From contig JACPFA010000003.1 in NCBI GenBank assembly GCA_016183235.1, positions 39,560-103,559 on the forward strand: a DNA stretch of 64,000 bases, read 5' to 3'. A model generated the notes under the pieces. The model made no database searches. It had not been told where the DNA came from and saw only the letters and a list, made by a program, of their open reading frames with translations. This DNA is from Deltaproteobacteria bacterium. Its GTDB lineage: Bacteria > UBA10199 > DSSB01 > JACPFA01. Below, piece after piece: positions 1-64,000 of this stretch (the first letter of the stretch is position 1; each line of letters starts with the position of its first letter). Both the position numbers and the translations under genes were made by a program.

Positions 1-261
1 CAATTAGATATTTTAAAACTTCTATCGGGTCCCAACCTTATTGGGCTTGATTACCCAAGTGAACAAGAAAAATGGGTTTATTATTGGATATGGTCTTATG
101 ATTTGCGTTACCCGATTGAAGACACACTGGTAAAAATGGATCATCCCGGCAGAAGGCTCTTGCGAGGTAAAAACCCAGTGGAATTAGAGATCATTTTCGA
201 TGATAAAGACATTGTAACCGATGTGCGTATGAGGCTCATCAAACGCGGCCCCGAAATTTAG
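1..261 (+). CDS. C-terminal fragment of an unidentified protein (gene starts upstream of window)
   Basis: Frame 1 is open from base 1 to TAG at 259-261. No family recognised. Confidence 0.4.
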   Translation, partial: QLDILKLLSGPNLIGLDYPSEQEKWVYYWIWSYDLRYPIEDTLVKMDHPGRRLLRGKNPVELEIIFDDKDIVTDVRMRLIKRGPEI

Positions 262-381
262 TTGCTGCTGAAAAACGCCAATCTACTGCGTTGCTTGCTT
301 CGCATGCTTCGTCAACGTACTGTGAGTACGCCTCCTTGCATGCTCGCAAGCGCCTTGTATCTTGGCATTTTTGAGCAGCAA

Positions 382-1083
382 CTATAGAAATATTGTTAAA
401 CTCTCTTCTAAATCCCCAAAATTCTCTAGCAAGAAATCCGGCCTGGCTTTTTGCAAAATATCCCAAGGCGTCGAGCCCGTTGCTACTGCCACTGTAGTGG
501 CTCCTAAAAGCTTGCCACAGCGAATATCGTGAATCGTGTCTCCAACAACCCACACATCTTCAGGATGAATACGACTACCCAAATGGGCCATACCTCGCTC
601 CATGGCTAAGCGAGTTAAAGCCAAACGATCTCTCGTATCGCTCCCAAAACCCCCAAAATTAAAAAATCTTTCCAGCCCCGCTCTTTTTAACTTCATCCAA
701 GCCGTGGCTTCATAATTCCCTGTCGCCAAACCCAAATAACCCAATTGTCGATCTTTAAGCGCTAACAACAACTCCGATATTCCGGCCATCAAACGAAATT
801 TGGGGGCCTGTTGTAAGGCCTGTTCCATATGAAAGGAATACCTTGCCTCAACGGCCTTTTCTTCATGGGCTTTGGGCTTTCGCCCCCATTGTTTGAGAAA
901 AAGCTCTTCGATGATGAGAGGATCTGTCTTTCCATCGGGATTAATCCCTTGCCATACCTCCAAAACACCATGCAGTTCATGAAAGGTACGGTCAAAGGCC
1001 GCTTTGCCAGCCCCGCCGGTTAAAAGGAGGGTCCCATCGATATCAAATAAAATTAATTTTTTAGAGGGTGAATGCTGGCTCAT
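382..1083 (-). CDS. HAD-superfamily hydrolase (phosphoglycolate-phosphatase-like)
   Basis: 233 aa. Motif I LFDIDGTLL and motif IV VVGDTIHD. Confidence 0.8.
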   Translation of the reverse strand: MSQHSPSKKLILFDIDGTLLLTGGAGKAAFDRTFHELHGVLEVWQGINPDGKTDPLIIEELFLKQWGRKPKAHEEKAVEARYSFHMEQALQQAPKFRLMAGISELLLALKDRQLGYLGLATGNYEATAWMKLKRAGLERFFNFGGFGSDTRDRLALTRLAMERGMAHLGSRIHPEDVWVVGDTIHDIRCGKLLGATTVAVATGSTPWDILQKARPDFLLENFGDLEESLTIFL

Positions 1084-1123
1084 AACTGTTTGAAATTATT
1101 TAATTTTATTTTTCAGTTCCTTA

Positions 1124-1153
1124 TTGACACAAAACGTCAAAAAAACTTAAGAT
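1124..1153 (+). promoter_or_regulatory. Sigma70-like promoter candidate for the 1236 gene
   Basis: TTGACA (1124-1129), 18-nt spacer, TAAGAT (1148-1153). Confidence 0.35.
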
Positions 1154-1235
1154 ATCCCTAATTATTACCACAACAAACTGGGTACCCCACCCGATAACTT
1201 TTCTCAAGAACGAGTTTTTCAGGGGGAACCTTTTC

Positions 1236-2735
1236 ATGGGTAAGAGAGTTCAAGTGACCGACAATACAGAATCTTTAAGAAAACTTACAGCTAATATTCA
1301 AGCGTTAGATGCTGCTTTAGCGGCTGAACCTCGTTTTCAGACCTGCGGTGCACTGACAGGGACAGAGCCTGAACTTGGCATCACCAACGAAATCCTTGCT
1401 CGAGCATTCAAAGATTTAGGCCAATTAAATCCCGAAGAACGCAGCGCAGCTTTAGCAAGCCTCCGCTACGGAACTTTTGAACAAATCTCCGCTGCCCTAA
1501 GCCCCGTTGATTACTCTCCCGAAGATCTTAACACTAATGCTGCATTTGCTTTTAAAGCTTTAACCCAAGCCCTCGAAGGTGATGCAGCTGCCTTAGCTTT
1601 GGTAGGCGATTATTGTGCTTCTACCGATCCTGAAGTCGCTAAAGGGTTTATTGCCGTCGTTGCAAGCTATGGAACTTCTGCTGCTCAAGCCGTGTTGGCT
1701 AGTTTAGCACAAAGGACTGATGTCGCTGGTTCGGTGCAAGCTTATCTTCACTCGATTCAAAGCAACGTTGCAGAAACTGTAGCTGAAAAACAAGAATCTA
1801 AAGAAGCTGCCAACAAAACCGTAGCTGCTCTAGTTCCTCAAGGTGCTACTCCTATCCACTATACAACCCAAGCAGGCTCGGATGAAGCCCCAGTTCTTGA
1901 TCCTGAATCAAGCCCTACGATTGCCACCCCAGATTCAGCTACAAATGCTCATGTATCTTCCAAAGCCATCTCTGCTATCGTCGAAACATTTGAAGATGTA
2001 ATTTCCAATAATCGTTTTGGGGCTAGTGCCCTTGCTGCGGTTAATCCTACTTCACTCGCTGCTCGCATTGTCGAAATACCTTTTGGCGATCATTTTAAAC
2101 GAGAAGTTACATTAGCTGTGTTGGGCCAAGCCATCGCCGATCTCACTGGTCGTTATTTTGAAGGACCTCTTGCCGAAGCTAAGGTCTTTGCTGAACGAGT
2201 CAGTGCTTTGGTGGCACAAAACCCTCAGTTTGTTGTTGCTTCACCAGCTTCACCTACCACGAGTGTTGGAGAAAATGTTTCTGTTAACACGACTGTGCCC
2301 ACCTATGCCTCTTACGCCCCTGTAACAGCCAATCCTAATGTGTCTGAACCTGCTGTGACTTATGTTCCTTTAGCAAATCCTAGAAATTCTGGTCTTTCAG
2401 ATCGCGGGACTTACACCCTCGGTTTTGAAACAATGCCTACTGAAAATGTTTATCTCCGAGGCTTGGCTTCCAATCCTTTGGTTTCCAGCTTGGCTGGCAT
2501 GATGGGCATTTCAAATTTACCTACTGCAGCTTCCGCCTTGTCGGCTTTTAGAGCTTCTTCGAGTAGCCATGCCTATATTGAAGCTACCCGCGAATCCGAT
2601 GGCCAAGGTACCGGCGATCAAGGCCGCGGTGATGGCCACAGCCCACAAGATGATCATCCAGAACTTGCTTTCGTTGATAACGACCAACCCAGCACTCATC
2701 AACGGGCAGAAAGCCGCAATACCGTTATTGTATAA
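1236..2735 (+). CDS. Hypothetical Ala/Ser/Thr-rich protein, no recognisable domain
   Basis: 499-aa ORF with ATG start. No signal peptide. Gly/Asp-rich C-terminal tail. Confidence 0.55.
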   Translation: MGKRVQVTDNTESLRKLTANIQALDAALAAEPRFQTCGALTGTEPELGITNEILARAFKDLGQLNPEERSAALASLRYGTFEQISAALSPVDYSPEDLNTNAAFAFKALTQALEGDAAALALVGDYCASTDPEVAKGFIAVVASYGTSAAQAVLASLAQRTDVAGSVQAYLHSIQSNVAETVAEKQESKEAANKTVAALVPQGATPIHYTTQAGSDEAPVLDPESSPTIATPDSATNAHVSSKAISAIVETFEDVISNNRFGASALAAVNPTSLAARIVEIPFGDHFKREVTLAVLGQAIADLTGRYFEGPLAEAKVFAERVSALVAQNPQFVVASPASPTTSVGENVSVNTTVPTYASYAPVTANPNVSEPAVTYVPLANPRNSGLSDRGTYTLGFETMPTENVYLRGLASNPLVSSLAGMMGISNLPTAASALSAFRASSSSHAYIEATRESDGQGTGDQGRGDGHSPQDDHPELAFVDNDQPSTHQRAESRNTVIV

Positions 2736-2740
2736 ACAGA

Positions 2741-2776
2741 TGTCATTGCGAGTGAAACGAAGCAATCTTCCATTTT
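2741..2776 (-). repeat. Solo arm of hairpin family A/B (TGTCATTGCGAG..GCAATCTTCCATTTT)
   Basis: Reverse complement matches the arm consensus AAATGGAAGATTGC..CTCGCAATGACA. The inner end lies 3 nt before the ATG at 2780. Confidence 0.85.
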
Positions 2777-2779
2777 AGT

Positions 2780-3808
2780 ATGCATAAACCCTCCTATTTA
2801 ACCCTATTCCACAGCGGCGAATTACACAGGCGTGCTGACTTGCTTGAACAGCGCTTAAGCAAATGTGTGATTTGTCCACGTCATTGCGAAGCCAATCGTT
2901 TGGCAAATGTTGAGGGTTTTTGCCAATCAGGTCATCGCCCTTTAGTGGCAAGCCATGTTGCCCACTTTGGAGAAGAACCCATATTGGTGGGAAGCCATGG
3001 TTCGGGGAATATCTTTTTTGGCAGTTGTAACTTGCGTTGTGTGTACTGCCAAAATTGGCAAATCAGTCACACCCAAAAGGGTGAGCGGCCGGGTGAAATT
3101 AGTTTTGAACAATTGGCCGACATGATGATCGATTTGCAAAATCAAGGCTGCCACAATATCAATTTGGTTTCGCCTTCGCATTTTGTGGCCCAAATCATGA
3201 AAGCTCTGGTGTTAGCTTGCGAGCAGGGCTTGCGGCTCCCCCTAGTTTATAACACCAATGCCTATGATGATTTAGAAACATTAAAAATGTTACGTGGTGT
3301 GATTGATATTTATTTGCCTGACCTCAAATATGCCAATGATCAAAATGCCATTAAATATTCCCAAGCTCAAAATTACCAAGCGATTTCTCGCCAGGCTATT
3401 CAAGAAATGTTTAACCAGGTGGGTTTATTAAAATTAGACAAACAGGGGCTCAGCCAGCGAGGCTTGATTGTCCGCCATTTGGTGTTGCCCAATGGCCTGG
3501 CCGATAGTCGTGAAAGTTTGACTTGGATCGCTCAAAACTTATCTCCGCAAGTTAACATTTCAATCATGAGCCAATATTATCCGACTAACAAAGCAACGCG
3601 CGTACCCTTATTATCGAGAAAAATTCGTGAGCATGAATATTGGGAAGTGGTTGATTTGTTGGAAGAACTGAAGATGGAAAATGGATTTTTACAAGAGTTT
3701 GAAAGCGCAGAAACCTATCGGCCTGATTTTAAACGGAATGAGCCATTTGATAATATGGAATTGCTGTCATTGCGAGCCCCGAAGGGCGAAGCAATCTCTT
3801 CTGTCTAA
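2780..3808 (+). CDS. Radical SAM protein, PflX-like (pyruvate formate-lyase-activase homologue family)
   Basis: 342 aa. CNLRCVYCQN (CX3CX2C) plus an N-terminal CVICPRHC Cys cluster. The last ~14 aa (LSLRAPKGEAISSV) are encoded by the repeat at 3764. Confidence 0.8.
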   Translation: MHKPSYLTLFHSGELHRRADLLEQRLSKCVICPRHCEANRLANVEGFCQSGHRPLVASHVAHFGEEPILVGSHGSGNIFFGSCNLRCVYCQNWQISHTQKGERPGEISFEQLADMMIDLQNQGCHNINLVSPSHFVAQIMKALVLACEQGLRLPLVYNTNAYDDLETLKMLRGVIDIYLPDLKYANDQNAIKYSQAQNYQAISRQAIQEMFNQVGLLKLDKQGLSQRGLIVRHLVLPNGLADSRESLTWIAQNLSPQVNISIMSQYYPTNKATRVPLLSRKIREHEYWEVVDLLEELKMENGFLQEFESAETYRPDFKRNEPFDNMELLSLRAPKGEAISSV

Positions 3809-3874
3809 CCGGTGGGATTGCTGAGTTTATCCTGAGGCTTTGCGAAGGACCCTTGTATGACCTCGCAATGACAG
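3764..3874. repeat. A-type hairpin element, 111 bp (CTGTCATTGCGAG ... CTCGCAATGACAG)
   Basis: Terminal inverted repeats read directly. It overlaps the stop codon of the radical SAM gene. Confidence 0.9.
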
Positions 3875-3882
3875 ATTAAGAT

Positions 3883-4428
3883 TTAAAGTCCCTTCCACAC
3901 AATGTCTGTTTGCTTAGCATCGTGGTTCGTCATCCGTGCCGCTACAAACAAATAGTCAGAAAGACGATTTAAATATTTGATTAAAACAGGCCGTACGGTT
4001 TGTTTTTCGCTTAAGGCCACGAGTTTACGTTCAGCTCGACGACAGACAGTTCTGGCCAAATGTAAAAAACTTGCCCCTTGGCTACCACCGGGGAGAATAA
4101 AATTTTTCAAAGGTTTTAGCCTAACATCAAAGGCGTCGATCCAATGTTCTAACTGAACCACGGGGGCTTCTTGTAAAAAACTAAAAACTAATTTCTCATT
4201 GGCCGATACGGTGGACAGTTCAGAACCTATGGTAAATAGCGATTCTTGAATCGTTTGCAATTGAGTCGCCAATTCTTGATCTTGGATAAAAGCCCGGGCA
4301 CACCCTATTGCCGAATTGAGTTCATCAATTTCCCCATAAGTATCAATGCGGGCATCACTTTTTGGAAACGGCCCACCCCCAAACAAATAGGTTTTCCCTT
4401 GATCACCTTTTTTAGTGTAGATTTTCAT
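3883..4428 (-). CDS. PduO-type ATP:cob(I)alamin adenosyltransferase
   Basis: Starts MKIYTKKGDQGKTYLFGG, the typical family N-terminus. The longer tracked ORF (to 4539) reads through repeats. Confidence 0.85.
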   Translation of the reverse strand: MKIYTKKGDQGKTYLFGGGPFPKSDARIDTYGEIDELNSAIGCARAFIQDQELATQLQTIQESLFTIGSELSTVSANEKLVFSFLQEAPVVQLEHWIDAFDVRLKPLKNFILPGGSQGASFLHLARTVCRRAERKLVALSEKQTVRPVLIKYLNRLSDYLFVAARMTNHDAKQTDIVWKGL

Positions 4429-4437
4429 AGAGTCTCC

Positions 4438-4522
4438 GTCATTGCGGACTCCGATCCGCAATCTACTGTATAGATCCCGGGTCCCCGGATCAAGTCCGGG
4501 GCAGGCTCGTCCGGGATGACGC
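4438..4522. repeat. Mini A-type hairpin plus B-type GC hairpins in an intercistronic spacer
   Basis: GTCATTGCGGA..TCCGCAAT, then CCCCGGATCAAGTCCGGGG and ..CCGGGATGAC. Confidence 0.8.
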
Positions 4523-4921
4523 TTCCCGGTAACTCGCACAAGAACTACGGGTTTCCCACAACCTCACCTCATTCACTGGCAGACCTTTTTCACGGGCATA
4601 ATCAAAAATTAATTTTGCAATATTTTCGGCAGAAGGATTTTCTTTCATAACATACAGAGGTTCTTTTTGGGCACGCAAAATTTCCACAAAAGGATCTTGG
4701 CTACTTAGAATCATTTTATGATCTAAATTTTCATCTAAAAACTTTTTAACGATCGCTTTGATTTCACCAAAATCAACCACTAACCCACGAGCATCGAGCT
4801 GGTTAGTTTGAATTTCAATTTCCACCAAACCATTATGGCCATGCAGATTAGCACACTTGCCGTCATAGTCTAGCAAGCGATGCCCATAACAAAACTCCAT
4901 AATTTTAACGACTTTAAACAT
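4490..4921 (-). CDS. COG0720 family protein (6-carboxytetrahydropterin / 6-pyruvoyltetrahydropterin synthase) with a CxxxHGH motif
   Basis: Starts MFKVVKIMEFCYGHRL. Has CANLHGHN and ..RLWETR..ASY. The last ~12 aa are repeat-encoded. Confidence 0.8.
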   Translation of the reverse strand: MFKVVKIMEFCYGHRLLDYDGKCANLHGHNGLVEIEIQTNQLDARGLVVDFGEIKAIVKKFLDENLDHKMILSSQDPFVEILRAQKEPLYVMKENPSAENIAKLIFDYAREKGLPVNEVRLWETRSSCASYREASSRTSLPRT

Positions 4922-4930
4922 AGTTTGACC

Positions 4931-5045
4931 ATCCTTTAGCAAACGGGTGACCCGGGCAGGGGGCCCCCCACCAGCGCGGAGTCCACGTTTCGTGGACGAG
5001 CACTGCTGGGGGAAGGCCCGGGGCCGGGCCCGTTTGCTAAAGGAT
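4931..5045. repeat. C-type GC-rich palindromic element
   Basis: Outer stems ATCCTTTAGCAAACGGG / CCCGTTTGCTAAAGGAT. The core GTGACCCGGGCAGGGGGCCCCCCACCAGCGCGGAGTC..GACGAGCACTGCTGGGGGAAGG is shared with 22864 and 50204. Confidence 0.9.
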
Positions 5046-5771
5046 GCTCCTCCCTCCATCTACATGAACCAGCGCCCCTGTCATATAATCCGTTCCTTCA
5101 ATTAAAAACTTTACCGTGTTAGCAATATCTTCTGGCCGACCGATACATTTCAAGGGAGTTTTGGCCAAAACCTCTTTTTTCACCTTTGAACCCAAATCGG
5201 CTGGCCACATCACGGGCCCCGGCAATACCGTATTCACCTGCACTTCAGGGGCCAAGCTTTTGGCCAGGCCTTGGCTCAACCCTACCAAAGCAGCTTTGGC
5301 CGCACAATAAGGAATATAACCTGTATAAGGCCTTAACGCCGCCCAATCTGCTATATTAATGATTTTCCCCCTACCTCGCTTTTTCATTTTAAGCCCCAAA
5401 CTTTGACTTAAAAAATAAGGAGCGCGGGCATTGACGGCAAAAAGGTCATCCCATTCCGAAAATTTTGTTTTTCCCAAAGGAGTCGGATAAAAATTGGAGG
5501 CATTGTTAATCAAAACATCCAGCCCACCGAACGCCTGCCAAGCCTTTTGGGCTAATAGTTGCAGGCTTGCCTCTTTAGACAAATCACCTTGCACCAAAAC
5601 AACTTCGCCTCCTTGGGCAAGGATTTGCTTTCGCAACATTTGAGCCTCATGTCGACTACGATGATAATGAACAACAAGCCTAGCGCCCGATTGAGCCAAC
5701 GTTAAAGCCAAGACCTTCCCCACTCGCCGACCTGCCCCCGTAATAAGTACTCTCACACCTTTTAATTGCAT
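5037..5771 (-). CDS. Short-chain dehydrogenase/reductase (pteridine-reductase-like)
   Basis: 244 aa. ITGAGRRVGK and YxxxK (YCAAK). It lies upstream of the PTPS-family gene. Confidence 0.75.
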   Translation of the reverse strand: MQLKGVRVLITGAGRRVGKVLALTLAQSGARLVVHYHRSRHEAQMLRKQILAQGGEVVLVQGDLSKEASLQLLAQKAWQAFGGLDVLINNASNFYPTPLGKTKFSEWDDLFAVNARAPYFLSQSLGLKMKKRGRGKIINIADWAALRPYTGYIPYCAAKAALVGLSQGLAKSLAPEVQVNTVLPGPVMWPADLGSKVKKEVLAKTPLKCIGRPEDIANTVKFLIEGTDYMTGALVHVDGGRSIL

Positions 5772-5853
5772 AACCCAACCATGAGCACACTTAGAATTAA
5801 GAGGTCAAGGAATTGTAAAGAATCCTCTATTTCATCTGCAAATCACCGTACCT

Positions 5854-6073
5854 AAAAAGAGAGTGAAGTGACTTTGAAGGTGAGGTGGTTTCGCCGACCC
5901 GGCGCTCCAGCGGCGACCCTCATGGGGCTAGCCGGCATGGAATCCTTCCGCGTTCCCCCGCCAGAGGCGGGGGCCTCGGCTTTCCATGCCGGCTAGCCCG
6001 CATGGGGGCCCCGCCGCTTCCGCGATGGGTCGGCGAAACCACCTCACCTTCAAAGTCACTTCGCTCTCTTTTT
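5854..6073. repeat. D-type giant hairpin (about 220 bp, 47-nt outer stems with 1 mismatch)
   Basis: AAAAAGAGAGTGAAGTGACTTTGAAGGTGAGGTGGTTTCGCCGACCC pairs with its complement at 6027-6073. The interior is GC-rich and imperfectly palindromic. Confidence 0.9.
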
Positions 6074-6081
6074 ATATTTCT

Positions 6082-6315
6082 CAAATATTTGCAGAGATAT
6101 AAAAGGTTTTACTGAAGTGGGCTAGAGGGTAATTTGAGAACTTTTAGCACAGGAGTGAAGCCGTAGGAGGTTCAAAAAATCCTATTATTTTTTTGAATTA
6201 GAGGATGACAGAGGAATACTCTAATTCAATAAAAATAAAGGATTTTTTGGACCGAGTAGGCTTCACGGGTGCGAGTTCTCAAATTACCCTTTAGCCCACT
6301 TCAGTAAAACTTTTT
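6082..6315. repeat. E-type palindromic element, copy 1 (about 234 bp)
   Basis: Near-identical inverted copy at 53510-53743. Central hairpin GAATTAGAG..CTCTAATTC. Confidence 0.9.
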
Positions 6316-6334
6316 AGGTGCGGCAATGTGTAAA

Positions 6335-6419
6335 TGAATTGAAGAATGAAAATGAAGATTGCCACGCTATCGTGGGTTACCCGATCAAGTCGGGTAATGA
6401 CATGGATTACAATGACATT
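6335..6419 (+). repeat. B-type arm element (ATGAATTGAAGAATGAAAATGAAGATTGCC..ACCCGATCAAGTCGGGT..AATGACAT)
   Basis: Same 5' extension and arm as at 20339-20401. Confidence 0.85.
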
Positions 6420-6424
6420 ATTAT

Positions 6425-7573
6425 TCAGAATGACACTTGGGTTTCGAAATAGTAAAGATTAGGGAGTTGAGTAAATTCGCCTACTGCACGCCCGAAGGGG
6501 AAAAAAGCCCCGGCGCTTAGGTCTAACCAAGAAAATGTCTGATAAGTAATTTCAGGGTTGATAAAAAAAGACGTCCCCACGAGGTCATAGACGACTAAAA
6601 TATTTCCTTTCCATAAGGGCGTAAAGTCATAGCGCATTTGAACATCTAAAAAATGTGGATTTTGTGTTTTGATGGGTTGAGCCGAATTTTCATGAAACAA
6701 AAAAAGCGGTCTAATAACGCTTGTGGCCTGGCCATTATAAAAATATCCCCCTAATATATAAAAAGAATTGGGGAACCCATAATCAACTTCTAGACTAGCT
6801 TGAATAAAATTTTTACTAAACTGGGCTTGATTATAATTTAACTCCCCGCGAATGCCTAATCCACTGATCTCTCCCGCCGTGTCTATGCCAAAGATATAAT
6901 CTTGCAAAAATCGCCCCCCGTAGAGAGCCACATCGAAATGACGAATGGTTTGCGTTACCCGCAAACCCAGTCGTGATTCATCAAAATTATTATCTGCGGT
7001 ATAAACTAAATTGAGTTTTGTTGAGTCGCCAATACGGATGAGCAGGTTGGCCGCATCCACCCCGGGTTTTTCTTCTTTTTCAACGTCAAAAAGGGTTAAA
7101 GGGGTAAACAAATCTGCTGGCGAAAAAATCCTCGCCGAGCCCCAATCGATTTTTTGTCTTCCTACAGTTAAAGAAGTTTTTCCAAAATCCATTTTCAAAT
7201 AAGCACGATAAAGATTTTGGCTATAGGAAAAATTGGGTTCTCGATTGGGCTCCCAATGTAAGTCTAAATATCCCGATTCTCGCAGGGCCTGACGGGCATT
7301 GAATTGAAAACTGTTAACCCAGTCCCCACCCACTAACTCGTTATCCCAAATAACTTTTAGGAAAAAATGTTTTAAAAATTGACTATCCCATTCCAGCCGT
7401 AAGCGATTAACATCCCCCACAAATAGGTCATCATCTAAAAGCCCGCGCGAACTTAAAAACAGATTTTTGTAATAACCTTTGAGAGAGAGTGAAAAATCTT
7501 TTTGATCAATAACGGGCCGGGCCTGCAAGGAAAGCGGTAAAAAAAACAAAAAGAAGAAAAATAAATTTTTCAT
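6425..7573 (-). CDS. Putative outer-membrane beta-barrel protein of the ABC export cluster
   Basis: 382 aa. Signal peptide MKNLFFFFLFFLPLSLQA, alternating aromatic pattern, C-terminal F. 4-nt overlap with the permease gene. Confidence 0.6.
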   Translation of the reverse strand: MKNLFFFFLFFLPLSLQARPVIDQKDFSLSLKGYYKNLFLSSRGLLDDDLFVGDVNRLRLEWDSQFLKHFFLKVIWDNELVGGDWVNSFQFNARQALRESGYLDLHWEPNREPNFSYSQNLYRAYLKMDFGKTSLTVGRQKIDWGSARIFSPADLFTPLTLFDVEKEEKPGVDAANLLIRIGDSTKLNLVYTADNNFDESRLGLRVTQTIRHFDVALYGGRFLQDYIFGIDTAGEISGLGIRGELNYNQAQFSKNFIQASLEVDYGFPNSFYILGGYFYNGQATSVIRPLFLFHENSAQPIKTQNPHFLDVQMRYDFTPLWKGNILVVYDLVGTSFFINPEITYQTFSWLDLSAGAFFPFGRAVGEFTQLPNLYYFETQVSF

Positions 7574-8796
7574 CCCACTTGTCTCATGGCTTCCATCGGT
7601 TCTAACTTAGCGGCCTTCCAGGCTGGGTAAAAAGCAGCTAAGAGATTAGCACAAAGCACAACTAAAATGGCTAGCCCCACGTGTTCCCAATGAATCTTTG
7701 GATAAATAGTAGTGCCAATAAAAAAGTTAGAAAAGGTTTCTCCAAAACGAGAAAGATCGATCCCCCTTTTTGCCAAAATAGCGGCAATGCCCATGCCTAG
7801 GCCTGCTCCCATGACTGTACCCACAAAGGTAAGCCACAGTGTTTCTAGAAAAAGTAATAAGGCCACTTGTGGGTCTTTGGTACCAAGCGCCTTCATCAAA
7901 CCAAATTCTCGAATGCGCTCGATATAAGACATCATGAGGGTATTCAAAACTCCGGTCCCTAAAATACTCAGCACAATCACCACTACAATAAAAATCATGC
8001 GTTGTTGAAATTCGACTAATTGCGAAAGCATGGGTGCAATCTCTTCCCAAGGCGAAACTTTGTATTTGCTAAGGTCAAGTTTTGCGCGAAGTGTTTCAAG
8101 AATGGGCTTGATGGGAAGATCGGGATAAGTTCGAATGATGATCTTGGTTTTTTGCTGCTCCAAGGCCAACATGCGTTGCACAATGGGTTGATTCAAATAA
8201 ACTGTGGAATGGTCAATTTGATCCGAACCCGTCTTAAAAATCCCCACCACCCGAAAAGATTCGCCCACCAATGACCCATAGCGATCTTGCATCACCACCA
8301 CGACCTTATCGCCTAAACCCACTTCGAGCTGTTTGGCCATGGGTTCGCCAATCACGGTCTCATGCTCATCAGCGGTCGTAATATCGCGGCCTGCGGTTAG
8401 ATAATTTTTGGGGTTAAATTTATTTTCGGTCGCTGGATCCGCCCCCACCACAAAGGTCATCATAGAATTATTGGCTGAAGAAATAATCCCTGAGGTTAAA
8501 ATTCTTTCAACATATTTTTCAATGCCAGGGGTTTCGGCTAAAATCTTTCGCACTTCTGCGGGGTCTTCGATAAAAATATTAACATTGTAAAGACCTTCGG
8601 CACCTTTGGGATAAATTTGAATGTCGCCGGTAATAAGGCTCTTAATCCCTTCTTTCATTTGATATTGAAAGCCATCTACAAAACTCCACAAAAAAATTAC
8701 CGCCGCTAATCCAAAAGAAACCGCGCTAATCGTAATAAAAGATCTGCGTTTGTTGCGCAGGATATTACGCCAAGCAATTTTAAAAAAAATCGTCAC
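7570..8796 (-). CDS. ABC transporter permease, FtsX/MacB/LolC-E family
   Basis: 408 aa. N-terminal TM segment, large periplasmic domain, three C-terminal TM segments. Overlaps the ATPase gene. Confidence 0.8.
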   Translation of the reverse strand: MTIFFKIAWRNILRNKRRSFITISAVSFGLAAVIFLWSFVDGFQYQMKEGIKSLITGDIQIYPKGAEGLYNVNIFIEDPAEVRKILAETPGIEKYVERILTSGIISSANNSMMTFVVGADPATENKFNPKNYLTAGRDITTADEHETVIGEPMAKQLEVGLGDKVVVVMQDRYGSLVGESFRVVGIFKTGSDQIDHSTVYLNQPIVQRMLALEQQKTKIIIRTYPDLPIKPILETLRAKLDLSKYKVSPWEEIAPMLSQLVEFQQRMIFIVVVIVLSILGTGVLNTLMMSYIERIREFGLMKALGTKDPQVALLLFLETLWLTFVGTVMGAGLGMGIAAILAKRGIDLSRFGETFSNFFIGTTIYPKIHWEHVGLAILVVLCANLLAAFYPAWKAAKLEPMEAMRQVG

Positions 8797-9464
8797 CGAT
8801 CCTCCACCACTTCACCGTCTTTTAAACGAATCAAGGTTTGAGTTTTTTCAATCACCATCGGGTCATGCGAGGCCACCACAAAGGTCATGGCAAAAGATTC
8901 TCCCAATTCTCGAAAGAGAGAAATTAAATCTGCCCCGGTTTTGGAGTCGAGATTGGCCGTGGGTTCATCGGCTAAAACAAGGGCTGGATTAGCGGCAATG
9001 GCCCGGGCTACCGCCACGCGCTGTTGTTGGCCTCCGCTCATATGAATAGGGCGAGTATGAATATAATTAGCCAACCCCACCCGCACGAGTAATTCTTCAG
9101 CCCTTTGTCTGCGTTGCTTGAGCGCAACCCCTTGCAGCAACATCACATACTCAACATTTTCATAAGCGGTAAGCACCGAAATTAAATTATAGGCCTGAAA
9201 AACAAAACCGATTTTGTGCAAACGAAATTCTGCCAACTGGTTTTTGTTGAGAGAAGATAGATCCTGCCCATCAATCAAAATCTTGCCTTCGGTAGGGTGA
9301 TCCAGCGCCCCTAAAAGATGCAAGAGTGTGGATTTGCCCGAACCCGAGGGCCCTGCTAGGGTTACAAATTGACCTTGCTTGATTTCCAAATTGATATTCT
9401 TGAGCGCTTCCACCGCAATTCCATCGGAATGATAGGTTTTAGAAAGGTTTTTGAGAGTAATCAT
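8793..9464 (-). CDS. ABC transporter ATP-binding protein (LolD/MacB-type)
   Basis: [31 protein letters not shown]. Confidence 0.9.
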
Positions 9465-9473
9465 GAAATACCA

Positions 9474-10244
9474 TCACTCTTTTTTGGTAAAATGTTGCTG
9501 GGAAAAAATCCAATCGGCGATTGGCGGTGTGGGATTAAAATCAATAGTCAGCAGTTTTAATAAAGTTTTTTCGCCCCCCTTGGCTACATTTTCCATGTCC
9601 CAAACGGTGGGCAGTAAAACTCCATCCATCTTTTTAAACTCCGTAAACTTCATGTGTTTGATCAACTTACCTTTTTCATCATAAAAAGATTGCGCTAAGG
9701 GCAGCAACTCTTCTTTCCACATCCAAAACACCACCTTACCCCAAACCACGGGTGCATTGGGTTTGGGTAAAAGCTCGATTTGCAAAACGGTTTTGCCCTC
9801 TTTTTTTTCTTCATTCAAAATTTGATGGGTGTAATCATCGATATAACTGGACTCTTTAACTAGATCGTCATTGGTAAAATCACTACCCATCCACGATTGC
9901 AGCATCATCGAAGGGGGAATCTTCATGACCTTTTCAACATTCGGCAAATAACTCCACAAGTTGTAGCCCAGCCTTAAAAAACAAGTGCCCTCGTCTCGCG
10001 CTGGCCCCAAAATGCGAAGGAAAACCTTTTTGTTTTTTCGATCATCCCAACTTTTAATTTTAAGGGTACGACTCCAAGTAGGGCGCTGCACGGTCATTTC
10101 ATGAAGGGAAACATTGATCTGCCCACGTAAGTGCTCGATCATGGTGGTAACCATGGCCTTGGCTTGTGGATCTTCAACCGGAGTCGCTAAAACCCTCACT
10201 TGCAGAAGAAGTAAAATCCCCCCTATCATTGTTAAAATTTTCAT
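9474..10244 (-). CDS. Outer-membrane lipoprotein-sorting (LolA-like) protein
   Basis: Signal peptide MKILTMIGGILLLL. Conserved SWMGSDFTNDDLVKESS block. The tracked ORF extends to a GTG at 10280. Confidence 0.65.
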   Translation of the reverse strand: MKILTMIGGILLLLQVRVLATPVEDPQAKAMVTTMIEHLRGQINVSLHEMTVQRPTWSRTLKIKSWDDRKNKKVFLRILGPARDEGTCFLRLGYNLWSYLPNVEKVMKIPPSMMLQSWMGSDFTNDDLVKESSYIDDYTHQILNEEKKEGKTVLQIELLPKPNAPVVWGKVVFWMWKEELLPLAQSFYDEKGKLIKHMKFTEFKKMDGVLLPTVWDMENVAKGGEKTLLKLLTIDFNPTPPIADWIFSQQHFTKKE

Positions 10245-10310
10245 GAGATGCCTATAATACCCAAAGGTTTGGTTTGTCACTCATTCAAGGGGACCTCAAG
10301 CCATTCAAGG

Positions 10311-11264
10311 CTATTTGCGACGCTTGGGCCGACTTTTAGTTTCCATTTGTTGAATCAAGCTATCAACTTCTTTTCTTTTTGCAACCATGAATTCGCTCAC
10401 TTTATTTAATGAAGAAGACAGAGGGCTATCATAACCTCGTAAAACATCTAATTGACCCTCTAACTCTGCTAGGGTGCATTTCAGATCCCTTGCATTTTCA
10501 CGAGTCACGGTTTGATCTCTAACTTTTTGAAATTTCGCCAAAAAAGTTAGGTTTGTAACATCCTTATCGTAAAGGGAAGTTAAGGCTCTCAAATCAAGCA
10601 TATCGGCTTCCCGAACCACCGTTGAGCGTTCTTGCTGGACGTATTCAAGAAGCCCCTCAAAATCAGTTCCATGATTTGTAATATCGATATCGCCAATTGA
10701 TAAAGACCGATAAAGTCCATCCAATTGATGCTTCACATCCAAGTGATGAAGCAGAAATCCTACCTGAGGATCAATCTTTCTAAACCTTGTATAGCCATCA
10801 TCATCAAAGTCATGTTTATCAGGATCTGCTTTAAAATAGGCTGTCACAACATAACTATCGTAAATTTTTAAATGACTAATTAAGTGATTTAAGGCGGTCT
10901 CTCGTAAAAGATCGCCTTCAGCACTTGGATCTTTCAGAGCATCGATGGCTTCTTTCGTGTATTTTTCGATAGATTCTAAATCTTGTGGAGTTGCTTCTCG
11001 TCTATCGCCTTTAAATAATCGGTAATCTTGCCAATGAGGGTCTTGACCATAAACACTTGAAACACTTGCCCCATATTGTAGAGTTTGTAAAAAATCTGGC
11101 CTCCCCAAAGGGCTTTCATCTTGTCTTAAAATGCTACAAGCAGGATCTTCTACATCAGGGCGACAGGCATTAAGCTCAGCATTGTTGCGCACTTCATAAA
11201 CCTGACCACCTACTTCACACTTCTGGTACCGAATATCATTGGAGGGGGAACATCCCTTAACCAT
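10311..11264 (-). CDS. Hypothetical protein (orphan, coiled-coil-like C-terminus, basic tail)
   Basis: ATG at 11264 preceded by AAGGAG 8 nt upstream. The tracked ORF begins at a TTG at 11306. Confidence 0.6.
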   Translation of the reverse strand: MVKGCSPSNDIRYQKCEVGGQVYEVRNNAELNACRPDVEDPACSILRQDESPLGRPDFLQTLQYGASVSSVYGQDPHWQDYRLFKGDRREATPQDLESIEKYTKEAIDALKDPSAEGDLLRETALNHLISHLKIYDSYVVTAYFKADPDKHDFDDDGYTRFRKIDPQVGFLLHHLDVKHQLDGLYRSLSIGDIDITNHGTDFEGLLEYVQQERSTVVREADMLDLRALTSLYDKDVTNLTFLAKFQKVRDQTVTRENARDLKCTLAELEGQLDVLRGYDSPLSSSLNKVSEFMVAKRKEVDSLIQQMETKSRPKRRK

Positions 11265-11295
11265 AAACCATACTCCTTTAACCCCCCTACTTTTA

Positions 11296-11389
11296 TATCG
11301 ACTCAAAGCAACGACCAGTTGTTAAAACTCATTAAAGATTTTTTAATAAATTCATTAAGTTGAGTATATTATGGCTGTTATTTGTACAC
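11296..11389 (-). promoter_or_regulatory. Conserved upstream block (copy 1) shared with the 12130-14514 gene
   Basis: TATCGACTCAAAGCAACGACCAGTTGTTAAAAC..GATTTTTTAATAAATTCA..GAGTATATT aligns with 14553-14650 at most positions. Confidence 0.6.
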
Positions 11390-11428
11390 GATGCATGATC
11401 AGATAGAGTCCACAAACCAAAGTTCGTT

Positions 11429-11483
11429 ACTTTTTAGTATACTTTTTAGTATAGTTTGACAAAGGTACGGATAATTGTATATA
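11429..11483 (+). promoter_or_regulatory. Promoter with tandem 12-bp operator-like repeat for the toxin-antitoxin pair
   Basis: ACTTTTTAGTAT x2 (11429-11452). TTGACA (11456-11461), 16 nt, TATATA (11478-11483). Confidence 0.45.
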
Positions 11484-11505
11484 CTTCTTGTTAGGCAAGC
11501 ATGTT

Positions 11506-11751
11506 ATGGAATTTGTAGGCATTAAAGAACTTAGTCAGAACACTTCAAAATATGTCAATATCCATGATTGGGTCATTGTCACTAAAAATGGTAAACCCGT
11601 GAAATTGATATTAGATATAGAGGGTGAGGAACTTGAAGATCTGATTTTGGCTAAACATTTTGATTTGGAAACCCTCGCAGAAAAGACTAAGAAGGAATAT
11701 CATAAGGAAAAAACAAGCACTTTCGAAACCTACTTGCAAAGACGTAAATAA
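11506..11751 (+). CDS. Type II antitoxin (Phd/YefM-like)
   Basis: About 81 aa. MEFVGIKELSQNTSKYV..VIVTKNGKPV, the typical antitoxin N-terminus. Lies directly upstream of the RelE-like gene. Confidence 0.7.
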   Translation: MEFVGIKELSQNTSKYVNIHDWVIVTKNGKPVKLILDIEGEELEDLILAKHFDLETLAEKTKKEYHKEKTSTFETYLQRRK

Positions 11752-11759
11752 AATCCCAC

Positions 11760-12056
11760 ATGGTCTTTGAACTTCATCTGACTAAAGTTATTCAGAAAGA
11801 TTTCGATCGCATCCCTCAAATTTGCTTTGAGAAGATTTCCAAAGAAATTTTGAAACTAAAACAGAACCCTTTCCCTGAAAAGAAACGCATTAAGAGAATT
11901 AAAGGTACAAAGCTACCCCTCTACCATTTACGTGTAGACACACCCAACGATTCTTATCGCATTTTCTACTTTGTTGAGAGGCCCAACGTTATTCTATTAT
12001 TACGTGCTGTTTCTAAAAAAACGGCCGATAGGGTTATTCGATCTATTTTAAATTAA
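11760..12056 (+). CDS. Type II toxin, RelE/ParE family
   Basis: 98 aa. ..LYHLRVDTPNDSYRIFYFVERPNVILLLRAVSKK pattern. 8-nt gap after the antitoxin. Confidence 0.7.
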   Translation: MVFELHLTKVIQKDFDRIPQICFEKISKEILKLKQNPFPEKKRIKRIKGTKLPLYHLRVDTPNDSYRIFYFVERPNVILLLRAVSKKTADRVIRSILN

Positions 12057-12129
12057 CCATGAAACTTTCTTGTCTATCAACCGTCGTACTAGCCAGTGGG
12101 GGCAATGGTTTTTCATCCGGATCGCCTGG

Positions 12130-14514
12130 CTACCTGGCTGGCCAAGCATTGGCGTATTCTGGCAAATATTTGTCATTCGCTAGAGTTTCAAAAAAGTCCC
12201 CCAATTGATCATGATCAATCTCCTCATTATGTTCACTCAACCATTGGTCAATTCGCAAATAAATATCTGACTTGAAAGCTTGGTAGGGCCATCGTGTGGC
12301 AACTTGTCTTAGCTCTTCACTTATTTCATTTTGTGAATTAAGCGCCGGTAAGGAATAGTGTTCAATAAGGTGCTCGAAAAATGCCAAGGTTACATAAATG
12401 CGTCTACCTGCCTTGGAATTCAATAAACTATCTTTGCTGGTGCGAAATCCTTCGTAAGGATCCACGAACGTTGGAACTTTGCTGCGAATATAGGCCGTAA
12501 TCATTTCTGGCCACAATTCATTACTATGAACCAAGGCATAAACCGACGGGGCTTGCTTAGGATTGGCAACCAAAAACCGGTGGAGGCCTGCAACTACATG
12601 ACCTTCATCAGAGGCAACAGCATTTGTAGCCCAGTAAGTATGTTCAAAAAAAATTTTATCAACCCAAGGAGTTATGATTTCTTGATCAGGTTCTTTAATG
12701 ACTTCATCGAGTGTATGACCCAGTTCGTGAATAAAAATAACATGGGCATCATCTCCATATAAAGCCGCTTCAGGAATAATGATATAAAATTCTCCGCGAT
12801 AGTAAGTGGTGCTTGGGTTACAATCCGACTCAATCCCACTAGTAAATAAATTAACTTGGTGTTCAAAGGCATCACATTCATCTTTATTTTTAGCCACTAG
12901 AATATTGATTCGACTTTTTTTAAGGGCAAATTTTAAAAGTGGGCTCCTCTCTAATACGGGCGTCAACACACGATGGATCACTCGGGAAATGGAATAGGCA
13001 TAGGACTGCGATTCATAGACCTTAGTCGTTTGGAATGGGATCCGATTTCCATTGGGATTGGTTACAAAATAGGGCTCGTCTTCATAAATCCCCATCCTGA
13101 CTCGCAAACGTTCCCTACCAGGAAATGCCCTATTTTTAGGGGTTATAAAGATCCTTAAACGATATTTATCCTCCAAAGCACCTTGAATTTCCAAAGTGGG
13201 TAATGGGGCCAAATTAGGTAAAGCTAGGGCTAAATGATCTGGAATACTTTTCAAAACCCTTCCAAATCCGTCTTCTCTGATCATATGAATTTTTGATTTA
13301 AAATTTGTTGGATTACCCATTAACTCCAACTCGATTGCTCGCGCATATTTTGTCCATTCCTGCCATAAATTGGTTGCTACCAACCGAAGCTCCCCAGAAC
13401 CATGATTCATCAAAGCCGCCAGAATATGTGATCGATAGGCATTGAAATCAGAAGGCGCGGCTATCGAAAAATGATTCAAATCTCCATCTAAAGGCAATCG
13501 CACATAGCAAGGAAAATACCGGTGACCCAAGCTAGTTATTTCGGCATCATCCGCATCGGCCATGAACATAAAAAGCTCAATAAATTTTCCATCTGCACTG
13601 GGAGCGGCATACAATACTTGATGATGAAATGGATTTTGTAAGTGTGGGTCTCTTTCTTTTAGATCAGAATCAGTAAAAAAATAACTGGCTTGGGGTTCCC
13701 ATGAAAAGACAGGTAATAACTTTTCAAGATGGGCTTCATCCATTCGAGGGTCTAGATAGGCACGAAGATAAAGGCGCAACACATTTGAAGGGTAGGTGTT
13801 ACTGGCTAATTTCTGCAGTAATGGCATAACATTTACAACTTTATGATAGGAAGGGATATCACTTAAACCAAAATCTTGAACAAAGATTTGTTTTAATACT
13901 GAATGCTCAGACAACAGATCTCGTTGGTAATCTTCATAAGTAAACACATGATCTTCACCAGCAATGTTTAATAATGACTGAAAATAATAATCAACTTTTG
14001 CTTGAATAGATTGGTTGCTTGCAAAATGACCCACGGAACAAATTTCATCTTCACCGCACATCCCTGGATCATAGGGTTTGCCAAAGGGGTCTTGAACCCC
14101 TCCCCCACTTAACCAATCATGGTTAGAATAATTCCCTTCTGCTTCGGTAAATCTCAAGGCATCCGCTGGATAAAAAGAGGTAAGCCCATGGAGGATTTGT
14201 TCATGGGGTGCCCATAAGGCTTGTTGGTAGAAATGATAAAGGGAAGTTACTTGGGATAGTTTTTCTTCAGCAGAATTCGAGGTCAATAAAATTTCATTTG
14301 CTTGCCTGGGAAATTGCTGGATCAAGCGATCTTGATAATCTTCAATTTTTAAAGTGGCCGCATGATTTTCTTCAGAGCTATAAATATCTAGCTGCCTCAC
14401 TGGTGGCAGTTCAAACTCCACACAACCTAAGGAATGAATTGTGGAGTTTCTCAAGATTTCAGCATCAACTTGAACTTTCTCAAGCTCTGGCAAACATACT
14501 TGACGGATACCCAT
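12130..14514 (-). CDS. Large orphan protein with an HExxH zinc-metallopeptidase-like motif
   Basis: 794 aa. FIHELGHTLDE encoded at 12715-12729 (residues 596-600). No signal peptide seen. Confidence 0.6.
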   Translation of the reverse strand: MGIRQVCLPELEKVQVDAEILRNSTIHSLGCVEFELPPVRQLDIYSSEENHAATLKIEDYQDRLIQQFPRQANEILLTSNSAEEKLSQVTSLYHFYQQALWAPHEQILHGLTSFYPADALRFTEAEGNYSNHDWLSGGGVQDPFGKPYDPGMCGEDEICSVGHFASNQSIQAKVDYYFQSLLNIAGEDHVFTYEDYQRDLLSEHSVLKQIFVQDFGLSDIPSYHKVVNVMPLLQKLASNTYPSNVLRLYLRAYLDPRMDEAHLEKLLPVFSWEPQASYFFTDSDLKERDPHLQNPFHHQVLYAAPSADGKFIELFMFMADADDAEITSLGHRYFPCYVRLPLDGDLNHFSIAAPSDFNAYRSHILAALMNHGSGELRLVATNLWQEWTKYARAIELELMGNPTNFKSKIHMIREDGFGRVLKSIPDHLALALPNLAPLPTLEIQGALEDKYRLRIFITPKNRAFPGRERLRVRMGIYEDEPYFVTNPNGNRIPFQTTKVYESQSYAYSISRVIHRVLTPVLERSPLLKFALKKSRINILVAKNKDECDAFEHQVNLFTSGIESDCNPSTTYYRGEFYIIIPEAALYGDDAHVIFIHELGHTLDEVIKEPDQEIITPWVDKIFFEHTYWATNAVASDEGHVVAGLHRFLVANPKQAPSVYALVHSNELWPEMITAYIRSKVPTFVDPYEGFRTSKDSLLNSKAGRRIYVTLAFFEHLIEHYSLPALNSQNEISEELRQVATRWPYQAFKSDIYLRIDQWLSEHNEEIDHDQLGDFFETLANDKYLPEYANAWPAR

Positions 14515-14552
14515 ACCATCTACTTTTTCTCCCCCCCATTGATTGGATATAT

Positions 14553-14650
14553 TATCGACTCAAATCAACAACCAGTTGTTAAAACACCTTGAAGATTTTT
14601 CAATAAATTCAAATAATTAAGTATATTTTGATTTATTTTTATACATAATT
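14553..14650 (-). promoter_or_regulatory. Conserved upstream block (copy 2)
   Basis: See 11296-11389. Contains TATACT (-10-like on the minus strand) and TTTTTATACATAA, which also occurs at 25092-25104. Confidence 0.6.
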
Positions 14651-14742
14651 CACTCTGCTAAAATTTGCCCCAACCCAAAGGCCTTAACAAAGGTAGCTAA
14701 TGACCTTAAGGATTGTACTCGCCATAATGACAACAGATTAAT

Positions 14743-14802
14743 TTTACTTTTTTTGGCATACCCAAAAAAAAGTATTTACTTTTTTTGGCATACCCATAAA
14801 AT
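14743..14802 (+). promoter_or_regulatory. 22-bp direct repeat x2 overlapping a promoter that would give a leaderless mRNA
   Basis: TTTACTTTTTTTGGCATACCCA at 14743-14764 and 14775-14796. TAAAAT at 14797-14802, 5 nt before the ATG at 14808. Confidence 0.45.
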
Positions 14803-14807
14803 AAGAC

Positions 14808-16046
14808 ATGCTTTCAAGAACTCTAAACTCCCTTTTAACAGACCCAACCATCTCCGAAAAGATGATGATTTTGGCAGGCCCTAGACAAGTAGGGAAAACA
14901 ACCCTAGCTAAACAGTGGGGAAACGCCTCTCTTAACGGTTATCTTTACTACAATTGGGATGACGAAAAAACTCGACGTTCTTTCAGAAAAGATTCAAAAT
15001 TTTTTGAGTCACAAGCAAGGGAAAAGGGGGGAAATTGTCGTATTATTTTAGATGAAATTCATAAAATTCCTCAATGGAAAACTGTTTTAAAGGGTTACTT
15101 TGATACTTTGGGAGATCAGTTCTCTTTTTTCGTCACAGGAAGTGCTCGACTTGAAATACTACAAAGAACAGGGGATAGCATGTTGGGCCGCTATCATCTG
15201 CTTCACCTCTACCCACTTCACCCCTTTGAGGCCGAAAAAAAAGAAACTCAAGTAGTATCTCCTGCCACACTCAACACCCACTATGAAGAAATTTTGGGAA
15301 CAACTCCCTGCAGCATTGAAACTATCAAAAATCTTCTTGTCTTTTCAGGGTTCCCAGAAATCTTTTTAAAACAATCAGAACGCTCTCTTACCCTGTGGCA
15401 TCGGGAATACTTACAAAGACTTATTCGAGAAGATTTACGAGATTTGAGTCGTATCACAGACCTCCTAAAGCTAGAACACCTTATTGAAATTCTCCCCCAT
15501 AAGGTTGGTTCTCCTCTTTCTCTAAATTCCCTGAGGGAAGATTTGCTCTGTTCTCATGATACCGTAAAATCAATGATTCATGCCCTAGAAAAACTCTACA
15601 TCATTCTTCTAATCCCCCCTTATCATAAACGAATCCCCTATTCCTTACGTAAAGAAAGCAAATTATACTTTCTCGATTGGACTCTGGTGCCTGAAGAGGG
15701 AGCGCGATTTGAAAACTTTGTAGCGATTCAACTCATATCTTTTTGTCACATGATCAATGATGGAGGTTGGGGTAATCTTGATCTGTTTTATGTAAGAGAC
15801 AAACAAAAGAAAGAGGTTGATTTTCTTATTACGAATAATCATAAACCCGTTTTTTTGGTTGAAGTAAAAATAAAACCTAGTTCGCATACCAAAGAACTTG
15901 AATATTTTGGTGGGAAACTTAGGCCTCTTGCAAAATTTCAGGTAGTTGCTGAACCCCATATATTTAAACAAATTAAAAAAGATCTTTGGGTTCTTTCCAT
16001 CAATCGATTTTTTAACCTCTTGTGGAAAGTGCCGGGCTTGGTATGA
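14808..16046 (+). CDS. AAA+ ATPase with C-terminal PD-(D/E)xK-like module (COG1373 / DUF4143-like)
   Basis: Walker A GPRQVGKTT, Walker B IILDEIH. C-terminal EVDFLI..VFLVEVK. Confidence 0.75.
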   Translation: MLSRTLNSLLTDPTISEKMMILAGPRQVGKTTLAKQWGNASLNGYLYYNWDDEKTRRSFRKDSKFFESQAREKGGNCRIILDEIHKIPQWKTVLKGYFDTLGDQFSFFVTGSARLEILQRTGDSMLGRYHLLHLYPLHPFEAEKKETQVVSPATLNTHYEEILGTTPCSIETIKNLLVFSGFPEIFLKQSERSLTLWHREYLQRLIREDLRDLSRITDLLKLEHLIEILPHKVGSPLSLNSLREDLLCSHDTVKSMIHALEKLYIILLIPPYHKRIPYSLRKESKLYFLDWTLVPEEGARFENFVAIQLISFCHMINDGGWGNLDLFYVRDKQKKEVDFLITNNHKPVFLVEVKIKPSSHTKELEYFGGKLRPLAKFQVVAEPHIFKQIKKDLWVLSINRFFNLLWKVPGLV

Positions 16047-16669
16047 CCTCAACGAATTCCAAAATTGTCGTTTTAGCAAGTGGTGGGATGGATAGTTGTA
16101 TCCTCATCGGTTGTGCGCTCAAAAAAAGTTTTCAAGTATGGCCGGTTTATATTCAAAAGGGTTTGCGTTGGGAGAAAGCTGAAATTTATTGGCTGAAAAG
16201 ATTTTTAAGCGCCCTAAAATCTCCTCGTCTCAAACCTTTGACGATTTTGAAACAGGAATTGAAAGACCTTTATCCTAACCACTGGATGTATCGAGGCAAA
16301 GGGGTCCCCAATTATACTTCTGCCGATCAACAAGTCGAAATACCGGGAAGAAATCTACTCATGCTTGCTAAAGCGACCTTATTTTGTCGGCAAAAAAATA
16401 TTCATGGAATTTGGTTGGGAACTTTAAAAGGGAATCCTTTCCCCGATGCCTCCCAAAAATTCTTTCAACTTTATGAAAAGCTCATTGCCCAAGGGCTGCA
16501 ATATAAAATCAAAATTAAGACTCCTTTCTTCAACAAAACAAAAAAAGAAATAGTTAAATTAGCTCATAGGCTACCGCTTCAACTAAGTTTTTCGTGTCTC
16601 AATCCAAAGGGTTTACAACCCTGTGGAAAGTGTAATAAATGTGCGGAGAGAGATAAAATCAATGTTTGA
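16043..16669 (+). CDS. Divergent QueC-family PP-loop ATPase (second QueC paralogue)
   Basis: SGGMDS PP-loop, IPGRNLLML, C-terminal CLNPKGLQPCGKCNKC Zn motif. ATGA overlap with the ATPase stop. Confidence 0.7.
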   Translation: MTSTNSKIVVLASGGMDSCILIGCALKKSFQVWPVYIQKGLRWEKAEIYWLKRFLSALKSPRLKPLTILKQELKDLYPNHWMYRGKGVPNYTSADQQVEIPGRNLLMLAKATLFCRQKNIHGIWLGTLKGNPFPDASQKFFQLYEKLIAQGLQYKIKIKTPFFNKTKKEIVKLAHRLPLQLSFSCLNPKGLQPCGKCNKCAERDKINV

Positions 16670-16994
16670 AAAACACATCTTCATTTGTATTAACGAACGC
16701 AGTGCCAAAGATCCACGAGGTTGTTGTAAATCTAAAGGGTCAGAGCAAATCCGCGAATGGTTTAAAGAAGAGGTCAACAAGCGTGGCTTAAAAGGCAGAG
16801 TGCGCGCTAATGCGGCGGGCTGTTTAGATCAATGTGCTTGTGGGCCTACGGTGGTTATTTACCCCGAGGGTGTTTGGTATACGGTCAAAACCAAGGCCGA
16901 TGTGGCAAGAATTATGCAAGAGCACATTGAGGGAAATCAGCCAGTCAAAGACTTATTTTTGACTAGATTACCTGGCACCTTTCCCTTAAAATGA
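16662..16994 (+). CDS. Thioredoxin-like [2Fe-2S] ferredoxin
   Basis: MFEKHIFICIN..GCCKSKG..AAGCLDQCACGPTVVIYPEGVWY. 8-nt overlap with the QueC-like gene. Confidence 0.75.
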   Translation: MFEKHIFICINERSAKDPRGCCKSKGSEQIREWFKEEVNKRGLKGRVRANAAGCLDQCACGPTVVIYPEGVWYTVKTKADVARIMQEHIEGNQPVKDLFLTRLPGTFPLK

Positions 16995-17455
16995 GTTCTA
17001 ATATGGACACGCCCGTTCAACCTACCAAACCCAAAAAAATACGTTGGGGATGGATTATTGGCATTTTCTTAACTCTTTGCCTCTTAAGTTTTATCGCCTT
17101 AGGCGGTATCATTTATTGGGCTGTCACCCATGCCATAAAATCCTCGGATGTCTATCAAGAGGCCTTACGCAAGGTTAAAAGCCGGATTGTGATTATTGAA
17201 AAATTAGGGACACCCATTGAAGAAAACGGTATCCCCGGAGGAAAGATTTCCTCTTCGAGCGGTAGTGGCAGTGCCAATCTAGAAATTCCTATCAAAGGCC
17301 CTAAAGGCAAGGCCACTATTTACTTAAACGCTACGAAGGTTGGCAAACAATGGCGGTATCAAAAGCTCTTTGTGTTGATTCCTGGGAAAAATGGAGAGCC
17401 TGATCTTCAAGTTAATCTTGTACTTCCCGCCCCCGAAGAAAATCAGCTTAGGTAA
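16991..17455 (+). CDS. Membrane-anchored protein, Coa1-like (cytochrome oxidase assembly factor 1 family), tentative
   Basis: N-terminal TM segment WGWIIGIFLTLCLLSFIALGGIIYWAV, then SSDVYQEALRKVK..LGTPIEENG. ATGA overlap with the ferredoxin gene. Confidence 0.5.
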   Translation: MSSNMDTPVQPTKPKKIRWGWIIGIFLTLCLLSFIALGGIIYWAVTHAIKSSDVYQEALRKVKSRIVIIEKLGTPIEENGIPGGKISSSSGSGSANLEIPIKGPKGKATIYLNATKVGKQWRYQKLFVLIPGKNGEPDLQVNLVLPAPEENQLR

Positions 17456-17458
17456 ATA

Positions 17459-17564
17459 GTATTTCTGAAAAATTCTTTTGCAATCCGGCAGAGGCTCTCT
17501 CAACCCCGAGCAAAGGGGTTTCGAGTAGCCTCTTCCCGCTTGCAAAAGAATTTTTCAGAAATAC
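17459..17564. mobile_element. G-type MITE-like palindrome with a 6-bp target-site-duplication-like flank
   Basis: GTATTTCTGAAAAATTCTTTTGCAA / TTGCAAAAGAATTTTTCAGAAATAC. Flanked by TAAATA at 17453-17458 and 17565-17570. Confidence 0.7.
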
Positions 17565-17618
17565 TAAATAGATAAATTTCTTCTTGAAGTTTTCAATGTA
17601 TTAAGGCCAGTGGAATCT

Positions 17619-18257
17619 ATGATCTTCGAACAATTGGCGGTAGGGCCCTTTCAATGTAATTGCAGTATTATTGGCTGTGAAAAAACCAAAGAGGCGATCA
17701 TTATTGACCCCGGTGATGAAGCAGAAACGATTATCGCCTTGGTTCAAAAGCACGGCCTTAAACCAAAATATTTACTCCACACCCACGCTCATCTTGATCA
17801 CGTGGGCGCAACCAAGCTGGTTAAAGATCAATGCCGCGGGGAAATTTGCCTACACCGTGACGATCAATTTTTATACGACAATGTGGCCATGCAAGCCTCT
17901 TTATTTTTTCTTCCCGCCCCTCCCATCACCAAAGTTAATCAATATGTAGAAGACGGTGACACTTTACAATTTGGAAAATATAAAATTGAAATCTTGCATA
18001 CCCCTGGCCATACTCCAGGTAGCATTACTTTTTATTTAGTCGCGGAAAATAAACCTTTGCTTTTTACCGGTGATACACTGTTTCTGGGCAGTATTGGCCG
18101 TACCGATCTTTGGGGTGGCGATTATGCTACGATTTTAAAATCTATTAAAACTAAACTGTTTGATTTTGATGCTCAAACGAAGGTCTATCCAGGCCATGGC
18201 CCTGCTACCACTCTAGGTCAAGAAAAGAATAGTAATCCCTTTTTGATTAATTTATAA
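17619..18257 (+). CDS. MBL-fold metallo-hydrolase (glyoxalase II-like)
   Basis: HTHAHLDHVG motif, ..HTPGHTPGS... About 212 aa. Confidence 0.8.
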   Translation: MIFEQLAVGPFQCNCSIIGCEKTKEAIIIDPGDEAETIIALVQKHGLKPKYLLHTHAHLDHVGATKLVKDQCRGEICLHRDDQFLYDNVAMQASLFFLPAPPITKVNQYVEDGDTLQFGKYKIEILHTPGHTPGSITFYLVAENKPLLFTGDTLFLGSIGRTDLWGGDYATILKSIKTKLFDFDAQTKVYPGHGPATTLGQEKNSNPFLINL

Positions 18258-18265
18258 TTTTTGGT

Positions 18266-18937
18266 ATGTCAGCATCGTTTTTTTCCGACACACAAATGAT
18301 TATCCTAATTGTGGGGGGATTTTTACTGCTGGATGCCATCATTGTGGTTGGTTTACTTTATAGTCTGAAAGCAAGAAATAAAGATTTTTTCGCGAGTCTT
18401 GAACAATATTCAGTCGCCAAAGGTTATGGGTTTCAAAAGAACTCTCTTCTTGCACTCCGTTTTACTTTAACAGGAAAATCCTCTTCTGGGAAAAAATGGT
18501 GCCTTTCTACCAAAGCCTCCAATAAAGAAAGTGACTTTTGTTTTACTTCGCAAGATTTTAAAAATCCGCCTCGGCTTTGCATGATCAGCCCCCGCCAAAA
18601 CAAAACCTATCCGCGTTTAGAAAACTCGATGAATAGCCCTATCGCTAAATGGATGATCCGAACGACTTTAGGCATCCCTAAAGAGCTGTTGGAAAATGTT
18701 CAGGTGGTGGATTTGCCAAATGCTGAACTGAACAGTCGCTTTGTGAGCGTAGCTGACAGCAGCCACTCCTTGCGTCAAGTCCTTAAACCTCGAGCTGAAA
18801 CTATTTTGGCAAATTGGCAAGACGGCAGGCCTTTTATCATGGTGTCAAACCAAGGGCTTGAAATACGTTTCCCGGTCAAAAAAGACTTGCCCACCCTAGA
18901 AAAACTCATCGCTTTAGGCGAAGCCATTTTAAGCTAA
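18266..18937 (+). CDS. Hypothetical membrane-anchored protein
   Basis: 223 aa with an N-terminal TM segment IILIVGGFLLLDAIIVVGLLY. Confidence 0.5.
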   Translation: MSASFFSDTQMIILIVGGFLLLDAIIVVGLLYSLKARNKDFFASLEQYSVAKGYGFQKNSLLALRFTLTGKSSSGKKWCLSTKASNKESDFCFTSQDFKNPPRLCMISPRQNKTYPRLENSMNSPIAKWMIRTTLGIPKELLENVQVVDLPNAELNSRFVSVADSSHSLRQVLKPRAETILANWQDGRPFIMVSNQGLEIRFPVKKDLPTLEKLIALGEAILS

Positions 18938-18999
18938 CTGGCTGGCCTAGCCCCCTGGCCGTTGACTTTTGGCTTAAAGCCTCCTATCACCCAAAGATC

Positions 19000-20169
19000 A
19001 TGGAATTCTCGATCGAATATTGCGAGAAAAAACTGGTTTTGAAAAATCCCCAGATCCTTGAGGCTGAAAAAGCTTACCTTCAAGCCTATTTAAACAAGGT
19101 CAATGGTTATAAAGTCATTGGTTTTCATCAAGGCTCACCAGTTTTCTCTCTCTATCAACCCCCATTGGCCACCCCCGTAGGGCAACGCTCTTTAGACTTT
19201 CGTTTGTCACGACGGTTTCAGCATTTACGCGTTCCTGCTACGGCAACCCTATCCATCACCAAGGCCTGTCAATGTGAATGCGAACATTGCTCTGCTGTTT
19301 TTTACAATCATGCTCAACAAAAAGAACTCTCTTGCGATGAATTAAAAAAAGCGATTCAACAGACCTGCGCATTAGGAACCACTACAATTATTTTTTTAGG
19401 TGGCGAACCCACCTTGCATAAAAATTTTATTGAGTTGGTAAAAAGTGTCCCTCTAGAAAAAGCGTCGGTCATCTTTTTTTCGAATGGGGAACGACTCAAT
19501 CGGGAACTCTGTTGCCAATTGCAAGAGGCAGGTGTGTTGGGCTGTTTTATTTCACTGGACAGCACCGACCCTGACACCCACGATCGCTTTCGGCAACGCA
19601 AAGGCCTTTTTGCCAAGGCCCTGCAGGGAGTTCAGGCCATGCGAGAGGCGGGATTGTTGGTGGGTATCTCAAGTCACCTAAGCCCCACGAATTTAGAACA
19701 AAATCATTTTGAAAACACGCTCGAACTAGCCAAACTTGTAGGTGCGCACGAAGTGACCTTTTTTGATGCCATCCCCAGTGGTCGCTGGTTGCAAGATGAA
19801 ACTTGCCTTTTACAACCCAAAGATCGCGAAAAAATCGCGAAATTGGTCCGAGAATATCGAAAAAAATTAGACTACCCGGGGATTTCTGCCCAATCCACAA
19901 TGACAAGCGTTTGCGGCAGTGCCTTTTGTTTCGCAGCCAACACCCAATTTTACCTGACCGCCTTTGGCGACATGTGCCCCTGCGATTTTACTCCCCTTAC
20001 GATCGGTCGTTTCCCAGAACAAAGCATTCAAGAACTCTGGCAAAAAATGACTTCAACATCCCCGTATCACCAACGGGCCAAGGCCTGCCGCATGCAAGAC
20101 AAAACGTTCCGTGAGCAATACATCCACCCCATCCCAAAACACGGGCCGTTTCCTTACCCGCTTAGTTGA
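19000..20169 (+). CDS. Radical SAM / SPASM-like protein with an ~85-aa N-terminal extension
   Basis: CQCECEHC (CX3CX2C). C-terminal Cys cluster CGSAFC..CPCDF..C. Confidence 0.7.
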   Translation: MEFSIEYCEKKLVLKNPQILEAEKAYLQAYLNKVNGYKVIGFHQGSPVFSLYQPPLATPVGQRSLDFRLSRRFQHLRVPATATLSITKACQCECEHCSAVFYNHAQQKELSCDELKKAIQQTCALGTTTIIFLGGEPTLHKNFIELVKSVPLEKASVIFFSNGERLNRELCCQLQEAGVLGCFISLDSTDPDTHDRFRQRKGLFAKALQGVQAMREAGLLVGISSHLSPTNLEQNHFENTLELAKLVGAHEVTFFDAIPSGRWLQDETCLLQPKDREKIAKLVREYRKKLDYPGISAQSTMTSVCGSAFCFAANTQFYLTAFGDMCPCDFTPLTIGRFPEQSIQELWQKMTSTSPYHQRAKACRMQDKTFREQYIHPIPKHGPFPYPLS

Positions 20170-20177
20170 AAAGTCCT

Positions 20178-20261
20178 CTGTCATTGCGAGGAATCTGCGA
20201 CGAAGCAATCTCCTCGGTTTAACCGGTGAGATTGCCACGCCCGTTGGGCTCGCAATGACAG
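20178..20261. repeat. A-type hairpin element, 84 bp
   Basis: CTGTCATTGCGAG..CTCGCAATGACAG. Reverse orientation relative to the copies at 52868 and 57179. Confidence 0.9.
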
Positions 20262-20273
20262 AAGCCCTCATAA

Positions 20274-20325
20274 GCCGACCGGGCGTGGGCTCTCCATTGG
20301 CCTCTCCCTGCCTCGAAAAGACGTG
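20274..20325. repeat. Half copy of the E3-type outer stem
   Basis: GCCGACCGGGCGTGGGCTCTCCATTGGCCTCTCCCTGCCTCGAAAAGACGTG matches 53905-53955. Confidence 0.85.
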
Positions 20326-20338
20326 ACACTATTTGCAG

Positions 20339-20401
20339 ATGAATTGAAGAATAAAATGGAAGATTGCCACGCTCGCAAACGGTGCTCGCTCGCAATGACA
20401 T
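20339..20401 (+). repeat. B-type arm element abutting the dgt stop codon
   Basis: ATGAATTGAAGAATAAAATGGAAGATTGCCACGCT..CTCGCAATGACAT. Confidence 0.85.
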
Positions 20402-21564
20402 CAGACGCGCGATTCGGGGTTGAACAGCTTTTGATGCTCTTCTAACGCATAGCGATCGGTCATGCCAGCGATGTAATCGCAAATATGGCGAGGCAGGTCG
20501 TGAGCCTGCCCACTGTCAAAATCATCAGGCATGATTTTGGGATTTTTTAAAAAGGCCAAGAACAAATCTCGCAAAATGCGTTCGGCCTTTTCTGCCATAC
20601 GCTCGACTCGATAATGACGATAAAGTTTAGTAAAAAGAAATCGCTTCAACTCGGTGTTTTGTCGTTTGATAGGTTCGCTGTAGGCCACTAAATTTTTACC
20701 TTGCGTATAAACATCTTCTAAATTTTTGATTTTCTTTTGTTCAAGATTTTCCAAAGTGGTTTTCACCAAATCGGTCACCAATTGATTAATGATGTTGCGA
20801 ATGGTTTGAATACGAAGAATTTCTAACGTTGCCCCGGGCCTTTTTGCCGCCACTTCGTTATAAGTAGTTTGCCACAACTCCACCTCTTTTAATTGCTCTA
20901 AGCTAATTAAATTAGACCGCAGGCCATCATCTAAATCATGATTGTTATAGGCAATCTCATCACTAAAATTGGCGATCTGCGCTTCAATGGAGGGCTCGTG
21001 GGTCCGCGTAAATTCATGGCCACCGGGCAAATCGTATTCGGTAAAATGTTTGGATAAACCTTCTAGAACTTCCAACGTAAGGTTAAGGCCTAAATAGCGT
21101 GGGTCTCTTTTTTCTAAATGGGTGACAATCCGGAAAGATTGTCGGTTGTGTTCAAAGCCACCCGCATCTTTCATTAATTCGTTCATGGCCTTTTCCCCCG
21201 AATGGCCAAAGGGCGGGTGCCCCAGGTCATGGGCCAGGGCAATGGCCTCGCTTAAATCTTCATTGACCCGCAAAGTACGGGCAATCGTGCGTGAGATTTG
21301 CGCTACTTCGAGGCTGTGGGTCAATCGCGTACGGTAATGATCGCCTTCGTGGTTCACAAACACTTGGGTTTTGTATTCCAAACGACGAAAGGCCTTGCAA
21401 TGAATGATCCTATCGCGGTCCCGTTGGAAGCAGGTGCGGTAAGGATGCTCTTCTTCTTGATAACGCCTGCCCAGTGAATGTTTACTGTTGCACGCATAAG
21501 CGGCTAAGCGAGCTAATTCTTCAGCTTCAAATTCTTCTCGATCGCGCAAACCCTGATGACTCAT
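20401..21564 (-). CDS. dgt: dGTPase-like HD-domain triphosphohydrolase
   Basis: 387 aa. HSLEVAQISR..LAHDLGHPPFGH. The start overlaps the queE stop (ATGA). Confidence 0.85.
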   Translation of the reverse strand: MSHQGLRDREEFEAEELARLAAYACNSKHSLGRRYQEEEHPYRTCFQRDRDRIIHCKAFRRLEYKTQVFVNHEGDHYRTRLTHSLEVAQISRTIARTLRVNEDLSEAIALAHDLGHPPFGHSGEKAMNELMKDAGGFEHNRQSFRIVTHLEKRDPRYLGLNLTLEVLEGLSKHFTEYDLPGGHEFTRTHEPSIEAQIANFSDEIAYNNHDLDDGLRSNLISLEQLKEVELWQTTYNEVAAKRPGATLEILRIQTIRNIINQLVTDLVKTTLENLEQKKIKNLEDVYTQGKNLVAYSEPIKRQNTELKRFLFTKLYRHYRVERMAEKAERILRDLFLAFLKNPKIMPDDFDSGQAHDLPRHICDYIAGMTDRYALEEHQKLFNPESRV

Positions 21565-22298
21565 AACACCCCCAATATTTTATGAATTTGTGGAATCACG
21601 CGTACATGGGCGTAATTTTCAGTGGCTACCTTTTGTAAATGCAACAAATGCTCAAGGGAAATAGGCGTTTTGATTCTGCCCCCCGGGCTGACGGGCTGTA
21701 AGATAAGTTCGATGGGCTTTTCGAGATTTTTTAAAAGTTGAGTCGCCATTAAAATATCTTCGGCTTGGGTATCATTCGTTACTATTGCCTTCACATAGAC
21801 CTCTTTTTTTTGGGCCACTTGCAAAAACTTTAAGTGCTCTTGCCAAAATGTCCCGGTTTGAGCAGCGCTGGGCAATTTAAAATCCATGCTTACAATATCT
21901 ACCTGGTCGATGATTGTAGCAAGCCGATCGGCATGAATGCCACTGCTTTCTAATAAAACACGATACCGCCCGGCTAATTGGGTGAGAAGGGCTTGAATAA
22001 ATTTGTGATGGAGCAGGGGTTCACCTCCGGTAAGGCTTAGGGTTTGATTTTGGAAACGTTCGAGATGCGACATGAGCTGGGCAACGGTGCTAGGGTTTTC
22101 AAAATAAGTAAAATCTCCACTGTGCGGGGAATATTCGACTCGATATTTTTCTAATTTTTGAAAGGTCGAAGGAGTATCACAAAAAGCACAAGCCAGATCA
22201 CACTGCAAAAAACGGACAAAAAGCATTTGTTGCCCCACATAGGGTCCCTCGCCCTGAATCGTTGAATAGATCTCGATGAGTGGGGCGGTGAGGGTCAT
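21561..22298 (-). CDS. queE: 7-carboxy-7-deazaguanine synthase (radical SAM)
   Basis: IQGEGPYVGQQMLFVRFLQCDLACAFCDT. ATG at 22298 overlaps the stop of the upstream gene. Confidence 0.85.
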   Translation of the reverse strand: MTLTAPLIEIYSTIQGEGPYVGQQMLFVRFLQCDLACAFCDTPSTFQKLEKYRVEYSPHSGDFTYFENPSTVAQLMSHLERFQNQTLSLTGGEPLLHHKFIQALLTQLAGRYRVLLESSGIHADRLATIIDQVDIVSMDFKLPSAAQTGTFWQEHLKFLQVAQKKEVYVKAIVTNDTQAEDILMATQLLKNLEKPIELILQPVSPGGRIKTPISLEHLLHLQKVATENYAHVRVIPQIHKILGVL

Positions 22299-22852
22299 GG
22301 CACTGCCCTTACTTTTACCAGCGCCTCTTGAACACTGGCAAACTCTTGTTCCCAAGCCTTTAGCACGGCCTTAGCTAAGATGGGGGTAGAGATTTTTAAA
22401 TCTTTTAAACCTATTGTGGGCACGGGGGTATTTTGACTAGAAATATTAAGACCTACATGCAACACCGTTGAAACAGGCGTTACCGTTGCAATCGAAACCG
22501 ATAGTTTTTGCTTTCCCACATAGAGGTCATCGCCTTGGCGTAAGATCGATAATTTGGGTTTTAATTTTAAAATATTTTCCATGATACCAACCATTAAGAG
22601 GCGTTGGGCAAATACCGTGGTGGCAAGATCAAATCCAAAAAATTCGCCAATAAAATGCAACATGCTTTCACTATAAATGGGTTCGCAATTACGCACGTCG
22701 ACTTGATCGACCATGGCTGTCAAAGGCACATCACAAGGCCCCTGGAAGGCGATTAGGCAATTGCCTAAAATACCGGTTTGCTCATAAATAAAATGCGAAC
22801 GTAATTGTGCGCCGTTGTATTGGATTGTTTTATCAAGAAATTTTGTTTTCAT
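22295..22852 (-). CDS. Conserved hypothetical protein, possibly DUF366 family
   Basis: 185 aa, translationally coupled to queE. The family call is from memory of que-cluster neighbours and is unverified. Confidence 0.45.
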   Translation of the reverse strand: MKTKFLDKTIQYNGAQLRSHFIYEQTGILGNCLIAFQGPCDVPLTAMVDQVDVRNCEPIYSESMLHFIGEFFGFDLATTVFAQRLLMVGIMENILKLKPKLSILRQGDDLYVGKQKLSVSIATVTPVSTVLHVGLNISSQNTPVPTIGLKDLKISTPILAKAVLKAWEQEFASVQEALVKVRAVP

Positions 22853-22863
22853 AATTAGATGTT

Positions 22864-22982
22864 ATTGCGAGGACCAAAGAATGGGTGACCCGGTCAGGGG
22901 GCCCCCCACCAGCGCAGAGTCCGCTTGGGGACGAGCACTGCTGGGGGAAAGACCGGGGCACCCATTCTTTGGTCCTCGCAAT
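22864..22982. repeat. C-type GC-rich core inside A-like outer stems
   Basis: ATTGCGAGGACCAAAGAATGGG..core..CCCATTCTTTGGTCCTCGCAAT. Lies between queC and the DUF366-like gene. Confidence 0.9.
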
Positions 22983-22986
22983 GGCA

Positions 22987-23646
22987 TTAGGTGTTATTCG
23001 CCATCGCTCTAAAATATCTTAAGCACGATTCACAATTGCCGCAGGACTTGGCCCCACCCTCATAGCAACTCCACAGCTCCCGAAACGGTACCCCAAGCTT
23101 CATGCCTTCTTGCACAATCTCGGTTTTACTCATCCCCAAGGTAGGGCTTACCACTTCGACATGATTAGCGGTTGAAAAATAGAGGCTTTGATTAATGGCT
23201 TCGACAAATTGGCGTGAATTGTCAGGGAAGGTAGCGGCTTCTTCAATATTAAAACCCACGATGATTTTACCAATGCCTTGGGCCTCGGCAATAAAGGCTG
23301 CCCAATTAATCATGATGCCATTGCGATTAGGTACCCACACCGCACGGGCTGATTTGACGATATGTTCGTGGCTATCCAGATGAGATGATTCTAAAGCAGG
23401 CAAATCCAGTTCGGGATTAACTAAGGCGCCGGCTAAACGTGGTTCGGGTAAAGTCATTTTTATAATTTTATGTTCGCATTCCAGTTGATTACAAATCTTT
23501 TGTGCGGCTTGAATTTCGCGCAGCGCGGCCCGTTGCCCATAATCAAAGGTGAGGGCCAAGGCAATGGGAGCACTTTGACGATAAAGGTAGGCCGCCACTG
23601 TTGAATCAAGACCACCGGAAAGTAAAATTAAGGAACGATTACTCAT
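22987..23646 (-). CDS. queC: 7-cyano-7-deazaguanine synthase
   Basis: LSGGLDST PP-loop, VPNRNG, SCYEGGAKSCGNCESC. Confidence 0.9.
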   Translation of the reverse strand: MSNRSLILLSGGLDSTVAAYLYRQSAPIALALTFDYGQRAALREIQAAQKICNQLECEHKIIKMTLPEPRLAGALVNPELDLPALESSHLDSHEHIVKSARAVWVPNRNGIMINWAAFIAEAQGIGKIIVGFNIEEAATFPDNSRQFVEAINQSLYFSTANHVEVVSPTLGMSKTEIVQEGMKLGVPFRELWSCYEGGAKSCGNCESCLRYFRAMANNT

Positions 23647-23993
23647 AGTAAGATGTCATTCAGAGTCCCTGCGTTGGGCAGGGACGATGAATCTTCCATT
23701 TCCCATTGTTCACATAGATCCTGCCACCCTCTATTTTTAACTTCAATTAACAAAATTTTTTTCTCCCTCGATTTCCCCTTGATCTGTTTTTCCCGACTTA
23801 TAGCTTCATTAATATCACCAAAATATTCCAGATAAACTAACTTGGTAAGATTATACTTTGCAGTAAAAGAACTAGGGATAGTTTTGTTTTTATGTTCATA
23901 AATGCGACGTGTAATATCGTTGGTTACACCCGTATACAAGACGGAGTGATTGATATTAGTCATAATATAAACGTAATAATTATGGTCTTTCAT
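23643..23993 (-). CDS. GIY-YIG (URI-domain) nuclease family protein, small stand-alone type
   Basis: YYVYIM..LYTGVT..RRIYEHK..REKQIKG. The last ~17 aa and the stop are encoded by the left repeat arm. Confidence 0.8.
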   Translation of the reverse strand: MKDHNYYVYIMTNINHSVLYTGVTNDITRRIYEHKNKTIPSSFTAKYNLTKLVYLEYFGDINEAISREKQIKGKSREKKILLIEVKNRGWQDLCEQWEMEDSSSLPNAGTLNDILL

Positions 23994-24031
23994 ATGAAAT
24001 GGAAGATTCTTCGCTCCGCTCTGAATGACAT
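23653..24031 (-). mobile_element. GIY-YIG cassette bounded by inverted B-type arms (candidate autonomous element)
   Basis: Left arm 23653-23701 is the reverse complement of the right arm type at 23997-24031. It fills the queD-queC spacer exactly. Confidence 0.55.
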
Positions 24032-24034
24032 TTA

Positions 24035-24403
24035 TTACTCATAATAACTCGCCGCACAATCGTCGGTTTCCCATACGGTAACACGGGCTACCCGCACCCC
24101 CGCACGGTTTAACTGTTTGCTCATTTCGCCAAAAATAAACTTGGCCACTTGTTCAGCGCTGGGATTTATCTTTTTAAAAAGGGCATTTTCGTTGAGGTAA
24201 GTATAATCGATTTTTTTATAAATACTTTCAGCTTCTTTTTTCACCTCGAGAAAATCAATAAGCACTTCTATGCCATCGAGTTTTTCGCCCATTATTCGTA
24301 TTTCGGTTTTCCAATTATGACCATGGAGTGGCTCCATCGAGCCGTCATAAAGTCGCAAGTTATGGGCCGCCACAAAGGGTTTGGTGATAATGACCTCAAA
24401 CAT
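24035..24403 (-). CDS. queD: COG0720 family protein in the que cluster (QueD-like but lacking the CxxxHGH cysteine)
   Basis: 122 aa. ..GSMEPLHGHNW.., ..VWETDDCAASYYE. Confidence 0.7.
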   Translation of the reverse strand: MFEVIITKPFVAAHNLRLYDGSMEPLHGHNWKTEIRIMGEKLDGIEVLIDFLEVKKEAESIYKKIDYTYLNENALFKKINPSAEQVAKFIFGEMSKQLNRAGVRVARVTVWETDDCAASYYE

Positions 24404-24457
24404 AGGCCTTAGGCGTTAACCCAGCGGCTCGTTTAAGGTCAATAGGGATCGCTGAGC

Positions 24458-24991
24458 TTACTGCTTGATTTTGTGTGGAGTAGGGTTTTCGCCGCGGGCT
24501 CGCGCTGCAGCTTTCTCTATCTTTATAGTTTCCCCTATTTGTTGTATAAATCTCGTAATACAGTCCGCCTGGGAAACTTCATTCCCACAAAGAGGGACTG
24601 GGGTCATACGATCAACCTGTGCTGCTACTACCGCTGCAGTTAAACCGACTAACAACTCGGATAAATCCCATTGGAATGCAGGGTCCCGTGATTTCATGTG
24701 TTCAAACGAAACCAAACTAGCAGCGGAGCGCCTCGACAAAAAATACTCTCTTTCTCCTAATGACTCTTCTAATTTAGCCCACTTTTCAGGATTGATAACT
24801 ATAGATCGTTGACTCAGACTCCTAATAGACTGGCGAGCCAAGTGTTCATAGTGAGCGATGGGAGGAGTTTTCGTATCTACTTTATAATCTTTTACCTGAC
24901 GATACACAGCTTTGGCCACCGTAGGCAAGCCACCGGTCAAAACTTCAACTGCCACTTTACCAACTTCACCAGCAATTTTTCCGAGTCCCAT
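24458..24991 (-). CDS. Hypothetical protein
   Basis: 177 aa. AGGAGG 4 nt upstream of the ATG. Confidence 0.55.
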   Translation of the reverse strand: MGLGKIAGEVGKVAVEVLTGGLPTVAKAVYRQVKDYKVDTKTPPIAHYEHLARQSIRSLSQRSIVINPEKWAKLEESLGEREYFLSRRSAASLVSFEHMKSRDPAFQWDLSELLVGLTAAVVAAQVDRMTPVPLCGNEVSQADCITRFIQQIGETIKIEKAAARARGENPTPHKIKQ

Positions 24992-25201
24992 AAAACCTCC
25001 TAAAATTGTTAAACCCCCATTTGGCTCTTATTATCGTCCCCATAACAATTTAGTTTCCAAAAAAATACATCTATTTTGAGTTTATTATAAATTTTTATAC
25101 ATAAAAATTAGCTAAACTTCCAATTTAATGAATATTTTCAGCGAAACCTAGACCTGGCTTTTGGCGATAATAGCTTAGAACTTTAAACTAAAGGGGGGCT
25201 G

Positions 25202-25483
25202 ATGGGTAAACCACCTAAAATTGATCAACGTTCTGAAGTAGCCGCTTGTTATTATCCTATTGCAAAGGGCGGGGCACCTGACTCACCCGACAAGGCGGCT
25301 TGTGAAGGAAAGATTAACAAGGCCGAAAAAGCCTATACTCAAAAAAATCCGGGTCACATTTGTAAAACCGAACGAACCCTTTTTACCAATAAAGCAGCCC
25401 CGAACATTATGTTAAGATTGCTTTGTGGTTTACCACCCGATCCATGGGGGATTGAACCAGTAGAACCGGAAGCCTTGCCTTAA
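25202..25483 (+). CDS. Hypothetical small Cys-containing protein
   Basis: 93 aa. AAGGGGGG Shine-Dalgarno sequence before the ATG. Confidence 0.5.
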   Translation: MGKPPKIDQRSEVAACYYPIAKGGAPDSPDKAACEGKINKAEKAYTQKNPGHICKTERTLFTNKAAPNIMLRLLCGLPPDPWGIEPVEPEALP

Positions 25484-25712
25484 CCCTTCTTCCATTTAAT
25501 AGAACAACCCATAGTAGGGAATTGTTCGGGGGAAGGTTTTTTGCCTAACAACATGGCATCGAGGGCCTCGCGTAGTTCTTGACGGGTTACTTTGGCAGGT
25601 TCTTTCCAATTGTTATCAATACGGCCAAAATATCTGGCGTGCAAACCGCCCCATAGCTACGTGCAACTGATTACGTTGCATCGACTAAATGGGGTGGGTA
25701 CCTAAAATTGAT
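25480..25712 (-). pseudogene. Relic 3' fragment of the thioredoxin-fold gene (duplicate of 27803-28030)
   Basis: 141 bp identical (25487-25627 = 27810-27950). Homology then continues in diverged form with an indel that shifts the frame. Confidence 0.85.
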
Positions 25713-25720
25713 CTTCAGTC

Positions 25721-26230
25721 TCAAAAGCCAGATGCCTGGTACAAGAGAGCTGCAAAGTCAAAATGATAAGAACTATAATAGGCTACCGTAGCAGCAGTGT
25801 ATGTAATGACCATGAGCTGCTGCCCTGCTACGTTTCTGGCGCACGTTTCCTGCCTTACCCCGTTTTTGTCTTGCATCGTGAAATTATACCAGGTCTTTTC
25901 CCTCATGGTAAATGTCTCGACTGCTGAGAGAGAGCTACCTTGGTGTTCGTAGCCAGGGTTCTTTAACACGCCTTGGCGCATGTCTTCCAAAAACTTCTTC
26001 GCGGATTTGGAAGTCGTATAGAGCTCGCCTCTAATCCACACTCGGTCGATTGCCTTATTGGCATCCATCATAAAAATATTAGACCTCCCCCCGCTTTCAT
26101 TCCAGGTCCAACCCGGCAGTAAGTTAATTTTCCCCTTGAGCTCAGCTATCGAAAATCCAAAGACTGAAGTAGTAAGCAGAATCGAGCTTGTAAAAAACAT
26201 GAGGCAAAGCAAAATATATTTTTTGAACAT
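25721..26230 (-). CDS. Hypothetical secreted protein
   Basis: Signal peptide MFKKYILLCLMFFTSSILLTTSVFG. AGGAGA Shine-Dalgarno sequence. Confidence 0.6.
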   Translation of the reverse strand: MFKKYILLCLMFFTSSILLTTSVFGFSIAELKGKINLLPGWTWNESGGRSNIFMMDANKAIDRVWIRGELYTTSKSAKKFLEDMRQGVLKNPGYEHQGSSLSAVETFTMREKTWYNFTMQDKNGVRQETCARNVAGQQLMVITYTAATVAYYSSYHFDFAALLYQASGF

Positions 26231-26362
26231 GGATTCTCCTGGTATTAACTCCACTCCTTCATATTCGGGGGGTATCCCAGATATGGACGAGAGTGAGATC
26301 GTTATTTATAAGCTAAATAAAAATGTGTCGCGCTGCCTTAATCCTCATTCTTTTCCTGTTTA

Positions 26363-27739
26363 TTACAAGGAAATGGCCTTCACCCTCTCCACCAAATAAA
26401 GTGGCCACGAAATAAGGGTAAAGGAGATTTCTTCTCCCCCATGGAAGGGACCCGTCAATTTATGTGAAACGGGTTGAATAGTGGGAAGATTTAAATCGAA
26501 CCGAAGGGTATTTTTGACCTGCTTTTGTCGCACAAATTGTTGAATTGATTTTAAGCTTCCACTTTTGCCTGCCTTTACCTCAATAGGGAGAATTTTTGAG
26601 GCAAGAGAAATGACAAAATCAAGTTCTGCATTGCCTAATTTGCTTTCTCTCAACCAATAAAAAAGTTCAGGGGCTTCTAAGCCTTTTGAACCATAAGCCA
26701 GATGCTGAGCAATAAACTGCTCTGCCAAATAACCTTCGTGCACCAGTTCTCTTAAATTGAGTTTTGAGATATCACTCCACTCCAACCCACATAAATAATT
26801 AAACAACCCAACATCTAAAAAATAGAGTTTATAAACTTTTTCATCACGCCCCACTTTCAAAGGTAAACCCGAACAATCGCTATGATAGCAAGGAAGAAGA
26901 AGTCTCGCTCTGGTTAACATTTCAATCGCCATTTTTACATCGACTGAGCGATCATCCGAAGAAAGCTTCGAGTATTTTACTTTTTGACCCACAATCTTTG
27001 GGAAAATATCAAGAATCTTTTGAAGAAGTAGATGAAATTTTTGAGAAGTATTATATTTCGAAAAATCATCTTGATAAGTTTGAAGGATAGACCGGTGTAC
27101 CGCCCGCGCTTCAAGGGGACTCAAAGTGTTTTGATAAACAGCCACGCTCTCAGGCATGCCCCCCACAAATAAAAATTCCCGTTGCCTCTCAAGCAACCGC
27201 GCATGGGCCATTTCAGGTATTTTCTCACCAAGTTGAAACCCTTGCAGGATTTTGACAAGCTGATCTTCACCTAAAGCCGATAAAAATTCACTGAAAGTTA
27301 AAGGCCCTACATGTAAATAATCAATCCTTCCCACTGGCATTGAAAAACTGTGTTTTTCCAAAATAAATTCCAGCAAAGACCCTGCGGCCACAACAGGCAA
27401 ATCCGGTTTTTCTTCATAAAAATAGCGCAAGGCAGGCAAGGCATGGGGAGTGGCCTGAATTTCATCTAAAAATAAAACCACATTGGGCAAAGCAAGCGAG
27501 AGATTGGCAAGCACCTCGAGTTCTCGCAAGATTCTGGGAATATCATTGCTTTGAAAGATAAGATCTAACCGTGGATGACGTTCGAGATTAATCTCAGCTA
27601 ATTTTAAATTCTGTTGACGGGCCCAGTTACGAACGAGGGTAGACTTCCCCACTTGCCTGGCCCCTCGTAAAACAAGCGGCTTTCTGGGCTTTTTTCGAAA
27701 CCATTCAGTAAGGGAATTTTCTAAGGTTCTTGCAATCAT
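26363..27739 (-). CDS. AAA+ ATPase with PD-(D/E)xK-like tail (COG1373 / DUF4143-like), second copy
   Basis: GARQVGKST, LFLDEIQ. C-terminal ELDFVI..LPIEVKAGKSG. Confidence 0.75.
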   Translation of the reverse strand: MIARTLENSLTEWFRKKPRKPLVLRGARQVGKSTLVRNWARQQNLKLAEINLERHPRLDLIFQSNDIPRILRELEVLANLSLALPNVVLFLDEIQATPHALPALRYFYEEKPDLPVVAAGSLLEFILEKHSFSMPVGRIDYLHVGPLTFSEFLSALGEDQLVKILQGFQLGEKIPEMAHARLLERQREFLFVGGMPESVAVYQNTLSPLEARAVHRSILQTYQDDFSKYNTSQKFHLLLQKILDIFPKIVGQKVKYSKLSSDDRSVDVKMAIEMLTRARLLLPCYHSDCSGLPLKVGRDEKVYKLYFLDVGLFNYLCGLEWSDISKLNLRELVHEGYLAEQFIAQHLAYGSKGLEAPELFYWLRESKLGNAELDFVISLASKILPIEVKAGKSGSLKSIQQFVRQKQVKNTLRFDLNLPTIQPVSHKLTGPFHGGEEISFTLISWPLYLVERVKAISL

Positions 27740-27767
27740 ATGCTAAAATATACCCTGATTTTAGCAT
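27740..27767 (-). promoter_or_regulatory. 10-bp inverted repeat and -10-like box immediately upstream of the ATPase ATG
   Basis: ATGCTAAAAT-8 nt-ATTTTAGCAT. On the coding strand TATATT lies 7 nt before the ATG (leaderless-like). Confidence 0.4.
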
Positions 27768-27802
27768 AAATTAAGATGAAATAAAGGTATTTTTTAGTAT
27801 AA

Positions 27803-28318
27803 TTAGGTTTTCTTCCATTTAATAGAACAACCCATAGTAGGGAATTGTTCGGGGGAAGGTTTTTTGCCTAACAACATGGCATCGAGGGCCTCGCGTAGTT
27901 CTTGACGGGTTACTTTGGCAGGTTCTTTCCAATTGTTATCAATACGGCCAGGGGTACAAACCGCCCCATAGCTACGGGCAACCGCTTGCGTTGCATCGAC
28001 CAAATAAGGAAACCCATAATTTTTATCGAGGGCCCGTTTTTTTAAGTTGGTGGGTTTGTCATCGGGGTAATCGGTGGGGTCATTGGCACAAATACCCACC
28101 AGTTGAACCGATTTGTCTTCGTAGTCTTTACGCAATTGAATGATGCGATCTTCGACGGCTTGCACATAGGGGCAATGCACACAAATAAACATAACCACTA
28201 AAATTTTCTTATCATCAAAACTTAAAAGATTATAAGTTTTGCCATCTAGAACGTTGGGCAAATTAAATTCAGGGGCTGGGCTACCTAGGGAAATGTTTTT
28301 TGAATTAAGCAGGACCAT
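27803..28318 (-). CDS. Thioredoxin-fold protein (AhpC/TSA-like)
   Basis: 171 aa. VMFICVHCPYV CxxC motif. Confidence 0.7.
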   Translation of the reverse strand: MVLLNSKNISLGSPAPEFNLPNVLDGKTYNLLSFDDKKILVVMFICVHCPYVQAVEDRIIQLRKDYEDKSVQLVGICANDPTDYPDDKPTNLKKRALDKNYGFPYLVDATQAVARSYGAVCTPGRIDNNWKEPAKVTRQELREALDAMLLGKKPSPEQFPTMGCSIKWKKT

Positions 28319-28338
28319 GGCAGGAAACTAACGCAAAT

Positions 28339-28468
28339 CTGGATCCCGGGTCAAGCCCGGGATGATGAGAGATGATGAAGATTGCCACACTCGGCATCAT
28401 GGGTCCCGTCCTCCGACTTGATCGGGGGATCAAGCCGGGGGATGACAGGAGCAGCTCGCAATGACATC
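28339..28468 (+). repeat. Composite B-type hairpins and arm
   Basis: CCCGGGTCAAGCCCGGG, then GAAGATTGCCACACT..GATCAAG..CTCGCAATGACAT. Translated on the opposite strand as the LipA tail. Confidence 0.85.
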
Positions 28469-29310
28469 GATAATTTACTCGCAGATACGTCGGCGTGGTA
28501 GGAACTGCGCACGAAGGTAGAGCTTGCTACTTCGGGGATGCCTATGTCTAAAGCCATTTGACGAATTTTTGCAAATTCTTGGGGGGAATAAAAACGTTCG
28601 ACCTTTAAATTTTGAGGGCCGGGTTGCAAGTATTGGCCCACTGTTAAAATAGAAATTTTCCCTTTTTGATATAAATCACATAAGGTTTGCTCGATCTCAT
28701 CAAAAGTTTCGCCTAATCCTACCATAATGCCACTCTTAGCGACCAATCCTGCTTCTGCTGCCAAGCTCAGTACTTTTAACGAACGTTCATAATGGGCCTG
28801 CGGGCGAACGTGTTTTTGCAACCGTGCGATAGTTTCAAGGTTGTGATTTAAAATATCTGGGCTGGCCGCAAACACGCGATTTAAATCTTCTCGCTGCCCT
28901 CTAAAATCAGGGATCAGCACCTCAAGCGTCATGTTAGGGCAGACCTTTTTAACTTCTTGGATGGTTTGAGCAAAGTGATGCGAACCACCATCAGGAAGGT
29001 CGTCACGATCGACGGAGGTAATCACCACATGTTGTAAATTTAATTGGGCCAAGGCTTGCGCAACATTTTGCGGTTCACAAATATCAAGGGGTTTGGGCCT
29101 GCCGGTGTTCACCGCACAAAATCCACAAGCGCGCGTGCAGGTGTCGCCCATAATCATTACGGTTGCGGTTTTGCGATCCCAACAATCCCCAATATTTGGG
29201 CACTGAGCTTCCTCGCATACGGTGTGTAAATTTAAATCGCGGAATAATTTTTTGAGGCCATGGTAATTAGCCCCTGAGGGAATTTTTGCTTTGAGCCAAG
29301 TGGGTTTCAT
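28351..29310 (-). CDS. lipA: Lipoyl synthase
   Basis: CEEAQCPNIGDCW and CTRACGFC clusters. The C-terminal ~40 aa (SMSLRAAPVIPRLDPP..) are repeat-encoded. Confidence 0.9.
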   Translation of the reverse strand: MKPTWLKAKIPSGANYHGLKKLFRDLNLHTVCEEAQCPNIGDCWDRKTATVMIMGDTCTRACGFCAVNTGRPKPLDICEPQNVAQALAQLNLQHVVITSVDRDDLPDGGSHHFAQTIQEVKKVCPNMTLEVLIPDFRGQREDLNRVFAASPDILNHNLETIARLQKHVRPQAHYERSLKVLSLAAEAGLVAKSGIMVGLGETFDEIEQTLCDLYQKGKISILTVGQYLQPGPQNLKVERFYSPQEFAKIRQMALDIGIPEVASSTFVRSSYHADVSASKLSMSLRAAPVIPRLDPPIKSEDGTHDAECGNLHHLSSSRA

Positions 29311-30614
29311 GATCCATTAATGGATTGCCCGATCAAGTCGGGCAATGACATAACTTCAATTTGTTTTTTCAGCGCGGTTAAAAACCGCAAGGCCTCACGC
29401 CCATCGGCCACACGATGATCAAATTGTAAATCGGCATTCATCATATAACGTGGGACGACCTTACCTTCAACTACAGCCGGCTTTTGCACCACACGATTAA
29501 AACCCAAAATGGCCACTTGGCCGGGCGGAATAATTTGCAAAATCTTATCACTACCCAGGGCACCAGGGTTATTCACCGTAAAAGTACCCCCAATCATTTC
29601 GTCAGGTTTTATTTTACGGGTGCGAGTGCGTTCAATGAGATCTTGAAACTTTTTCCAAAAATCAACGAAAGCATACCCTTGAGCTGATTTTAAAACCGGC
29701 ACCAGCAAACCTTGATCGCCGGCCACACTGATCCCCAAATTAACTTCGGTTAAAATTTGCACCTTTCCTTCCCCTGCATAAACGCTATTTAAATAGGGAT
29801 CTGTTTTTAAAATTTGCACGGCTGCATAAGAAAATGGAACAAACAAGGTTAACTTAACCCCATGTTTCTGTGAGGCTTGCACCTTTAACTTTTGATACTC
29901 TTCATACAAAGGGGTCAAGTCTATTTCAACGCCTGCACCCGCATGAGGAATATCGCGTTTGGATTTAGTAAGATTCTCGGCAATCCGCGCTCGGATGGCC
30001 TCCATTTTTGGATCTAACACCCCAGGGGTTGCTGAAGTGGAACGAAAGTTTTTTAAATCTTGCTCTGTAATCCTACCTTCGGGCCCGTGGCCTTTGATTT
30101 TGGCTAAATCTTTATCGGTAATATTGAGCTCACGAGCCACTTTTTTTAAATAGGGGCTCAAGAAAATCTTAGGTCGGCTAGTAGATGGCTCACTGCGAAG
30201 CGGAGTAACGTTTGATAAATTAGGGCTCACAGGTGCCGATTTACGTGGCGGCGGGGTGGCAAAGACAAAAGTATCAGCAGGAACATCCGAGCTTGGGGCT
30301 GAAGGAGTTGATTGGGCAGTTTCACCGCTTGCTGCAATAGCCACGCCCATTGTTACATAACGCTTACCTTCAGCTTCTTCGACCGAAAAGGCCGCAATCG
30401 GTGTACCAACAGCAACTTTTTGCCCACCCTTCACTAAAATTTTTTGTAATGTCCCTTTAAGGGGTGATTCGTATTCAAAGACGGCCTTTTCGGTTTCCAT
30501 TTCAAAGATAGGTTCTTTTTCTTCAACCGAATTGCCTTCGCTTTTAAGCCAATTGACAATCAACGCTTCCGTAATCGTTTCGCCCGGTTTGGGCATGACA
30601 AGTAGTAGATCCAT
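29307..30614 (-). CDS. Dihydrolipoamide acyltransferase (E2) of a 2-oxo-acid dehydrogenase complex
   Basis: Lipoyl domain (..EMETEKA..) and catalytic DHRVADG. The last ~14 aa (MSLPDLIGQSINGS) come from the repeat at 29311-29351. Confidence 0.9.
   Translation of the reverse strand: MDLLLVMPKPGETITEALIVNWLKSEGNSVEEKEPIFEMETEKAVFEYESPLKGTLQKILVKGGQKVAVGTPIAAFSVEEAEGKRYVTMGVAIAASGETAQSTPSAPSSDVPADTFVFATPPPRKSAPVSPNLSNVTPLRSEPSTSRPKIFLSPYLKKVARELNITDKDLAKIKGHGPEGRITEQDLKNFRSTSATPGVLDPKMEAIRARIAENLTKSKRDIPHAGAGVEIDLTPLYEEYQKLKVQASQKHGVKLTLFVPFSYAAVQILKTDPYLNSVYAGEGKVQILTEVNLGISVAGDQGLLVPVLKSAQGYAFVDFWKKFQDLIERTRTRKIKPDEMIGGTFTVNNPGALGSDKILQIIPPGQVAILGFNRVVQKPAVVEGKVVPRYMMNADLQFDHRVADGREALRFLTALKKQIEVMSLPDLIGQSINGS
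29311..29351. repeat. B-like hairpin inside the E2 3' end
   Basis: ATCCATTAATGGAT palindrome plus GCCCGATCAAGTCGGGC..AATGACAT. Confidence 0.75.
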
Positions 30615-30746
30615 AGTTCATAGTCTAAGCACAGTTTTTTTTTGACGGCTAGTTCAATTGAAGCCCCATCTCCCAACCCGCTAAATTGACGGGATTGATC
30701 GTGCAAGATTGTGCAATCCTTATTAAGATATTACTATTTATTTTTT

Positions 30747-30825
30747 ACCCATAAACATACCCATATATATCCATAAATATTGACTTTGTTTGAATATATG
30801 GTTATATATGGGTGCATTTATGGGT
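30747..30825 (+). promoter_or_regulatory. Fic promoter bracketed by a 21-bp imperfect inverted repeat
   Basis: ACCCATAAACATACCCATATA (30747-30767) and TATATGGGTGCATTTATGGGT (30805-30825). TTGACT (30780-30785), 17 nt, TATATA (30803-30808). Confidence 0.45.
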
Positions 30826-31875
30826 ATTAAAAAATTTCAACCTAAGATTTCGATTACTCCTCAAATCTTAAAACTCATTACTGAAATTGATGAATTTAAG
30901 GGTCAATGGACTACCTTAAAGCAACTTTCCCCTACTCAACTTCAAAGCTTGAAGACTGTTGCCACGATTGAATCTATTGGTTCTTCAACTCGCATTGAGG
31001 GTGCAAAATTAACTGATCAAGAAATTGAAAAACTTTTAAAAGGTTTGGAAATAAAAAGTTTTCGAACAAGAGATGAAGAAGAAGTGAGGGGTTATGCCGA
31101 AGTTATTCATACCATTATTGAATCTTATGAACATATTCCATTAACCGAAAGTTATCTCAAACAACTGCATGGTATTTTACTTAAATTTAGCTCCAAGGAT
31201 GTTCGTCATCGAGGAGAATATAAAAAATTTCCTAACCATGTAGAAGCTTTTGATCAAAATGGAAAAAGTATAGGAGTTATTTTTAAAACTGTTTCTCCTT
31301 TTGAGACCCCTCAACGGATGCAAGAATTGTTCGAATGGATTAATAGAAGTTTTGAAGAAAAATTATTGCATCCACTTTTAGTTATCGCGGTTTTTATCGT
31401 TAATTTTTTAGCGATTCACCCTTTTCAAGATGGAAATGGCCGCATCTCAAGAATTCTTACGAGTTTGCTATTGCTTAAACATGGCTATCACTATGTCCCT
31501 TTTAGTTCTTTGGAACATATCATTGAAGAAAATAAAGAAAATTACTACTTAGCCTTACACAACTCTCAAAAAGAATTAGGCAATGAAAACGAAAATTTAG
31601 AAAGTTGGCTATTATTTTTTATTAATTCTTTGAAGGCACAGAAAGATGTTTTACTCAAAAAAATTGAACAAGAAAAAATCTTCTTAAAAACCCCTTTGCT
31701 CTCTCAACAAATTCTTACCCTAGTGAAAGAACATGGTCGAATAACGAATGCAGCAATTCAAAATTTTACTAATGCAAATCGAAACACCATTAAGGTCCAT
31801 TTACAAAAATTAGTTTCCGATGGAATTTTAATTCAACACGGCAAAGGCAAAGGTTCTTGGTATAGTTTAGCTTAG
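30820..31875 (+). CDS. Fic-family protein with an N-terminal inhibitory motif and a C-terminal wHTH
   Basis: HPFQDGNGRISR, STRIEG ((S/T)xxxE(G/N)). Start chosen at the ATG downstream of the -10 box. The tracked ORF starts at a TTG at 30790. Confidence 0.8.
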   Translation: MGIKKFQPKISITPQILKLITEIDEFKGQWTTLKQLSPTQLQSLKTVATIESIGSSTRIEGAKLTDQEIEKLLKGLEIKSFRTRDEEEVRGYAEVIHTIIESYEHIPLTESYLKQLHGILLKFSSKDVRHRGEYKKFPNHVEAFDQNGKSIGVIFKTVSPFETPQRMQELFEWINRSFEEKLLHPLLVIAVFIVNFLAIHPFQDGNGRISRILTSLLLLKHGYHYVPFSSLEHIIEENKENYYLALHNSQKELGNENENLESWLLFFINSLKAQKDVLLKKIEQEKIFLKTPLLSQQILTLVKEHGRITNAAIQNFTNANRNTIKVHLQKLVSDGILIQHGKGKGSWYSLA

Positions 31876-31876
31876 T

Positions 31877-32851
31877 TCAATACTTCATCACCCGATCAAT
31901 CGCTGCTAAAACTTTTTCTACGCTGGGTAGATAGGCGTCTTCTAGGGCAGGTGCAGCCGGGACTGGGCAGAACTCCGCGCCTACTCTTAAAAGGGGCGCG
32001 GCTAAATCTTCAAAACAATTTTCCATGAGGAGGCTCGCAATATCACCGCCCACCCCTCCCCGCTTGACCGCTTCGTGCAACAAAATGGCGCGGTGGGTCT
32101 TGGCCAGCGAGGTCTTGAGGGTTGCCTCATCGAGGGGCGTCAAAGTGCGTAGGTCGATCACTTCGACAGATATGCCCTGTTTGCTTGCCTCTTGACTTGC
32201 TTCTAGGCCTAGGCCCACCATAGCACCATAAGTGACCAGGGTAAGGTCACTACCTGCACGAACGGTCCTTGCAAATCCTAAAGGAATTTCGAAATATTCT
32301 TCTTCCACTTCTTCTTTCACGGTGTAGTAGAGTTTTTTTTGTTCCAAAAATAATACGGGGTCAGGGTCTTTAATCGCGGCTAGCAGCATGCCCTTGGCAT
32401 CGCGCGGAGTGGAGGGAACGACAATTTTTAAACCTGGCACATGATAAAACCAGGCTTCTAAACATTTAGAATGAAAATTCCCGATGCGCATGCCCCCACC
32501 TGAAGGCATTCGAATGACCAGCGGCAAGGAAGCGTTGTTGCGATAATGATAATTGGCGGCCACATCAATCAAAGGGCTCATGGCCGTGGTGATGAAATCA
32601 GAAAATTGAATTTCAGCGACCGGTTTTAAACCATAAAGGGCCGCCCCAATGGCCTCACCGATAATCGCCCCCTCGGATAGGGGTGTATTCTTCACCCGTT
32701 TGGGCCCAAACTTTTCGTAAAGGCCCTTGGTGATCCCAAACACACCGCCAAATTTTGCCACATCCTCGCCAAAGACGTAAACATCGTCGTCAGCGGCCAT
32801 GGCGGTAAAGAGGGCTTGGCGTATTGCCCCGCCGTAGGTCATTTCGACCAT
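31877..32851 (-). CDS. 2-oxo-acid dehydrogenase E1 beta subunit
   Basis: 324 aa with a typical transketolase-like pyrimidine-binding and C-terminal domain sequence. Confidence 0.9.
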   Translation of the reverse strand: MVEMTYGGAIRQALFTAMAADDDVYVFGEDVAKFGGVFGITKGLYEKFGPKRVKNTPLSEGAIIGEAIGAALYGLKPVAEIQFSDFITTAMSPLIDVAANYHYRNNASLPLVIRMPSGGGMRIGNFHSKCLEAWFYHVPGLKIVVPSTPRDAKGMLLAAIKDPDPVLFLEQKKLYYTVKEEVEEEYFEIPLGFARTVRAGSDLTLVTYGAMVGLGLEASQEASKQGISVEVIDLRTLTPLDEATLKTSLAKTHRAILLHEAVKRGGVGGDIASLLMENCFEDLAAPLLRVGAEFCPVPAAPALEDAYLPSVEKVLAAIDRVMKY

Positions 32852-32867
32852 TATTTTCCTCCGCGGT

Positions 32868-32986
32868 GACGTCCCAGAATGTTCATCTGCTGCGTTGCCC
32901 TCGTCGGCTCTCCCTGCGGCGTACTCGCTAGTACGCCTCAGTCGGCCTCCTCGGGCTGCCTTGCATCTAAAGCATTCTGGAACGTC
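32868..32986. repeat. H-type palindromic element between E1alpha and E1beta
   Basis: GACGTCCCAGAATG / CATTCTGGAACGTC stems, central GCGTACTCGCTAGTACGC. Contains the E1alpha stop codon. Confidence 0.8.
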
Positions 32987-33989
32987 CCCTAAAATTTACA
33001 TCACTCAAATTTCCTTCCGTATAAACGCCGGTTAATAAATCTTCTGCCCTAGGTCCCGAAGCTTTGGCCGCTGCCTGCCAAGCGGCTTCAATAAGCTCGT
33101 TAACTTCGAGGCTGAGTTTTTTGTCGGCCTCTTCGGTAAAATCAATTTCTTTCACCAGCTGCTCTTTCATTAATAAAAGCGGGTCGCGTTTTTCCCAGGC
33201 TTCTATTTCGTCACGCGGCACATAACCCGCGCTATCGTGAGTACCATGGCCACACATGCGCATGGTTTTGCATTCCATTAAAACGGGGCCTTTCCCTGCC
33301 AGCACATGGTCACGGGCTTTAAGAGCATTTTGATAAACGGCCACGACATCATTCCCGTCTACTAGTATCCCGGAGATGCCATACCCTGCGGCGCGATCGG
33401 CTAGATTCTTGACCGCAAACTGCTCTTGCACGGGGGTTGAAATCGCATAACCATTATTATTTATTATAAAAACCACCGGCAGTTTAAACACGGCAGCGTA
33501 ATTTAAACTCTCATGCACAATACCTTGAGAGCTGGCACCATCTCCGAAAGTCGTTAAAACAAAATTGGGATCACCGCGGTATTTCATAGCAGCCGCCAAA
33601 CCATTGGCCACACAAGCAGATGCCCCCATGTGACTGATAAATCCTAAAATCTTTTTATCGGTACAACCAAAATGAATATTTTCATCTCGGCCTTGGGTCA
33701 GCGAAGTAGCACGACAAAAATACTGTGCAAAGATTTCTTGGGGAGTAATGCCGCGCACCAAATGAGCGCCCATGTCACGATGCCCAACCGCCAGCCAATC
33801 ACCTTGCCGTAACGCATGAGCTGCCCCAACACTGATGGCCTCTTGGCCCGCGGAGAGATAACCCTTTCCAACAATTAAGGGATCGTTAGCATTTTGGCTT
33901 TGACAAATGGTTGCAACGCGGTTTTCCAGGGTGCGCGTGGTCACCAGGTAGCGGTAGAGGGTTTTTAACAGGTCGGGCGTTAATTCCAA
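32967..33989 (-). CDS. 2-oxo-acid dehydrogenase E1 alpha subunit (TPP-dependent)
   Basis: GDGASSQG..NNNGYAIS TPP motif. TTG start with AGGAGG 5 nt upstream. Confidence 0.9.
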   Translation of the reverse strand: MELTPDLLKTLYRYLVTTRTLENRVATICQSQNANDPLIVGKGYLSAGQEAISVGAAHALRQGDWLAVGHRDMGAHLVRGITPQEIFAQYFCRATSLTQGRDENIHFGCTDKKILGFISHMGASACVANGLAAAMKYRGDPNFVLTTFGDGASSQGIVHESLNYAAVFKLPVVFIINNNGYAISTPVQEQFAVKNLADRAAGYGISGILVDGNDVVAVYQNALKARDHVLAGKGPVLMECKTMRMCGHGTHDSAGYVPRDEIEAWEKRDPLLLMKEQLVKEIDFTEEADKKLSLEVNELIEAAWQAAAKASGPRAEDLLTGVYTEGNLSDVNFRGRSRML

Positions 33990-34097
33990 TAGGCCTCCTG
34001 TAAAATTATTTTTATGTACACCTCAAGACAGATTTATTGTATCACAGTCAATGTAATTTGAACAGCCTCATAGCGTCATTTCAAGGCATAACGCGTC

Positions 34098-35015
34098 ATG
34101 AAAAAACCCATCAAACCCAAGGTGTTAAAACCCGGTGATACTTTAGCCATTGCGGCACCCTCCAGTTCTTTTGAAAAAGAGCCCTTTTTGCGAGGGGTGG
34201 AGAAATTAAAGACGCTTGGATTTAAGGTGGTCTTTCAAGAAGATATTTTTTCTACCCGCCGTTACTTGGCCGGCACCGATGAACGGCGCAGTCAAGAATT
34301 GATTGGTTATTTAGCCGACCCTTCGATTAAAGCCATTCTCACGGCCCGGGGTGGCTATGGGGCAGGAAGAATTTTAAACAAACTCGATGCCGCTCAAGCT
34401 CAATTTTCCCCCAAGGTTTTATTGGGCTATTCCGATTTTACCTCGATCTTAAATTATTTTGGGCAAATGTTGGGTTGGGTTACTTTTCAGGGCCCTTGCT
34501 TAGCCAAAGACTTTGACAACCTTCGCCCCCGCGGCCTTGAATCTCTCGTGCAAGCCCTGACCTCTGTAAAACCGTTGGGGGAACTCAGCCCTCCTGAACT
34601 CATCACTATTCATCCTGGCGTGGCAGAAGGGGTTTTGGTGGGCGGATGTCTTTCGTTGATCACCTGCACCTTGGGGACACCTTATCAAATAAACACCCAA
34701 AACAAGATTTTATATCTAGAAGATGTGGGAGAAAAACCCTATTCTATAGACCGAATGTTGTTGCAACTACGCCAAGCGGGGCTGTTTAATGAATTGCGAG
34801 GAATTGTATTTGGCCCACTGAAAGATACCCACCATGATTTGAACTACGTGGCCGACCTACTGAAAGAATGGGTAGAAGATCTCCCTATCCCTATTGTGTT
34901 TAATTTTCCCTCGGGCCATGTGACCGATTCGCTTACGATTCCGTTTGGCGTCAACATTCGTTTAAATGCCACTAAACCTGCACTGACTTTTTTAGAAGGA
35001 GCCTTAGAATCATGA
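34098..35015 (+). CDS. ldcA: LD-carboxypeptidase (peptidase S66)
   Basis: LLGYSDFTS nucleophile region, FPSGHV. Confidence 0.85.
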   Translation: MKKPIKPKVLKPGDTLAIAAPSSSFEKEPFLRGVEKLKTLGFKVVFQEDIFSTRRYLAGTDERRSQELIGYLADPSIKAILTARGGYGAGRILNKLDAAQAQFSPKVLLGYSDFTSILNYFGQMLGWVTFQGPCLAKDFDNLRPRGLESLVQALTSVKPLGELSPPELITIHPGVAEGVLVGGCLSLITCTLGTPYQINTQNKILYLEDVGEKPYSIDRMLLQLRQAGLFNELRGIVFGPLKDTHHDLNYVADLLKEWVEDLPIPIVFNFPSGHVTDSLTIPFGVNIRLNATKPALTFLEGALES

Positions 35016-36109
35016 GCCTTGAAGCCATTGATGCTGCTTGCTTAGCCGGAAGTAAGGAAAAACTTTTTCCCGGCGCCGCTTTGTTAGTGGGAAAGGGGCA
35101 AGAAGCGTTGGTAGAAAAATATTATGGCCATTTCACCTACGAAACAAATAGCTTAAGCGTCACCGCAAGTTCCTATTTCGACATTGCTTCGCTTACCAAG
35201 GCCATCGCGACCACCTGTTTATTTATGCTTGCCTCCCAAGAAGGCCGGCTTGATTTAAATCAACCCGCTCGAAACTTTTTTCCTACCTTGACCCCAGCTC
35301 ACAATTACAGCATCACCCAATTACTCAACCATACTTCGGGGTTACGAGATTGGCTGCCGCTTTATCAACAAACGCATCGACTTAAAAAAGGTAAACTCAC
35401 TTTAGAAAACTTAATCTTAAACGAAATTCAAGAAAAGGGCTTAGACCGTGCTAAACAAGGCAGCCATGTCTACAGCGATCTGAATTTTATCTTGTTGGGA
35501 TTCATTTTAGAAAAGATTTATGAAAAAAAATTAGACGTGCTTTTTCAAGAAAAAGTTGCGGGGCCACTTAATATTAAAGATATGTTTTATTTGCCTTTAA
35601 TAGATGCACCCTCGGGGGCCAAAATGATACCTGTGGATCGCAATGACACCTCGAGCTTTGTACCCACTGAGTTTTGCACTTGGCGCAATCGAACCATTCA
35701 AGGAGAAGTGCATGATGAGAATACTTATTTTATGAGGGGAGTGGCTGGCCATGCTGGATTATTTGCGACTTTGCGGGCGGTTGGTCAATGGGTGCAAGAA
35801 ATGCTCAAAGCCCACTTGGGAAATTCTAGTTGGTTAAAAAAATCCACTTTTGAAATTTTTGTACCCCAAGCTCAACCTTATTTCTTAGGGTTTGACCGAC
35901 CCAACGCTGCTTCGTTAGCGGGGAAATACTTTTCTAAAAATTCTATAGGGCATCTGGCCTTTACGGGTTGCTCGTTTTGGCTTGATCTCGAAGATCAAAA
36001 ATCGATCGTCTTGCTCACCAATCGCACTTATCCTAAGCGCTACGATAAAACGGTGTTCAATCAATTCCGCATTAAAATTCACAATCTCATCTGCGAGGAA
36101 TTATTTTGA
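35012..36109 (+). CDS. Serine hydrolase, beta-lactamase/AmpH-like family
   Basis: SxxK (ASLTKA), YSDLN. Confidence 0.8.
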   Translation: MSLEAIDAACLAGSKEKLFPGAALLVGKGQEALVEKYYGHFTYETNSLSVTASSYFDIASLTKAIATTCLFMLASQEGRLDLNQPARNFFPTLTPAHNYSITQLLNHTSGLRDWLPLYQQTHRLKKGKLTLENLILNEIQEKGLDRAKQGSHVYSDLNFILLGFILEKIYEKKLDVLFQEKVAGPLNIKDMFYLPLIDAPSGAKMIPVDRNDTSSFVPTEFCTWRNRTIQGEVHDENTYFMRGVAGHAGLFATLRAVGQWVQEMLKAHLGNSSWLKKSTFEIFVPQAQPYFLGFDRPNAASLAGKYFSKNSIGHLAFTGCSFWLDLEDQKSIVLLTNRTYPKRYDKTVFNQFRIKIHNLICEELF

Positions 36110-36110
36110 C

Positions 36111-36151
36111 ATGTCATCCCCCGACTTGATCGGGGGATCCACAGATGACAT
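36111..36151. repeat. B-like palindrome in the spacer before mpl
   Basis: ATGTCATCCCCCGACTTGATCGGGGGATCCACAGATGACAT. Confidence 0.85.
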
Positions 36152-36160
36152 TTTGGTCAT

Positions 36161-37612
36161 ATGATTAATCCCAATAAAAATATTTATCTTATGGGTATTT
36201 GTGGCACCGGCATGGCTTCTCTGGCTGGCATGTTGAAGACTCAAGGGCACGTCGTTAAAGGTAGTGACCAAAATGCCTACCCGCCTATGAGCACCAAGCT
36301 GAGTGAACTAGGGATTGAAATTAAAACACCTTATCAAGCAACTAACTTAAATCCACGCCCTGATTTAGTGATCATTGGCAATGCGATTTCTAAAAATCAT
36401 GTGGAGGCCGAGGCCGTTTTACAGCAAGGCATTCCTTATTTATCGATGGCGGCTTGTTTACACGACTTTTTTTTGCAAGATAAAATTTGCCTAGTGGTGG
36501 CTGGTACACATGGCAAGACCACCAGCACAAGTCTGCTCGCCTGGGTGTTAGAATATGCTGGGTTAAACCCTAGTTTTTTTGTGGGTGGTATCCCGCTCAA
36601 TTTTAAAGACAATTTTAAATTGGATACCGGAAAGTATTTTGTGATTGAAGGCGATGAATATGACACCGCCTTTTTTGATAAGGGCCCCAAATTTTTACAT
36701 TACAACCCCACGCACGTGTTGCTCACCAGCATTGAATTTGATCACGCCGATATTTACCGTGATTTGGAACATTTAAAGAGTTCGTTTGTTCAGTTGCTTG
36801 AGATAATTTCTGGCATGGGAAGTTTAGTGGCTAATTTAGATTTTCCAGCGGTGGGAGAAGTTTTGGAGAAAGTAAACTTTAAAAAAACAGTTTGTTACTC
36901 AACAAGAAAGATTGCTTCGCCATCATGGATCCCGGGGCAAGCCCGGGATGACGTGGATTACAATGACATCGTTTTTTATCCAGAAAAAATCCAAGCCACG
37001 CCAGACGGTATGTGTTTCCATCTGAATGGAGTTGAGTTTCTCTTGCCCATGTTTGGCACTCACAATGTCAGCAATGCCGTGGGAGTTGCGCTCATTGCCC
37101 ATCAGATCGGGATTGATCTAAAAACTATTGCCGACGCATTTCGAACTTTCAAAGGCATTAAACGTCGCCAAGAAATTATTGGTGAGCCCCATGGCATTAC
37201 CATCATCGATGACTTTGCCCACCACCCCACCGCCGTGCGCGAAACCATTGCGTCAATTCGAGCCCGCTTTCCTAATCGAAAAATTTGGGCCGTGTTTGAA
37301 CCACGTAGTAATTCGAGTAAGCGCGATGTGTTTCAAAAAGATTATCCAGCTGCCTTCTTAGAAGCTGATGCTGTGCTTATTCACGACGTATTCATGCCCG
37401 AAAAAGTAAAAGATGGAAAAGTTTTGAATGTGGATGAGGTCGTTGCTCAAATCAATCAACAATCTGAACACCTCAAGGCCCAACATCTTTCAGGTATTGA
37501 CACCATCGTTTCTTACATCAAAGATCATGCCAAAGCAGGGGACATATTGCTGATCATGAGTAATGGTGGTTTTGGCGGTATTCATCAACACCTCCTAAAC
37601 AGCCTGATTTGA
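36161..37612 (+). CDS. mpl: UDP-N-acetylmuramate:L-alanyl-gamma-D-glutamyl-meso-DAP ligase
   Basis: IYLMGICGTGMASLAGML, GTHGKTTSTSL. Carries an in-frame repeat at 36907-36969. Confidence 0.9.
   Translation: MINPNKNIYLMGICGTGMASLAGMLKTQGHVVKGSDQNAYPPMSTKLSELGIEIKTPYQATNLNPRPDLVIIGNAISKNHVEAEAVLQQGIPYLSMAACLHDFFLQDKICLVVAGTHGKTTSTSLLAWVLEYAGLNPSFFVGGIPLNFKDNFKLDTGKYFVIEGDEYDTAFFDKGPKFLHYNPTHVLLTSIEFDHADIYRDLEHLKSSFVQLLEIISGMGSLVANLDFPAVGEVLEKVNFKKTVCYSTRKIASPSWIPGQARDDVDYNDIVFYPEKIQATPDGMCFHLNGVEFLLPMFGTHNVSNAVGVALIAHQIGIDLKTIADAFRTFKGIKRRQEIIGEPHGITIIDDFAHHPTAVRETIASIRARFPNRKIWAVFEPRSNSSKRDVFQKDYPAAFLEADAVLIHDVFMPEKVKDGKVLNVDEVVAQINQQSEHLKAQHLSGIDTIVSYIKDHAKAGDILLIMSNGGFGGIHQHLLNSLI
36907..36969 (+). 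repeat. B-type arm element, 63 bp, in frame inside mpl
   Basis: AAAGATTGCTTCGCCATCATGGATCCCGGGGCAAGCCCGGGATGACGTGGATTACAATGACAT, translated KIASPSWIPGQARDDVDYNDI. Confidence 0.85.
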
Positions 37613-37680
37613 ATCAGGTTGTAATTGATAGTCATTCTTCCTTAAAATAGCTTTATAGGGTGCAATCAAAAGGGGGGCTT

Positions 37681-38751
37681 ATGTTTACTTTTAAGAATTT
37701 TTTTTGGAAATGCCTTGGGTTATGTGCCCTTGTGCTCATGGGCTGTGGCTCTAGTACGAACTCCAATGATCAGAGTTCAAGCAACACCCCTTTCTATGAT
37801 GCTGTTCAATTAGTGGCACCCTCTTTTACCCCTGTCAGTAACTCTTCGTTAAATCCTCTCACCATGGCAACTGTCACAACCACCTGGGAAACCGGCAATC
37901 CACTCTATGAATTGTTTTATATCTTAAGAACCTTTAATCCGGATACGGATAACGGAGTTATCGACACTTCCAACCTCTACAAGAGTATGTGGGAGGCAAA
38001 AAATTTTTTTACTAACGCCAAAAGCAATTGCCAGGCCATCACCGAACAGACCATCACTCCTCCTTTCAATTTTGAAAATACTGCCACCACCTATAATTGT
38101 GCCTATAATGAAGACACCGATGGAGGCTATGACTTTGGAGGTGCGTTGAAAGAACTCGATGCCAATGGCAATATTGTTGAAATTACATCCGCATCTCGCA
38201 ACGATACAACAGCCGCTATCAAATACGGGGTGTTTGGATTTGTATGGGTTGACAGCAATCACAATGAATATGGCACTTTGCAAGCAATCTTAGATACCCT
38301 AACGGATGACCTCTCGGTCGACATTGCACTATGGGTCGATTACGATGGGGCTAATGATTATTGTTACCGAAACGACATCAATGGCAATACCTCCACTCAT
38401 TTATTCACCTTCCGATCCATCAAAGGAAATAAAGTGGCTGATTCGGCTTATATCTCTATCATAGGCAAAGGTTATTCCCAAGGTACAGGGAACTACTTTC
38501 TGGTAAAAATCACCAACAACGATCTAACCGGAAAGTATTATTGCATCGGGGCCGAAGATGGCGAAACCGAGTTGCGAGCCATGAGCGCAGAAGGCTCAGA
38601 TACCGTCGATGCCAACTGCGCCCCCTATCAAAGCGATGTGGATGCCATAACCCCATTCACAACCGAAGATTTAGCTTGTGAAACATCAGATTTTAATCCT
38701 GGCGGAACTGGTACAGCCTCCGAGGGCACGATTTTTCTGAATTATCAATAG
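37681..38751 (+). CDS. Hypothetical lipoprotein
   Basis: Lipobox LVLMGCGSS. AAGGGGGG Shine-Dalgarno sequence before the ATG at 37681. Confidence 0.6.
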   Translation: MFTFKNFFWKCLGLCALVLMGCGSSTNSNDQSSSNTPFYDAVQLVAPSFTPVSNSSLNPLTMATVTTTWETGNPLYELFYILRTFNPDTDNGVIDTSNLYKSMWEAKNFFTNAKSNCQAITEQTITPPFNFENTATTYNCAYNEDTDGGYDFGGALKELDANGNIVEITSASRNDTTAAIKYGVFGFVWVDSNHNEYGTLQAILDTLTDDLSVDIALWVDYDGANDYCYRNDINGNTSTHLFTFRSIKGNKVADSAYISIIGKGYSQGTGNYFLVKITNNDLTGKYYCIGAEDGETELRAMSAEGSDTVDANCAPYQSDVDAITPFTTEDLACETSDFNPGGTGTASEGTIFLNYQ

Positions 38752-38768
38752 ACCCTAAATCATACTCT

Positions 38769-39410
38769 TTATGGCAATGATCGGCTACCATCGGGTTGGT
38801 ATTCCCAACGAATGGTCATTTGCCCACCGGCATAATTGATAATCGTGAATTTTGCATATTTTCCATCGGCCGTGCGGATGCAATAAACAAGGCTCTTGGA
38901 TGAAACCGCGTGAGTGGCCGGATCATAATCAAACCAATCAGCTAATGCCGGATTACCTGAGTATTCACCCGATCCAGGAGGGCCAGGAATGGGCATCATT
39001 TCATCAACCTCATAACCTTCAGCCGGACATTCGGTAGTTCCTGCCCAATCGGTGGTTGCCATGTTCATCACCCCGCCTTGAGTTTCATGCCCTGCCATCA
39101 TGTGTGTTGTGCCACAATTGGCAGCAATCTGCGCCCTGCGAAAGGCCATGTCCCACTCGTGTGACGTAGAGGGGTCAGCGGGAGTCACAACGGCACCCGA
39201 TGAAAAATCCCAATAGGCCCAGTTGCTCGTGCTGCTAGCATCAATGATCGTTTCACCTGATAAGACAGCATTCTCCGTTGAGTCAGGGTTGTGACCCGAA
39301 TGATCTTCGGTATCGGCGTTGTTATTGTTGAATGGCTCTTCGCCCGTAACTCCGCAGGCGCTCACCAAGAGCACTAGCAGGCTGGCTAAACTTAAGTATT
39401 TTAGTTTCAT
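38769..39410 (-). CDS. Lipoprotein, HmuY-like (tentative), partner of the TonB-dependent receptor
   Basis: Lipobox LLVSACG, WDMAFRR block. Lies downstream of the receptor gene. Confidence 0.5.
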   Translation of the reverse strand: MKLKYLSLASLLVLLVSACGVTGEEPFNNNNADTEDHSGHNPDSTENAVLSGETIIDASSTSNWAYWDFSSGAVVTPADPSTSHEWDMAFRRAQIAANCGTTHMMAGHETQGGVMNMATTDWAGTTECPAEGYEVDEMMPIPGPPGSGEYSGNPALADWFDYDPATHAVSSKSLVYCIRTADGKYAKFTIINYAGGQMTIRWEYQPDGSRSLP

Positions 39411-39444
39411 ACGACTTGTCTCCTTTATATTATGAGTTAGGTGC

Positions 39445-41274
39445 TCAAGGCACGCGCAGCTCCAACCCTGCCAAGATGGTCAGGGGAAACATGGGTCTCC
39501 CTTGAAATGTCTCGTAGCGAAGGTTGGCTAAATTTTCCAAATTTACAAAAACGCGAAAATTTTTCCCAAGATTACGCGCCCCATAAAGATCAACAATGAA
39601 GGCATCGTTCACTGTGGTGGGTTGACCCAGGTGACGAAAGATCCCGCGCTTTTTGCCAAGATACTTCATTGAAAGTCGCGCGGTATAGGGACCCTTCGAA
39701 TATAAAACCCCGCCAGTTGCCATATGATGAGGTGGGCCGTAGGCAATGGAGTCCCCCGCTTGATGAACTTGATTAAACGTGTAGGAAGCAAAGGTGTGCA
39801 AACCACGCAATGGTTCTGCCGATACTTCGAACTCAAAACCGCGCGAAGTCGATGCTACCTGGCTATGCCCATAGAGCCCGGTGGTTGCATCAGGGGTAAG
39901 TTCGTTAGTCAAACGGAGATGAAACCCCGTTGCTTTCAAGACTAATCGATCATGAAGAAGTTTTTGTTGAACCCCTGCGGTAAAACCTTGCAAAGTTTCA
40001 CCATGCAAATCACTTCCGGCTGAAGCAGCCTCGCCCAATGAAGGCCAGCGCGTGCTTCTGCTCCATCGCCCCAACAAAACTCCACCCTGCCACGGCATGA
40101 TGCGCAATTCTGCGCTGGGGTTAAACTCGAGTTTGTCAACGTCACTGCCATCATAACGAAGGCCTGCGGTAAGCCCAAACCACTTCGTTGGTGTAAAATG
40201 ATTTTCTAAAAATGCGCTCCAAGTATGAAAATTGTGAGACCCACTGGGTTCATCCAGCTCGTTACGAGTAAAATCGGCACCTACATTTAAAATATTATGG
40301 AAAGTCAATTTTACTTCGGTGTTGGTCCGTACCCCCATCTTCGCTCGATCTTGGCGCGTAACATCAGGATGCATCTGAAGATTGAGAAAATAATATTCCA
40401 CCCCACCAAAAGCATTCACATGAAAAGAAGCCCTTTCTCCAAATTGATGATCGAGGGCCAAGTTGGAATTCAAAAACCAACGGTTGCGAAATTCATCATT
40501 AGAAAATTTCTTGCGGCCCCGGGAATATAATGAAAGGAGCCGCAAGCTCGTATTGGGTGAAGGGTTATAGGTCGCAAAAAAAGTTGGAGTAATATCCCAA
40601 TAAGAACGATCTTCGTAACGAAGATTGCTGAGCGGAGGCGTGCGCCGCACGTCGGTCAAGTTGTCTGTTTTTAAAAATCCAACCCCAAGTTTTGCCCAAA
40701 AAGGCCCCTTGCCTGTGGTTCCGGTTAATTCACCCCGTAGGGTATCAAAAGATCCAATAGCCGCTTGTGCCGTTGCACCGTGAGTTTTAGCTTGCTCTTG
40801 CAAAACAAAATTGATCACCGCATGATAACCACCAAAACGGGCCGGCAAAGGCGGTTTGTAAACTTCGGCACGTTTCAATAAACCGGTGGGAAGATCGTGA
40901 AACTCAACACCTTCGTAGGCCGCGTTGTTAATCGGCATACCGTCGAGGAGAACCAACACATTTCTTGAAGAATCCCTAGGCAAGCCTCGAATCAAAAGCC
41001 AATCCTCCGATGCCGCATCACCGGTGGAAAGAAAGGTAATCCCGGCACGCAGGGCTAAGGGCTCTTCTAATTCATAAAAGGATGTTCCGTAGGTGTGTAA
41101 TTCAACGCCATCAATAACTACATCGGGTTGTCCAAAGCCTAATTCTTGATGATGGGTATTTTTGCTCAAAGTCTCAGCAATAACCAGCCTTGGCAAAAGA
41201 AGGAATATTAGGCTTAAGCTCATCATCCAAATTTTTTTAAGTTTTGTTATACTCATTTTATTGTTCACACTCAA
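39445..41274 (-). CDS. TonB-dependent receptor
   Basis: 609 aa. Signal peptide, plug region ..LIRGLPRDSSRNVLVLLDGMPINN.., beta-barrel repeats. Confidence 0.85.
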   Translation of the reverse strand: MSVNNKMSITKLKKIWMMSLSLIFLLLPRLVIAETLSKNTHHQELGFGQPDVVIDGVELHTYGTSFYELEEPLALRAGITFLSTGDAASEDWLLIRGLPRDSSRNVLVLLDGMPINNAAYEGVEFHDLPTGLLKRAEVYKPPLPARFGGYHAVINFVLQEQAKTHGATAQAAIGSFDTLRGELTGTTGKGPFWAKLGVGFLKTDNLTDVRRTPPLSNLRYEDRSYWDITPTFFATYNPSPNTSLRLLSLYSRGRKKFSNDEFRNRWFLNSNLALDHQFGERASFHVNAFGGVEYYFLNLQMHPDVTRQDRAKMGVRTNTEVKLTFHNILNVGADFTRNELDEPSGSHNFHTWSAFLENHFTPTKWFGLTAGLRYDGSDVDKLEFNPSAELRIMPWQGGVLLGRWSRSTRWPSLGEAASAGSDLHGETLQGFTAGVQQKLLHDRLVLKATGFHLRLTNELTPDATTGLYGHSQVASTSRGFEFEVSAEPLRGLHTFASYTFNQVHQAGDSIAYGPPHHMATGGVLYSKGPYTARLSMKYLGKKRGIFRHLGQPTTVNDAFIVDLYGARNLGKNFRVFVNLENLANLRYETFQGRPMFPLTILAGLELRVP

Positions 41275-41387
41275 AATTTTGCCAAAAAAAACCCAGCAAC
41301 AAGTTTGTCTTGCTACTGGGCTCTAGATTTAAAACCGCTGGCCGCTATTTTTTTTAATGCTGGGCAAACATTACCCAGCCATTCAAT

Positions 41388-41591
41388 TTATCCCTTTTGT
41401 TGCTCCTCAATAGATAACACCACCGTTCTCTTGCAACGACGGCATTTTAACTCAACGCCATTAGGTCGTAAGCGAGCCAGTAAGTTGCCACACTCGCAGC
41501 GTGCCTCCTGGCAATCACCACTAACCTTTGACAAGCTGTTAGTATCGTCGTGATGAAATTCTACAAATATCTTACGTCTCTCTTGCTTCAA
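41388..41591 (-). CDS. Small zinc-ribbon protein (Com-like CxxC..CxxC)
   Basis: 67 aa. CECGNLLARLRPNGVELKCRRCKRT. Confidence 0.5.
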   Translation of the reverse strand: MKQERRKIFVEFHHDDTNSLSKVSGDCQEARCECGNLLARLRPNGVELKCRRCKRTVVLSIEEQQKG

Positions 41592-41794
41592 TGTTGAACC
41601 CTGGTTTCATGCATAAAATAAGCGGGTCTTTTGCGTTCATCAAGATCGAGAACCGTTTGAGCTACGTTTTGCACAAAAATGAGAAAATCTTGATAGGACA
41701 AATGAATGGCCGTTACTCCAAAATGAAGACAAATGCAGCCATTAGGACAAATCGTGATCGCACAATCAGTTCGACGCATATTTGGATTTTGCAT
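41588..41794 (-). CDS. Small hypothetical Cys-rich protein
   Basis: 68 aa. 4-nt overlap with the downstream zinc-ribbon gene. Confidence 0.4.
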   Translation of the reverse strand: MQNPNMRRTDCAITICPNGCICLHFGVTAIHLSYQDFLIFVQNVAQTVLDLDERKRPAYFMHETRVQH

Positions 41795-41844
41795 AAAATT
41801 TACCCTCTCCGGTTTAGGTTGAACTTAGGCTAGCCCTCTATAAT

Positions 41845-41863
41845 GAAATTGAAAATCATTTTC
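41845..41863. promoter_or_regulatory. Fur-box-like operator
   Basis: GAAATTGAAAATCATTTTC matches GATAATGATAATCATTATC at 15 of 19 positions. Lies upstream of the small-protein/TonB-receptor operon. Confidence 0.5.
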
Positions 41864-41931
41864 ATTTATAGAAGTCAAGTATAAATCTTGGTTGTGTTTG
41901 TCAACATGAAAATTTATCTATTTAGAAAAGC

Positions 41932-42015
41932 CGTCATCGCAAGCTTAAAGCAGGCGTGGCAAATTCTAACATTTTAAAATGGAAGATTCTTCATCCTGCT
42001 GGATTTAGAATGACA
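41932..42015 (+). repeat. Degenerate A/B-type element
   Basis: CGTCATCGCAAG..GCAAATTCT..AAATGGAAGATTCTTCATCCTGCTGGATTTAGAATGACA. Confidence 0.7.
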
Positions 42016-42165
42016 ATTAGATGTTAAAAGTACAAATAATATTAATAAGTTATATCTATTTTGGATTAGGAATTTAGTCCTTGCCTAAGGTTATAAAACC
42101 TGGAACAATATTAGCAACAAGTGAAGTGTGAATAACCGATATGTCTTTTAAGAGTAGGTTTTTTC

Positions 42166-42408
42166 ATGACAAAAATTACTGATCAACCTATCGCTGTTGG
42201 TAAGGTACTCGAAGAACAACCTATCGCTGTTGGTAAGGCACTCGAGGGTTTTGACTCCCTCATCCTAGGCACTTTAAAGCGTCCACCCTTAGACAATACT
42301 AACAGCATTGGGGGAGATAAATTTTCAGTTGGTTCTCCTGTCGCTTCAGCAGATAAGGGTGTAGCCCCCAAGGGTCTCGAAGGGTATTTTAAAAATCCCA
42401 AAAACTGA
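42166..42408 (+). CDS. Hypothetical small protein with an 11-aa tandem repeat
   Basis: 80 aa. 33-bp tandem x2 at 42184-42249 (QPIAVGKVLEE / QPIAVGKALEG). Confidence 0.4.
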   Translation: MTKITDQPIAVGKVLEEQPIAVGKALEGFDSLILGTLKRPPLDNTNSIGGDKFSVGSPVASADKGVAPKGLEGYFKNPKN

Positions 42409-43563
42409 TTAATCCTGGTTCATCCTACTGAACTTCACCATTATAATTACAATCAACCCGACCCCTGCAATCACACTTGAAACTCCGAACATGGTCGTAA
42501 AATTCGCAATGTCTCCCAGTTTACCCATGAGAATAAAACCCACCGTATTACCTAAACCATAAGTCACGGTAGAATAAAGAGTTTGGCCGGTGGCCTTAAG
42601 ATGACATGGCACCTTTCGTCTAATAAATTCCATAACCGCCAAATGAAACGTGCCATAAGTAAAGGCGTGGAGTATTTGACTTAAAAAAATCAGCGGGAGT
42701 TTGGGGAAATAAGCAAGTAAGGCCCAACGCAAGGTGGCCATGAACAAAGAAAATCCCAACACGCTAATGGGATGAACGATTTTGAGTCGTGGTGCCCACA
42801 CCACCATGATCAACAATTCCGCCAATAAGCAAGGCGCCCACAGATAAGCAATATAAGGGCCTTCATAGCCAAGCCCTTTTAAATAGAGGGAAAAATATCC
42901 GTAATAAGCCCCATGACTCAATTGCATCAAAAAACAAACCACCAACACGCCAACCATGAGTTTGAACCAAGGCCGGTGTAAATCAAGAGTTGGTTCTACA
43001 AACGAAGTGCTATGGGCAAAATGCAGGCACAAGACACTAAGCCCCGCTAGGCCACCTAAAAAAAGGATGACCCAAAGAATGATGCTTAAGGGATAAAATT
43101 TTATCAAATACCCGCCCAAAAAAACCGCTGCAAAAAAACCCAAGGTGCCCCACACTCGAATGCGGCCATAAATATAATCGTGTTTTTGGCAAAAGCGTTG
43201 GCTGATGGCCTCGACCAAAGGTAAGACCCCGGTGCGAAACAACATGGCAAGTAAGGTGACTATAAAAACTCCCCAAAAACTTTGCGCCCAGAAAAGCCCT
43301 GCAAATAGAACTGTCGAAATAAACATGAGAATACTGGCAAGTAGTGGCGCCTTGCCTGTACGATCGGCTAGCCGCCCCCATAGCAAGGGAACCCCAATGC
43401 GGGTAACGGCTAACAAAGATAAAATGATGCCGGTTTGAAATTTTGAAAATTTTAAATGATCAAGATAAAGTTGGAAAAAAGGCAGCAGAGTCCCTAAGAT
43501 TCCCATCTTAAAAAAGTAAAAGGCTGCTAGACAAAGGTAGATGGCACGATGTTTTAATTGCAT
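42409..43563 (-). CDS. MFS transporter
   Basis: 384 aa, about 12 predicted TM segments, GRLADRTGK loop motif. Confidence 0.8.
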   Translation of the reverse strand: MQLKHRAIYLCLAAFYFFKMGILGTLLPFFQLYLDHLKFSKFQTGIILSLLAVTRIGVPLLWGRLADRTGKAPLLASILMFISTVLFAGLFWAQSFWGVFIVTLLAMLFRTGVLPLVEAISQRFCQKHDYIYGRIRVWGTLGFFAAVFLGGYLIKFYPLSIILWVILFLGGLAGLSVLCLHFAHSTSFVEPTLDLHRPWFKLMVGVLVVCFLMQLSHGAYYGYFSLYLKGLGYEGPYIAYLWAPCLLAELLIMVVWAPRLKIVHPISVLGFSLFMATLRWALLAYFPKLPLIFLSQILHAFTYGTFHLAVMEFIRRKVPCHLKATGQTLYSTVTYGLGNTVGFILMGKLGDIANFTTMFGVSSVIAGVGLIVIIMVKFSRMNQD

Positions 43564-43610
43564 GGAGGAAGCATAATGGTGTTACATGGACCACGCTACC
43601 GAAAAGTTTT

Positions 43611-44513
43611 ATGAAACAATACCAACTTACAAAAAATGCCGCTGGCTTTTTTCTTATCACTGAGCAAACTTTTTTGTGTTTTAGCGGTAAAGAAGTGCAT
43701 ACATTTCTACACAATTATACCACTCAAGATATTAAGAAACTAAAACCTGGGGAAGTGACACAAGCGGCTTTCTTGGATCGTAAAGGCACGATTGTCGCTT
43801 TAAGTTTGATTATAAGACGAGAGGATCATCAATTTTTGGTTAAAGTTGAGAATACTAAAGTGGAGGCATTGCTCAAACATTTAGAGACATTTTTACTGTT
43901 AAGTGAAATTAAGGTTGAAGCACTGCAAAATTTTCAGCACTTGATTGTGCTGGGGCCTAAAAGTGGAAAAGAGATAAAATTGAAGATTGCTTCACCATCA
44001 TGGGTCCCTGCCTCCGCAGGGATGAAATTGTTCGCAATGACATGGAGTTATCATATGTACGGCCTGCCAGGATTTGAGCTGTTGATTCCCAAAAAAAGTC
44101 TGGTAAGGGCTGATTTTGTTGATCCACAAATTCTGGAAATTTTAAGAATTGAAGCGGGTGAGCCTCGGGATGGAGTGGATATTACTGATCATATGCTCAT
44201 CCAAGAAGCGAGGCTGGAAACTTCCGCGGTAAGTTTTACGAAGGGCTGTTACTTGGGCCAAGAAATTGTAGCCAGGGTACACACCCGAGGCCACGTCAAT
44301 CGCAGCCTTAAACAAGTTAAACTACAAAAACCACCTCCTAGCTTGCCGTGGGAGATACAACAAAATGGACAAAAGATTGGCACCATCACCTCTTGCGTTA
44401 AATCGCCGCTTGCCCAAGGGTATTTGGCATTGGGGATCTTCTATCACCAAGCCCTTGACCAAATAGTGAAATTTCACATAGAGTTGTTTTCCCATGACAA
44501 ACCCCCTGATTGA
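43611..44513 (+). CDS. ygfZ: Folate-binding YgfZ-family protein
   Basis: KGCYLGQEIVARV signature. Carries an in-frame repeat at 43982-44043. Confidence 0.85.
   Translation: MKQYQLTKNAAGFFLITEQTFLCFSGKEVHTFLHNYTTQDIKKLKPGEVTQAAFLDRKGTIVALSLIIRREDHQFLVKVENTKVEALLKHLETFLLLSEIKVEALQNFQHLIVLGPKSGKEIKLKIASPSWVPASAGMKLFAMTWSYHMYGLPGFELLIPKKSLVRADFVDPQILEILRIEAGEPRDGVDITDHMLIQEARLETSAVSFTKGCYLGQEIVARVHTRGHVNRSLKQVKLQKPPPSLPWEIQQNGQKIGTITSCVKSPLAQGYLALGIFYHQALDQIVKFHIELFSHDKPPD
43982..44043 (+). repeat. B-type arm element inside ygfZ
   Basis: GAAGATTGCTTCACCATCATGGGTCCCTGCCTCCGCAGGGATGAAATTGTTCGCAATGACAT, translated KIASPSWVPASAGMKLFAMT. Confidence 0.85.
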
Positions 44514-45417
44514 AAAAAAAACGTGGTCTATCCCTGAATCTTTTTTATATTGTGAGCGGGTGGCAAAATCTCACTATGAAAATTTCCCTGTTGGGTCGTG
44601 GCTTATCCCTAAAAAATTGCGCCCCTATGTATGGGCAATTTATGCCTTTGCTCGCAAGGCCGATGATTATGCCGATGAAGATTATGCAGAAAAAGATCGC
44701 CTGCCTAAATTAGATCGCTGGCAAGACATGTTGCTGCATTGCTACCATCGCCGAGTGAATCACCCGGTTTTTTTGGCCTTGGGTGAATTGGTGCGGCAAT
44801 TTAAAATCCCTCAGCACCTTTTTGTTGACCTCATCACTGCCTTTAAAATGGATGTCATCAAAAAACGTCATGCCACTTTTGAAGAATTGCTCTACTACTG
44901 TAAACATTCAGCCAACCCGGTAGGACGTTTGATTTTACATCTCTTCAATGTCAAAGAACCTCGCGCCTATTTATTGTCAGACTATGTTTGCACGGCCTTA
45001 CAATTGGCTAATTTTTGGCAAGATGTGAGTGTTGATTTAGAAAAAGATCGCATTTACATTCCGCAAGAAGATTTTGCCCAATTTCAATACACCGAAAAAC
45101 AGTTGGTGAATCGAGAGTTAAACATTCAATTTCAGCGGCTCATGGCCTTTCAAGTGCAACGCACCAAAAGGCTCTTTCGCAAGGCCGAAGAATTGCCTTC
45201 GCTCGTAGGGGGCCGTTTGGGTTTTGAATTAAGAGCGGTCATTTTAGGAGGTATGGGGATTTTAAAAGCGATTGAAGCGGTACAATATGACACCTTGCAT
45301 ACCCGGCCGGCCCTTACCAAGGGTCAAAAATTAAAAATTTTATTGAAAGCCTGCTTTCGTTTCAAACGATCCCTTGGCAAACCCTTAGTAGCTGTAAGAA
45401 AGCCGGAGAGTGCATGA
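44494..45417 (+). CDS. hpnC: Squalene synthase HpnC (squalene/phytoene synthase family)
   Basis: YAFARKADDYADE. hpnC-hpnD-hpnE gene order. Confidence 0.8.
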   Translation: MTNPLIEKKTWSIPESFLYCERVAKSHYENFPVGSWLIPKKLRPYVWAIYAFARKADDYADEDYAEKDRLPKLDRWQDMLLHCYHRRVNHPVFLALGELVRQFKIPQHLFVDLITAFKMDVIKKRHATFEELLYYCKHSANPVGRLILHLFNVKEPRAYLLSDYVCTALQLANFWQDVSVDLEKDRIYIPQEDFAQFQYTEKQLVNRELNIQFQRLMAFQVQRTKRLFRKAEELPSLVGGRLGFELRAVILGGMGILKAIEAVQYDTLHTRPALTKGQKLKILLKACFRFKRSLGKPLVAVRKPESA

Positions 45418-46253
45418 ATGCACTTGGGATGTCTGCCGAACAAATTGCGGCAAAAAGCCAATCTAATTTTATAAGTTCGTTTTGGATTTTATCTAAAAAA
45501 CGTCGCCAGGCCTTAACCACATTTTACGCCTTTAGCCGCGTGGTGGATGATGCGGTCGATGAACACTCAAGCGAAATAGCCACAAAACTTATTGCCCAGT
45601 GGCAACAACAAATCAACCTTTGTTATCATGGTTGGCCCACTCAACCCTTAGCGAGTGAATTGCAAAAAATAATTCGTGAATATGAAATCCCTAAAAAATA
45701 TTTTGATGGGATTTTGCAAGGTGTGGCCATGGATATTCACCCGCAAAATTATTCTGATATCTCAAGCTTAGAAAATTACTGCTACCATGTGGCTAGCCTA
45801 GTTGGCTTGGTTTGTATGAAAATTTTTGGAGTCAACGGCCCGGCGGCTGAAACAGCCGCCACCGAATTGGGCTTGGCTTTACAATTCACCAATATTTTAA
45901 GGGATATTGCAGTGGATGCTAAAAAAGGGCGTTTGTATTTACCGCTAGAACTTTTGCAACAATTTGATTTAAGCCCTGATGCCATTCAAACGGGTGTACC
46001 TCGAGAAAAGGTTGTTTTGTGTTTAACCCATTTTGCTAACCTTGCGGAACAGCACTATACAGAGGCCTTTTCACTTATGCAAAATTTGCCTAAAAAACCC
46101 TTACAAGCGGCATGGGTGATGGGAAAGATTTATCATCAAATTTTAAATAAAATACGCCGGAAGAATTATGATGTTTACCAGGGAAAGATCACGTTATCTA
46201 AATTTAGGAAATTTTTTATTTTGCTTAAAGGAATCCTGGATCCCGGGTCTTAG
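45414..46253 (+). CDS. hpnD: Presqualene diphosphate synthase HpnD
   Basis: FYAFSRVVDDAVDE. The stop codon lies inside the hairpin repeat at 46236. Confidence 0.8.
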   Translation: MNALGMSAEQIAAKSQSNFISSFWILSKKRRQALTTFYAFSRVVDDAVDEHSSEIATKLIAQWQQQINLCYHGWPTQPLASELQKIIREYEIPKKYFDGILQGVAMDIHPQNYSDISSLENYCYHVASLVGLVCMKIFGVNGPAAETAATELGLALQFTNILRDIAVDAKKGRLYLPLELLQQFDLSPDAIQTGVPREKVVLCLTHFANLAEQHYTEAFSLMQNLPKKPLQAAWVMGKIYHQILNKIRRKNYDVYQGKITLSKFRKFFILLKGILDPGS

Positions 46254-46290
46254 CCCGGGATGACGTGCAGCCGTCATTCCGGCCCCCTGA
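46236..46290. repeat. Two B-like GC hairpins
   Basis: CCCGGGTCTTAGCCCGGG and TTCCGGCCCCCTGAGCCGGAA. Confidence 0.8.
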
Positions 46291-46320
46291 GCCGGAATCC
46301 ATTCCCTTTCTCTATAACTT

Positions 46321-47640
46321 ATGACTTACGATACAATCATTATCGGTGGTGGGTTTGCAGGCCTTGCCGCAAGCGTGAAGCTTGCCCTGGCTGGCCATAA
46401 GATTGCTTTATTAGAGAAGCGGCCCTTTTTAGGGGGGCGAGCTTATTCGTTTCGCGAACCCAAAACCCAATCAACGGTTGATAATGGCCAACACCTCATG
46501 ATGGGTTGTTATCATAACACTCTGGAATTTTTGCGAATCATCGGTGCCTTACCCAAATTAAAATTTATGAATCGACTTGAGGTAACTTTTCGTAACACGC
46601 ATCGCTTGGCAAAATTAAGCTGCCCTAATTTACCTGCACCTTTTCATTTATTAATGGGGCTACTTAAATTCAAAAATTTTTCGGCGCAAGAAAAATGGCG
46701 CGCCGTTAAAATGATGCTGCGGGTTAAATTGAATCGTTTACCCCCAGAACTTGATTCAATGACTGTCATCGATTTTTTAAATCAGCAAGGTCAATCCCAA
46801 CATGCCATCCAAGAATTTTGGGAACCCGTGGTACTAGCAACGATCAATGAAGATATCCATATCGCCAGTAGTGCATTATTTGTCGAGGTGCTACGCCGAG
46901 GCTTGTTGGCTAGTAAAAAAGATTCTCAGCTCGTTATATCTCAAGTGGGATTGAGTGAGCTTTACGTTGAACCTGCTTTAAAATTTTTAAATCAATACGC
47001 AGCTGAGGTTCATACGCAATGTCAAATGCAAAGTGCCGAACGCCATGCCAATGATTGGTTAGTGAAAGATTTTAATGGCAATGAATATCGTGGCCGTCAT
47101 TTGGTGTTTGCAGTTCCACCTGCGGCATTGAAAAAAATTGCCTTGCCTGAAAATTTACGCATCAACTGGGAAATGTTAAAGCCATCGCCTATCCTTGCGA
47201 TTAACCTATGGCTCAAAGACTGGCAGGCTCCTGAAATGTTTTGTGGGTTATTACAAAGCCCTTTGCATTGGCTCTTTGATAAAACCCAGGTGCTGCGTGA
47301 CCCCGCAAGTGCATTATCTTTTGTGATTAGCGCAAGTCACCCCCTGGCCAAAAAAACCAACCAAGAATTAGTGGACACAGCCCTTGAAGAATTACACAAA
47401 ATTTTTCCGGATAGCCAAAATAAAGAATTGCTGCACAGCCAGGTGATTCGCGAATTTGAAGCTACCTTTGCTAACCAAATCAATTGCGCTCACCAACGCC
47501 CTGCCACGCAAACCCATTTACCCAATCTTTATTTAGCCGGCGATTGGACGGCCACCGGATTACCTAGCACCATTGAAAGCGCGGTCTTGAGCGGGTTTAA
47601 AGCCAGCGACGCCATCGTTAGACGCACTGCATCATTTTGA
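46321..47640 (+). CDS. hpnE: Hydroxysqualene dehydroxylase HpnE (FAD amine-oxidase fold)
   Basis: IIIGGGFAGLAA dinucleotide motif. Context after hpnCD. Confidence 0.8.
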   Translation: MTYDTIIIGGGFAGLAASVKLALAGHKIALLEKRPFLGGRAYSFREPKTQSTVDNGQHLMMGCYHNTLEFLRIIGALPKLKFMNRLEVTFRNTHRLAKLSCPNLPAPFHLLMGLLKFKNFSAQEKWRAVKMMLRVKLNRLPPELDSMTVIDFLNQQGQSQHAIQEFWEPVVLATINEDIHIASSALFVEVLRRGLLASKKDSQLVISQVGLSELYVEPALKFLNQYAAEVHTQCQMQSAERHANDWLVKDFNGNEYRGRHLVFAVPPAALKKIALPENLRINWEMLKPSPILAINLWLKDWQAPEMFCGLLQSPLHWLFDKTQVLRDPASALSFVISASHPLAKKTNQELVDTALEELHKIFPDSQNKELLHSQVIREFEATFANQINCAHQRPATQTHLPNLYLAGDWTATGLPSTIESAVLSGFKASDAIVRRTASF

Positions 47641-47678
47641 ACATTTGCCAAATTCCTTTTAAATTCCCATAATAAAGC

Positions 47679-48257
47679 ATGCAGAAATCCATTCGCATCA
47701 TCGCCTATGGTGACAGCCTCACCTATGGGTTCCCTTATGGTCATCCGCTTTCGTGGGTGGCAATCACTGAAGAAAAAACTGGAATTCCTTTGTTAAATCA
47801 TGGTTCTAACGGTAGCACTCTCAAAGACCTCGTGCGTCGGGTGATGGAAGATGTGATTGATTTAAAGCCCAATTATTGCATTGTGATGGGGGGGACCAAC
47901 GACATTTTTACTAATCACCGCTATGAGTTTATGAAAGAAAATTTTGAAGCTTTAATTAAAAAATTACAACAAAACAAAATCAACCCTATTATTGGCTTGC
48001 CCCCACCCGTGTTAGACAAGAAGCGAGAAAAAGAATTAACCAAGTTTCGCAATTGGCTCAAAAAACAAGCCCGGGCTCAAAAATTACCTTACATTGATTT
48101 TTTTTCGGCCTTACTCAATCCGAAAACCAAAACCCCCAATCGCAAATTTTTTGAAGACTTCGCCCACCCTAACTCAGAAGGCTATCAAGCCATGGCAGAA
48201 GTCAGCAGCAAAGTTTTGTGTAATCTATTAGGTATCAAATCTTTAAGCCAGAGCTGA
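47679..48257 (+). CDS. SGNH/GDSL hydrolase
   Basis: IIAYGDSLTYG, ..GGTND.., ..DFAHPN.. Confidence 0.8.
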   Translation: MQKSIRIIAYGDSLTYGFPYGHPLSWVAITEEKTGIPLLNHGSNGSTLKDLVRRVMEDVIDLKPNYCIVMGGTNDIFTNHRYEFMKENFEALIKKLQQNKINPIIGLPPPVLDKKREKELTKFRNWLKKQARAQKLPYIDFFSALLNPKTKTPNRKFFEDFAHPNSEGYQAMAEVSSKVLCNLLGIKSLSQS

Positions 48258-48263
48258 AAAAGC

Positions 48264-48474
48264 GTAATGCCTCAGTTTTAGGGGTTTAGCTTTCCTCAAC
48301 CCGTGCTCCGCTCCTCGTATTCGCACTTAAAAAACATTGGTTTGTTTAGAAGTTAGGGTATTCCCTCTGGTCATACCCTAACTTCTACAAACCATATGTT
48401 TTTAAAGTGCTCATGACTCGTCGCTCTCGCACAAAGGGTTTCGGAAAGCTAAACCCCTAAAACTGAGGCATTAC
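48264..48474. mobile_element. F-type MITE-like palindrome with an 8-bp target-site-duplication-like flank
   Basis: GTAATGCCTCAGTTTTAGGGGTTTAGCTTTCC / its complement at the right end. GAAAAAGC at 48256-48263 and 48475-48482. Confidence 0.75.
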
Positions 48475-48525
48475 GAAAAAGCCCTTCATACGCCCTCCTT
48501 TTTGAGTTATAGATTGCTTAATTTT

Positions 48526-49287
48526 ATGGGAAAACGACGTAAAAAAAGGGATTATTACACTCGCGCTTTGGTGTTTATTCTCATCGCTTGCGGGGCGGTG
48601 TTGCTTTACGAGCAACTGGACCACTGGAGCAGCAATGGATCTTCAGTCAAACGCCCGGCGACCGTAGTTAATACCGCACCCTTAGCTTCCGCCCCTTCAA
48701 CGGATAGTTTGTTTCAAACCGTTGCACCTGAAAAAGTATTACCCTTATTGCCCCTCGATGCCATCGACCAAAATTTTACCGGGCTCCATCACAACGATTA
48801 CACCATCCTTGCCTATGCCCAAGGTAAAAATCTCGATAACCCCGACCTTGGCAAACCTAAAATCATGGTTTTAAAAAAAGACCCCACCGGGGGCACGCAT
48901 AAGGAATTGCTGGATTTTGCCCCTATTAAAGATCAACTCAAAGGCGAACCTTTAGGCCCGCCCCAATTGAGCGCAAAACCTATTATTGATAAGCAAGGCA
49001 TCCCTTTTTTCTTAGTGCGAACCTTTGTGCGCGAGGATGTTTTAAAAACCGCGACGGTCATGTATTTGCAGGCAGGCAAACCCGCATGGGCGAAATTAAA
49101 AGAAGATAATGAGTTAAGCCTCGCTACTTTTTTAGAGGGCAACAGCGCAGTAACTTCAACCCAAGTCACCTTAGGTGAGGAAAAGGGGATTCCCCTATTG
49201 AGGGTTAAAACCGGGAACTTTGAAAAATTTAACACCCATGTTTACCAATGGAATGGTAGCGCATTTGTCAAAGTGGGCTTGCATTGA
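48526..49287 (+). CDS. Hypothetical membrane-anchored protein
   Basis: MGKRRKKRDYY followed by TM segment ALVFILIACGAVLLY. 4-nt overlap with the ABC ATPase gene. Confidence 0.55.
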   Translation: MGKRRKKRDYYTRALVFILIACGAVLLYEQLDHWSSNGSSVKRPATVVNTAPLASAPSTDSLFQTVAPEKVLPLLPLDAIDQNFTGLHHNDYTILAYAQGKNLDNPDLGKPKIMVLKKDPTGGTHKELLDFAPIKDQLKGEPLGPPQLSAKPIIDKQGIPFFLVRTFVREDVLKTATVMYLQAGKPAWAKLKEDNELSLATFLEGNSAVTSTQVTLGEEKGIPLLRVKTGNFEKFNTHVYQWNGSAFVKVGLH

Positions 49288-50303
49288 TGAAATCGCCCCT
49301 TCCTGCCATCGCTATTCAAGGCTTAACCAAAAAATACCCAAAGGTAGAGGCACTCCGCGACGTTAATCTTGAAATTTCAGAAGGAGAATTTTTTGGTTTG
49401 TTAGGGCCTAATGGTGCTGGCAAATCCACACTGATTCATTGTTTGGTGGGGCTTTGCCGGCCAACCCTAGGGCAGGTGTTGGTGTTTGGCAAATCTACCT
49501 TGCAAGATTATACCTACACCAAGGCTCAAATTGGTTTTTCTCCTCAAGACACGAATGTAGATCGCTTTTTTAATCTTGAACGCACCTTGCAATTTCAAGG
49601 GGGTTTTTTTGGCCTCTCGCGCAAAGAATCTAAGCTGAGGGCACAGGAGTTGCTGGAACAGTTTGATCTTGCCGCCAAAGCCAAAGAACAATTTTACAAA
49701 TTATCGGGCGGCATGCAAAAACGCTTACTCATTGCTCGCGCCTTAATGAACAAACCTAAGATTCTTATTTTAGACGAGCCGACGGCGGGCATTGATGTGG
49801 AGCAACGCCACGAGCTTTGGCAATTTTTAAAAGACCTGCATGTAAGCGGCACCACGATTCTCTTAACCACGCATTATATTGATGAGGCCGAATATCTTTG
49901 TGAGCGGGTGGGAATTATTAATCACGGGCAAATCGTTGAAATGGGATCGCCGCAGGCCTTGGTTGATAAATACTGCGAACATCGCGTGGAGATTTTACTC
50001 AACGAACCTATTGACGCCCAAGAATTTCACGACATATCCGATGTGAATGTTAATGGATCTTTATTACAAGCTAAAGGGCAACAATTGGGCCCCTTAACCG
50101 AGCGAATTTTACAACGCATTTTGCAAAAATCTTCTCGCAAGGTTTTGGATATCAATATTCAAAAGGGCGACTTGGAAGAAGTATTTGTGAAGACAATTGC
50201 AGGTATAGCGGGTGACCCGGGCAGGGGGCCCCCCACCAGCGCGGAGTCTGCCTTGCAGACGAGCACTGCTGGGGGAAGGCCCGGGACCGGGCCCGCGATA
50301 TAA
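49284..50303 (+). CDS. ABC transporter ATP-binding protein (ABC-2 type exporter)
   Basis: GPNGAGKST, LSGGMQKRL, LILDEPT. The C-terminal ~33 aa are encoded by the C-type repeat. Confidence 0.9.
   Translation: MMKSPLPAIAIQGLTKKYPKVEALRDVNLEISEGEFFGLLGPNGAGKSTLIHCLVGLCRPTLGQVLVFGKSTLQDYTYTKAQIGFSPQDTNVDRFFNLERTLQFQGGFFGLSRKESKLRAQELLEQFDLAAKAKEQFYKLSGGMQKRLLIARALMNKPKILILDEPTAGIDVEQRHELWQFLKDLHVSGTTILLTTHYIDEAEYLCERVGIINHGQIVEMGSPQALVDKYCEHRVEILLNEPIDAQEFHDISDVNVNGSLLQAKGQQLGPLTERILQRILQKSSRKVLDINIQKGDLEEVFVKTIAGIAGDPGRGPPTSAESALQTSTAGGRPGTGPAI
50204..50302. repeat. C-type GC-rich element at the ATPase/permease junction
   Basis: Same core as 4931 and 22864. Supplies the ATPase tail and its TAA stop. 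Confidence 0.9.
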
Positions 50304-51065
50304 ATGATGTACCAAGGATTTTTTACACTCATTGAGCGCGAAGTTTACCGGTTTTCCAGACTTTCCCGGCAAACCATTTTTCCGCCCATCATCACGACCT
50401 TGTTGTTCATTTTTATTTTTGGATTTTCATTGGGCGCTTCGATTCGACAAATCGAAGGTTTTAGTTACATTATGTTTATCTTGCCAGGCTTGGCCTCTAT
50501 GTCGGTGATCACCAATGCCTATGCCAACACCTCCACCAGTCTCTTCATGGCCCGCATGGACCGCAGCATCGAAAACACGCTGATTGCCCCGGTCACCTAT
50601 TTTCAAATGGCGCTCTCGCTAGCCATTGGCGGCATTTTACGGGGTTTGGTGATTGGGCTCATCACTTTATTGGTAGGAATTTTTTCGGTGCACTTAAAAG
50701 TCCACGATTGGCCGCTCACTTTATTGGTGTTGACCCTTTCCTCTATCATTTTTTCTAACTTAGGCATTATTTCTGCCCTGCAAGCGGAGGGCTGGGACAG
50801 TATTGCCATGTTTACCAACTTTCTCATCACCCCCCTGGTTTATTTGGGTGGGGTTTTTTATTCTATCCAAATGCTGCCCCCGTTTTGGCACAAGGTGAGT
50901 TTGATTAATCCTATTTTTTATCTGGTGGATAGTTTGCGTTATAGCATTTTGGGGACCAGCGCCGTTGCCTTGAGCTTATCCCTTGGAATTCTGGTTTTTT
51001 TGACCATCGCCACTTTTGCAATTTGTGTGTGGTTATTTAAAATAGGGTATAAAATGGTGACTTAG
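50304..51065 (+). CDS. ABC-2 family transporter permease
   Basis: 253 aa with six hydrophobic segments. The ATG immediately follows the ATPase stop. Confidence 0.85.
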   Translation: MMYQGFFTLIEREVYRFSRLSRQTIFPPIITTLLFIFIFGFSLGASIRQIEGFSYIMFILPGLASMSVITNAYANTSTSLFMARMDRSIENTLIAPVTYFQMALSLAIGGILRGLVIGLITLLVGIFSVHLKVHDWPLTLLVLTLSSIIFSNLGIISALQAEGWDSIAMFTNFLITPLVYLGGVFYSIQMLPPFWHKVSLINPIFYLVDSLRYSILGTSAVALSLSLGILVFLTIATFAICVWLFKIGYKMVT

Positions 51066-51077
51066 AATGAAAGGCAG

Positions 51078-51103
51078 ATGGATCCCGGATCGAGTCCGGG
51101 ATT
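51078..51103. repeat. B-like GC hairpin
   Basis: ATCCCGGATCGAGTCCGGGAT. Confidence 0.75.
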
Positions 51104-51227
51104 AAATATTTTGTCACCGGCTAAAGCCAGTGGCAAAATATTTAACCTTTTGACTTTTGCTTGGGTCTTGTAGATAAATACAGCAATGTGTGGGGGCTTA
51201 CACCTTTAAACCCAAGAAGGGGGCTTT

Positions 51228-52478
51228 ATGTTTCAGCGGCTTTTCCTTTTTCCCATCCTTTTATTATTAACTTTAGCCATAGGTCACTTGGGCTGTGGTT
51301 CGGGTACAGATGCCGGTGGTACCCCTGGCCAAATCACCCTAACCCTTACTGCCCCCAACGGGGTTGACCCGGTTTCTGGAGCGACCGTATGGATCCCGGC
51401 TAGTTCGAGTATTTCAGCGGCTGAGGTTCAAATTATTCGAAATTCTTTAACCGATTCTGAGGGCGAAACCTGCGATGACCCTACGGAAACAGCCAGTGAT
51501 AGTGAGTGTACCAATGCTGCGGGGCAAGCTACTTTGACATGCTCTGGCACAGGTTCAACCACGGTGAAATATTTAAAGGGTAGTTTTAGTGGTTCAACCA
51601 CGATCAGTTGCGGCGCTGCTCCAACAACTGCACCCGTAGCTACCACCAGCATTAATATGGCTGTGGTCACTGGAAGCTTTGACAGCATGCAAGACGTGCT
51701 AGCCAAACTAGGATTCGGTACTGTTACGAGTGCGGGGCGACTTGAACTAGGGACCGAAACCTTCACTCTCTATGATGGTGACAGTAGTTTAGATGACTCC
51801 GACTACGAAAATTGGGCTGATGTTATGTTAGATACTACCAAACTTGCTCAACATGATATTATTTTTATCAACTGTGATGAATTTGATCTTGGGGATGAAC
51901 TCGACACGGATACAAGTACTAAGGTCACCAATCTTCGAAATTATGTTTTAGCAGGTGGGAAACTTTATGTCACCGATCTGTCCTATGATTATGTAGAGCA
52001 AGCCTTCCCCGAATTTGTTGATTTCAAAGATGGTGGTTCTGGCACTTCTGCAGAAACTGCAGGCGAGGCCGAAGATGGTAGTAGCAGTTTTTTTGATGAA
52101 AACGCTACTGTCGAAGTCGCGGCTTTAGGGACTTGGCTTGATAGTCGTACCGTCAACACCGGGAACAATGAAACAGATTGTTCCAGCACTACCGTCAATG
52201 GAACCGCCGGAGCGCGCAATGCTGATGGCTCTATCTTTATTGGTGATTTTTTGAGTGGTTGGGCCATGATGGATGGCGCTGAATCGGGTGCCACGATTAC
52301 AACATGGATCACTGGTACCGATGTTGACTCCCAAGATCGTCCTTTAACGGTCACCTTTGATGCTGGGTCTAGTGGTGGTCGGGTGCTTTATAGTTCTTAT
52401 CATACCTCGGAAAGTTGCCCCACCACTGGCTTTTGGCCGCAAGAGCGGGTGTTGCAATATTTGGTGTTTGAATTATAA
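51228..52478 (+). CDS. Hypothetical lipoprotein (Thr/Ser/Gly/Asp-rich)
   Basis: Lipobox IGHLGCGSG. 416 aa. Confidence 0.6.
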   Translation: MFQRLFLFPILLLLTLAIGHLGCGSGTDAGGTPGQITLTLTAPNGVDPVSGATVWIPASSSISAAEVQIIRNSLTDSEGETCDDPTETASDSECTNAAGQATLTCSGTGSTTVKYLKGSFSGSTTISCGAAPTTAPVATTSINMAVVTGSFDSMQDVLAKLGFGTVTSAGRLELGTETFTLYDGDSSLDDSDYENWADVMLDTTKLAQHDIIFINCDEFDLGDELDTDTSTKVTNLRNYVLAGGKLYVTDLSYDYVEQAFPEFVDFKDGGSGTSAETAGEAEDGSSSFFDENATVEVAALGTWLDSRTVNTGNNETDCSSTTVNGTAGARNADGSIFIGDFLSGWAMMDGAESGATITTWITGTDVDSQDRPLTVTFDAGSSGGRVLYSSYHTSESCPTTGFWPQERVLQYLVFEL

Positions 52479-52496
52479 AAAAAATTCTGTTTGCAT

Positions 52497-52534
52497 AAAA
52501 AAGACCCTGGCGTAAAACATCAGGGTCTTTTTTT
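52497..52534 (+). terminator. Rho-independent terminator (bidirectional-looking)
   Basis: A-run, AGACCCTG, 11-nt loop, CAGGGTCT, T-run. Lies 19 nt after the TAA at 52476-52478. Confidence 0.7.
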
Positions 52535-52536
52535 AT

Positions 52537-53511
52537 ATGACAACTCAAACCTGGACTATTCTTACTCTACTGCAATGGACCGAGCAATTTTTTCAAAAAA
52601 AGGGGCTTGATTCCCCTCGGCTCGATGCTGAATTGCTTTTGGCAAATTGCCTTAAACTCACTCGCGTACAACTTTATACAAATTTTGAACGACCAATCAA
52701 TGAAGCCGAGCTTGCTCAATTTAAGGCCTTAATTCAGCGCCGGGCCAATCGTGAACCGCTTGCTTACATTACAGGCGAAAAAGATTTTTTTTCACTTCCG
52801 TTTCGAATTCGGCCCGGGGTGTTGATCCCCCGACCTGAAACAGAGCTGATTGTGGAGTTGGGCATATCTGTCATTGCTAGCCCAACGGGCGTGGCAATCT
52901 CACCGATTAGACAGAAGAGATTGCTTCACCCCGCTGGGTTCGCAATGACAGATATGCCCCTTTATAATGACACCATTAAAATCCTCGATATCGGCACAGG
53001 CTCGGGTTGTATTCTCATTTCACTCTTAAAAAATCTAGCGTCCTCTACTGGCATTGCCATGGATGTTAGCCCAGAGGCCATTGCCTGTGCCCAAGAAAAT
53101 GCCGCGTTTCATGGGGTGTTAGAGCGTATCCAGTGGATCAATCGTGATTTTACTAATTTTGACCAACCTGAATTTGACCATGCCTTTGATTTAATTGTGG
53201 CCAACCTCCCCTATGTTAGTAGCGATGAAATCGAAGGGCTTATGCCCGAGGTAGCCAAGTTTGAACCGCGGAAAGCCCTGGTGGCAAAGAACCACGGACT
53301 CGATTTAATTTTTCAATTGATCAATCGACTCAGAAATTGGCTTAAACCGACGGGTAAAGCCCTATTGGAAATTGGAGCCACTCAAGGCAAGGCGTGCCTT
53401 GAATTCATTTCTAAAAACTCTTACCTACAAGCCAAACTTCACCAAGACCTAGCCCATCACGATCGCGTTCTTGAAATTGAAATCGTGCAGAGAGACAATT
53501 GCCAAACCTAA
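52537..53511 (+). CDS. prmC: Peptide chain release factor N5-glutamine methyltransferase
   Basis: IPRPETE, DIGTGSGCI, NLPYV. Carries an 84-bp in-frame repeat. Confidence 0.85.
   Translation: MTTQTWTILTLLQWTEQFFQKKGLDSPRLDAELLLANCLKLTRVQLYTNFERPINEAELAQFKALIQRRANREPLAYITGEKDFFSLPFRIRPGVLIPRPETELIVELGISVIASPTGVAISPIRQKRLLHPAGFAMTDMPLYNDTIKILDIGTGSGCILISLLKNLASSTGIAMDVSPEAIACAQENAAFHGVLERIQWINRDFTNFDQPEFDHAFDLIVANLPYVSSDEIEGLMPEVAKFEPRKALVAKNHGLDLIFQLINRLRNWLKPTGKALLEIGATQGKACLEFISKNSYLQAKLHQDLAHHDRVLEIEIVQRDNCQT
52868..52951. repeat. A-type hairpin element, 84 bp, in frame inside prmC
   Basis: CTGTCATTGCTAG..TTCGCAATGACAG, translated SVIASPTGVAISPIRQKRLLHPAGFAMT. The flanks GGGCATAT / ATATGCCC extend the palindrome. 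Confidence 0.9.
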
Positions 53512-53743
53512 AAAGTTTTACTGAAGTGGGCTAAGGGGTAATTTGAAAACTCGCACCCGTGAAGCCTACTCGGCTCAAAAAATCCTTTATTTTTATTGAA
53601 TTAGAGTATTCCTCTGTCATCCTCTAATTCAAAAAAATAATAGGATTTTTTGAACCTCCTACGGCTTCACTCCTGTGCTAAAAGTTCTCAAATTACCCCT
53701 TAGCCCACTTCAGTAAAACTTTTTATATCTCTGCAAATATTTG
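53510..53743. repeat. E-type palindromic element, copy 2 (inverted relative to copy 1)
   Basis: Matches the reverse complement of 6082-6315 except at a handful of positions. Includes the 18-bp perfect palindrome TCTGCAAATATTTGCAGA (53730-53747). Confidence 0.9.
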
Positions 53744-53751
53744 CAGAAAGT

Positions 53752-53950
53752 CTTTTCGAGGTAGGGAGAGGCCAAGGGAGAGCCTTTTAGCGCAGGAGGT
53801 CGGACGTAGGAGGGTTAAAAAATTTTATTGTTTTTTTGAATTAGAGGATGACGAAGGAATACTCTAATTCAATTAAAAACAAAAAATTTTTTAGCCCGAC
53901 TAGGCCGACCGGGCGCGGGCTCTCCATTGGCCTCTCCCTACCTCGAAAAG
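53752..53950. repeat. E3-type element: E core with different outer stems
   Basis: CTTTTCGAGGTAGGGAGAGGCCAAGGGAGAGCC / GGCTCTCCATTGGCCTCTCCCTACCTCGAAAAG. Core TTTTTTTGAATTAGAGGATGACGAAGGAATACTCTAATTCAAT. Confidence 0.9.
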
Positions 53951-53999
53951 ACGTGGAGTAGTATTTGACTCTCCTTATAAATAGGCTTAGATCAGCGGG

Positions 54000-55265
54000 A
54001 TGGATAAAATTATCTTGCAAGGGCAATGGCCCTTAAAAGGCAAGGTCAAGATCTCGGGTTCTAAAAATGCTAGCCTGCCTATTTTAGCTGCGACGATTTT
54101 AGCCGATGGGCCGGTAACAATCGACAATGTCCCTAATCTTTCCGATGTCAAAACCATGATGCGCCTATTGGAGGGTTTTGGCATGAAAGTAAGCTATCGC
54201 AATCATCAGTGCAAAACCCAACCAGCGCCTCTTACTAAACATCTCGCCCACTATGATTTGGTGCGTACCATGCGCGCTTCGATTTTGGTGTTGGGGCCCT
54301 TAGTGGCCAAAGTTGGCAAGGCGGTGGTAAGCTTGCCCGGTGGTTGTGCGATCGGCGCAAGGCCGGTTAATCTGCATTTGGTGGCGTTAGAAAAATTAGG
54401 CGCCAAGATTCAAGTTGAGCACGGTTATATTCATGCCGAGGCTAGAGCGTTGCAAGGGGCACCCATTCATTTTGACACCATCACGGTCACAGGCACTGAA
54501 AATGCCATGATGGCAGCCTGCCTTGCCCAAGGCACCACGGTGATTACCAATGCCGCCTGTGAACCTGAAGTGGTAGATCTAGCCCAGATGCTAAAAGCCA
54601 TGGGGGCAAAGATTGAAGGGGAAGGTACTTCGACCATCACCATTGAAGGGGTTGCAAGTTTAAAGGGTTGTAAATTTAGCGTTATGCCCGATCGTATTGA
54701 AGCTGGCACTTTTCTCATTGGTGCCTGCATGACCGGGGGTGAAATCACCCTCGAAAATGCCAATCCCCATCACCTCACTTCCCTCATTGATAAACTTAAA
54801 ATGGCTGGTGCCATGGTTGAAAATGGTCAAAAACAGTTAAAAATTCGAGGGCCTAAAGAAATTAGCCCGGTGGATATTAGCACCAGCCCTTACCCAAATT
54901 TCCCCACGGATTTTCAGGCCCAATTCATGGCGTTGATGGCCTTGGCCAAAGGGGAAAGTGTGATCGAAGAGAACATTTTTGAAAATCGGTTTATGCATGT
55001 GTCAGAATTAAACCGCATGGGCGCCGACATTCACTTGCAAGGCAATAAAGCCTTTATCAAGGGCGTCCCCAAGCTCTCCGGCGCACCCATCATGGCCACC
55101 GACCTTCGTGCTAGTGCCTGCCTGGTGTTGGCCGGGCTTGCAGCTGAGGGCATCACAGAGATTAGCCGGGTTTATCATATAGACCGTGGCTATGAGGGGA
55201 TTGAAAAGAAATTCCGTAATGTAGGCGCTAAAGTCCGTCGTATCAAAGTCAAATACCGGTTCTAG
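54000..55265 (+). CDS. murA: UDP-N-acetylglucosamine 1-carboxyvinyltransferase
   Basis: KISGSKNASLPILAA, PGGCAIGARP. Confidence 0.95.
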   Translation: MDKIILQGQWPLKGKVKISGSKNASLPILAATILADGPVTIDNVPNLSDVKTMMRLLEGFGMKVSYRNHQCKTQPAPLTKHLAHYDLVRTMRASILVLGPLVAKVGKAVVSLPGGCAIGARPVNLHLVALEKLGAKIQVEHGYIHAEARALQGAPIHFDTITVTGTENAMMAACLAQGTTVITNAACEPEVVDLAQMLKAMGAKIEGEGTSTITIEGVASLKGCKFSVMPDRIEAGTFLIGACMTGGEITLENANPHHLTSLIDKLKMAGAMVENGQKQLKIRGPKEISPVDISTSPYPNFPTDFQAQFMALMALAKGESVIEENIFENRFMHVSELNRMGADIHLQGNKAFIKGVPKLSGAPIMATDLRASACLVLAGLAAEGITEISRVYHIDRGYEGIEKKFRNVGAKVRRIKVKYRF

Positions 55266-55360
55266 ACCCACCTCTTTTAACCACCCCTTCGCCCCTTGCT
55301 TCTGGAGCAATTTTTTAGTAATCTTGCCCGCTCATTCACTTTTGACGTGGCACCTCTATT

Positions 55361-56641
55361 ATGAAAATACTTCGCTCGAGCGAACGAAACTTTCGTTACG
55401 AATTTGAAAAAATCCTTAAACGCAAGGAGACGCTTGCCAGCCCTTTAGAAACTGAAATTGCAAAAATTCTGGAAGATGTTCGCTTGCGGGGTGATAAAGC
55501 TCTCATTTCCTACACTGAAAAGTGGGACAAACATAAAATTAAAGATGGTAAAATTGCGGTCACCAAGGTTGAAATCAAAAAGGCCTACCAGCAATTAAAA
55601 AAAGAAGAAATTACCGCTTTAAAGCGGGCTGCCGATAACATTACTCGTTTCTACGAAAAACAACCCATTAATAATTTTAGCTTAAAAGAAAACGGCCTAG
55701 AATTAGGCTTGCGTTTTACGCCTATTGAAAAAGTGGGTATTTATGTGCCTGGTGGCAAGGCGTCTTATCCTTCAACGGTGCTCATGAATGCCATCCCCGC
55801 TAAAGTAGCTGGGGTGCAATATCTTGCTATGGTCACCCCCTTTGTAGAAGGGCAAGTGAACCCAGCTGTTTTAGTAGCTGCCGATATTGCCAAAGTTGAT
55901 CATATTTATAAAGTGGGCGGGGCCCACGCCATCGCGGCCCTCACCTATGGCACGCCTTCTATTCCTAAGGTTGATAAAGTCGTGGGGCCTGGGAACCTTT
56001 ATGTAACCATCGCAAAAAAATTGGTGTTTGGGTTTATTGGCATTGATATGATTGCTGGCCCTACCGAAATCTGCGTCTTGGCCGGCGAAGAGGCTGACCC
56101 TAAAATCATCGCCGCAGATTTATTAAGCCAGGCTGAACACGATGAAAATGCCACCTGTGTTTTGGTAACTTTTAATATCAATTTTGCTCACCGGGTTGAT
56201 GGTGAACTGCGTCGCCAATTACGCGCTACCCCCAGGCGAACCATTGCTGAATCGGCGATTAAAAACCGTACCTTTATTATCATCACCAAAAATGTTGAAA
56301 GTGCGATCGGGCTGATCAATGAAGTTGCCCCCGAACATCTCGAATTAGTTATTAAAGATGCCGCTAAGATTGCCGAAAAAATTAACAATGCAGGGGCTAT
56401 CTTTTTGGGCCATCATGCCCCGGTGGCTTTGGGTGATTATTTTGCAGGCCCTTCTCATGTGTTGCCTACGGCAGGCACGGCTAAATTTTCCAGTTGCCTC
56501 AACGTGCAAGACTTTCTTAAAGCCACCAGTATCATGGGTTGTGATGAAAAGACCTTTAAACGAATGGCCCCCGATATCATTCGGCTAGCCGAAATGGAAT
56601 CTCTGATTGCCCACGCCGACAGTATCCGCGCCAGACTTTAG
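55361..56641 (+). CDS. hisD: Histidinol dehydrogenase
   Basis: 426 aa. ..SQAEHDE.., ..GDYFAGPSHVLPT.. Confidence 0.9.
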   Translation: MKILRSSERNFRYEFEKILKRKETLASPLETEIAKILEDVRLRGDKALISYTEKWDKHKIKDGKIAVTKVEIKKAYQQLKKEEITALKRAADNITRFYEKQPINNFSLKENGLELGLRFTPIEKVGIYVPGGKASYPSTVLMNAIPAKVAGVQYLAMVTPFVEGQVNPAVLVAADIAKVDHIYKVGGAHAIAALTYGTPSIPKVDKVVGPGNLYVTIAKKLVFGFIGIDMIAGPTEICVLAGEEADPKIIAADLLSQAEHDENATCVLVTFNINFAHRVDGELRRQLRATPRRTIAESAIKNRTFIIITKNVESAIGLINEVAPEHLELVIKDAAKIAEKINNAGAIFLGHHAPVALGDYFAGPSHVLPTAGTAKFSSCLNVQDFLKATSIMGCDEKTFKRMAPDIIRLAEMESLIAHADSIRARL

Positions 56642-56681
56642 CGCTTGCTTCGAGCAACTCATTTAGTATAAGTATCCTTCG

Positions 56682-57092
56682 ATGAAAAAAGCCCTATTGT
56701 TGTTTTTATTATTTTTTATCGCCGCTCCGGTTACGGCCAAGGAACCCAAGAAAAAATACTCCTTTCATCAAGGCACGGTCGTCTTATCGATTCATCTGCC
56801 TAATGGCCAACTTGCCGTGGAGGGTTATGGTTTAGCTATTTTCCCCGAAGGCAAAAAGAAACCCATTAAGATAGACGCCAACCGCGATGTTTATGAATTT
56901 ACCCTACCCAGCGGGCCCTACAATATTGCCGTTTATGCAGGGGGGGACGAAAAATCTAGAGAACCCGTGACCATTTACAACAAGGTCAACGTGCTCCCTG
57001 AAACCGTCTTACACAAAAAGCTCTTCACTAATCATCTCGTCTCCCCCACCAAAGACTACGCCCAAGGCGAGTATCGGCAACTCAACAAGTAG
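56682..57092 (+). CDS. Hypothetical secreted protein
   Basis: Signal peptide MKKALLLFLLFFIAAPVTA. Confidence 0.55.
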   Translation: MKKALLLFLLFFIAAPVTAKEPKKKYSFHQGTVVLSIHLPNGQLAVEGYGLAIFPEGKKKPIKIDANRDVYEFTLPSGPYNIAVYAGGDEKSREPVTIYNKVNVLPETVLHKKLFTNHLVSPTKDYAQGEYRQLNK

Positions 57093-57125
57093 AAATTTTT
57101 TAAAGTCTCGCAGCCTTGCTGAGGA

Positions 57126-57174
57126 GACCCATCGCGGAAGCGGCGGGGCCCCCATGCGGGCTAGCCGGTATGGA
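57126..57174. repeat. Fragment of the D-type hairpin interior
   Basis: GACCCATCGCGGAAGCGGCGGGGCCCCCATGCGGGCTAGCCGGTATGGA matches the reverse complement of about 5983-6030. Confidence 0.85.
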
Positions 57175-57178
57175 CTTT

Positions 57179-57262
57179 CTGTCATTGCGAGCCCAACGGG
57201 CGCGGCAATCTCACCGGTTATACAGAAGAGATTGCTTCACCCTGCTGGGTTCGCAATGACAG
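57179..57262. repeat. A-type hairpin element, 84 bp
   Basis: Near-identical to the prmC copy. Ends 2 nt before the DAHP synthase stop codon. Confidence 0.9.
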
Positions 57263-57264
57263 AA

Positions 57265-58305
57265 TTATTTAAGTTGCCGATAGGCCTCGGTGAGAATTTT
57301 TTCGGTGGTTTCCCAATCGAGGCAAGCATCGGTTACCGAAACACCGTATTTTAATTGTTTGAGGTCTTGGGGAATATCTTGCCTGCCCGCCATGAGATTA
57401 CTTTCCAACATCACCCCCACAAGCGATGCATTGCCTTGCCGAATTTGCGCAATGACCTCAGTAAGCACTTGAGGTTGTTTGGCATAATCTTTGCCTGAGT
57501 TGCCATGGCTACAATCCACCACAATTTTATCAGGTAAATTATTTTTGTTTAATTCATTTTCAACCTTGGCAATTTGTTCAGGAGAATAATTCGGAGTTTT
57601 GCCTCCCCGCAAAACCATGTGACAATAGCGATTGCCACGGGTTTTAAAAACGGTGATTTTACCATCTTGATCGATCCCCAAAAAATGGTGCGGCTTCAGC
57701 GCTGATTTCATCGCGTTGAGCGCTACTTCAATATTTCCATCGGTTCCATTCTTAAAACCAATCGGCATGGATAAACCACTGGCCATTTCACGATGGGTTT
57801 GGCTTTCGGTTGTACGTGCGCCAATCGCCGTCCATGAGATTAATTCAGAAATATACTGTGGGATAATGGGGTCGAGGGCCTCGGTGCCAGCAGCTAAGCC
57901 CAATTGGGCAAAATCTAATAAAAGTTGCCGGGCAATTTTAATGCCTTTTTCAATATGAAACGAATCATCGAGATCAGGGTCGTTAATCAAACCCTTCCAC
58001 CCTGTGGTCGTGCGAGGTTTTTCAAAATAGACTCGCATCACTACAAAAATTTTATCTTCGATCTTTTGTTTTAATTTCGAAAGTTTTTCAGCATATTCAT
58101 GAGCTGCTTGAAGGTCGTGGATCGAACAGGGCCCCACCACCGCAAAAATTCGCTTATCCTTTCCATCTAAGATAGCCTCGATGGTGTTCCTTGCTTGCAT
58201 GACGGTCTGCTCATGCTGCGGCGTTACGGGAAGGCTTTTTTTAATTTCTAGCGGTGTCGGTAAAGGTTTGGAACTTTCGACATTACGATTGATGAGTTTT
58301 TTCAC
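57265..58305 (-). CDS. 3-deoxy-7-phosphoheptulonate (DAHP) synthase, class I
   Basis: 346 aa. KPRTTTGWKGLINDP, ..DCSHGNS.. Confidence 0.9.
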   Translation of the reverse strand: MKKLINRNVESSKPLPTPLEIKKSLPVTPQHEQTVMQARNTIEAILDGKDKRIFAVVGPCSIHDLQAAHEYAEKLSKLKQKIEDKIFVVMRVYFEKPRTTTGWKGLINDPDLDDSFHIEKGIKIARQLLLDFAQLGLAAGTEALDPIIPQYISELISWTAIGARTTESQTHREMASGLSMPIGFKNGTDGNIEVALNAMKSALKPHHFLGIDQDGKITVFKTRGNRYCHMVLRGGKTPNYSPEQIAKVENELNKNNLPDKIVVDCSHGNSGKDYAKQPQVLTEVIAQIRQGNASLVGVMLESNLMAGRQDIPQDLKQLKYGVSVTDACLDWETTEKILTEAYRQLK

Positions 58306-58886
58306 TGATTAATCACTTCCAAACTGGGACTTAAGCGATTCTTTAAAAGTTGGCTGATGTAATTAAGCGTCCCGGCAGTGGCACTTGGGCAAGACCCACA
58401 GGCCCCTTGATAATGAACCACTAGCACATTATCTTCTAGGCTTAACACTTCTAAACCCCCACCATCCATGGCTAAGCCAGGGCGGATTTCATTATCAAAT
58501 AAAAGATTAATGATGGCCAATTTTTCTTCATTCTCTTTTTCATCAAAGTCGCCACTAAAATTGATACCTTCAGTTTGACTATCTGCGGTGGCCAACTGAT
58601 CGGCCGGAAAGACCTGAGTGTCGTGAATGATGGAAACGGCTTGGTCATGAATATCGTTCATCGCCCCTTCAGGCATTTGCGTAATGGTGATAAAATTATC
58701 TTTCAAAAAAACCGATTCTACAGCTTTGATTTGAATAAGTTTTAATGCCAAGGCATTATCTTTGGCCTCCTCCGGCGTTGTAAAATTGAGCCCGGCCCCT
58801 GCCGTAACCTTATCGTTTAAAATCAATTTAAAGGCATTGGGATTAGGGGTCCAATCAAGTCTTTGAATTTCATAATTTTTATTCAT
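58302..58886 (-). CDS. Nfu/NifU-type Fe-S scaffold protein
   Basis: Nfu_N-like N-terminus plus a C-terminal GACGSCPS motif. 4-nt overlap with the DAHP synthase start. Confidence 0.8.
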   Translation of the reverse strand: MNKNYEIQRLDWTPNPNAFKLILNDKVTAGAGLNFTTPEEAKDNALALKLIQIKAVESVFLKDNFITITQMPEGAMNDIHDQAVSIIHDTQVFPADQLATADSQTEGINFSGDFDEKENEEKLAIINLLFDNEIRPGLAMDGGGLEVLSLEDNVLVVHYQGACGSCPSATAGTLNYISQLLKNRLSPSLEVINQ

Positions 58887-58996
58887 AGTAACCTCATAAA
58901 GCATTAATAACTATTTTAGCTTACTCTGTAAAGGTGGAAAAAGTTTGATAAACTACACACTTGCACCCCATAGGTTATTTTTGTTACTAGTCGGGC

Positions 58997-59980
58997 ATGA
59001 AAAAATCAGAACGCCAAACCATTCGCCATTTTATTGATGAAAACTATAAACACTTTAATGCCGCGGTATTAAAAGATGCGGCCCTTGCTTATGAAAAGCA
59101 AATTCAATCTGGCAATAAAATGATGGTCTGCCTGGCCGGTGCCATGAGCACAGCTGAACTTGGGATTAGTTTGGCCGAAATGATTAAGGAAGATAAAGTG
59201 CATATCATCACTTGCACCGGGGCTAATTTAGAAGAAGACATTTTTAATCTTGTCGCCCACGATTATTACGAACGCATCCCAGAATATCGGCAACTCACCC
59301 CTGACCAAGAAGTTAAATTGCGAGAACGTGGTTTAAACCGTGTAACCGATACGTGCATCCCCGAACACGAAGCCATTCGCCGGATTGAGACTGCTATGTT
59401 GCCTTTATGGAAAGATAACGATCAGAAAAACCGTAGCCTATTCCCTTACGAATATTTTTACGAACTCATCCGCAACAATAGTTTAAAAAAGTTTTATCAA
59501 ATCGATCCTAAAAATTCTTGGATGGTGGCGGCGGCTGAAAAAAATCTGCCCATCATCACCCCCGGTTGGGAAGATTCAACCTTAGGCAATATTTTTGCCA
59601 GCCACGTATATGACGGCAGTGTCAAAAATGTGCACATTGTTCGGCAAGGTTTAGAGGCCATGAAATTTTTGATTGGCTGGTATTTAGAAAATACGCAAAA
59701 CAACGGTGTAGGATTTTTTCAAATTGGTGGGGGCATTGCCGGCGACTTCCCTATTTGCGTGGTTCCGCTGATTCGTCAAGATTTACAAACCCCCTGCAAG
59801 CTCTGGAGTTATTTTTGCCAAATCAGCGATAGCACCACTAGCTTTGGTTCTTATAGCGGCGCGGTGCCTAACGAAAAAATTACTTGGGAAAAACTAGGCC
59901 CTGACACCCCACGGTTTGTGATTGAGTCAGACGCTACGATTGTAGCCCCTTTGATTTTCAATTATGTACTGGCTGGGTAA
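58997..59980 (+). CDS. Deoxyhypusine synthase family protein (homospermidine-synthase-like)
   Basis: 327 aa. ..CLAGAMSTAELG..IITCTGANLEEDIF.. Confidence 0.8.
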   Translation: MKKSERQTIRHFIDENYKHFNAAVLKDAALAYEKQIQSGNKMMVCLAGAMSTAELGISLAEMIKEDKVHIITCTGANLEEDIFNLVAHDYYERIPEYRQLTPDQEVKLRERGLNRVTDTCIPEHEAIRRIETAMLPLWKDNDQKNRSLFPYEYFYELIRNNSLKKFYQIDPKNSWMVAAAEKNLPIITPGWEDSTLGNIFASHVYDGSVKNVHIVRQGLEAMKFLIGWYLENTQNNGVGFFQIGGGIAGDFPICVVPLIRQDLQTPCKLWSYFCQISDSTTSFGSYSGAVPNEKITWEKLGPDTPRFVIESDATIVAPLIFNYVLAG

Positions 59981-60619
59981 TTATTTTTTAATCTCAAAAG
60001 GCGCAAGGGCCATCTCTAATCTAAAAATCCACTTAGGATCAGGATTGGCGGCCCGTTTTACTTTTAAGTTGAGAAAATTCTTTACAGTTAAATAAGCACC
60101 CGCTGCCCATGAGTTGGACCAATAAGTCATTCCATTATTATTTCGAAAATAAGCTAAAGCTTCCTCAGCTAACTTGACGGCTCGCTCCACTTGCCACTCG
60201 ATTGGAATGGATGAACCATAGGCAAGCAGGTAACTGTCATATCTCATATGGTCTTCGGCACTTTCTGCCACCATACCTAATGTTGCTGAAAGATCAGAAA
60301 CGTAGTGGGAATTCAAAGCTTGACCCGATGTGAAGATGCCCACGATAGTTCCAGCTACTTTAAAATCGGGGATTCTTCTTAATAAAGGCAGGATGTGCTT
60401 CTGCTTATTGCCGATAGGCACATTAGGATCGAGCAATGCATCCATGAGGTAGTAAGTAAGGCGTGGGTCTTTTAATTGAAGATTTTTTCTACCGATCTCG
60501 TAATCGTCGCTAACATAATGATAAAAGTCCCTCTCTAAAATCTTGGCGGCGGGGTTGGCTAAGTCCTCTTTACCAAGGCTTGCCACCTCGACTAGGGCCT
60601 CCACGGACTTGCAAATCAA
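59981..60619 (-). CDS. Hypothetical protein, possibly the 3' part of a frameshifted gene
   Basis: 212-aa ORF whose only start is a TTG without a Shine-Dalgarno sequence. Overlaps the upstream ORF by 50 nt in another frame. Confidence 0.4.
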   Translation of the reverse strand: MICKSVEALVEVASLGKEDLANPAAKILERDFYHYVSDDYEIGRKNLQLKDPRLTYYLMDALLDPNVPIGNKQKHILPLLRRIPDFKVAGTIVGIFTSGQALNSHYVSDLSATLGMVAESAEDHMRYDSYLLAYGSSIPIEWQVERAVKLAEEALAYFRNNNGMTYWSNSWAAGAYLTVKNFLNLKVKRAANPDPKWIFRLEMALAPFEIKK

Positions 60620-61106
60620 GCGGAGGCTTACCGTTACTTTTCAACCAAAGGGTATTTTCCGGACAAACATCGTTATTAAAAATATAATTGTTGGGCAAAC
60701 GGCCACAGTAATATTCAAGCCCGTCAAACATCTTTTCGGTATAAGGAACTGTACTGCTCGTTAAAGAAAGTCCGCTGACGTATTTTTCAAGGGCCAGGCT
60801 TGGAGGCAGATGATCTTTAAAAATAAGACCTTCCACACTATAATCCTGTGTCATTCGTTGGGCATGCCAAAGCCAGGTAAAAGGACCATTAGCACTCGAA
60901 TGCAAGCTATAATGAGCACGGGTCTCGAGTTTTTTGATGTGGCTAATAATCTCGCCCATGGCTTGGTATTCATCAAGGTTAACCCCATCGCTCTTGGCCA
61001 ATTCGAAGGTTGCAGTGATTTCTTCAGCACTAATTTTTTTACCATCGAGTGATTGATCACTTTGCCACGATTCAAGCCAACCCTGAGCTAATTTAGACAA
61101 TTCCAT
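60570..61106 (-). CDS. Hypothetical protein, possibly the 5' part of the same gene
   Basis: 178-aa ORF with ATG and AAGGAG upstream. Confidence 0.45.
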   Translation of the reverse strand: MELSKLAQGWLESWQSDQSLDGKKISAEEITATFELAKSDGVNLDEYQAMGEIISHIKKLETRAHYSLHSSANGPFTWLWHAQRMTQDYSVEGLIFKDHLPPSLALEKYVSGLSLTSSTVPYTEKMFDGLEYYCGRLPNNYIFNNDVCPENTLWLKSNGKPPLDLQVRGGPSRGGKPW

Positions 61107-61325
61107 CGTATTCTCCTTGCTACAAATCTTTAAGTCAGTTTGTGCATATAATGTGCCAATATTCTACATTTTATACAAATGTTAAGGGCTTAGAATCTAA
61201 AACTTTTTGGCCACGTTCCTAAAAATTTTAGGGTCTATTGGGGCCCCAGGCCCCCACTAAGGTAGCCCCCAATGGAGAACAAAGTCCTCTTTCCATTTTG
61301 CTCAATCGGTATTACTTTATTAAGT

Positions 61326-61649
61326 ATGGCACAAGAAGATCGCCCCCAAACCCAAGGTGACGCTGGGATTCTTACGGAGAAAAAAACCAAAACCCGTCGC
61401 CCCCCTATGTATAGGGTGATGCTCATTAACGATGACTACACCACCATGGATTTTGTGGTTTATATTTTAGAAACGGTGTTTGGAAAATCCAAAGAAGAAG
61501 CGCATCAACTCATGCTGCAGGTACATCAGTCGGGCATGGGAGTTTGTGGTATTTACAGTAAAGAAATTGCTGAAACCAAGGTACAAACGGTGATACATCT
61601 TGCTCGCAAAGAGGGTTTTCCGTTACAATGTGTTATGGAGCTTGCGTGA
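61326..61649 (+). CDS. clpS: ATP-dependent Clp protease adaptor ClpS
   Basis: PPMYRVMLINDDYTTMDFVVYILETVF. Confidence 0.9.
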   Translation: MAQEDRPQTQGDAGILTEKKTKTRRPPMYRVMLINDDYTTMDFVVYILETVFGKSKEEAHQLMLQVHQSGMGVCGIYSKEIAETKVQTVIHLARKEGFPLQCVMELA

Positions 61650-63904
61650 TTAGTACTGAATTACAAAGCTGTCTTAATTTCGCGTTTTCTAAAACCATGG
61701 AATTGACCCATGAGTATGTCACCTTAGAACATCTTCTCTATGCCCTCATTCAAAATTCTGAAGTGCGCAAAACACTCGAGGCCTTGGGTGGAGATTTGCA
61801 AATCTTACGGCGTAATTTAGAAGCGCATTTTGATACCCTGCCCGAAGTCAAATATCCTAAAGCCGATGGTAAAGTCCCAACCACCTTAGCCGTGCAACGA
61901 GTGATTCAGCGAGCGGCCTTTGATGTGCAAGCCGCCGGCAAAAATGAAATCTTGCCCACCCATGTGTTGGTGGCACTTTTTAATGAAAAAGAAAGTTATG
62001 CCACTTACTTTTTACAAAAACAGGATATTACTCGCATTGATATCGTGAGCTATCTGTCACATGGTATCCACAAACTCCCCAGCGCTAATTTTGAAGAACC
62101 TCTTCCTTTAGAAGAAGGTGAAAGTTCTAAAACCAACCTGCAAGGTTTTATTTTAAATCTCAATGAACGGGCCAAGCGCGGCAAGATTGACCCGCTCATT
62201 GGCCGGGAACGTGAACTCGATCGAGTCGTTCACATTTTGTGCCGACGCCGCAAAAACAATCCTTTGCTGGTGGGCGATGCCGGGGTTGGCAAAACCGCTA
62301 TTGTCGAAGGATTGGCGCTTAAAATTGTAAAAAAAGAAGTGCCAGAACCGATTCGAGCCCTCACGATTTATGCGCTCGATATGGGGGCATTATTAGCGGG
62401 CACTAAATTTCGGGGTGATTTTGAACTGCGTTTAAAATCGGTATTACAAAAATTAAGCAACGACCCGCATGCGGTTTTATTTATTGATGAAATTCATACC
62501 GTGATTGGGGCTGGCGCCACCACGGGCGGCTCCCTCGATGCTAGCAATTTACTGAAACCTGCGCTTAACGCGGGCGATTTACGCTGTATTGGCGCTACGA
62601 CCTATAAAGAATTTCGCAATTATTTTGAAAAAGATCATGCGCTAGCTCGCCGTTTTCAAAGGGTTGATATTAATGAACCTTCATTAGAAGAAACTTATCA
62701 AATCATCATCGGTCTCAAATCCCAATTTGAAAAATTTCATAACGTTGAATATCCCGCAGAAGCACTCAAAAGTGCGGTCGATCTGTCGTCAAAATATCTT
62801 CATGAAAAGAAATTGCCCGACAAAGCTATTGACGTGATCGATGAAGTAGGCGCGCAGTTGCGCTTGAATGCTACCGATACCACGGTTCGCCAAGTAACCG
62901 TAAGAGACATTGAAGAAATGGTTGCGAAAATCGCCTGTGTTCCTCCGCGCACGGTTTCAAGTTCTGACAAGGAACAACTTAAAAATTTAGAATCTAACAT
63001 TAAATTAACCTTGTTTGGCCAAGAACAAGCCATTGAAAAAGTCGCTAGTACGCTTAAACTTTCTCGCGCTGGGCTGGGCAATAACAACCGCCCGATTGGC
63101 AATTTTCTTTTTGCCGGGCCCACTGGGGTTGGCAAAACCGAATTGGCTAAAGAATTGGCCCGCGTGTTGGGGATTGAGTTTATTCGTTTTGACATGAGTG
63201 AATATATGGAAAAACACACGGTGAGCCGGCTTATTGGCGCACCGCCCGGCTACGTTGGTTTTGACCAAGGCGGCCTTTTGACCGATGCCATTCACAAAAC
63301 ACCCCATGCAGTTTTATTACTCGACGAAATCGAAAAGGCTCATCCCGATCTTTTTAATATTCTCTTGCAAGTGATGGACTATGGCACTCTTACCGACAAC
63401 AACGGTCGTAAATCTGATTTTAAAAATGTGATTTTAATTATGACCACCAATGCAGGGGCGCGGGAAATTCAAAGACCCTCTATTGGTATTCATCAAACCA
63501 CCGTGTATGGCTCCCCGCAGCAAGAAATCGATCGAATTTTCAGCCCCGAATTTCGCAATCGCTTGGATGCTACGGTGCATTTTAATTCTCTCGATGAAAC
63601 GGCCATTTTAAAAGTGGTCGACAAATTTATGGCAAGGCTCGAAAATCAATTGGCTGAAAAAAAGGTTTTACTCACCATCACCGATACGGCACGTCATTAT
63701 TTGGCCAAGTATGGCTACGACCCAAAAAATGGGGCCCGGCCCATGGAAAAGCTTATTCAAGATAAAATTGCAAGAATCTTGGCTGATGAAGTGTTGTTTG
63801 GAAAATTAGAAAAAGGCGGGGTGGTCGAACTCGACTGCAAAGATGATCAACTCGATTTTCAGTACCAAGCCAAATCCAAAAAGCCTGAAGAAATAAAGGC
63901 ATAA
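61646..63904 (+). CDS. clpA: ATP-dependent Clp protease ATP-binding subunit ClpA
   Basis: GTG start overlapping the clpS TGA (GTGA). VISTELQ.., GDAGVGKTA and GPTGVGKTE Walker A motifs. Confidence 0.95.
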
Positions 63905-63940
63905 ATAGAAGAAAAATAGTGCTTAAGGTCTGTGTTGTTT

Positions 63941-64000
63941 CAAACCCGCGCCCGGTCGGCCTACTCGGGCTAAAAAATTTTTTGTTTTTGGTTGAATTAG
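63941..64000. repeat. E-type element, left part, truncated by the window end
   Basis: CAAACCCGCGCCCGGTCGGCCTACTCGGGCTAAAAAATTTTTTGTTTTTGGTTGAATTAG matches the reverse complement of 53860-53920. Confidence 0.8.

Follow-up and report, generated by a model that had tools for sequence, protein, structure and literature searches.

The spacer between queD and queC in the 64-kb stretch of DNA analysed here (the window) is very probably occupied by an Ssn-family nuclease gene together with its cognate SRM-kind hairpin arms, which entered the queD-queC junction as one unit of ~383 bp. This explanation draws on the homology of the encoded protein to a characterised nuclease, the grammar of the arms, the covariation of their stems, the linkage of gene and arms across phyla, and an insertion with target duplication. 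The Ssn family, reported in 2025, comprises single-domain GIY-YIG nucleases of ~94 aa with hairpin repeats named NTS/SRM (Nat Commun 16:2388; PMC11893778). These enzymes bind the repeats as single-stranded DNA and cut just upstream; the repeat grammar is H-GTC-palindrome-C, and ssn genes are typically flanked by repeats (PMC11893778). The original prediction knew of no bacterial repeat family partnered by a GIY-YIG protein; Chenal et al. 2025 had described exactly such a family (PMC11893778). That dispersed hairpin repeats go together with a GIY-YIG nuclease is already in print, so the pairing itself is no discovery.

The coordinates and genes first reported for the locus, the 17-aa arm-encoded tail and the overlap of a TGA with the queC ATG were all found in the sequence. 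The features of the locus are the following; L091 is a related locus with an empty queD/queC site.

23643-23993, minus strand: ssn-like gene (single-domain GIY-YIG nuclease), 116 aa; PF01541, E=5e-16.
24035-24403, minus strand: queD (6-pyruvoyl-tetrahydropterin synthase family, PTPS), upstream neighbour; PF01242, E=3e-32; host context, outside the element.
22987-23646, minus strand: queC, downstream neighbour; PF06508, E=1e-52; host context, outside the element.
23997-24031, minus strand: upstream arm (gene sense) ATGTCATTCAGAGCGGAGCGAAGAATCTTCCATTT; stops 3 nt short of the start codon; T-GTC-ATTCA...(A)GAAT-C with one stem mismatch.
23653-23701, plus strand: downstream arm, inverted copy; plus strand ATGTCATTCAGAG-TCCCTGCGTTGGGCAGGGA-CGATGAATCTTCCATTT; GC-rich hairpin in the loop; encodes the ORF tail.
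23651-24033, minus strand: inserted arm-ssn-arm cassette; 383 bp on the assumption of symmetric ends, each lying 4 nt beyond its GTCAT; from the filled/empty comparison with L091.
23638-23650, no strand: target-site duplication, queC-proximal copy ATTACTCATAGTA, holding the queC start codon.
24034-24046, no strand: target-site duplication, queD-proximal copy ATTACTCATAATA, holding the queD stop codon; the empty site has one copy, of identical sequence.

The 116-aa GIY-YIG ORF and both arms fill the queD-queC spacer, and its TGA overlaps the queC ATG. The core of the protein is ~100 aa long; residues ~100-116 (the last ~17 aa) are read-through into the downstream arm. PF01541 (residues 5-79) is the sole Pfam domain, and a second DNA-binding domain is absent. 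The AF2 model has one compact GIY-YIG fold to about residue 100 (pLDDT 84.7) and a disordered tail (residues 103-116, pLDDT <50), and its nearest structures are UPF0213 1ZG2, then Slx1. Using BLASTP, the window protein was 43% identical over 86 aa to N. gonorrhoeae SsnA (E=6e-23; orthologue translated from locus L096), and it also matched the gonococcal chromosome in tblastn (E=1e-13). The repeat around the gonococcal homologue is recognisable as Neisseria dRS3. The homology threshold of the Ssn paper was E<1e-10. SsnA of Neisseria meningitidis is NMV_0044, assigned to CDD cd10448 (GIY-YIG_unchar_3), and mutation of its Y6, Y17 or E64 abolishes cleavage (PMC11893778). The aligned residues of the window protein, Y9, Y20 and E68, are invariant in 42 homologues; homologues of the window protein are 93-105 aa long. 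An NCBIfam search with the window protein gave no match, and a profile search gave no match to Y1_Tnp, so the protein is not of the HUH/Y1 (IS200/IS605) type. The nuclease is the only ORF in the cassette, which encodes no transposase of a known class. Judged from its sequence, the window protein is a member of the Ssn family and a single-domain GIY-YIG nuclease, like the published members in its small size and in keeping the catalytic Y/Y/E. Unlike them, it belongs to an uncultured deltaproteobacterium-like MAG.

The two arms match as inverted copies over an inner stretch of 18 nt (23685-23702 with 23996-24013, 94% complementary) and an outer stretch of 13 nt (23653-23665 with 24019-24031, 100% complementary), and both have the SRM grammar, T-GTC-ATTCA...GAAT-C. 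They had been taken for arms of the most abundant repeat in the window. The two are related, the extension AAATGGAAGATT being common to the cassette arms and the abundant copies, but they form separate subtypes: the stem box of the cassette arms is ATTCA/ATTCT (GTCATTCAGAG...GAATC), whereas the abundant dispersed copies carry ATTGC (GTCATTGCGAG...GCAATC). As in published Ssn systems, inverted hairpin repeats stand on both sides of the gene, with the grammar H-GTC-(ATT...palindrome...AAT)-C. The stem, however, differs. The published SRM stem is an 8-bp GC-rich palindrome; that of the window-type arms has 5 bp (ATTCA/ATTCT/ATTGC), beyond which come a GAG/GAA internal loop and then either a distal hairpin or GCGAAGC, and therefore the published search pattern, HGTCWYN(0-2)YYVSBRHN(0-5)WNVSBRGN(0-2)RNCYNB, misses them. 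Accordingly, it gave no match to the cassette arms, and its only matches in the window were at 36112-36142 and 46236-46265. The pattern is a search heuristic that is absent from many published homologues, and so does not define the protein family. DNA folding supports a hairpin in the long arms and not in the short ones: the downstream arm folds at -12.2 kcal/mol (z=-5.2), the upstream arm weakly at -0.9 kcal/mol and the short 26-nt arms at -2.7 kcal/mol, with z of about 0 to +1 and no stable DNA hairpin predicted for the short arms and the upstream arm.

The repeat family is abundant in the window, far above chance, with about 22 copies per 64 kb. The terminal motif CTCKSAATGACAT matched 22 times against 4.1 expected, a count reached in 0 of 100 shuffles, and a structural definition (GTCA-box...box'-TC) matched 18 times against 1.6 in shuffles. 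The solo copies predicted at 2741, 6350, 20354, 28373, 36907, 41977 and 43982 are present, as are the four head-to-head pairs. Like the published repeats, these are dispersed, mostly intergenic and clustered; the arms lie mostly outside long ORFs, are found in operon spacers and occur in both orientations relative to transcription. An Rfam scan of the window returned no family. The individual copies include:

3764-3874, no strand: non-coding head-to-head arm pair (F-loop-R), 111 bp, ATTGC type.
20178-20261, no strand: non-coding head-to-head arm pair, 84 bp, ATTGC type.
52868-52951, no strand: non-coding head-to-head arm pair, 84 bp, ATTGC type; the palindrome reaches 8 nt further (GGGCATAT/ATATGCCC).
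57179-57262, no strand: non-coding head-to-head arm pair, 84 bp, ATTGC type.
2740-2775, plus strand: solo arm, ATTGC type, with CTTCCATTT extension.
20354-20401, minus strand: solo arm, ATTGC type, with AAATGGAAGATTG extension.
41977-42016, minus strand: solo arm of the cassette's own subtype (ATTCT; AAATGGAAGATTC...TTTAGAATGAC), adjoining a degenerate partner.
28380-28465, minus strand: ATTGC arm with a GTCATCCCC...GGGGGAT-type hairpin nested in the loop.
43985-44041, minus strand: ATTGC arm with a nested TCCCTGC...GCAGGGA hairpin.
36112-36142, plus strand: canonical SRM TGTCATCCCCCGACTTGATCGGGGGATCCAC, fitting the published degenerate pattern.
46236-46265, minus strand: canonical SRM, fitting the published pattern; tail-to-tail with the arm at 46273-46299.

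Gene and arms are also linked far beyond this genome. Homologues at 55-65% identity occur in more than 10 phyla, and the hosts of the subclade include Bacteroidota, Cyanobacteria, Chloroflexota, Planctomycetota, Bacillota and CPR, among others. Across homologue loci from 80 species, a correctly oriented arm lies <=160 nt from the gene in 66/80 (83%) and on both sides in 37/80 (46%), against 3-4% and 0.2% at control positions. Homologues elsewhere thus do carry arms, and the REP/RAYT-like architecture initially proposed, a gene between inverted dispersed hairpins, holds across the 80 species and more than 10 phyla. The linkage is similar to the published one, where 71% of homologue regions contain an SRM and 42% of homologues have one on each side; the correlation of gene and repeats is likewise borne out by the 81% of genomes with >200 repeats that have an ssn gene (PMC11893778). 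Counted per 10 kb, there are 34.5 arms at distances of up to 500 nt from the gene and about 2 beyond that, and shuffled sequence gives 0.31; arms are ~15-fold denser beside the gene. The published SRM pattern matched at 1 of the 80 loci. Stem boxes covary strongly: in arms selected on the 5' half-site alone, the matrix is strongly diagonal (TTGC 214/239, TTCT 105/128, TCCT 53/75, TTTC 39/46), and the arm hairpin appears to be under selection. Identity between proteins is higher where they share a box type (61.3% against 56.6%; reached in 0/2000 permutations). In a set of 555 arms, 92% have a pyrimidine at position -1 and 95% have T, C or A there; positions -2 to -10 are random. The arms are arranged F/R around the gene in 28 loci and R/F in 9, the others being mixed or one-sided.

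The way in which the cassette reached its present position is seen from a relative, L091, in which queD and queC overlap by 8 nt with nothing between them, gene and arms being jointly absent. The two organisms are close (queC 94% identical at the amino acid level, flanks 94% and 89% at the nucleotide level). The filled site carries a target duplication of 10 nt, perfect (TATGAGTAAT, gene sense, twice), or of 14 nt at 93%, and the cassette measures 382-386 bp depending on how the duplication is read. Compared in this way, the filled and empty sites show that the whole cassette, of ~385 bp, reached the queD-queC junction as an insertion. The left junction lies exactly 4 nt from GTCAT; this is the position at which SsnA cuts, and it may link the nuclease to the ends of the element. 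The concern that queD-GIY-YIG-queC could be an old synteny into which arms had inserted is answered by the empty L091 site and by the closest homologue, which lies in an opp operon. That homologue (P0002, 75% identity) is an arm-gene-arm cassette between oppB and oppC of a related organism; in the window organism's own population the oppB-oppC site is not empty and holds only an R-9nt-F arm pair. An insertion with duplication, together with a closest homologue at another locus, therefore argues that the arm-ssn-arm cassette behaves as a mobile unit. The discoverers of Ssn had pointed to the IS-like architecture of NTS-ssnA-NTS and drawn the RAYT/REP analogy, and the IS-like nature of the cassette was only hypothesised (PMC11893778); here, in contrast, the cassette is seen as an insertion with target duplication.

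This is the one clean filled/empty pair. Searches for exact matches to the QueC and QueD proteins led only to the filled locus or to contigs that break off at an arm, and to no further empty site. One of the contigs broken at an arm ended in a Nextera adapter. No consistent target duplications were found at 28 other arm-gene-arm cassettes or at the 84-bp pairs of the window, and inverted-repeat extension across 30 cassettes was conserved at position -1 only. At recF-gyrB (L060 compared with L122, L123 and L124), spacers were replaced by unrelated hairpins or a DUF559 cassette and are too diverged to define a boundary.

The enzymology of SsnA suggests how the unit may work. SsnA recognises its palindrome in a sequence-specific way, and in mutagenesis cleavage depended most on the GTC that precedes the stem, and binding on the C that follows it; the grammar also includes a non-G at -1 and variable sequence further upstream; characterised Ssn proteins cleave ssDNA, on one strand of the repeat, and have no dsDNA or ligation activity, nor does SsnA bind RNA (PMC11893778). 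By analogy, the window enzyme would bind the folded arm, on one strand only, and cut about 4 nt 5' of GTCAT. With the arms inverted, one predicted cut would fall on each strand, at either outer edge of the cassette. The arm-ssn-arm cassette inserted at the queD-queC junction as a single ~383-bp unit and duplicated 10-14 bp of target, preserving the queD stop codon and the queC start codon, and the ssn gene would now be carried on the que operon transcript. Because SsnA is palindrome-sensitive and the cassette arms are of another subtype, the window enzyme may not act on the ATTGC copies. The nuclease had been proposed to propagate or process the repeat family. Processing is backed by the homology to SsnA, and the window protein probably cuts the cassette arms; propagation stays conjectural, the sole demonstrated biological role of Ssn being restriction of transforming ssDNA in Neisseria (PMC11893778). 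Such cuts may contribute to the spread of the cassette, solo arms, pairs or arrays. A hydrolytic nuclease without dsDNA activity cannot alone explain integration or a 10-14-bp staggered cut of the target.

We regard as quite plausible, if somewhat short of probable, that the gene and repeats are a domesticated resident system like RAYT/REP or SsnA/NTS, which serves the host, e.g. by cutting incoming or exposed ssDNA beside repeats and limiting recombination, and that the cassette arrived by ordinary recombination or horizontal transfer. Knockout of ssnA in Neisseria raises transformation 5-fold for NTS-bearing DNA only (PMC11893778), and the Planktothrix copy sits in a defence neighbourhood, between MmeI and DISARM drmA. 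The gene is mostly single-copy (1-2 per complete replicon; only 4/80 loci have another copy no more than 10 kb away), and two homologues each keep one stable context across at least 10 samples, so that they look resident rather than actively transposing. Arm arrays vary by whole modules, and their length changes look like unequal recombination between repeats. The parallel with REP/RAYT extends to a single-copy nuclease gene that stands between inverted members of a dispersed family of extragenic hairpins, a tetranucleotide conserved on the 5' side of the hairpin (GTAG in REP, GTCA here), the occurrence of solo copies, inverted pairs and arrays, and, by analogy for the window protein, a putative single-stranded hairpin substrate. 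It does not extend to chemistry: RAYT (TnpA_REP, an HUH Y1 protein of the IS200/IS605 type) forms a covalent tyrosine intermediate, whereas Ssn is a hydrolytic GIY-YIG enzyme that by itself cannot rejoin DNA. A clean duplication and a tight 383-bp unit within an 8-nt gene overlap are, however, hard to obtain by homologous recombination, and a closest homologue at only 75% identity and at another locus, with host genes 94-98% identical, points to repeated independent acquisitions.

A stronger version of our preferred explanation, possible but rather unlikely in our judgement, makes the cassette an autonomous mini-transposon: Ssn would nick each strand 5' of its arm, releasing or copying the cassette, which would integrate at a staggered cut, and solo arms, 84-bp pairs and arrays would be MITE-like derivatives. 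The terminal inverted arms with the duplication at queD/queC, the coincidence of the left junction with the SsnA cut position, the different loci in related organisms and the spread of homologues over phyla all fit, as does the polarity of the non-coding F-loop-R pairs, which is that of the cassette. The R-spacer-F duplications that flank the gene in L026 and L082 also fit a cut-to-cut unit inserting at another cut site. The cassette resembles MITEs and their parent IS (Correia/NEMIS, Nezha, IS630/Tc1-derived) in its terminal inverted repeats, in short non-coding derivatives that have the ends of the coding copy, and in a target-site duplication at the single analysable site. Unlike them, it has no DDE, serine or tyrosine transposase, its coding copy is only ~383 bp, no duplication was seen at other copies, and the arms are individually structured hairpins that also occur solo. 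Against transposition also stand the single target duplication, the lack of dsDNA or ligation activity in Ssn (PMC11893778), the low copy number and population stability of the gene, and the recombination-like changes in array length. If true, no smaller self-encoded mobile element would be known from bacteria; strand-specific nicking by Ssn, 4 nt outside GTCAT at either end, would define the limits of the element, and the GIY-YIG fold would play a part like that of RAYT with REP in more than 10 bacterial phyla.

The position of the ORF corresponds to the loop of the non-coding pairs, and homing endonucleases of the GIY-YIG type are common. The gene could be a free-standing homing endonuclease that parasitises an already existing palindromic repeat, making a double-strand break in gene-less hairpin pairs and being copied into the loop by repair, which we consider very unlikely. 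It shares with I-TevI and Seg the GIY-YIG catalytic core and the appearance of a small selfish gene in an intergenic spacer. Unlike these, it has inverted hairpin flanks and no phage or intron association; it consists of a catalytic core of ~95 aa with no DNA-binding domain, characterised homologues do not cut dsDNA (PMC11893778), and R/F and array arrangements exist. A search of 50,697 phage genomes at E<=1e-8 yielded no homologue, and the empty queD/queC site holds no hairpin pair to home into; on the missing domain, the phage search and this site, the reading is largely refuted. The least probable reading, that the arms are terminators or RNA-processing hairpins gathered in spacers independently of a housekeeping GIY-YIG gene, would suit their position in operon spacers outside long ORFs, but is refuted by the joint absence of gene and arms from the empty site and by their cross-species linkage, and runs against the occurrence of arms in both orientations, the absence of RNA binding by SsnA (PMC11893778) and the lack of an Rfam family in the window.

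With an Ssn-family nuclease and its cognate arms inserted at queD-queC as one unit as the preferred explanation, our results add to the Ssn paper an arm grammar in 66/80 loci missed by the published pattern, strong stem covariation, and a filled/empty pair. From that pair there is direct evidence, in the sequence, for movement of arm-ssn-arm in one piece with duplication of its target, and the pair makes the IS-like nature of the cassette testable. The repeats of a large Ssn subclade are of a variant that almost wholly escapes the published search pattern, and therefore the published share of homologues without repeats (about 29%) probably reflects an underestimate. The range of Ssn/repeat specificities usable as ssDNA tools would be correspondingly wider.

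The locus comprises the following genes, all on the same strand (window coordinates):

22295-22852, minus, DUF366 gene
22987-23646, minus, queC
23643-23993, minus, GIY-YIG ORF of 116 aa, whose sole Pfam domain is PF01541 (E=5e-16)
24035-24403, minus, queD

Read in gene sense, the block in the queD-queC spacer is ATGTCATTCAGAGcggagcgaaGAATCTTCCATTTcat-ATG...ORF...TGGGAAATGGAAGATTCatcg[TCCCTGCccaacGCAGGGA]CTCTGAATGACAT, and its two ends match each other in inverted orientation over 13 nt (100%) and 18 nt (94%). The original prediction had placed this gene between inverted arms of a dispersed repeat, and every coordinate that it gave checks out against the window sequence. The ORF runs through the downstream arm to a TGA stop that overlaps with the ATG of queC. 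An AlphaFold model gives a confident GIY-YIG core (residues 1-100) and a disordered tail (103-116), the part that the arm encodes. The next spacer of the operon (queC-DUF366, window 22859-22987) is filled by a 129-bp palindromic element. Its 27-nt termini (ATGTTATTGCGAGGACCAAAGAATGGGTG / inverse) start like the arm 5' half-site and lack the arm's own 3' complement, so that the two ends pair together and neither folds alone.

A tblastn search of plasmid and chromosome records found a match in Neisseria gonorrhoeae, located within an array of CGTCATTCCCGCGCAGGCGGGAATC repeats, which are the classical dRS3/NIME repeats. The window protein shares 43% identity with this gonococcal SsnA (E=6e-23). 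SsnA (NMV_0044) is a 94-aa single-domain GIY-YIG protein (CDD cd10448) that binds the NTS repeat as ssDNA only, on one strand only, and cleaves upstream of it (Chenal et al. 2025, PMC11893778). The cut, positioned with 37-nt and 28-nt substrates, lies 4 nt 5' of GTCAT and so 3 nt 5' of where the NTS begins; cutting depends most on the base triplet GTC before the palindrome, binding on the C directly after it, and Y6A, Y17A and E64A each abolish cleavage (PMC11893778). In the same work, a degenerate repeat pattern (SRM) was present in 71% of homologue regions and flanked the gene on both sides in 42%, and 81% of genomes with >200 SRMs have the gene (PMC11893778). At the positions tested by these mutations the window protein carries Y9, Y20 and E68, none of which varies in the family alignment; the arms in turn show the GTC and the trailing C, with a pyrimidine at -1. 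Homology, catalytic residues and arm features together identify the window finding as an Ssn/SRM pair. The claim that a GIY-YIG gene paired with a repeat family was novel is therefore wrong, the pairing being published, with a Discussion that likens NTS-ssnA-NTS to an insertion sequence and points to RAYT/REP as an analogue (PMC11893778); that paper shows no mobility, and the word "duplication" is absent from its text. Novelty apart, the original observation is confirmed and its interpretation was largely right.

Scanning metagenomes with QueC, we found a relative with an empty queD-queC site (L091; QueC 94% identical, DNA flanks 94% on the queD side and 89% on the queC side), in which queD and queC overlap by 8 nt with nothing between. 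The empty site reads ...GAGTTAT[TATGAGTAAT]CGAGC..., and the filled site in the window ...GAGTTAT[TATGAGTAAT]AAAT-GTCATTCAGAG...CTCTGAATGAC-ATCTTAC[TATGAGTAAT]CGTTCC..., a difference of a 386-bp insertion with a perfect 10-bp direct duplication; the target duplication restores the queD stop and the queC start. An alternative, imperfect reading has a duplication of 13-14 bp with one substitution and an element of 382-383 bp, whose ends are then symmetric, 4 nt outside each GTCAT (23651-24033). This single clean filled/empty pair, which carries the evidence for target duplication, indicates that the cassette (arm-ssn-arm, ssn being the nuclease gene) is an insertion. It is, to our knowledge and within the literature searchable here, the first site-level evidence for arm-ssn-arm insertion with target duplication. 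At other cassettes and at the 84-bp arm pairs of the window no consistent target duplication is visible, and the recF-gyrB site of another cassette (L060) is too diverged from its relatives for an insertion boundary to be read. We consider it very probable that the window contains an Ssn/SRM pair and that this pair arrived as one unit.

The recF-gyrB spacer of an Oscillospiraceae relative of L060 (L123 3616-4110; RecF 91% identical) contains, instead of the ssn cassette, a 116-aa DUF559 gene (PF04480, endonuclease-like) enclosed by nearly perfect inverted repeats of ~48 nt (CTTGCCCCCCGCG..GGGGGGAG / inverse). The recF-gyrB hotspot has thus hosted two kinds of small nuclease gene, both with inverted arms. 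Two other relatives of L060 have unrelated hairpins in this spacer.

The closest homologue of the window protein (P0002, 75%) is encoded in an arm-gene-arm cassette of 361 bp that separates oppB from oppC in a related organism (L004 9956-10331); among its contigs is one from the metagenome that also yielded L091. The population of the window organism itself (OppC 98% identical) has two tail-to-tail arms and no gene at this junction (L101 559-631; reverse arm, 9 nt, forward arm), the CTTCCATTTTAT leader of the pair running directly into the oppC ATG. Since two close lineages have distinct ssn genes, each at an operon junction of its own, the placement of ssn in them reflects turnover; an old conserved queD-GIY-YIG-queC synteny is contradicted by the empty L091 site and the oppB-oppC position of the closest homologue. 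Two other homologues each keep one stable context across at least 10 samples, and only the flanking arrays vary, by whole ~190-nt modules. At one Thermodesulfovibrio-like locus seen in different samples (L102, L104, L107 and L108), gene and context are the same and the downstream spacer is 147, 333 or 561 nt; the arm arrays thus grow and shrink within a population. A public Logan contig (L090, 1049-1066) ends in a Nextera adapter (CTGTCTCTTATACACATCT) directly after ATGTCATTC, and several contigs break at arms; assemblies are unreliable at these repeats.

The window protein has >3,000 relatives, those at 55-70% identity coming from many phyla. Many annotated homologues have N- or C-terminal extensions (...EDSSLRSE, EIASLRSQ, EILRFAQDD, CHCERAP..VAI) that are translated arm sequence. 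The linkage of gene and arms proved general when assessed in 80 loci from 80 species, spanning Bacteroidota, Cyanobacteria, Chloroflexota, Planctomycetota, Bacillota, CPR, Elusimicrobiota, Omnitrophota and several proteobacterial classes. A correctly oriented arm lies within 160 nt upstream of the gene in 47/80 (against 3.4% for control positions taken from these loci), downstream in 56/80 (control 4.2%), on both sides in 37/80 (control 0.2%) and on at least one side in 66/80. Arm density per 10 kb is 34.5 within 500 nt of the gene, ~2 farther out and 0.31 in shuffles. In 28 loci the nearest arms bracket the gene (arm-gene-arm) with their GTCAT ends pointing outward, and in 9 the layout is reversed; the remaining loci are mixed or one-sided, in many cases owing to the position of the gene within an arm array. 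A homologue of 65% identity on a Planktothrix agardhii plasmid (L097; NZ_LR882964.1, 18847-19131) is flanked by arm arrays on either side and is in a defence-island context, its neighbours being a type IIL MmeI restriction-modification gene on one side and DISARM drmA on the other. Beside complete arms in several phyla, the 5' half-site recurs every ~20-25 nt with no hairpin (GTCATTCTGAG.. or ..CAGAATGAC; gene flanks of L102-L107, L097 1190-1250 and 1840-1900, flanks of L076, L079, L063 and L020); this stutter could have been left behind by recurrent rounds of cleavage and repair where Ssn cuts.

Within the window, the arm terminal motif occurs 22 times (4.1 expected), and arms defined by structure (GTCA with a 4-nt box, then the complement of that box and TC) number 18, compared with 1.6 in shuffled sequence. 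There are ~22 credible arms in the 64 kb, mostly outside long ORFs: 14 of ATTGC type, 5 of GC-rich ATCCC/ATTCC type and 3 of the type seen in the cassette itself (ATTCA/ATTCT). Four head-to-head pairs, 84-111 bp long, share the cassette's polarity, GTCAT ends outward. The dispersed arm family is thus real. As a nuance, the cassette arms and the abundant copies belong to different stem subtypes. Composite arms (28380-28465, 43985-44041, 6349-6413 and 36907-36970) have a complete GC-rich SRM-type hairpin (GTCATCCCC..GGGGGAT, TCCCTGC..GCAGGGA or GATCCCGGG..CCCGGGATGAC) nested in the loop of an ATTGC-type arm, which suggests that arms can insert into arms. The arms at 43985-44041 and 52870-52949 sit deep within long ORFs (43611-44513 and 52537-53511, both plus), which may be genes with in-frame arm insertions or may be spurious. 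An unrelated 33-nt repeat, CTCTCC(A/C)TTGGCCTCTCCCT(G/A)CCTCGAAAAGAC, has 3 copies (0 expected), at 20290-20322 (plus), 53750-53782 (minus) and 53920-53952 (plus), the first adjoining the arm pair 20178-20261.

The 4-nt box varies by species (TTGC, TTCT, TCCT, TTCC, TTTC, CTTC, TGCT), and the 3' complement varies in step. With sites chosen on the 5' half-site alone, against circularity, the matching complement follows in 214/239, 105/128, 53/75, 19/23 and 39/46 cases, with almost none off the diagonal. This covariation shows that the stem is under selection; a genuine weakness of that reading is that a nearest-neighbour model predicts no stable hairpin for the short 26-nt arms. Proteins with the same box are more alike than others (0/2000 permutations reach the observed difference), a comparison confounded by host phylogeny. 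In this subclade the arm consists of a 5-bp stem starting ATT, a conserved GAG...GAA internal loop and a distal element that is GCGAAGC-like or an arbitrary GC-rich hairpin.

Deletion of ssnA raises transformation ~5-fold, for NTS-bearing DNA only (PMC11893778). Copy number of ssn is 1-2 per complete replicon, and no homologue was present in 50,697 phage genomes. That Ssn is in most hosts a resident, host-serving device for ssDNA restriction or recombination control, the cassette spreading by other means, has a little under an even chance of being right. Ssn homologues recognise the folded arm in ssDNA and nick just 5' of it (PMC11893778). By analogy, the window protein would do the same at both cassette arms, and because these are inverted this would place one nick per strand, at the outer edges of the element; the left junction is exactly at the SsnA cut position and the right one 0-3 nt away, depending on the reading of the duplication. 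Ssn neither acts on dsDNA nor joins DNA ends. If it drives movement at all, integration with a staggered target cut must therefore involve replication and repair functions of the host, and we think it rather unlikely that Ssn itself is the mobilising enzyme. Readings as a homing endonuclease, an RNA element or coincidence are essentially excluded.

A GC-rich palindrome is obligatory in the published SRM pattern, which in the window matches two GC-rich arms away from the cassette, and neither a cassette arm nor an ATTGC arm. Within 500 nt of the gene it is found in 1/80 loci, whereas the generic arm grammar is found in 75/80, on both sides in 61/80. What the window adds to the known family is a repeat variant that had gone unrecognised and that predominates in a large part of it, across several phyla.

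What the first reader, a model, noticed from the sequence alone, without database searches (positions are those of the whole stretch)
25480..27950. 2.3-kb islet (secreted orphan plus DUF4143-like ATPase) bracketed by 141-bp perfect direct repeats from the 3' end of a thioredoxin-fold gene
Seen in sequence:
- 25487-25627 is identical to 27810-27950 (141 of 141).
- The right copy is the 3' end of the intact gene 27803-28318.
- The left copy is a relic that keeps a stop codon (25480-25482). It continues as diverged, frameshifted homology to about 25712 and lacks the 5' half of the gene.
- Between the two copies lie only two genes: a signal-peptide orphan (25721-26230) and the second AAA+/PD-(D/E)xK ATPase with its own leaderless-type promoter.

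Established knowledge: integrative elements that target the 3' end of a gene carry a replacement 3' end and leave this attL/attR-like arrangement.

Inference: the ATPase module entered, or can excise, by recombination between these repeats. No integrase is present, so mobilisation would be in trans or by homologous recombination. A local tandem duplication followed by decay is the alternative.
Basis: partly seen in the sequence, partly recalled or inferred. Interest (0 to 1): 0.65.

Follow-up and report, generated by a model that had tools for sequence, protein, structure and literature searches.

The report
Recombination scar at a variable gene slot
A direct repeat made from the tail of a thioredoxin-fold gene is real, but it marks where two strain variants of a swappable gene slot were stitched together, not the ends of a self-mobile element, and its exact 141-bp form is an assembly error.

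Summary
The 141/141 identity is present in the window. Contigs built from the reads of at least seven public groundwater runs disagree with the window at the inner end of both copies. They carry 34 and 42 extra bases there. The true repeat is therefore 185 bp, at twice the flanking depth. The intact gene then encodes 185 aa, like its listed homologues, and the relic is in frame with one stop codon.

Relatives about 10% diverged revise the interpretation. In one haplotype (L177/L178, L176, L096) the orphan lies directly beside queD. Only the last 14 ATPase codons survive next to it, a PIN/VapB-like pair fills the ATPase slot, and a single Trx gene ends in KKG like the relic. In L091 the order is ATPase-Trx(KKT)-lipA.

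So the enclosed genes are residents of this locus. The strain-specific DNA is window 24408-25706: two unknown ORFs plus the relic. The orphan and ATPase are 98-100% identical between strains whose flanking core genes are 89-94% identical, which indicates recent recombinational exchange. The ATPase belongs to PDC-S01, an untested candidate defence family.

Best reading: an additive, one-ended recombination between alternative haplotypes, followed by gene conversion. No integrase is present and no true empty site was found. Interest is modest.

The parts
25487..25637 (-). Left copy of the direct repeat. It is 185 nt in reads; the window lacks 34 nt after 25627.
   Evidence: L087 and L179 carry the full copy.
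27810..27952 (-). Right copy of the direct repeat. It is 185 nt in reads; the window lacks 42 nt (14 codons) after 27950. It forms the 3' end of the intact Trx-fold gene.
   Evidence: A 185-nt unitig sits at twice the flanking depth in X1 and X3.
25480..25706 (-). Relic of a Trx-fold gene covering codons 104-185. It ends KKG* and carries Q110*. It is identical to the intact gene over 185 nt, then shows 7-8 differences in 55 nt. Homology fades by about 25694. The joint to the orphan's downstream DNA lies at 25706/25707.
24408..25706 (.). Strain-specific segment holding a 177-aa ORF (24458-24991, minus strand), a 93-aa ORF (25202-25483, plus strand) and the relic. In relatives L177, L178 and L176 a 72-nt queD-orphan spacer takes its place.
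   Evidence: The two proteins occur only in runs of the same study. No Pfam, NCBIfam or PADLOC hit, and the 177-aa ORF has no phage or plasmid hit.
25721..26230 (-). 169-aa protein with an N-terminal signal-like hydrophobic stretch. It is syntenic next to queD in relatives and is 98.2% identical at the nucleotide level to haplotype H3.
   Evidence: It has 13 remote relatives. The structure model was unusable.
26363..27739 (-). AAA_14 plus DUF4143 (PD-(D/E)xK) ATPase. It is a member of PADLOC candidate defence family PDC-S01.
   Evidence: It is 97-100% identical to L091 over its 5' half.
26408..27809 (.). Exchangeable cassette: the ATPase minus its last 14 codons, its upstream region, and the last two Trx codons with the stop. 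In haplotype H3 it is replaced by at least 0.68 kb carrying a PIN/VapB-like pair.
26353..26407 (-). 3' end of the ATPase gene (WPLYLVERVKAISL*). It survives as a non-coding remnant in the ATPase-free haplotype.
27803..28318 (-). Intact thioredoxin-fold (AhpC/TSA-Redoxin) gene with a CVHCPY motif. It is 171 aa as written in the window and 185 aa in reads. It ends KKT*.

Best explanation
The stretch between queD and the thioredoxin-fold (Trx) gene is a strain-variable slot for accessory genes. Its contents are exchanged between related groundwater strains by homologous recombination anchored in the conserved flanking genes, including the Trx 3' end.

The ancestral layout of the clade is queD, orphan, PDC-S01 ATPase, Trx, lipA. 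In the window's strain one exchange was additive instead of replacing. A fragment from a strain with a different slot content (177-aa ORF, 93-aa ORF, then the 3' 250 nt of its own Trx allele ending KKG*) was joined homologously on the queD side. Its other end was joined illegitimately just downstream of the orphan, at 25706/25707.

This left a second, partial Trx copy. Gene conversion then made the outer 185 nt of the two copies identical.

Shown:
- the 185-nt repeat;
- the haplotypes;
- the remnant of the ATPase in the ATPase-free haplotype;
- the mosaic pattern of identity.

Inferred:
- the direction and the one-ended mechanism of the additive event;
- the gene conversion;
- that the repeats now allow RecA-dependent loss of the orphan and ATPase as a 2.36-kb circle, which would restore a Trx gene ending KKG*.

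The ATPase is probably a defence-type accessory gene. Its function is untested.
For: - The repeat is real, 185 nt long and present twice.
- Haplotype H3 (L177/L178 plus L176 plus L096, which overlap at 99.8-99.9%) reads queD, 72 nt, orphan, 14-codon ATPase remnant, PIN/VapB-like pair, Trx(KKG*), lipA. It has no relic and no 177-aa or 93-aa ORF.
- L091 reads ATPase, Trx(KKT*), lipA on a single k141 contig.
- Window against H3: orphan block 98.2% identical. Flanks: queE 91.8, queC 89.0, queD 94.1, Trx 91, lipA-E2 90.5, E1 89.5-92.
- Window against L091: 2 differences in 479 nt of the ATPase 5' part, against 51 in 551 nt of Trx.
- The relic shares the KKG end and Ser111 with H3-type alleles. Its inner 55 nt are as far from every allele (5 to 8 differences) as those alleles are from each other. 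Within the 185 nt the two window copies differ at 0 positions, while L091 and L096 differ from them at 18 and 16.
- A contig from soil run X5 joins the H3-type flank and KKG end to an L091-type repeat body. This shows that crossovers within the Trx 3' end recur.
- The nearest ATPase homologues outside the clade (70-71% identity) sit in unrelated contexts without flanking repeats. The family also occurs on plasmids.
- PADLOC PDC-S01 hit, E = 1.5e-143.
Against: - The donor haplotype, with the 93-aa ORF convergent on an intact Trx(KKG), was not found in any collection.
- The left part of the L091-type genome was not recovered. Whether it has a relic is unknown.
- The mirror-image event fits the same structure: orphan plus ATPase plus a Trx 3' fragment entering a strain that held the 177-aa and 93-aa ORFs.
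- Contigs built with k = 31 cannot link the flanks across a 185-nt repeat. The linear order A-R-C...B-R-D rests on the window assembly, which is faulty exactly at these places. It also rests on equal depths and on L091 for the right junction.
- Gene conversion is inferred from the pattern only.
Confidence: 0.55

Rival explanations
1. This is the mirror-image additive event. A DNA fragment holding the orphan, the ATPase and a Trx 3' part (KKT*) came from another strain. It circularised and integrated by a single homologous crossover in the Trx 3' end of a recipient whose slot held the 177-aa and 93-aa ORFs. That would produce the flanking repeats.
For: - The orphan and ATPase block is 98-100% identical to other strains while both flanks are about 90% identical.
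- The KKT* end is contiguous with the ATPase in the window and in L091, while the relic keeps KKG*.
- A single crossover with a circle yields exactly this duplication (established knowledge: Campbell-type integration).
Against: - The orphan-beside-queD layout and the ATPase remnant in H3 show that the block's position is ancestral in the clade.
- The required recipient haplotype was not found.
- The inner part of the relic is not the L091 allele (5 differences in 55 nt), although the ATPase is 99.6% L091-like.
Confidence: 0.22
2. This is a local duplication of the Trx 3' region within one lineage. It was followed by decay of the inner part and by gene conversion of the outer 185 nt. No foreign DNA was involved.
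For: - The repeats lie in direct orientation 2.3 kb apart.
- The abrupt step from 100% to 87% identity requires conversion in any model.
Against: - The relic carries KKG and Ser111 like other strains' alleles and is farther from its own intact gene than from L091 or L096.
- It lies at the edge of a 1.3-kb segment that relatives lack.
- A tandem duplication would also have copied the intervening genes.
Confidence: 0.1
3. This is a site-specific integrative element whose integrase acts in trans or has been lost. The repeats would be attL and attR.
For: Direct repeats made from the 3' end of a target gene, with the gene kept intact, are the classic signature of such elements (established knowledge).
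Against: - No recombinase lies in or next to the block.
- The identity runs 185 nt and continues into diverged homology, unlike a short att core.
- The enclosed genes are syntenic in relatives.
- ATPase homologues elsewhere have no such repeats.
Confidence: 0.05
4. The tandem arrangement is an assembly construct. The real population would hold a chromosome with the 93-aa ORF, Trx and lipA, plus a separate circular or tandem molecule carrying the repeat, the relic's inner part, the orphan and the ATPase.
For: - The k = 31 contig graph is a loop that fits both layouts.
- The window is demonstrably mis-assembled at both inner ends of the repeat.
Against: - The depth ratio of block to flanks stays roughly between 0.7 and 1.3 in four samples.
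- There is no replication gene in the block.
- L091 shows ATPase, Trx and lipA contiguous, and H3 shows the orphan on the chromosome.
- There is no alternative branch at the relic/orphan joint.
Confidence: 0.06

Closest known systems
[quoted passage not shown] Examples are homology-facilitated illegitimate recombination, as proposed for Vibrio cholerae T6SS effector-immunity arrays (PMC5361080), and Rhs C-terminal displacement.
   Same: - A conserved gene serves as the anchor.
- The incoming module is added rather than swapped.
- Orphaned 3' fragments of the conserved or variable gene are left behind.
- Ordinary replacement events at the same locus are more common than additive ones.
   Different: - The anchor here is a housekeeping-type redox gene, and queD, not a toxin gene.
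- The cargo is unknown ORFs and a candidate defence ATPase.
- The mechanism here is inferred from sequence alone.
Genomic islands, ICEs and prophages that integrate into the 3' end of a gene and supply a replacement 3' end (attL/attR).
   Same: - Direct repeats derive from the gene's 3' end.
- The gene stays intact, with a new last codon supplied from the cargo side.
   Different: - No integrase.
- The repeat is 185 nt of identity plus diverged homology, not a short core.
- The enclosed genes are syntenic residents.
- No matching empty site was found.
Defence or accessory-gene hotspots flanked by core genes, where different systems occupy the same slot in different strains (own knowledge of the defence-island literature). 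PDC-S01 is described in PMC12988326.
   Same: - The same slot holds a PDC-S01 ATPase in two haplotypes and a PIN/VapB-like pair in a third.
- The cargo is far more similar between strains than the core flanks are.
   Different: - The slot is very small, holding one or two genes.
- The defence role of PDC-S01 is unvalidated.
- The slot boundaries lie inside the last codons of the flanking ORFs.
Concerted evolution of direct repeats by gene conversion, and RecA-dependent pop-out between them.
   Same: The two copies are 100% identical over 185 nt while orthologues differ at 16-18 positions. Identity falls abruptly to 87% beyond that stretch.
   Different: Conversion and deletion were not observed directly.

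Membership tests
Site-specific integrative element (genomic island, IME or prophage remnant) | Integrase or recombinase gene within or beside the element | tested here: not met
   The ORFs between the repeats are only the orphan and the AAA_14/DUF4143 ATPase. Pfam and NCBIfam show no recombinase in 24400-28400.
Site-specific integrative element (genomic island, IME or prophage remnant) | Direct repeats at both ends that duplicate the target's 3' end | tested here: met
   A 185-nt perfect repeat, with the right copy inside the intact gene.
Site-specific integrative element (genomic island, IME or prophage remnant) | Empty site in relatives: one copy of the repeat, with both outer flanks contiguous | tested here: not met
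   Relatives with a single Trx copy (L176, L096) keep the orphan and a 14-codon ATPase remnant. They have a different outer flank (PIN/VapB-like). The 93-aa ORF flank was never found next to an intact Trx gene.
Site-specific integrative element (genomic island, IME or prophage remnant) | Excised circle or deletion junctions in the population | not testable with these tools
   Only k = 31 contigs are held for these runs. A 185-nt repeat cannot be bridged with them.
PDC-S01 (PADLOC candidate single-gene defence system; COG1373) | Match to the PDC-S01 profile, with an AAA_14 ATPase fused to a DUF4143 PD-(D/E)xK domain | tested here: met
   PDLC04788 E = 1.5e-143 over residues 1-455. Pfam AAA_14 E = 1.1e-23 and DUF4143 E = 2e-25. 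DUF4143 is listed in the PD-(D/E)XK superfamily (PMC3424549).
PDC-S01 (PADLOC candidate single-gene defence system; COG1373) | Protection against phage | not testable with these tools
   The literature describes most PDCs, including S01, as awaiting validation (PMC12988326).
AhpC/TSA-Redoxin thioredoxin-fold proteins | Pfam domain match and CxxC motif | tested here: met
   PF00578 E = 2.5e-17 and PF08534 E = 8.7e-15. The motif CVHC is present. The full 185-aa form was recovered from reads.
Additive one-ended (homology-facilitated illegitimate) recombination product | Homology to the alternative haplotype ends abruptly at one border inside a conserved gene fragment, and continues through a conserved anchor at the other | tested here: inconclusive
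   The right border at 25706/25707 lies at the end of the Trx fragment, with only short possible microhomology. The left border lies at the queD start codon. The donor haplotype was not found.
VapBC-type toxin-antitoxin (the cassette in haplotype H3) | PIN-domain toxin with an upstream small antitoxin | tested here: inconclusive
   The two halves of the ORF are split by a scaffold gap. They hit the PIN profile at positions 1-51 and 89-119 with E = 0.047 and 0.029. VapB_antitoxin scores E = 0.062. All are below threshold.

The most novel reading that the evidence does not exclude
The 185-bp repeats would make the orphan and PDC-S01 block an integrase-free cassette that excises as a circle by host homologous recombination. 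It would re-enter other strains at the conserved Trx 3' end. That would explain its 98-100% identity across lineages that are 10% diverged. It would be a RecA-driven way of circulating a defence gene.
Probability: 0.1. Interest if true: 0.6.

Novelty: new member of a known kind. Interest (0 to 1): 0.3.

Why it matters
The locus gives a clean natural example of how small accessory and candidate defence genes are exchanged between closely related uncultured groundwater strains. The exchange uses the last codons of conserved genes as recombination anchors. It also shows how an occasional additive event leaves a gene-tail repeat that mimics the att sites of an integrative element.

There is a practical warning too. 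The public assembly is wrong at exactly this place: it lacks 14 conserved codons of the Trx-fold gene. The suspiciously round 141-bp repeat length equals a common assembler k-mer size.

Tried and rejected
- The genome-contig scan with the Trx protein gave best relatives at 64-67% identity with no synteny, so it was useless for an empty site. Trx homologues at 73-75% identity sit in another context (enoyl-CoA hydratase, peptidase M17, PHP), so they are also uninformative.
- I looked for older Trx relics further left by relaxed tblastn and found none.
- I looked for flanking repeats around the closest ATPase homologues (L083, L084, L086) and around the window's first ATPase. There were none, so gene-tail duplication is not a property of the ATPase family.
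- The 177-aa ORF had no hit in the phage or plasmid collections.
- The structure prediction of the orphan was too poor to use (pLDDT 46.6), so I ran no fold search.
- Remote relatives of the orphan gave no functional clue.
- I could not derive the exact assembler mechanism that produced the 34-nt and 42-nt omissions. A simple 'trim k = 141' model predicts 44 nt for both.
- The taxonomy of the organism was not established.
Full report
OBSERVATION

The window holds the 141/141 identity (25487-25627 = 27810-27950). Further left-right homology of 55 nt at 87% follows an apparent 8-nt indel.
- an AhpC/TSA-Redoxin gene at 27803-28318 (minus strand);
- an AAA_14 plus DUF4143 ATPase at 26363-27739 (minus strand);
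- a 169-aa protein with no Pfam hit at 25721-26230 (minus strand);
- a 93-aa ORF at 25202-25483 (plus strand) that is convergent on the relic.

THE WINDOW IS WRONG AT THE INNER END OF BOTH COPIES

Four groundwater runs hold 93-98% of the region's sampled words. Their contigs never support the window's junctions 25627|25628 and 27950|27951. After the 141 nt they carry TGGTAGGCAAGCTTACGATCGGGGCCATAAACAT on the left. On the right they carry the same 34 nt plus AAATATCT.

With these bases restored:
- The perfect repeat is 185 nt. It appears as its own 185-nt unitig at about twice the flanking depth: X1 40.8 against 22.6 and 25.2; X3 10.2 against 6.9 and 6.1.
- The Trx-fold protein becomes 185 aa and regains 14 codons. 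Relatives have these codons too, and nearly all 120 listed homologues are 183-187 aa.
- The relic becomes an in-frame copy of codons 104-184 with one stop codon.

The window's junction words are missing from indexed public runs. The retained length of 141 equals MEGAHIT's default largest k (own knowledge). I therefore read the 34-nt and 42-nt omissions as assembly artefacts, with confidence about 0.85. The repeat itself is real and is longer than reported.

WHAT THE GENES ARE

The ATPase matches the PADLOC candidate defence family PDC-S01 with E = 1.5e-143. The window's other AAA_14/DUF4143 gene at 14808-16046 matches it too. PDC-S01 is an ATPase fused to a PD-(D/E)xK domain. It is very common in prokaryotes and has not been validated experimentally (PMC12988326; DUF4143 is listed in PMC3424549).

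The nearest ATPase homologues outside this clade are 70-71% identical. They sit as solitary genes in unrelated contexts without flanking repeats, and the family also occurs on plasmids.

The orphan has no close relative outside its own cluster. It has 13 remote relatives of about 170 aa. The single-sequence structure model was unusable.

RELATIVES

The species-representative genome collection gave only Trx homologues at 67% identity or less, with no synteny. The large protein collection and the metagenome scan gave three informative haplotypes from strains about 10% diverged.

- H2 is L091, an ENA k141 contig. It reads lipA, Trx, ATPase and is 91% identical overall. Its Trx ends KKT* as in the window.
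- H3 combines L177/L178, the 31.7-kb scaffold L176 and JGI contig L096, which overlap at 99.8-99.9%. It reads queE, DUF366, queC, queD, a 72-nt spacer, the orphan, a non-coding remnant of the last 14 ATPase codons (WPLYLVERVKAISL*), a PIN/VapB-like pair with sub-threshold Pfam hits, Trx ending KKG*, lipA and E2.
- H3 has no ATPase body, no relic and no 177-aa or 93-aa ORF.

Relative to H3, the DNA unique to the window's strain is 24408-25706: the 177-aa ORF, the 93-aa ORF and the relic. It replaces the 72-nt spacer. The two ORFs occur only in runs of the source study.

MOSAIC IDENTITY

Window against H3:
- The orphan block is 98.2% identical (11 differences in 603 nt).
- The flanks are lower: queE 91.8, queC 89.0, queD 94.1, Trx 91, lipA-E2 90.5 and E1 89.5-92%.
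- Fisher p = 6e-11.

Window against L091:
- Two differences in the 479 nt at the ATPase 5' end, and 13 in the next 258 nt.
- Ten differences in the 70-nt upstream spacer.
- 51 differences in 551 nt of Trx.
- Fisher p = 6e-9.

The orphan and ATPase block has therefore been exchanged recently between lineages whose core genes are about 10% apart. Yet its position is ancestral, because H3 keeps the orphan and the ATPase remnant.

A contig from soil run X5 combines the H3-type flank and KKG end with an L091-type repeat body. Crossovers within the Trx 3' end therefore recur.

THE RELIC

Within the 185 nt the two window copies are identical, while L091 and L096 differ from them at 18 and 16 positions. 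In the next 55 nt the relic differs from its own intact gene at 8 positions, from L091 at 5 and from L096 at 5. L091 and L096 differ from each other at 4.

The relic shares the KKG end and Ser111 with H3-type alleles. The relic is therefore an allele about as old as the strain splits, or a foreign allele. Its outer 185 nt have been homogenised with the resident gene. Uniform 13% divergence would give a 185-nt run without a mismatch with probability of about 1e-11 (my own arithmetic).

MECHANISM

My best explanation (confidence 0.55) is as follows.
- The slot between queD and Trx is exchanged by homologous recombination anchored in the flanking genes.
- In this strain one event was additive. 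A fragment from a strain with a different slot content, ending inside its Trx gene, was anchored on the queD side. It was joined illegitimately at 25706/25707, just downstream of the orphan.
- Gene conversion followed.
- This resembles homology-facilitated illegitimate recombination and the 'sequential displacement' model for T6SS modules (PMC5361080).

The mirror-image event has confidence 0.22. In it, a circularised fragment carrying the orphan, the ATPase and a Trx tail integrates into a strain with the other slot content. It yields the same structure and cannot be excluded, because the hypothetical partner haplotype was not found.

Three readings are less likely, for reasons given under the rival explanations:
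- an in-situ duplication;
- a true att-site element;
- an assembly loop, meaning an empty site plus a free circle.

In every reading, the repeats now form a substrate for RecA-dependent loss of the 2.36-kb block, which would restore a Trx gene ending KKG*. This could not be tested, because only k = 31 contigs are held for these runs. The depth of the block relative to its flanks is roughly 0.7 to 1.3 in four samples. No alternative branch exists at the relic/orphan joint. Any islet-free subpopulation is therefore minor.

VERDICT

The repeat is a recombination seam and the block is exchanged between strains. But it is not an integrative element, the enclosed genes are syntenic residents, and the strain-specific DNA lies outside the repeats.

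This is a new example of known processes: hotspot cassette exchange, additive recombination and concerted evolution. Interest is modest at 0.3.

Noticed in passing
window 27803-28318 and 25627/25628: The window sequence omits 42 nt (14 conserved codons, TPDIYVYGPDRKLA...) from the Trx-fold gene and 34 nt from the relic, compared with contigs from the public runs. Anyone annotating this assembly would call a defective 171-aa protein.
   Followed up: yes
window 23643-23993: A small GIY-YIG nuclease gene lies between queC and queD. It is absent from the close relative L177/L178, where queC and queD are adjacent. This is another strain-specific insertion.
   Followed up: partly
window 30616-31867 (Fic gene 30790-31875): A low-GC (about 32%) Fic plus HTH gene lies between the E2 and E1-beta genes. 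In relative L176 an RCC1-repeat gene takes its place. This is a second swappable slot in the same operon neighbourhood.
   Followed up: partly
window 28340-28470; fragments near 20359-20402, 36926-36951 and 46236-46263: A short G+C-rich repeat element lies in the lipA-Trx spacer. Its depth is 100-180x against about 20x for the flanks in all runs. It looks like a dispersed REP- or MITE-like element shared across the genome and the community.
   Followed up: no
window 24999, 25214, 25701: CCTAAAATTG occurs three times in 64 kb, all within 700 bp and all on the plus strand (0.5 expected). The third copy straddles the relic/orphan joint. The second lies in the first codons of the 93-aa ORF, and 25213-25237 is 80% similar to 25700-25724. 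Unexplained.
   Followed up: partly
window 14743-14806 and 27740-27767: Both PDC-S01-type ATPase genes have palindromic sequences abutting their start codons. One is two tandem 32-nt palindromic units. The other is a 10-nt inverted repeat, ATGCTAAAAT-N8-ATTTTAGCAT. They may be operators. The second is not conserved in L091.
   Followed up: no
window 25487-25528 (= 27810-27851): These 42 nt encode the conserved C-terminal motif of the Trx protein. In runs X5-X9 they occur at 77-194x depth within GC-rich flanks, so they belong to an abundant unrelated organism. The nucleotide conservation is striking.
   Followed up: no
window 22853-22986: A 134-nt spacer lies between the DUF366 gene and queC. 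It is absent from relative L177, where the two genes abut.
   Followed up: no
L176 (window-orientation positions 682-1359) and L096 1-457: The ATPase-free haplotype carries a PIN-like toxin and a small VapB-like ORF in the slot. A more distant Trx homologue (L094/L095) also has a VapB/PIN pair next to it, on the other side.
   Followed up: partly
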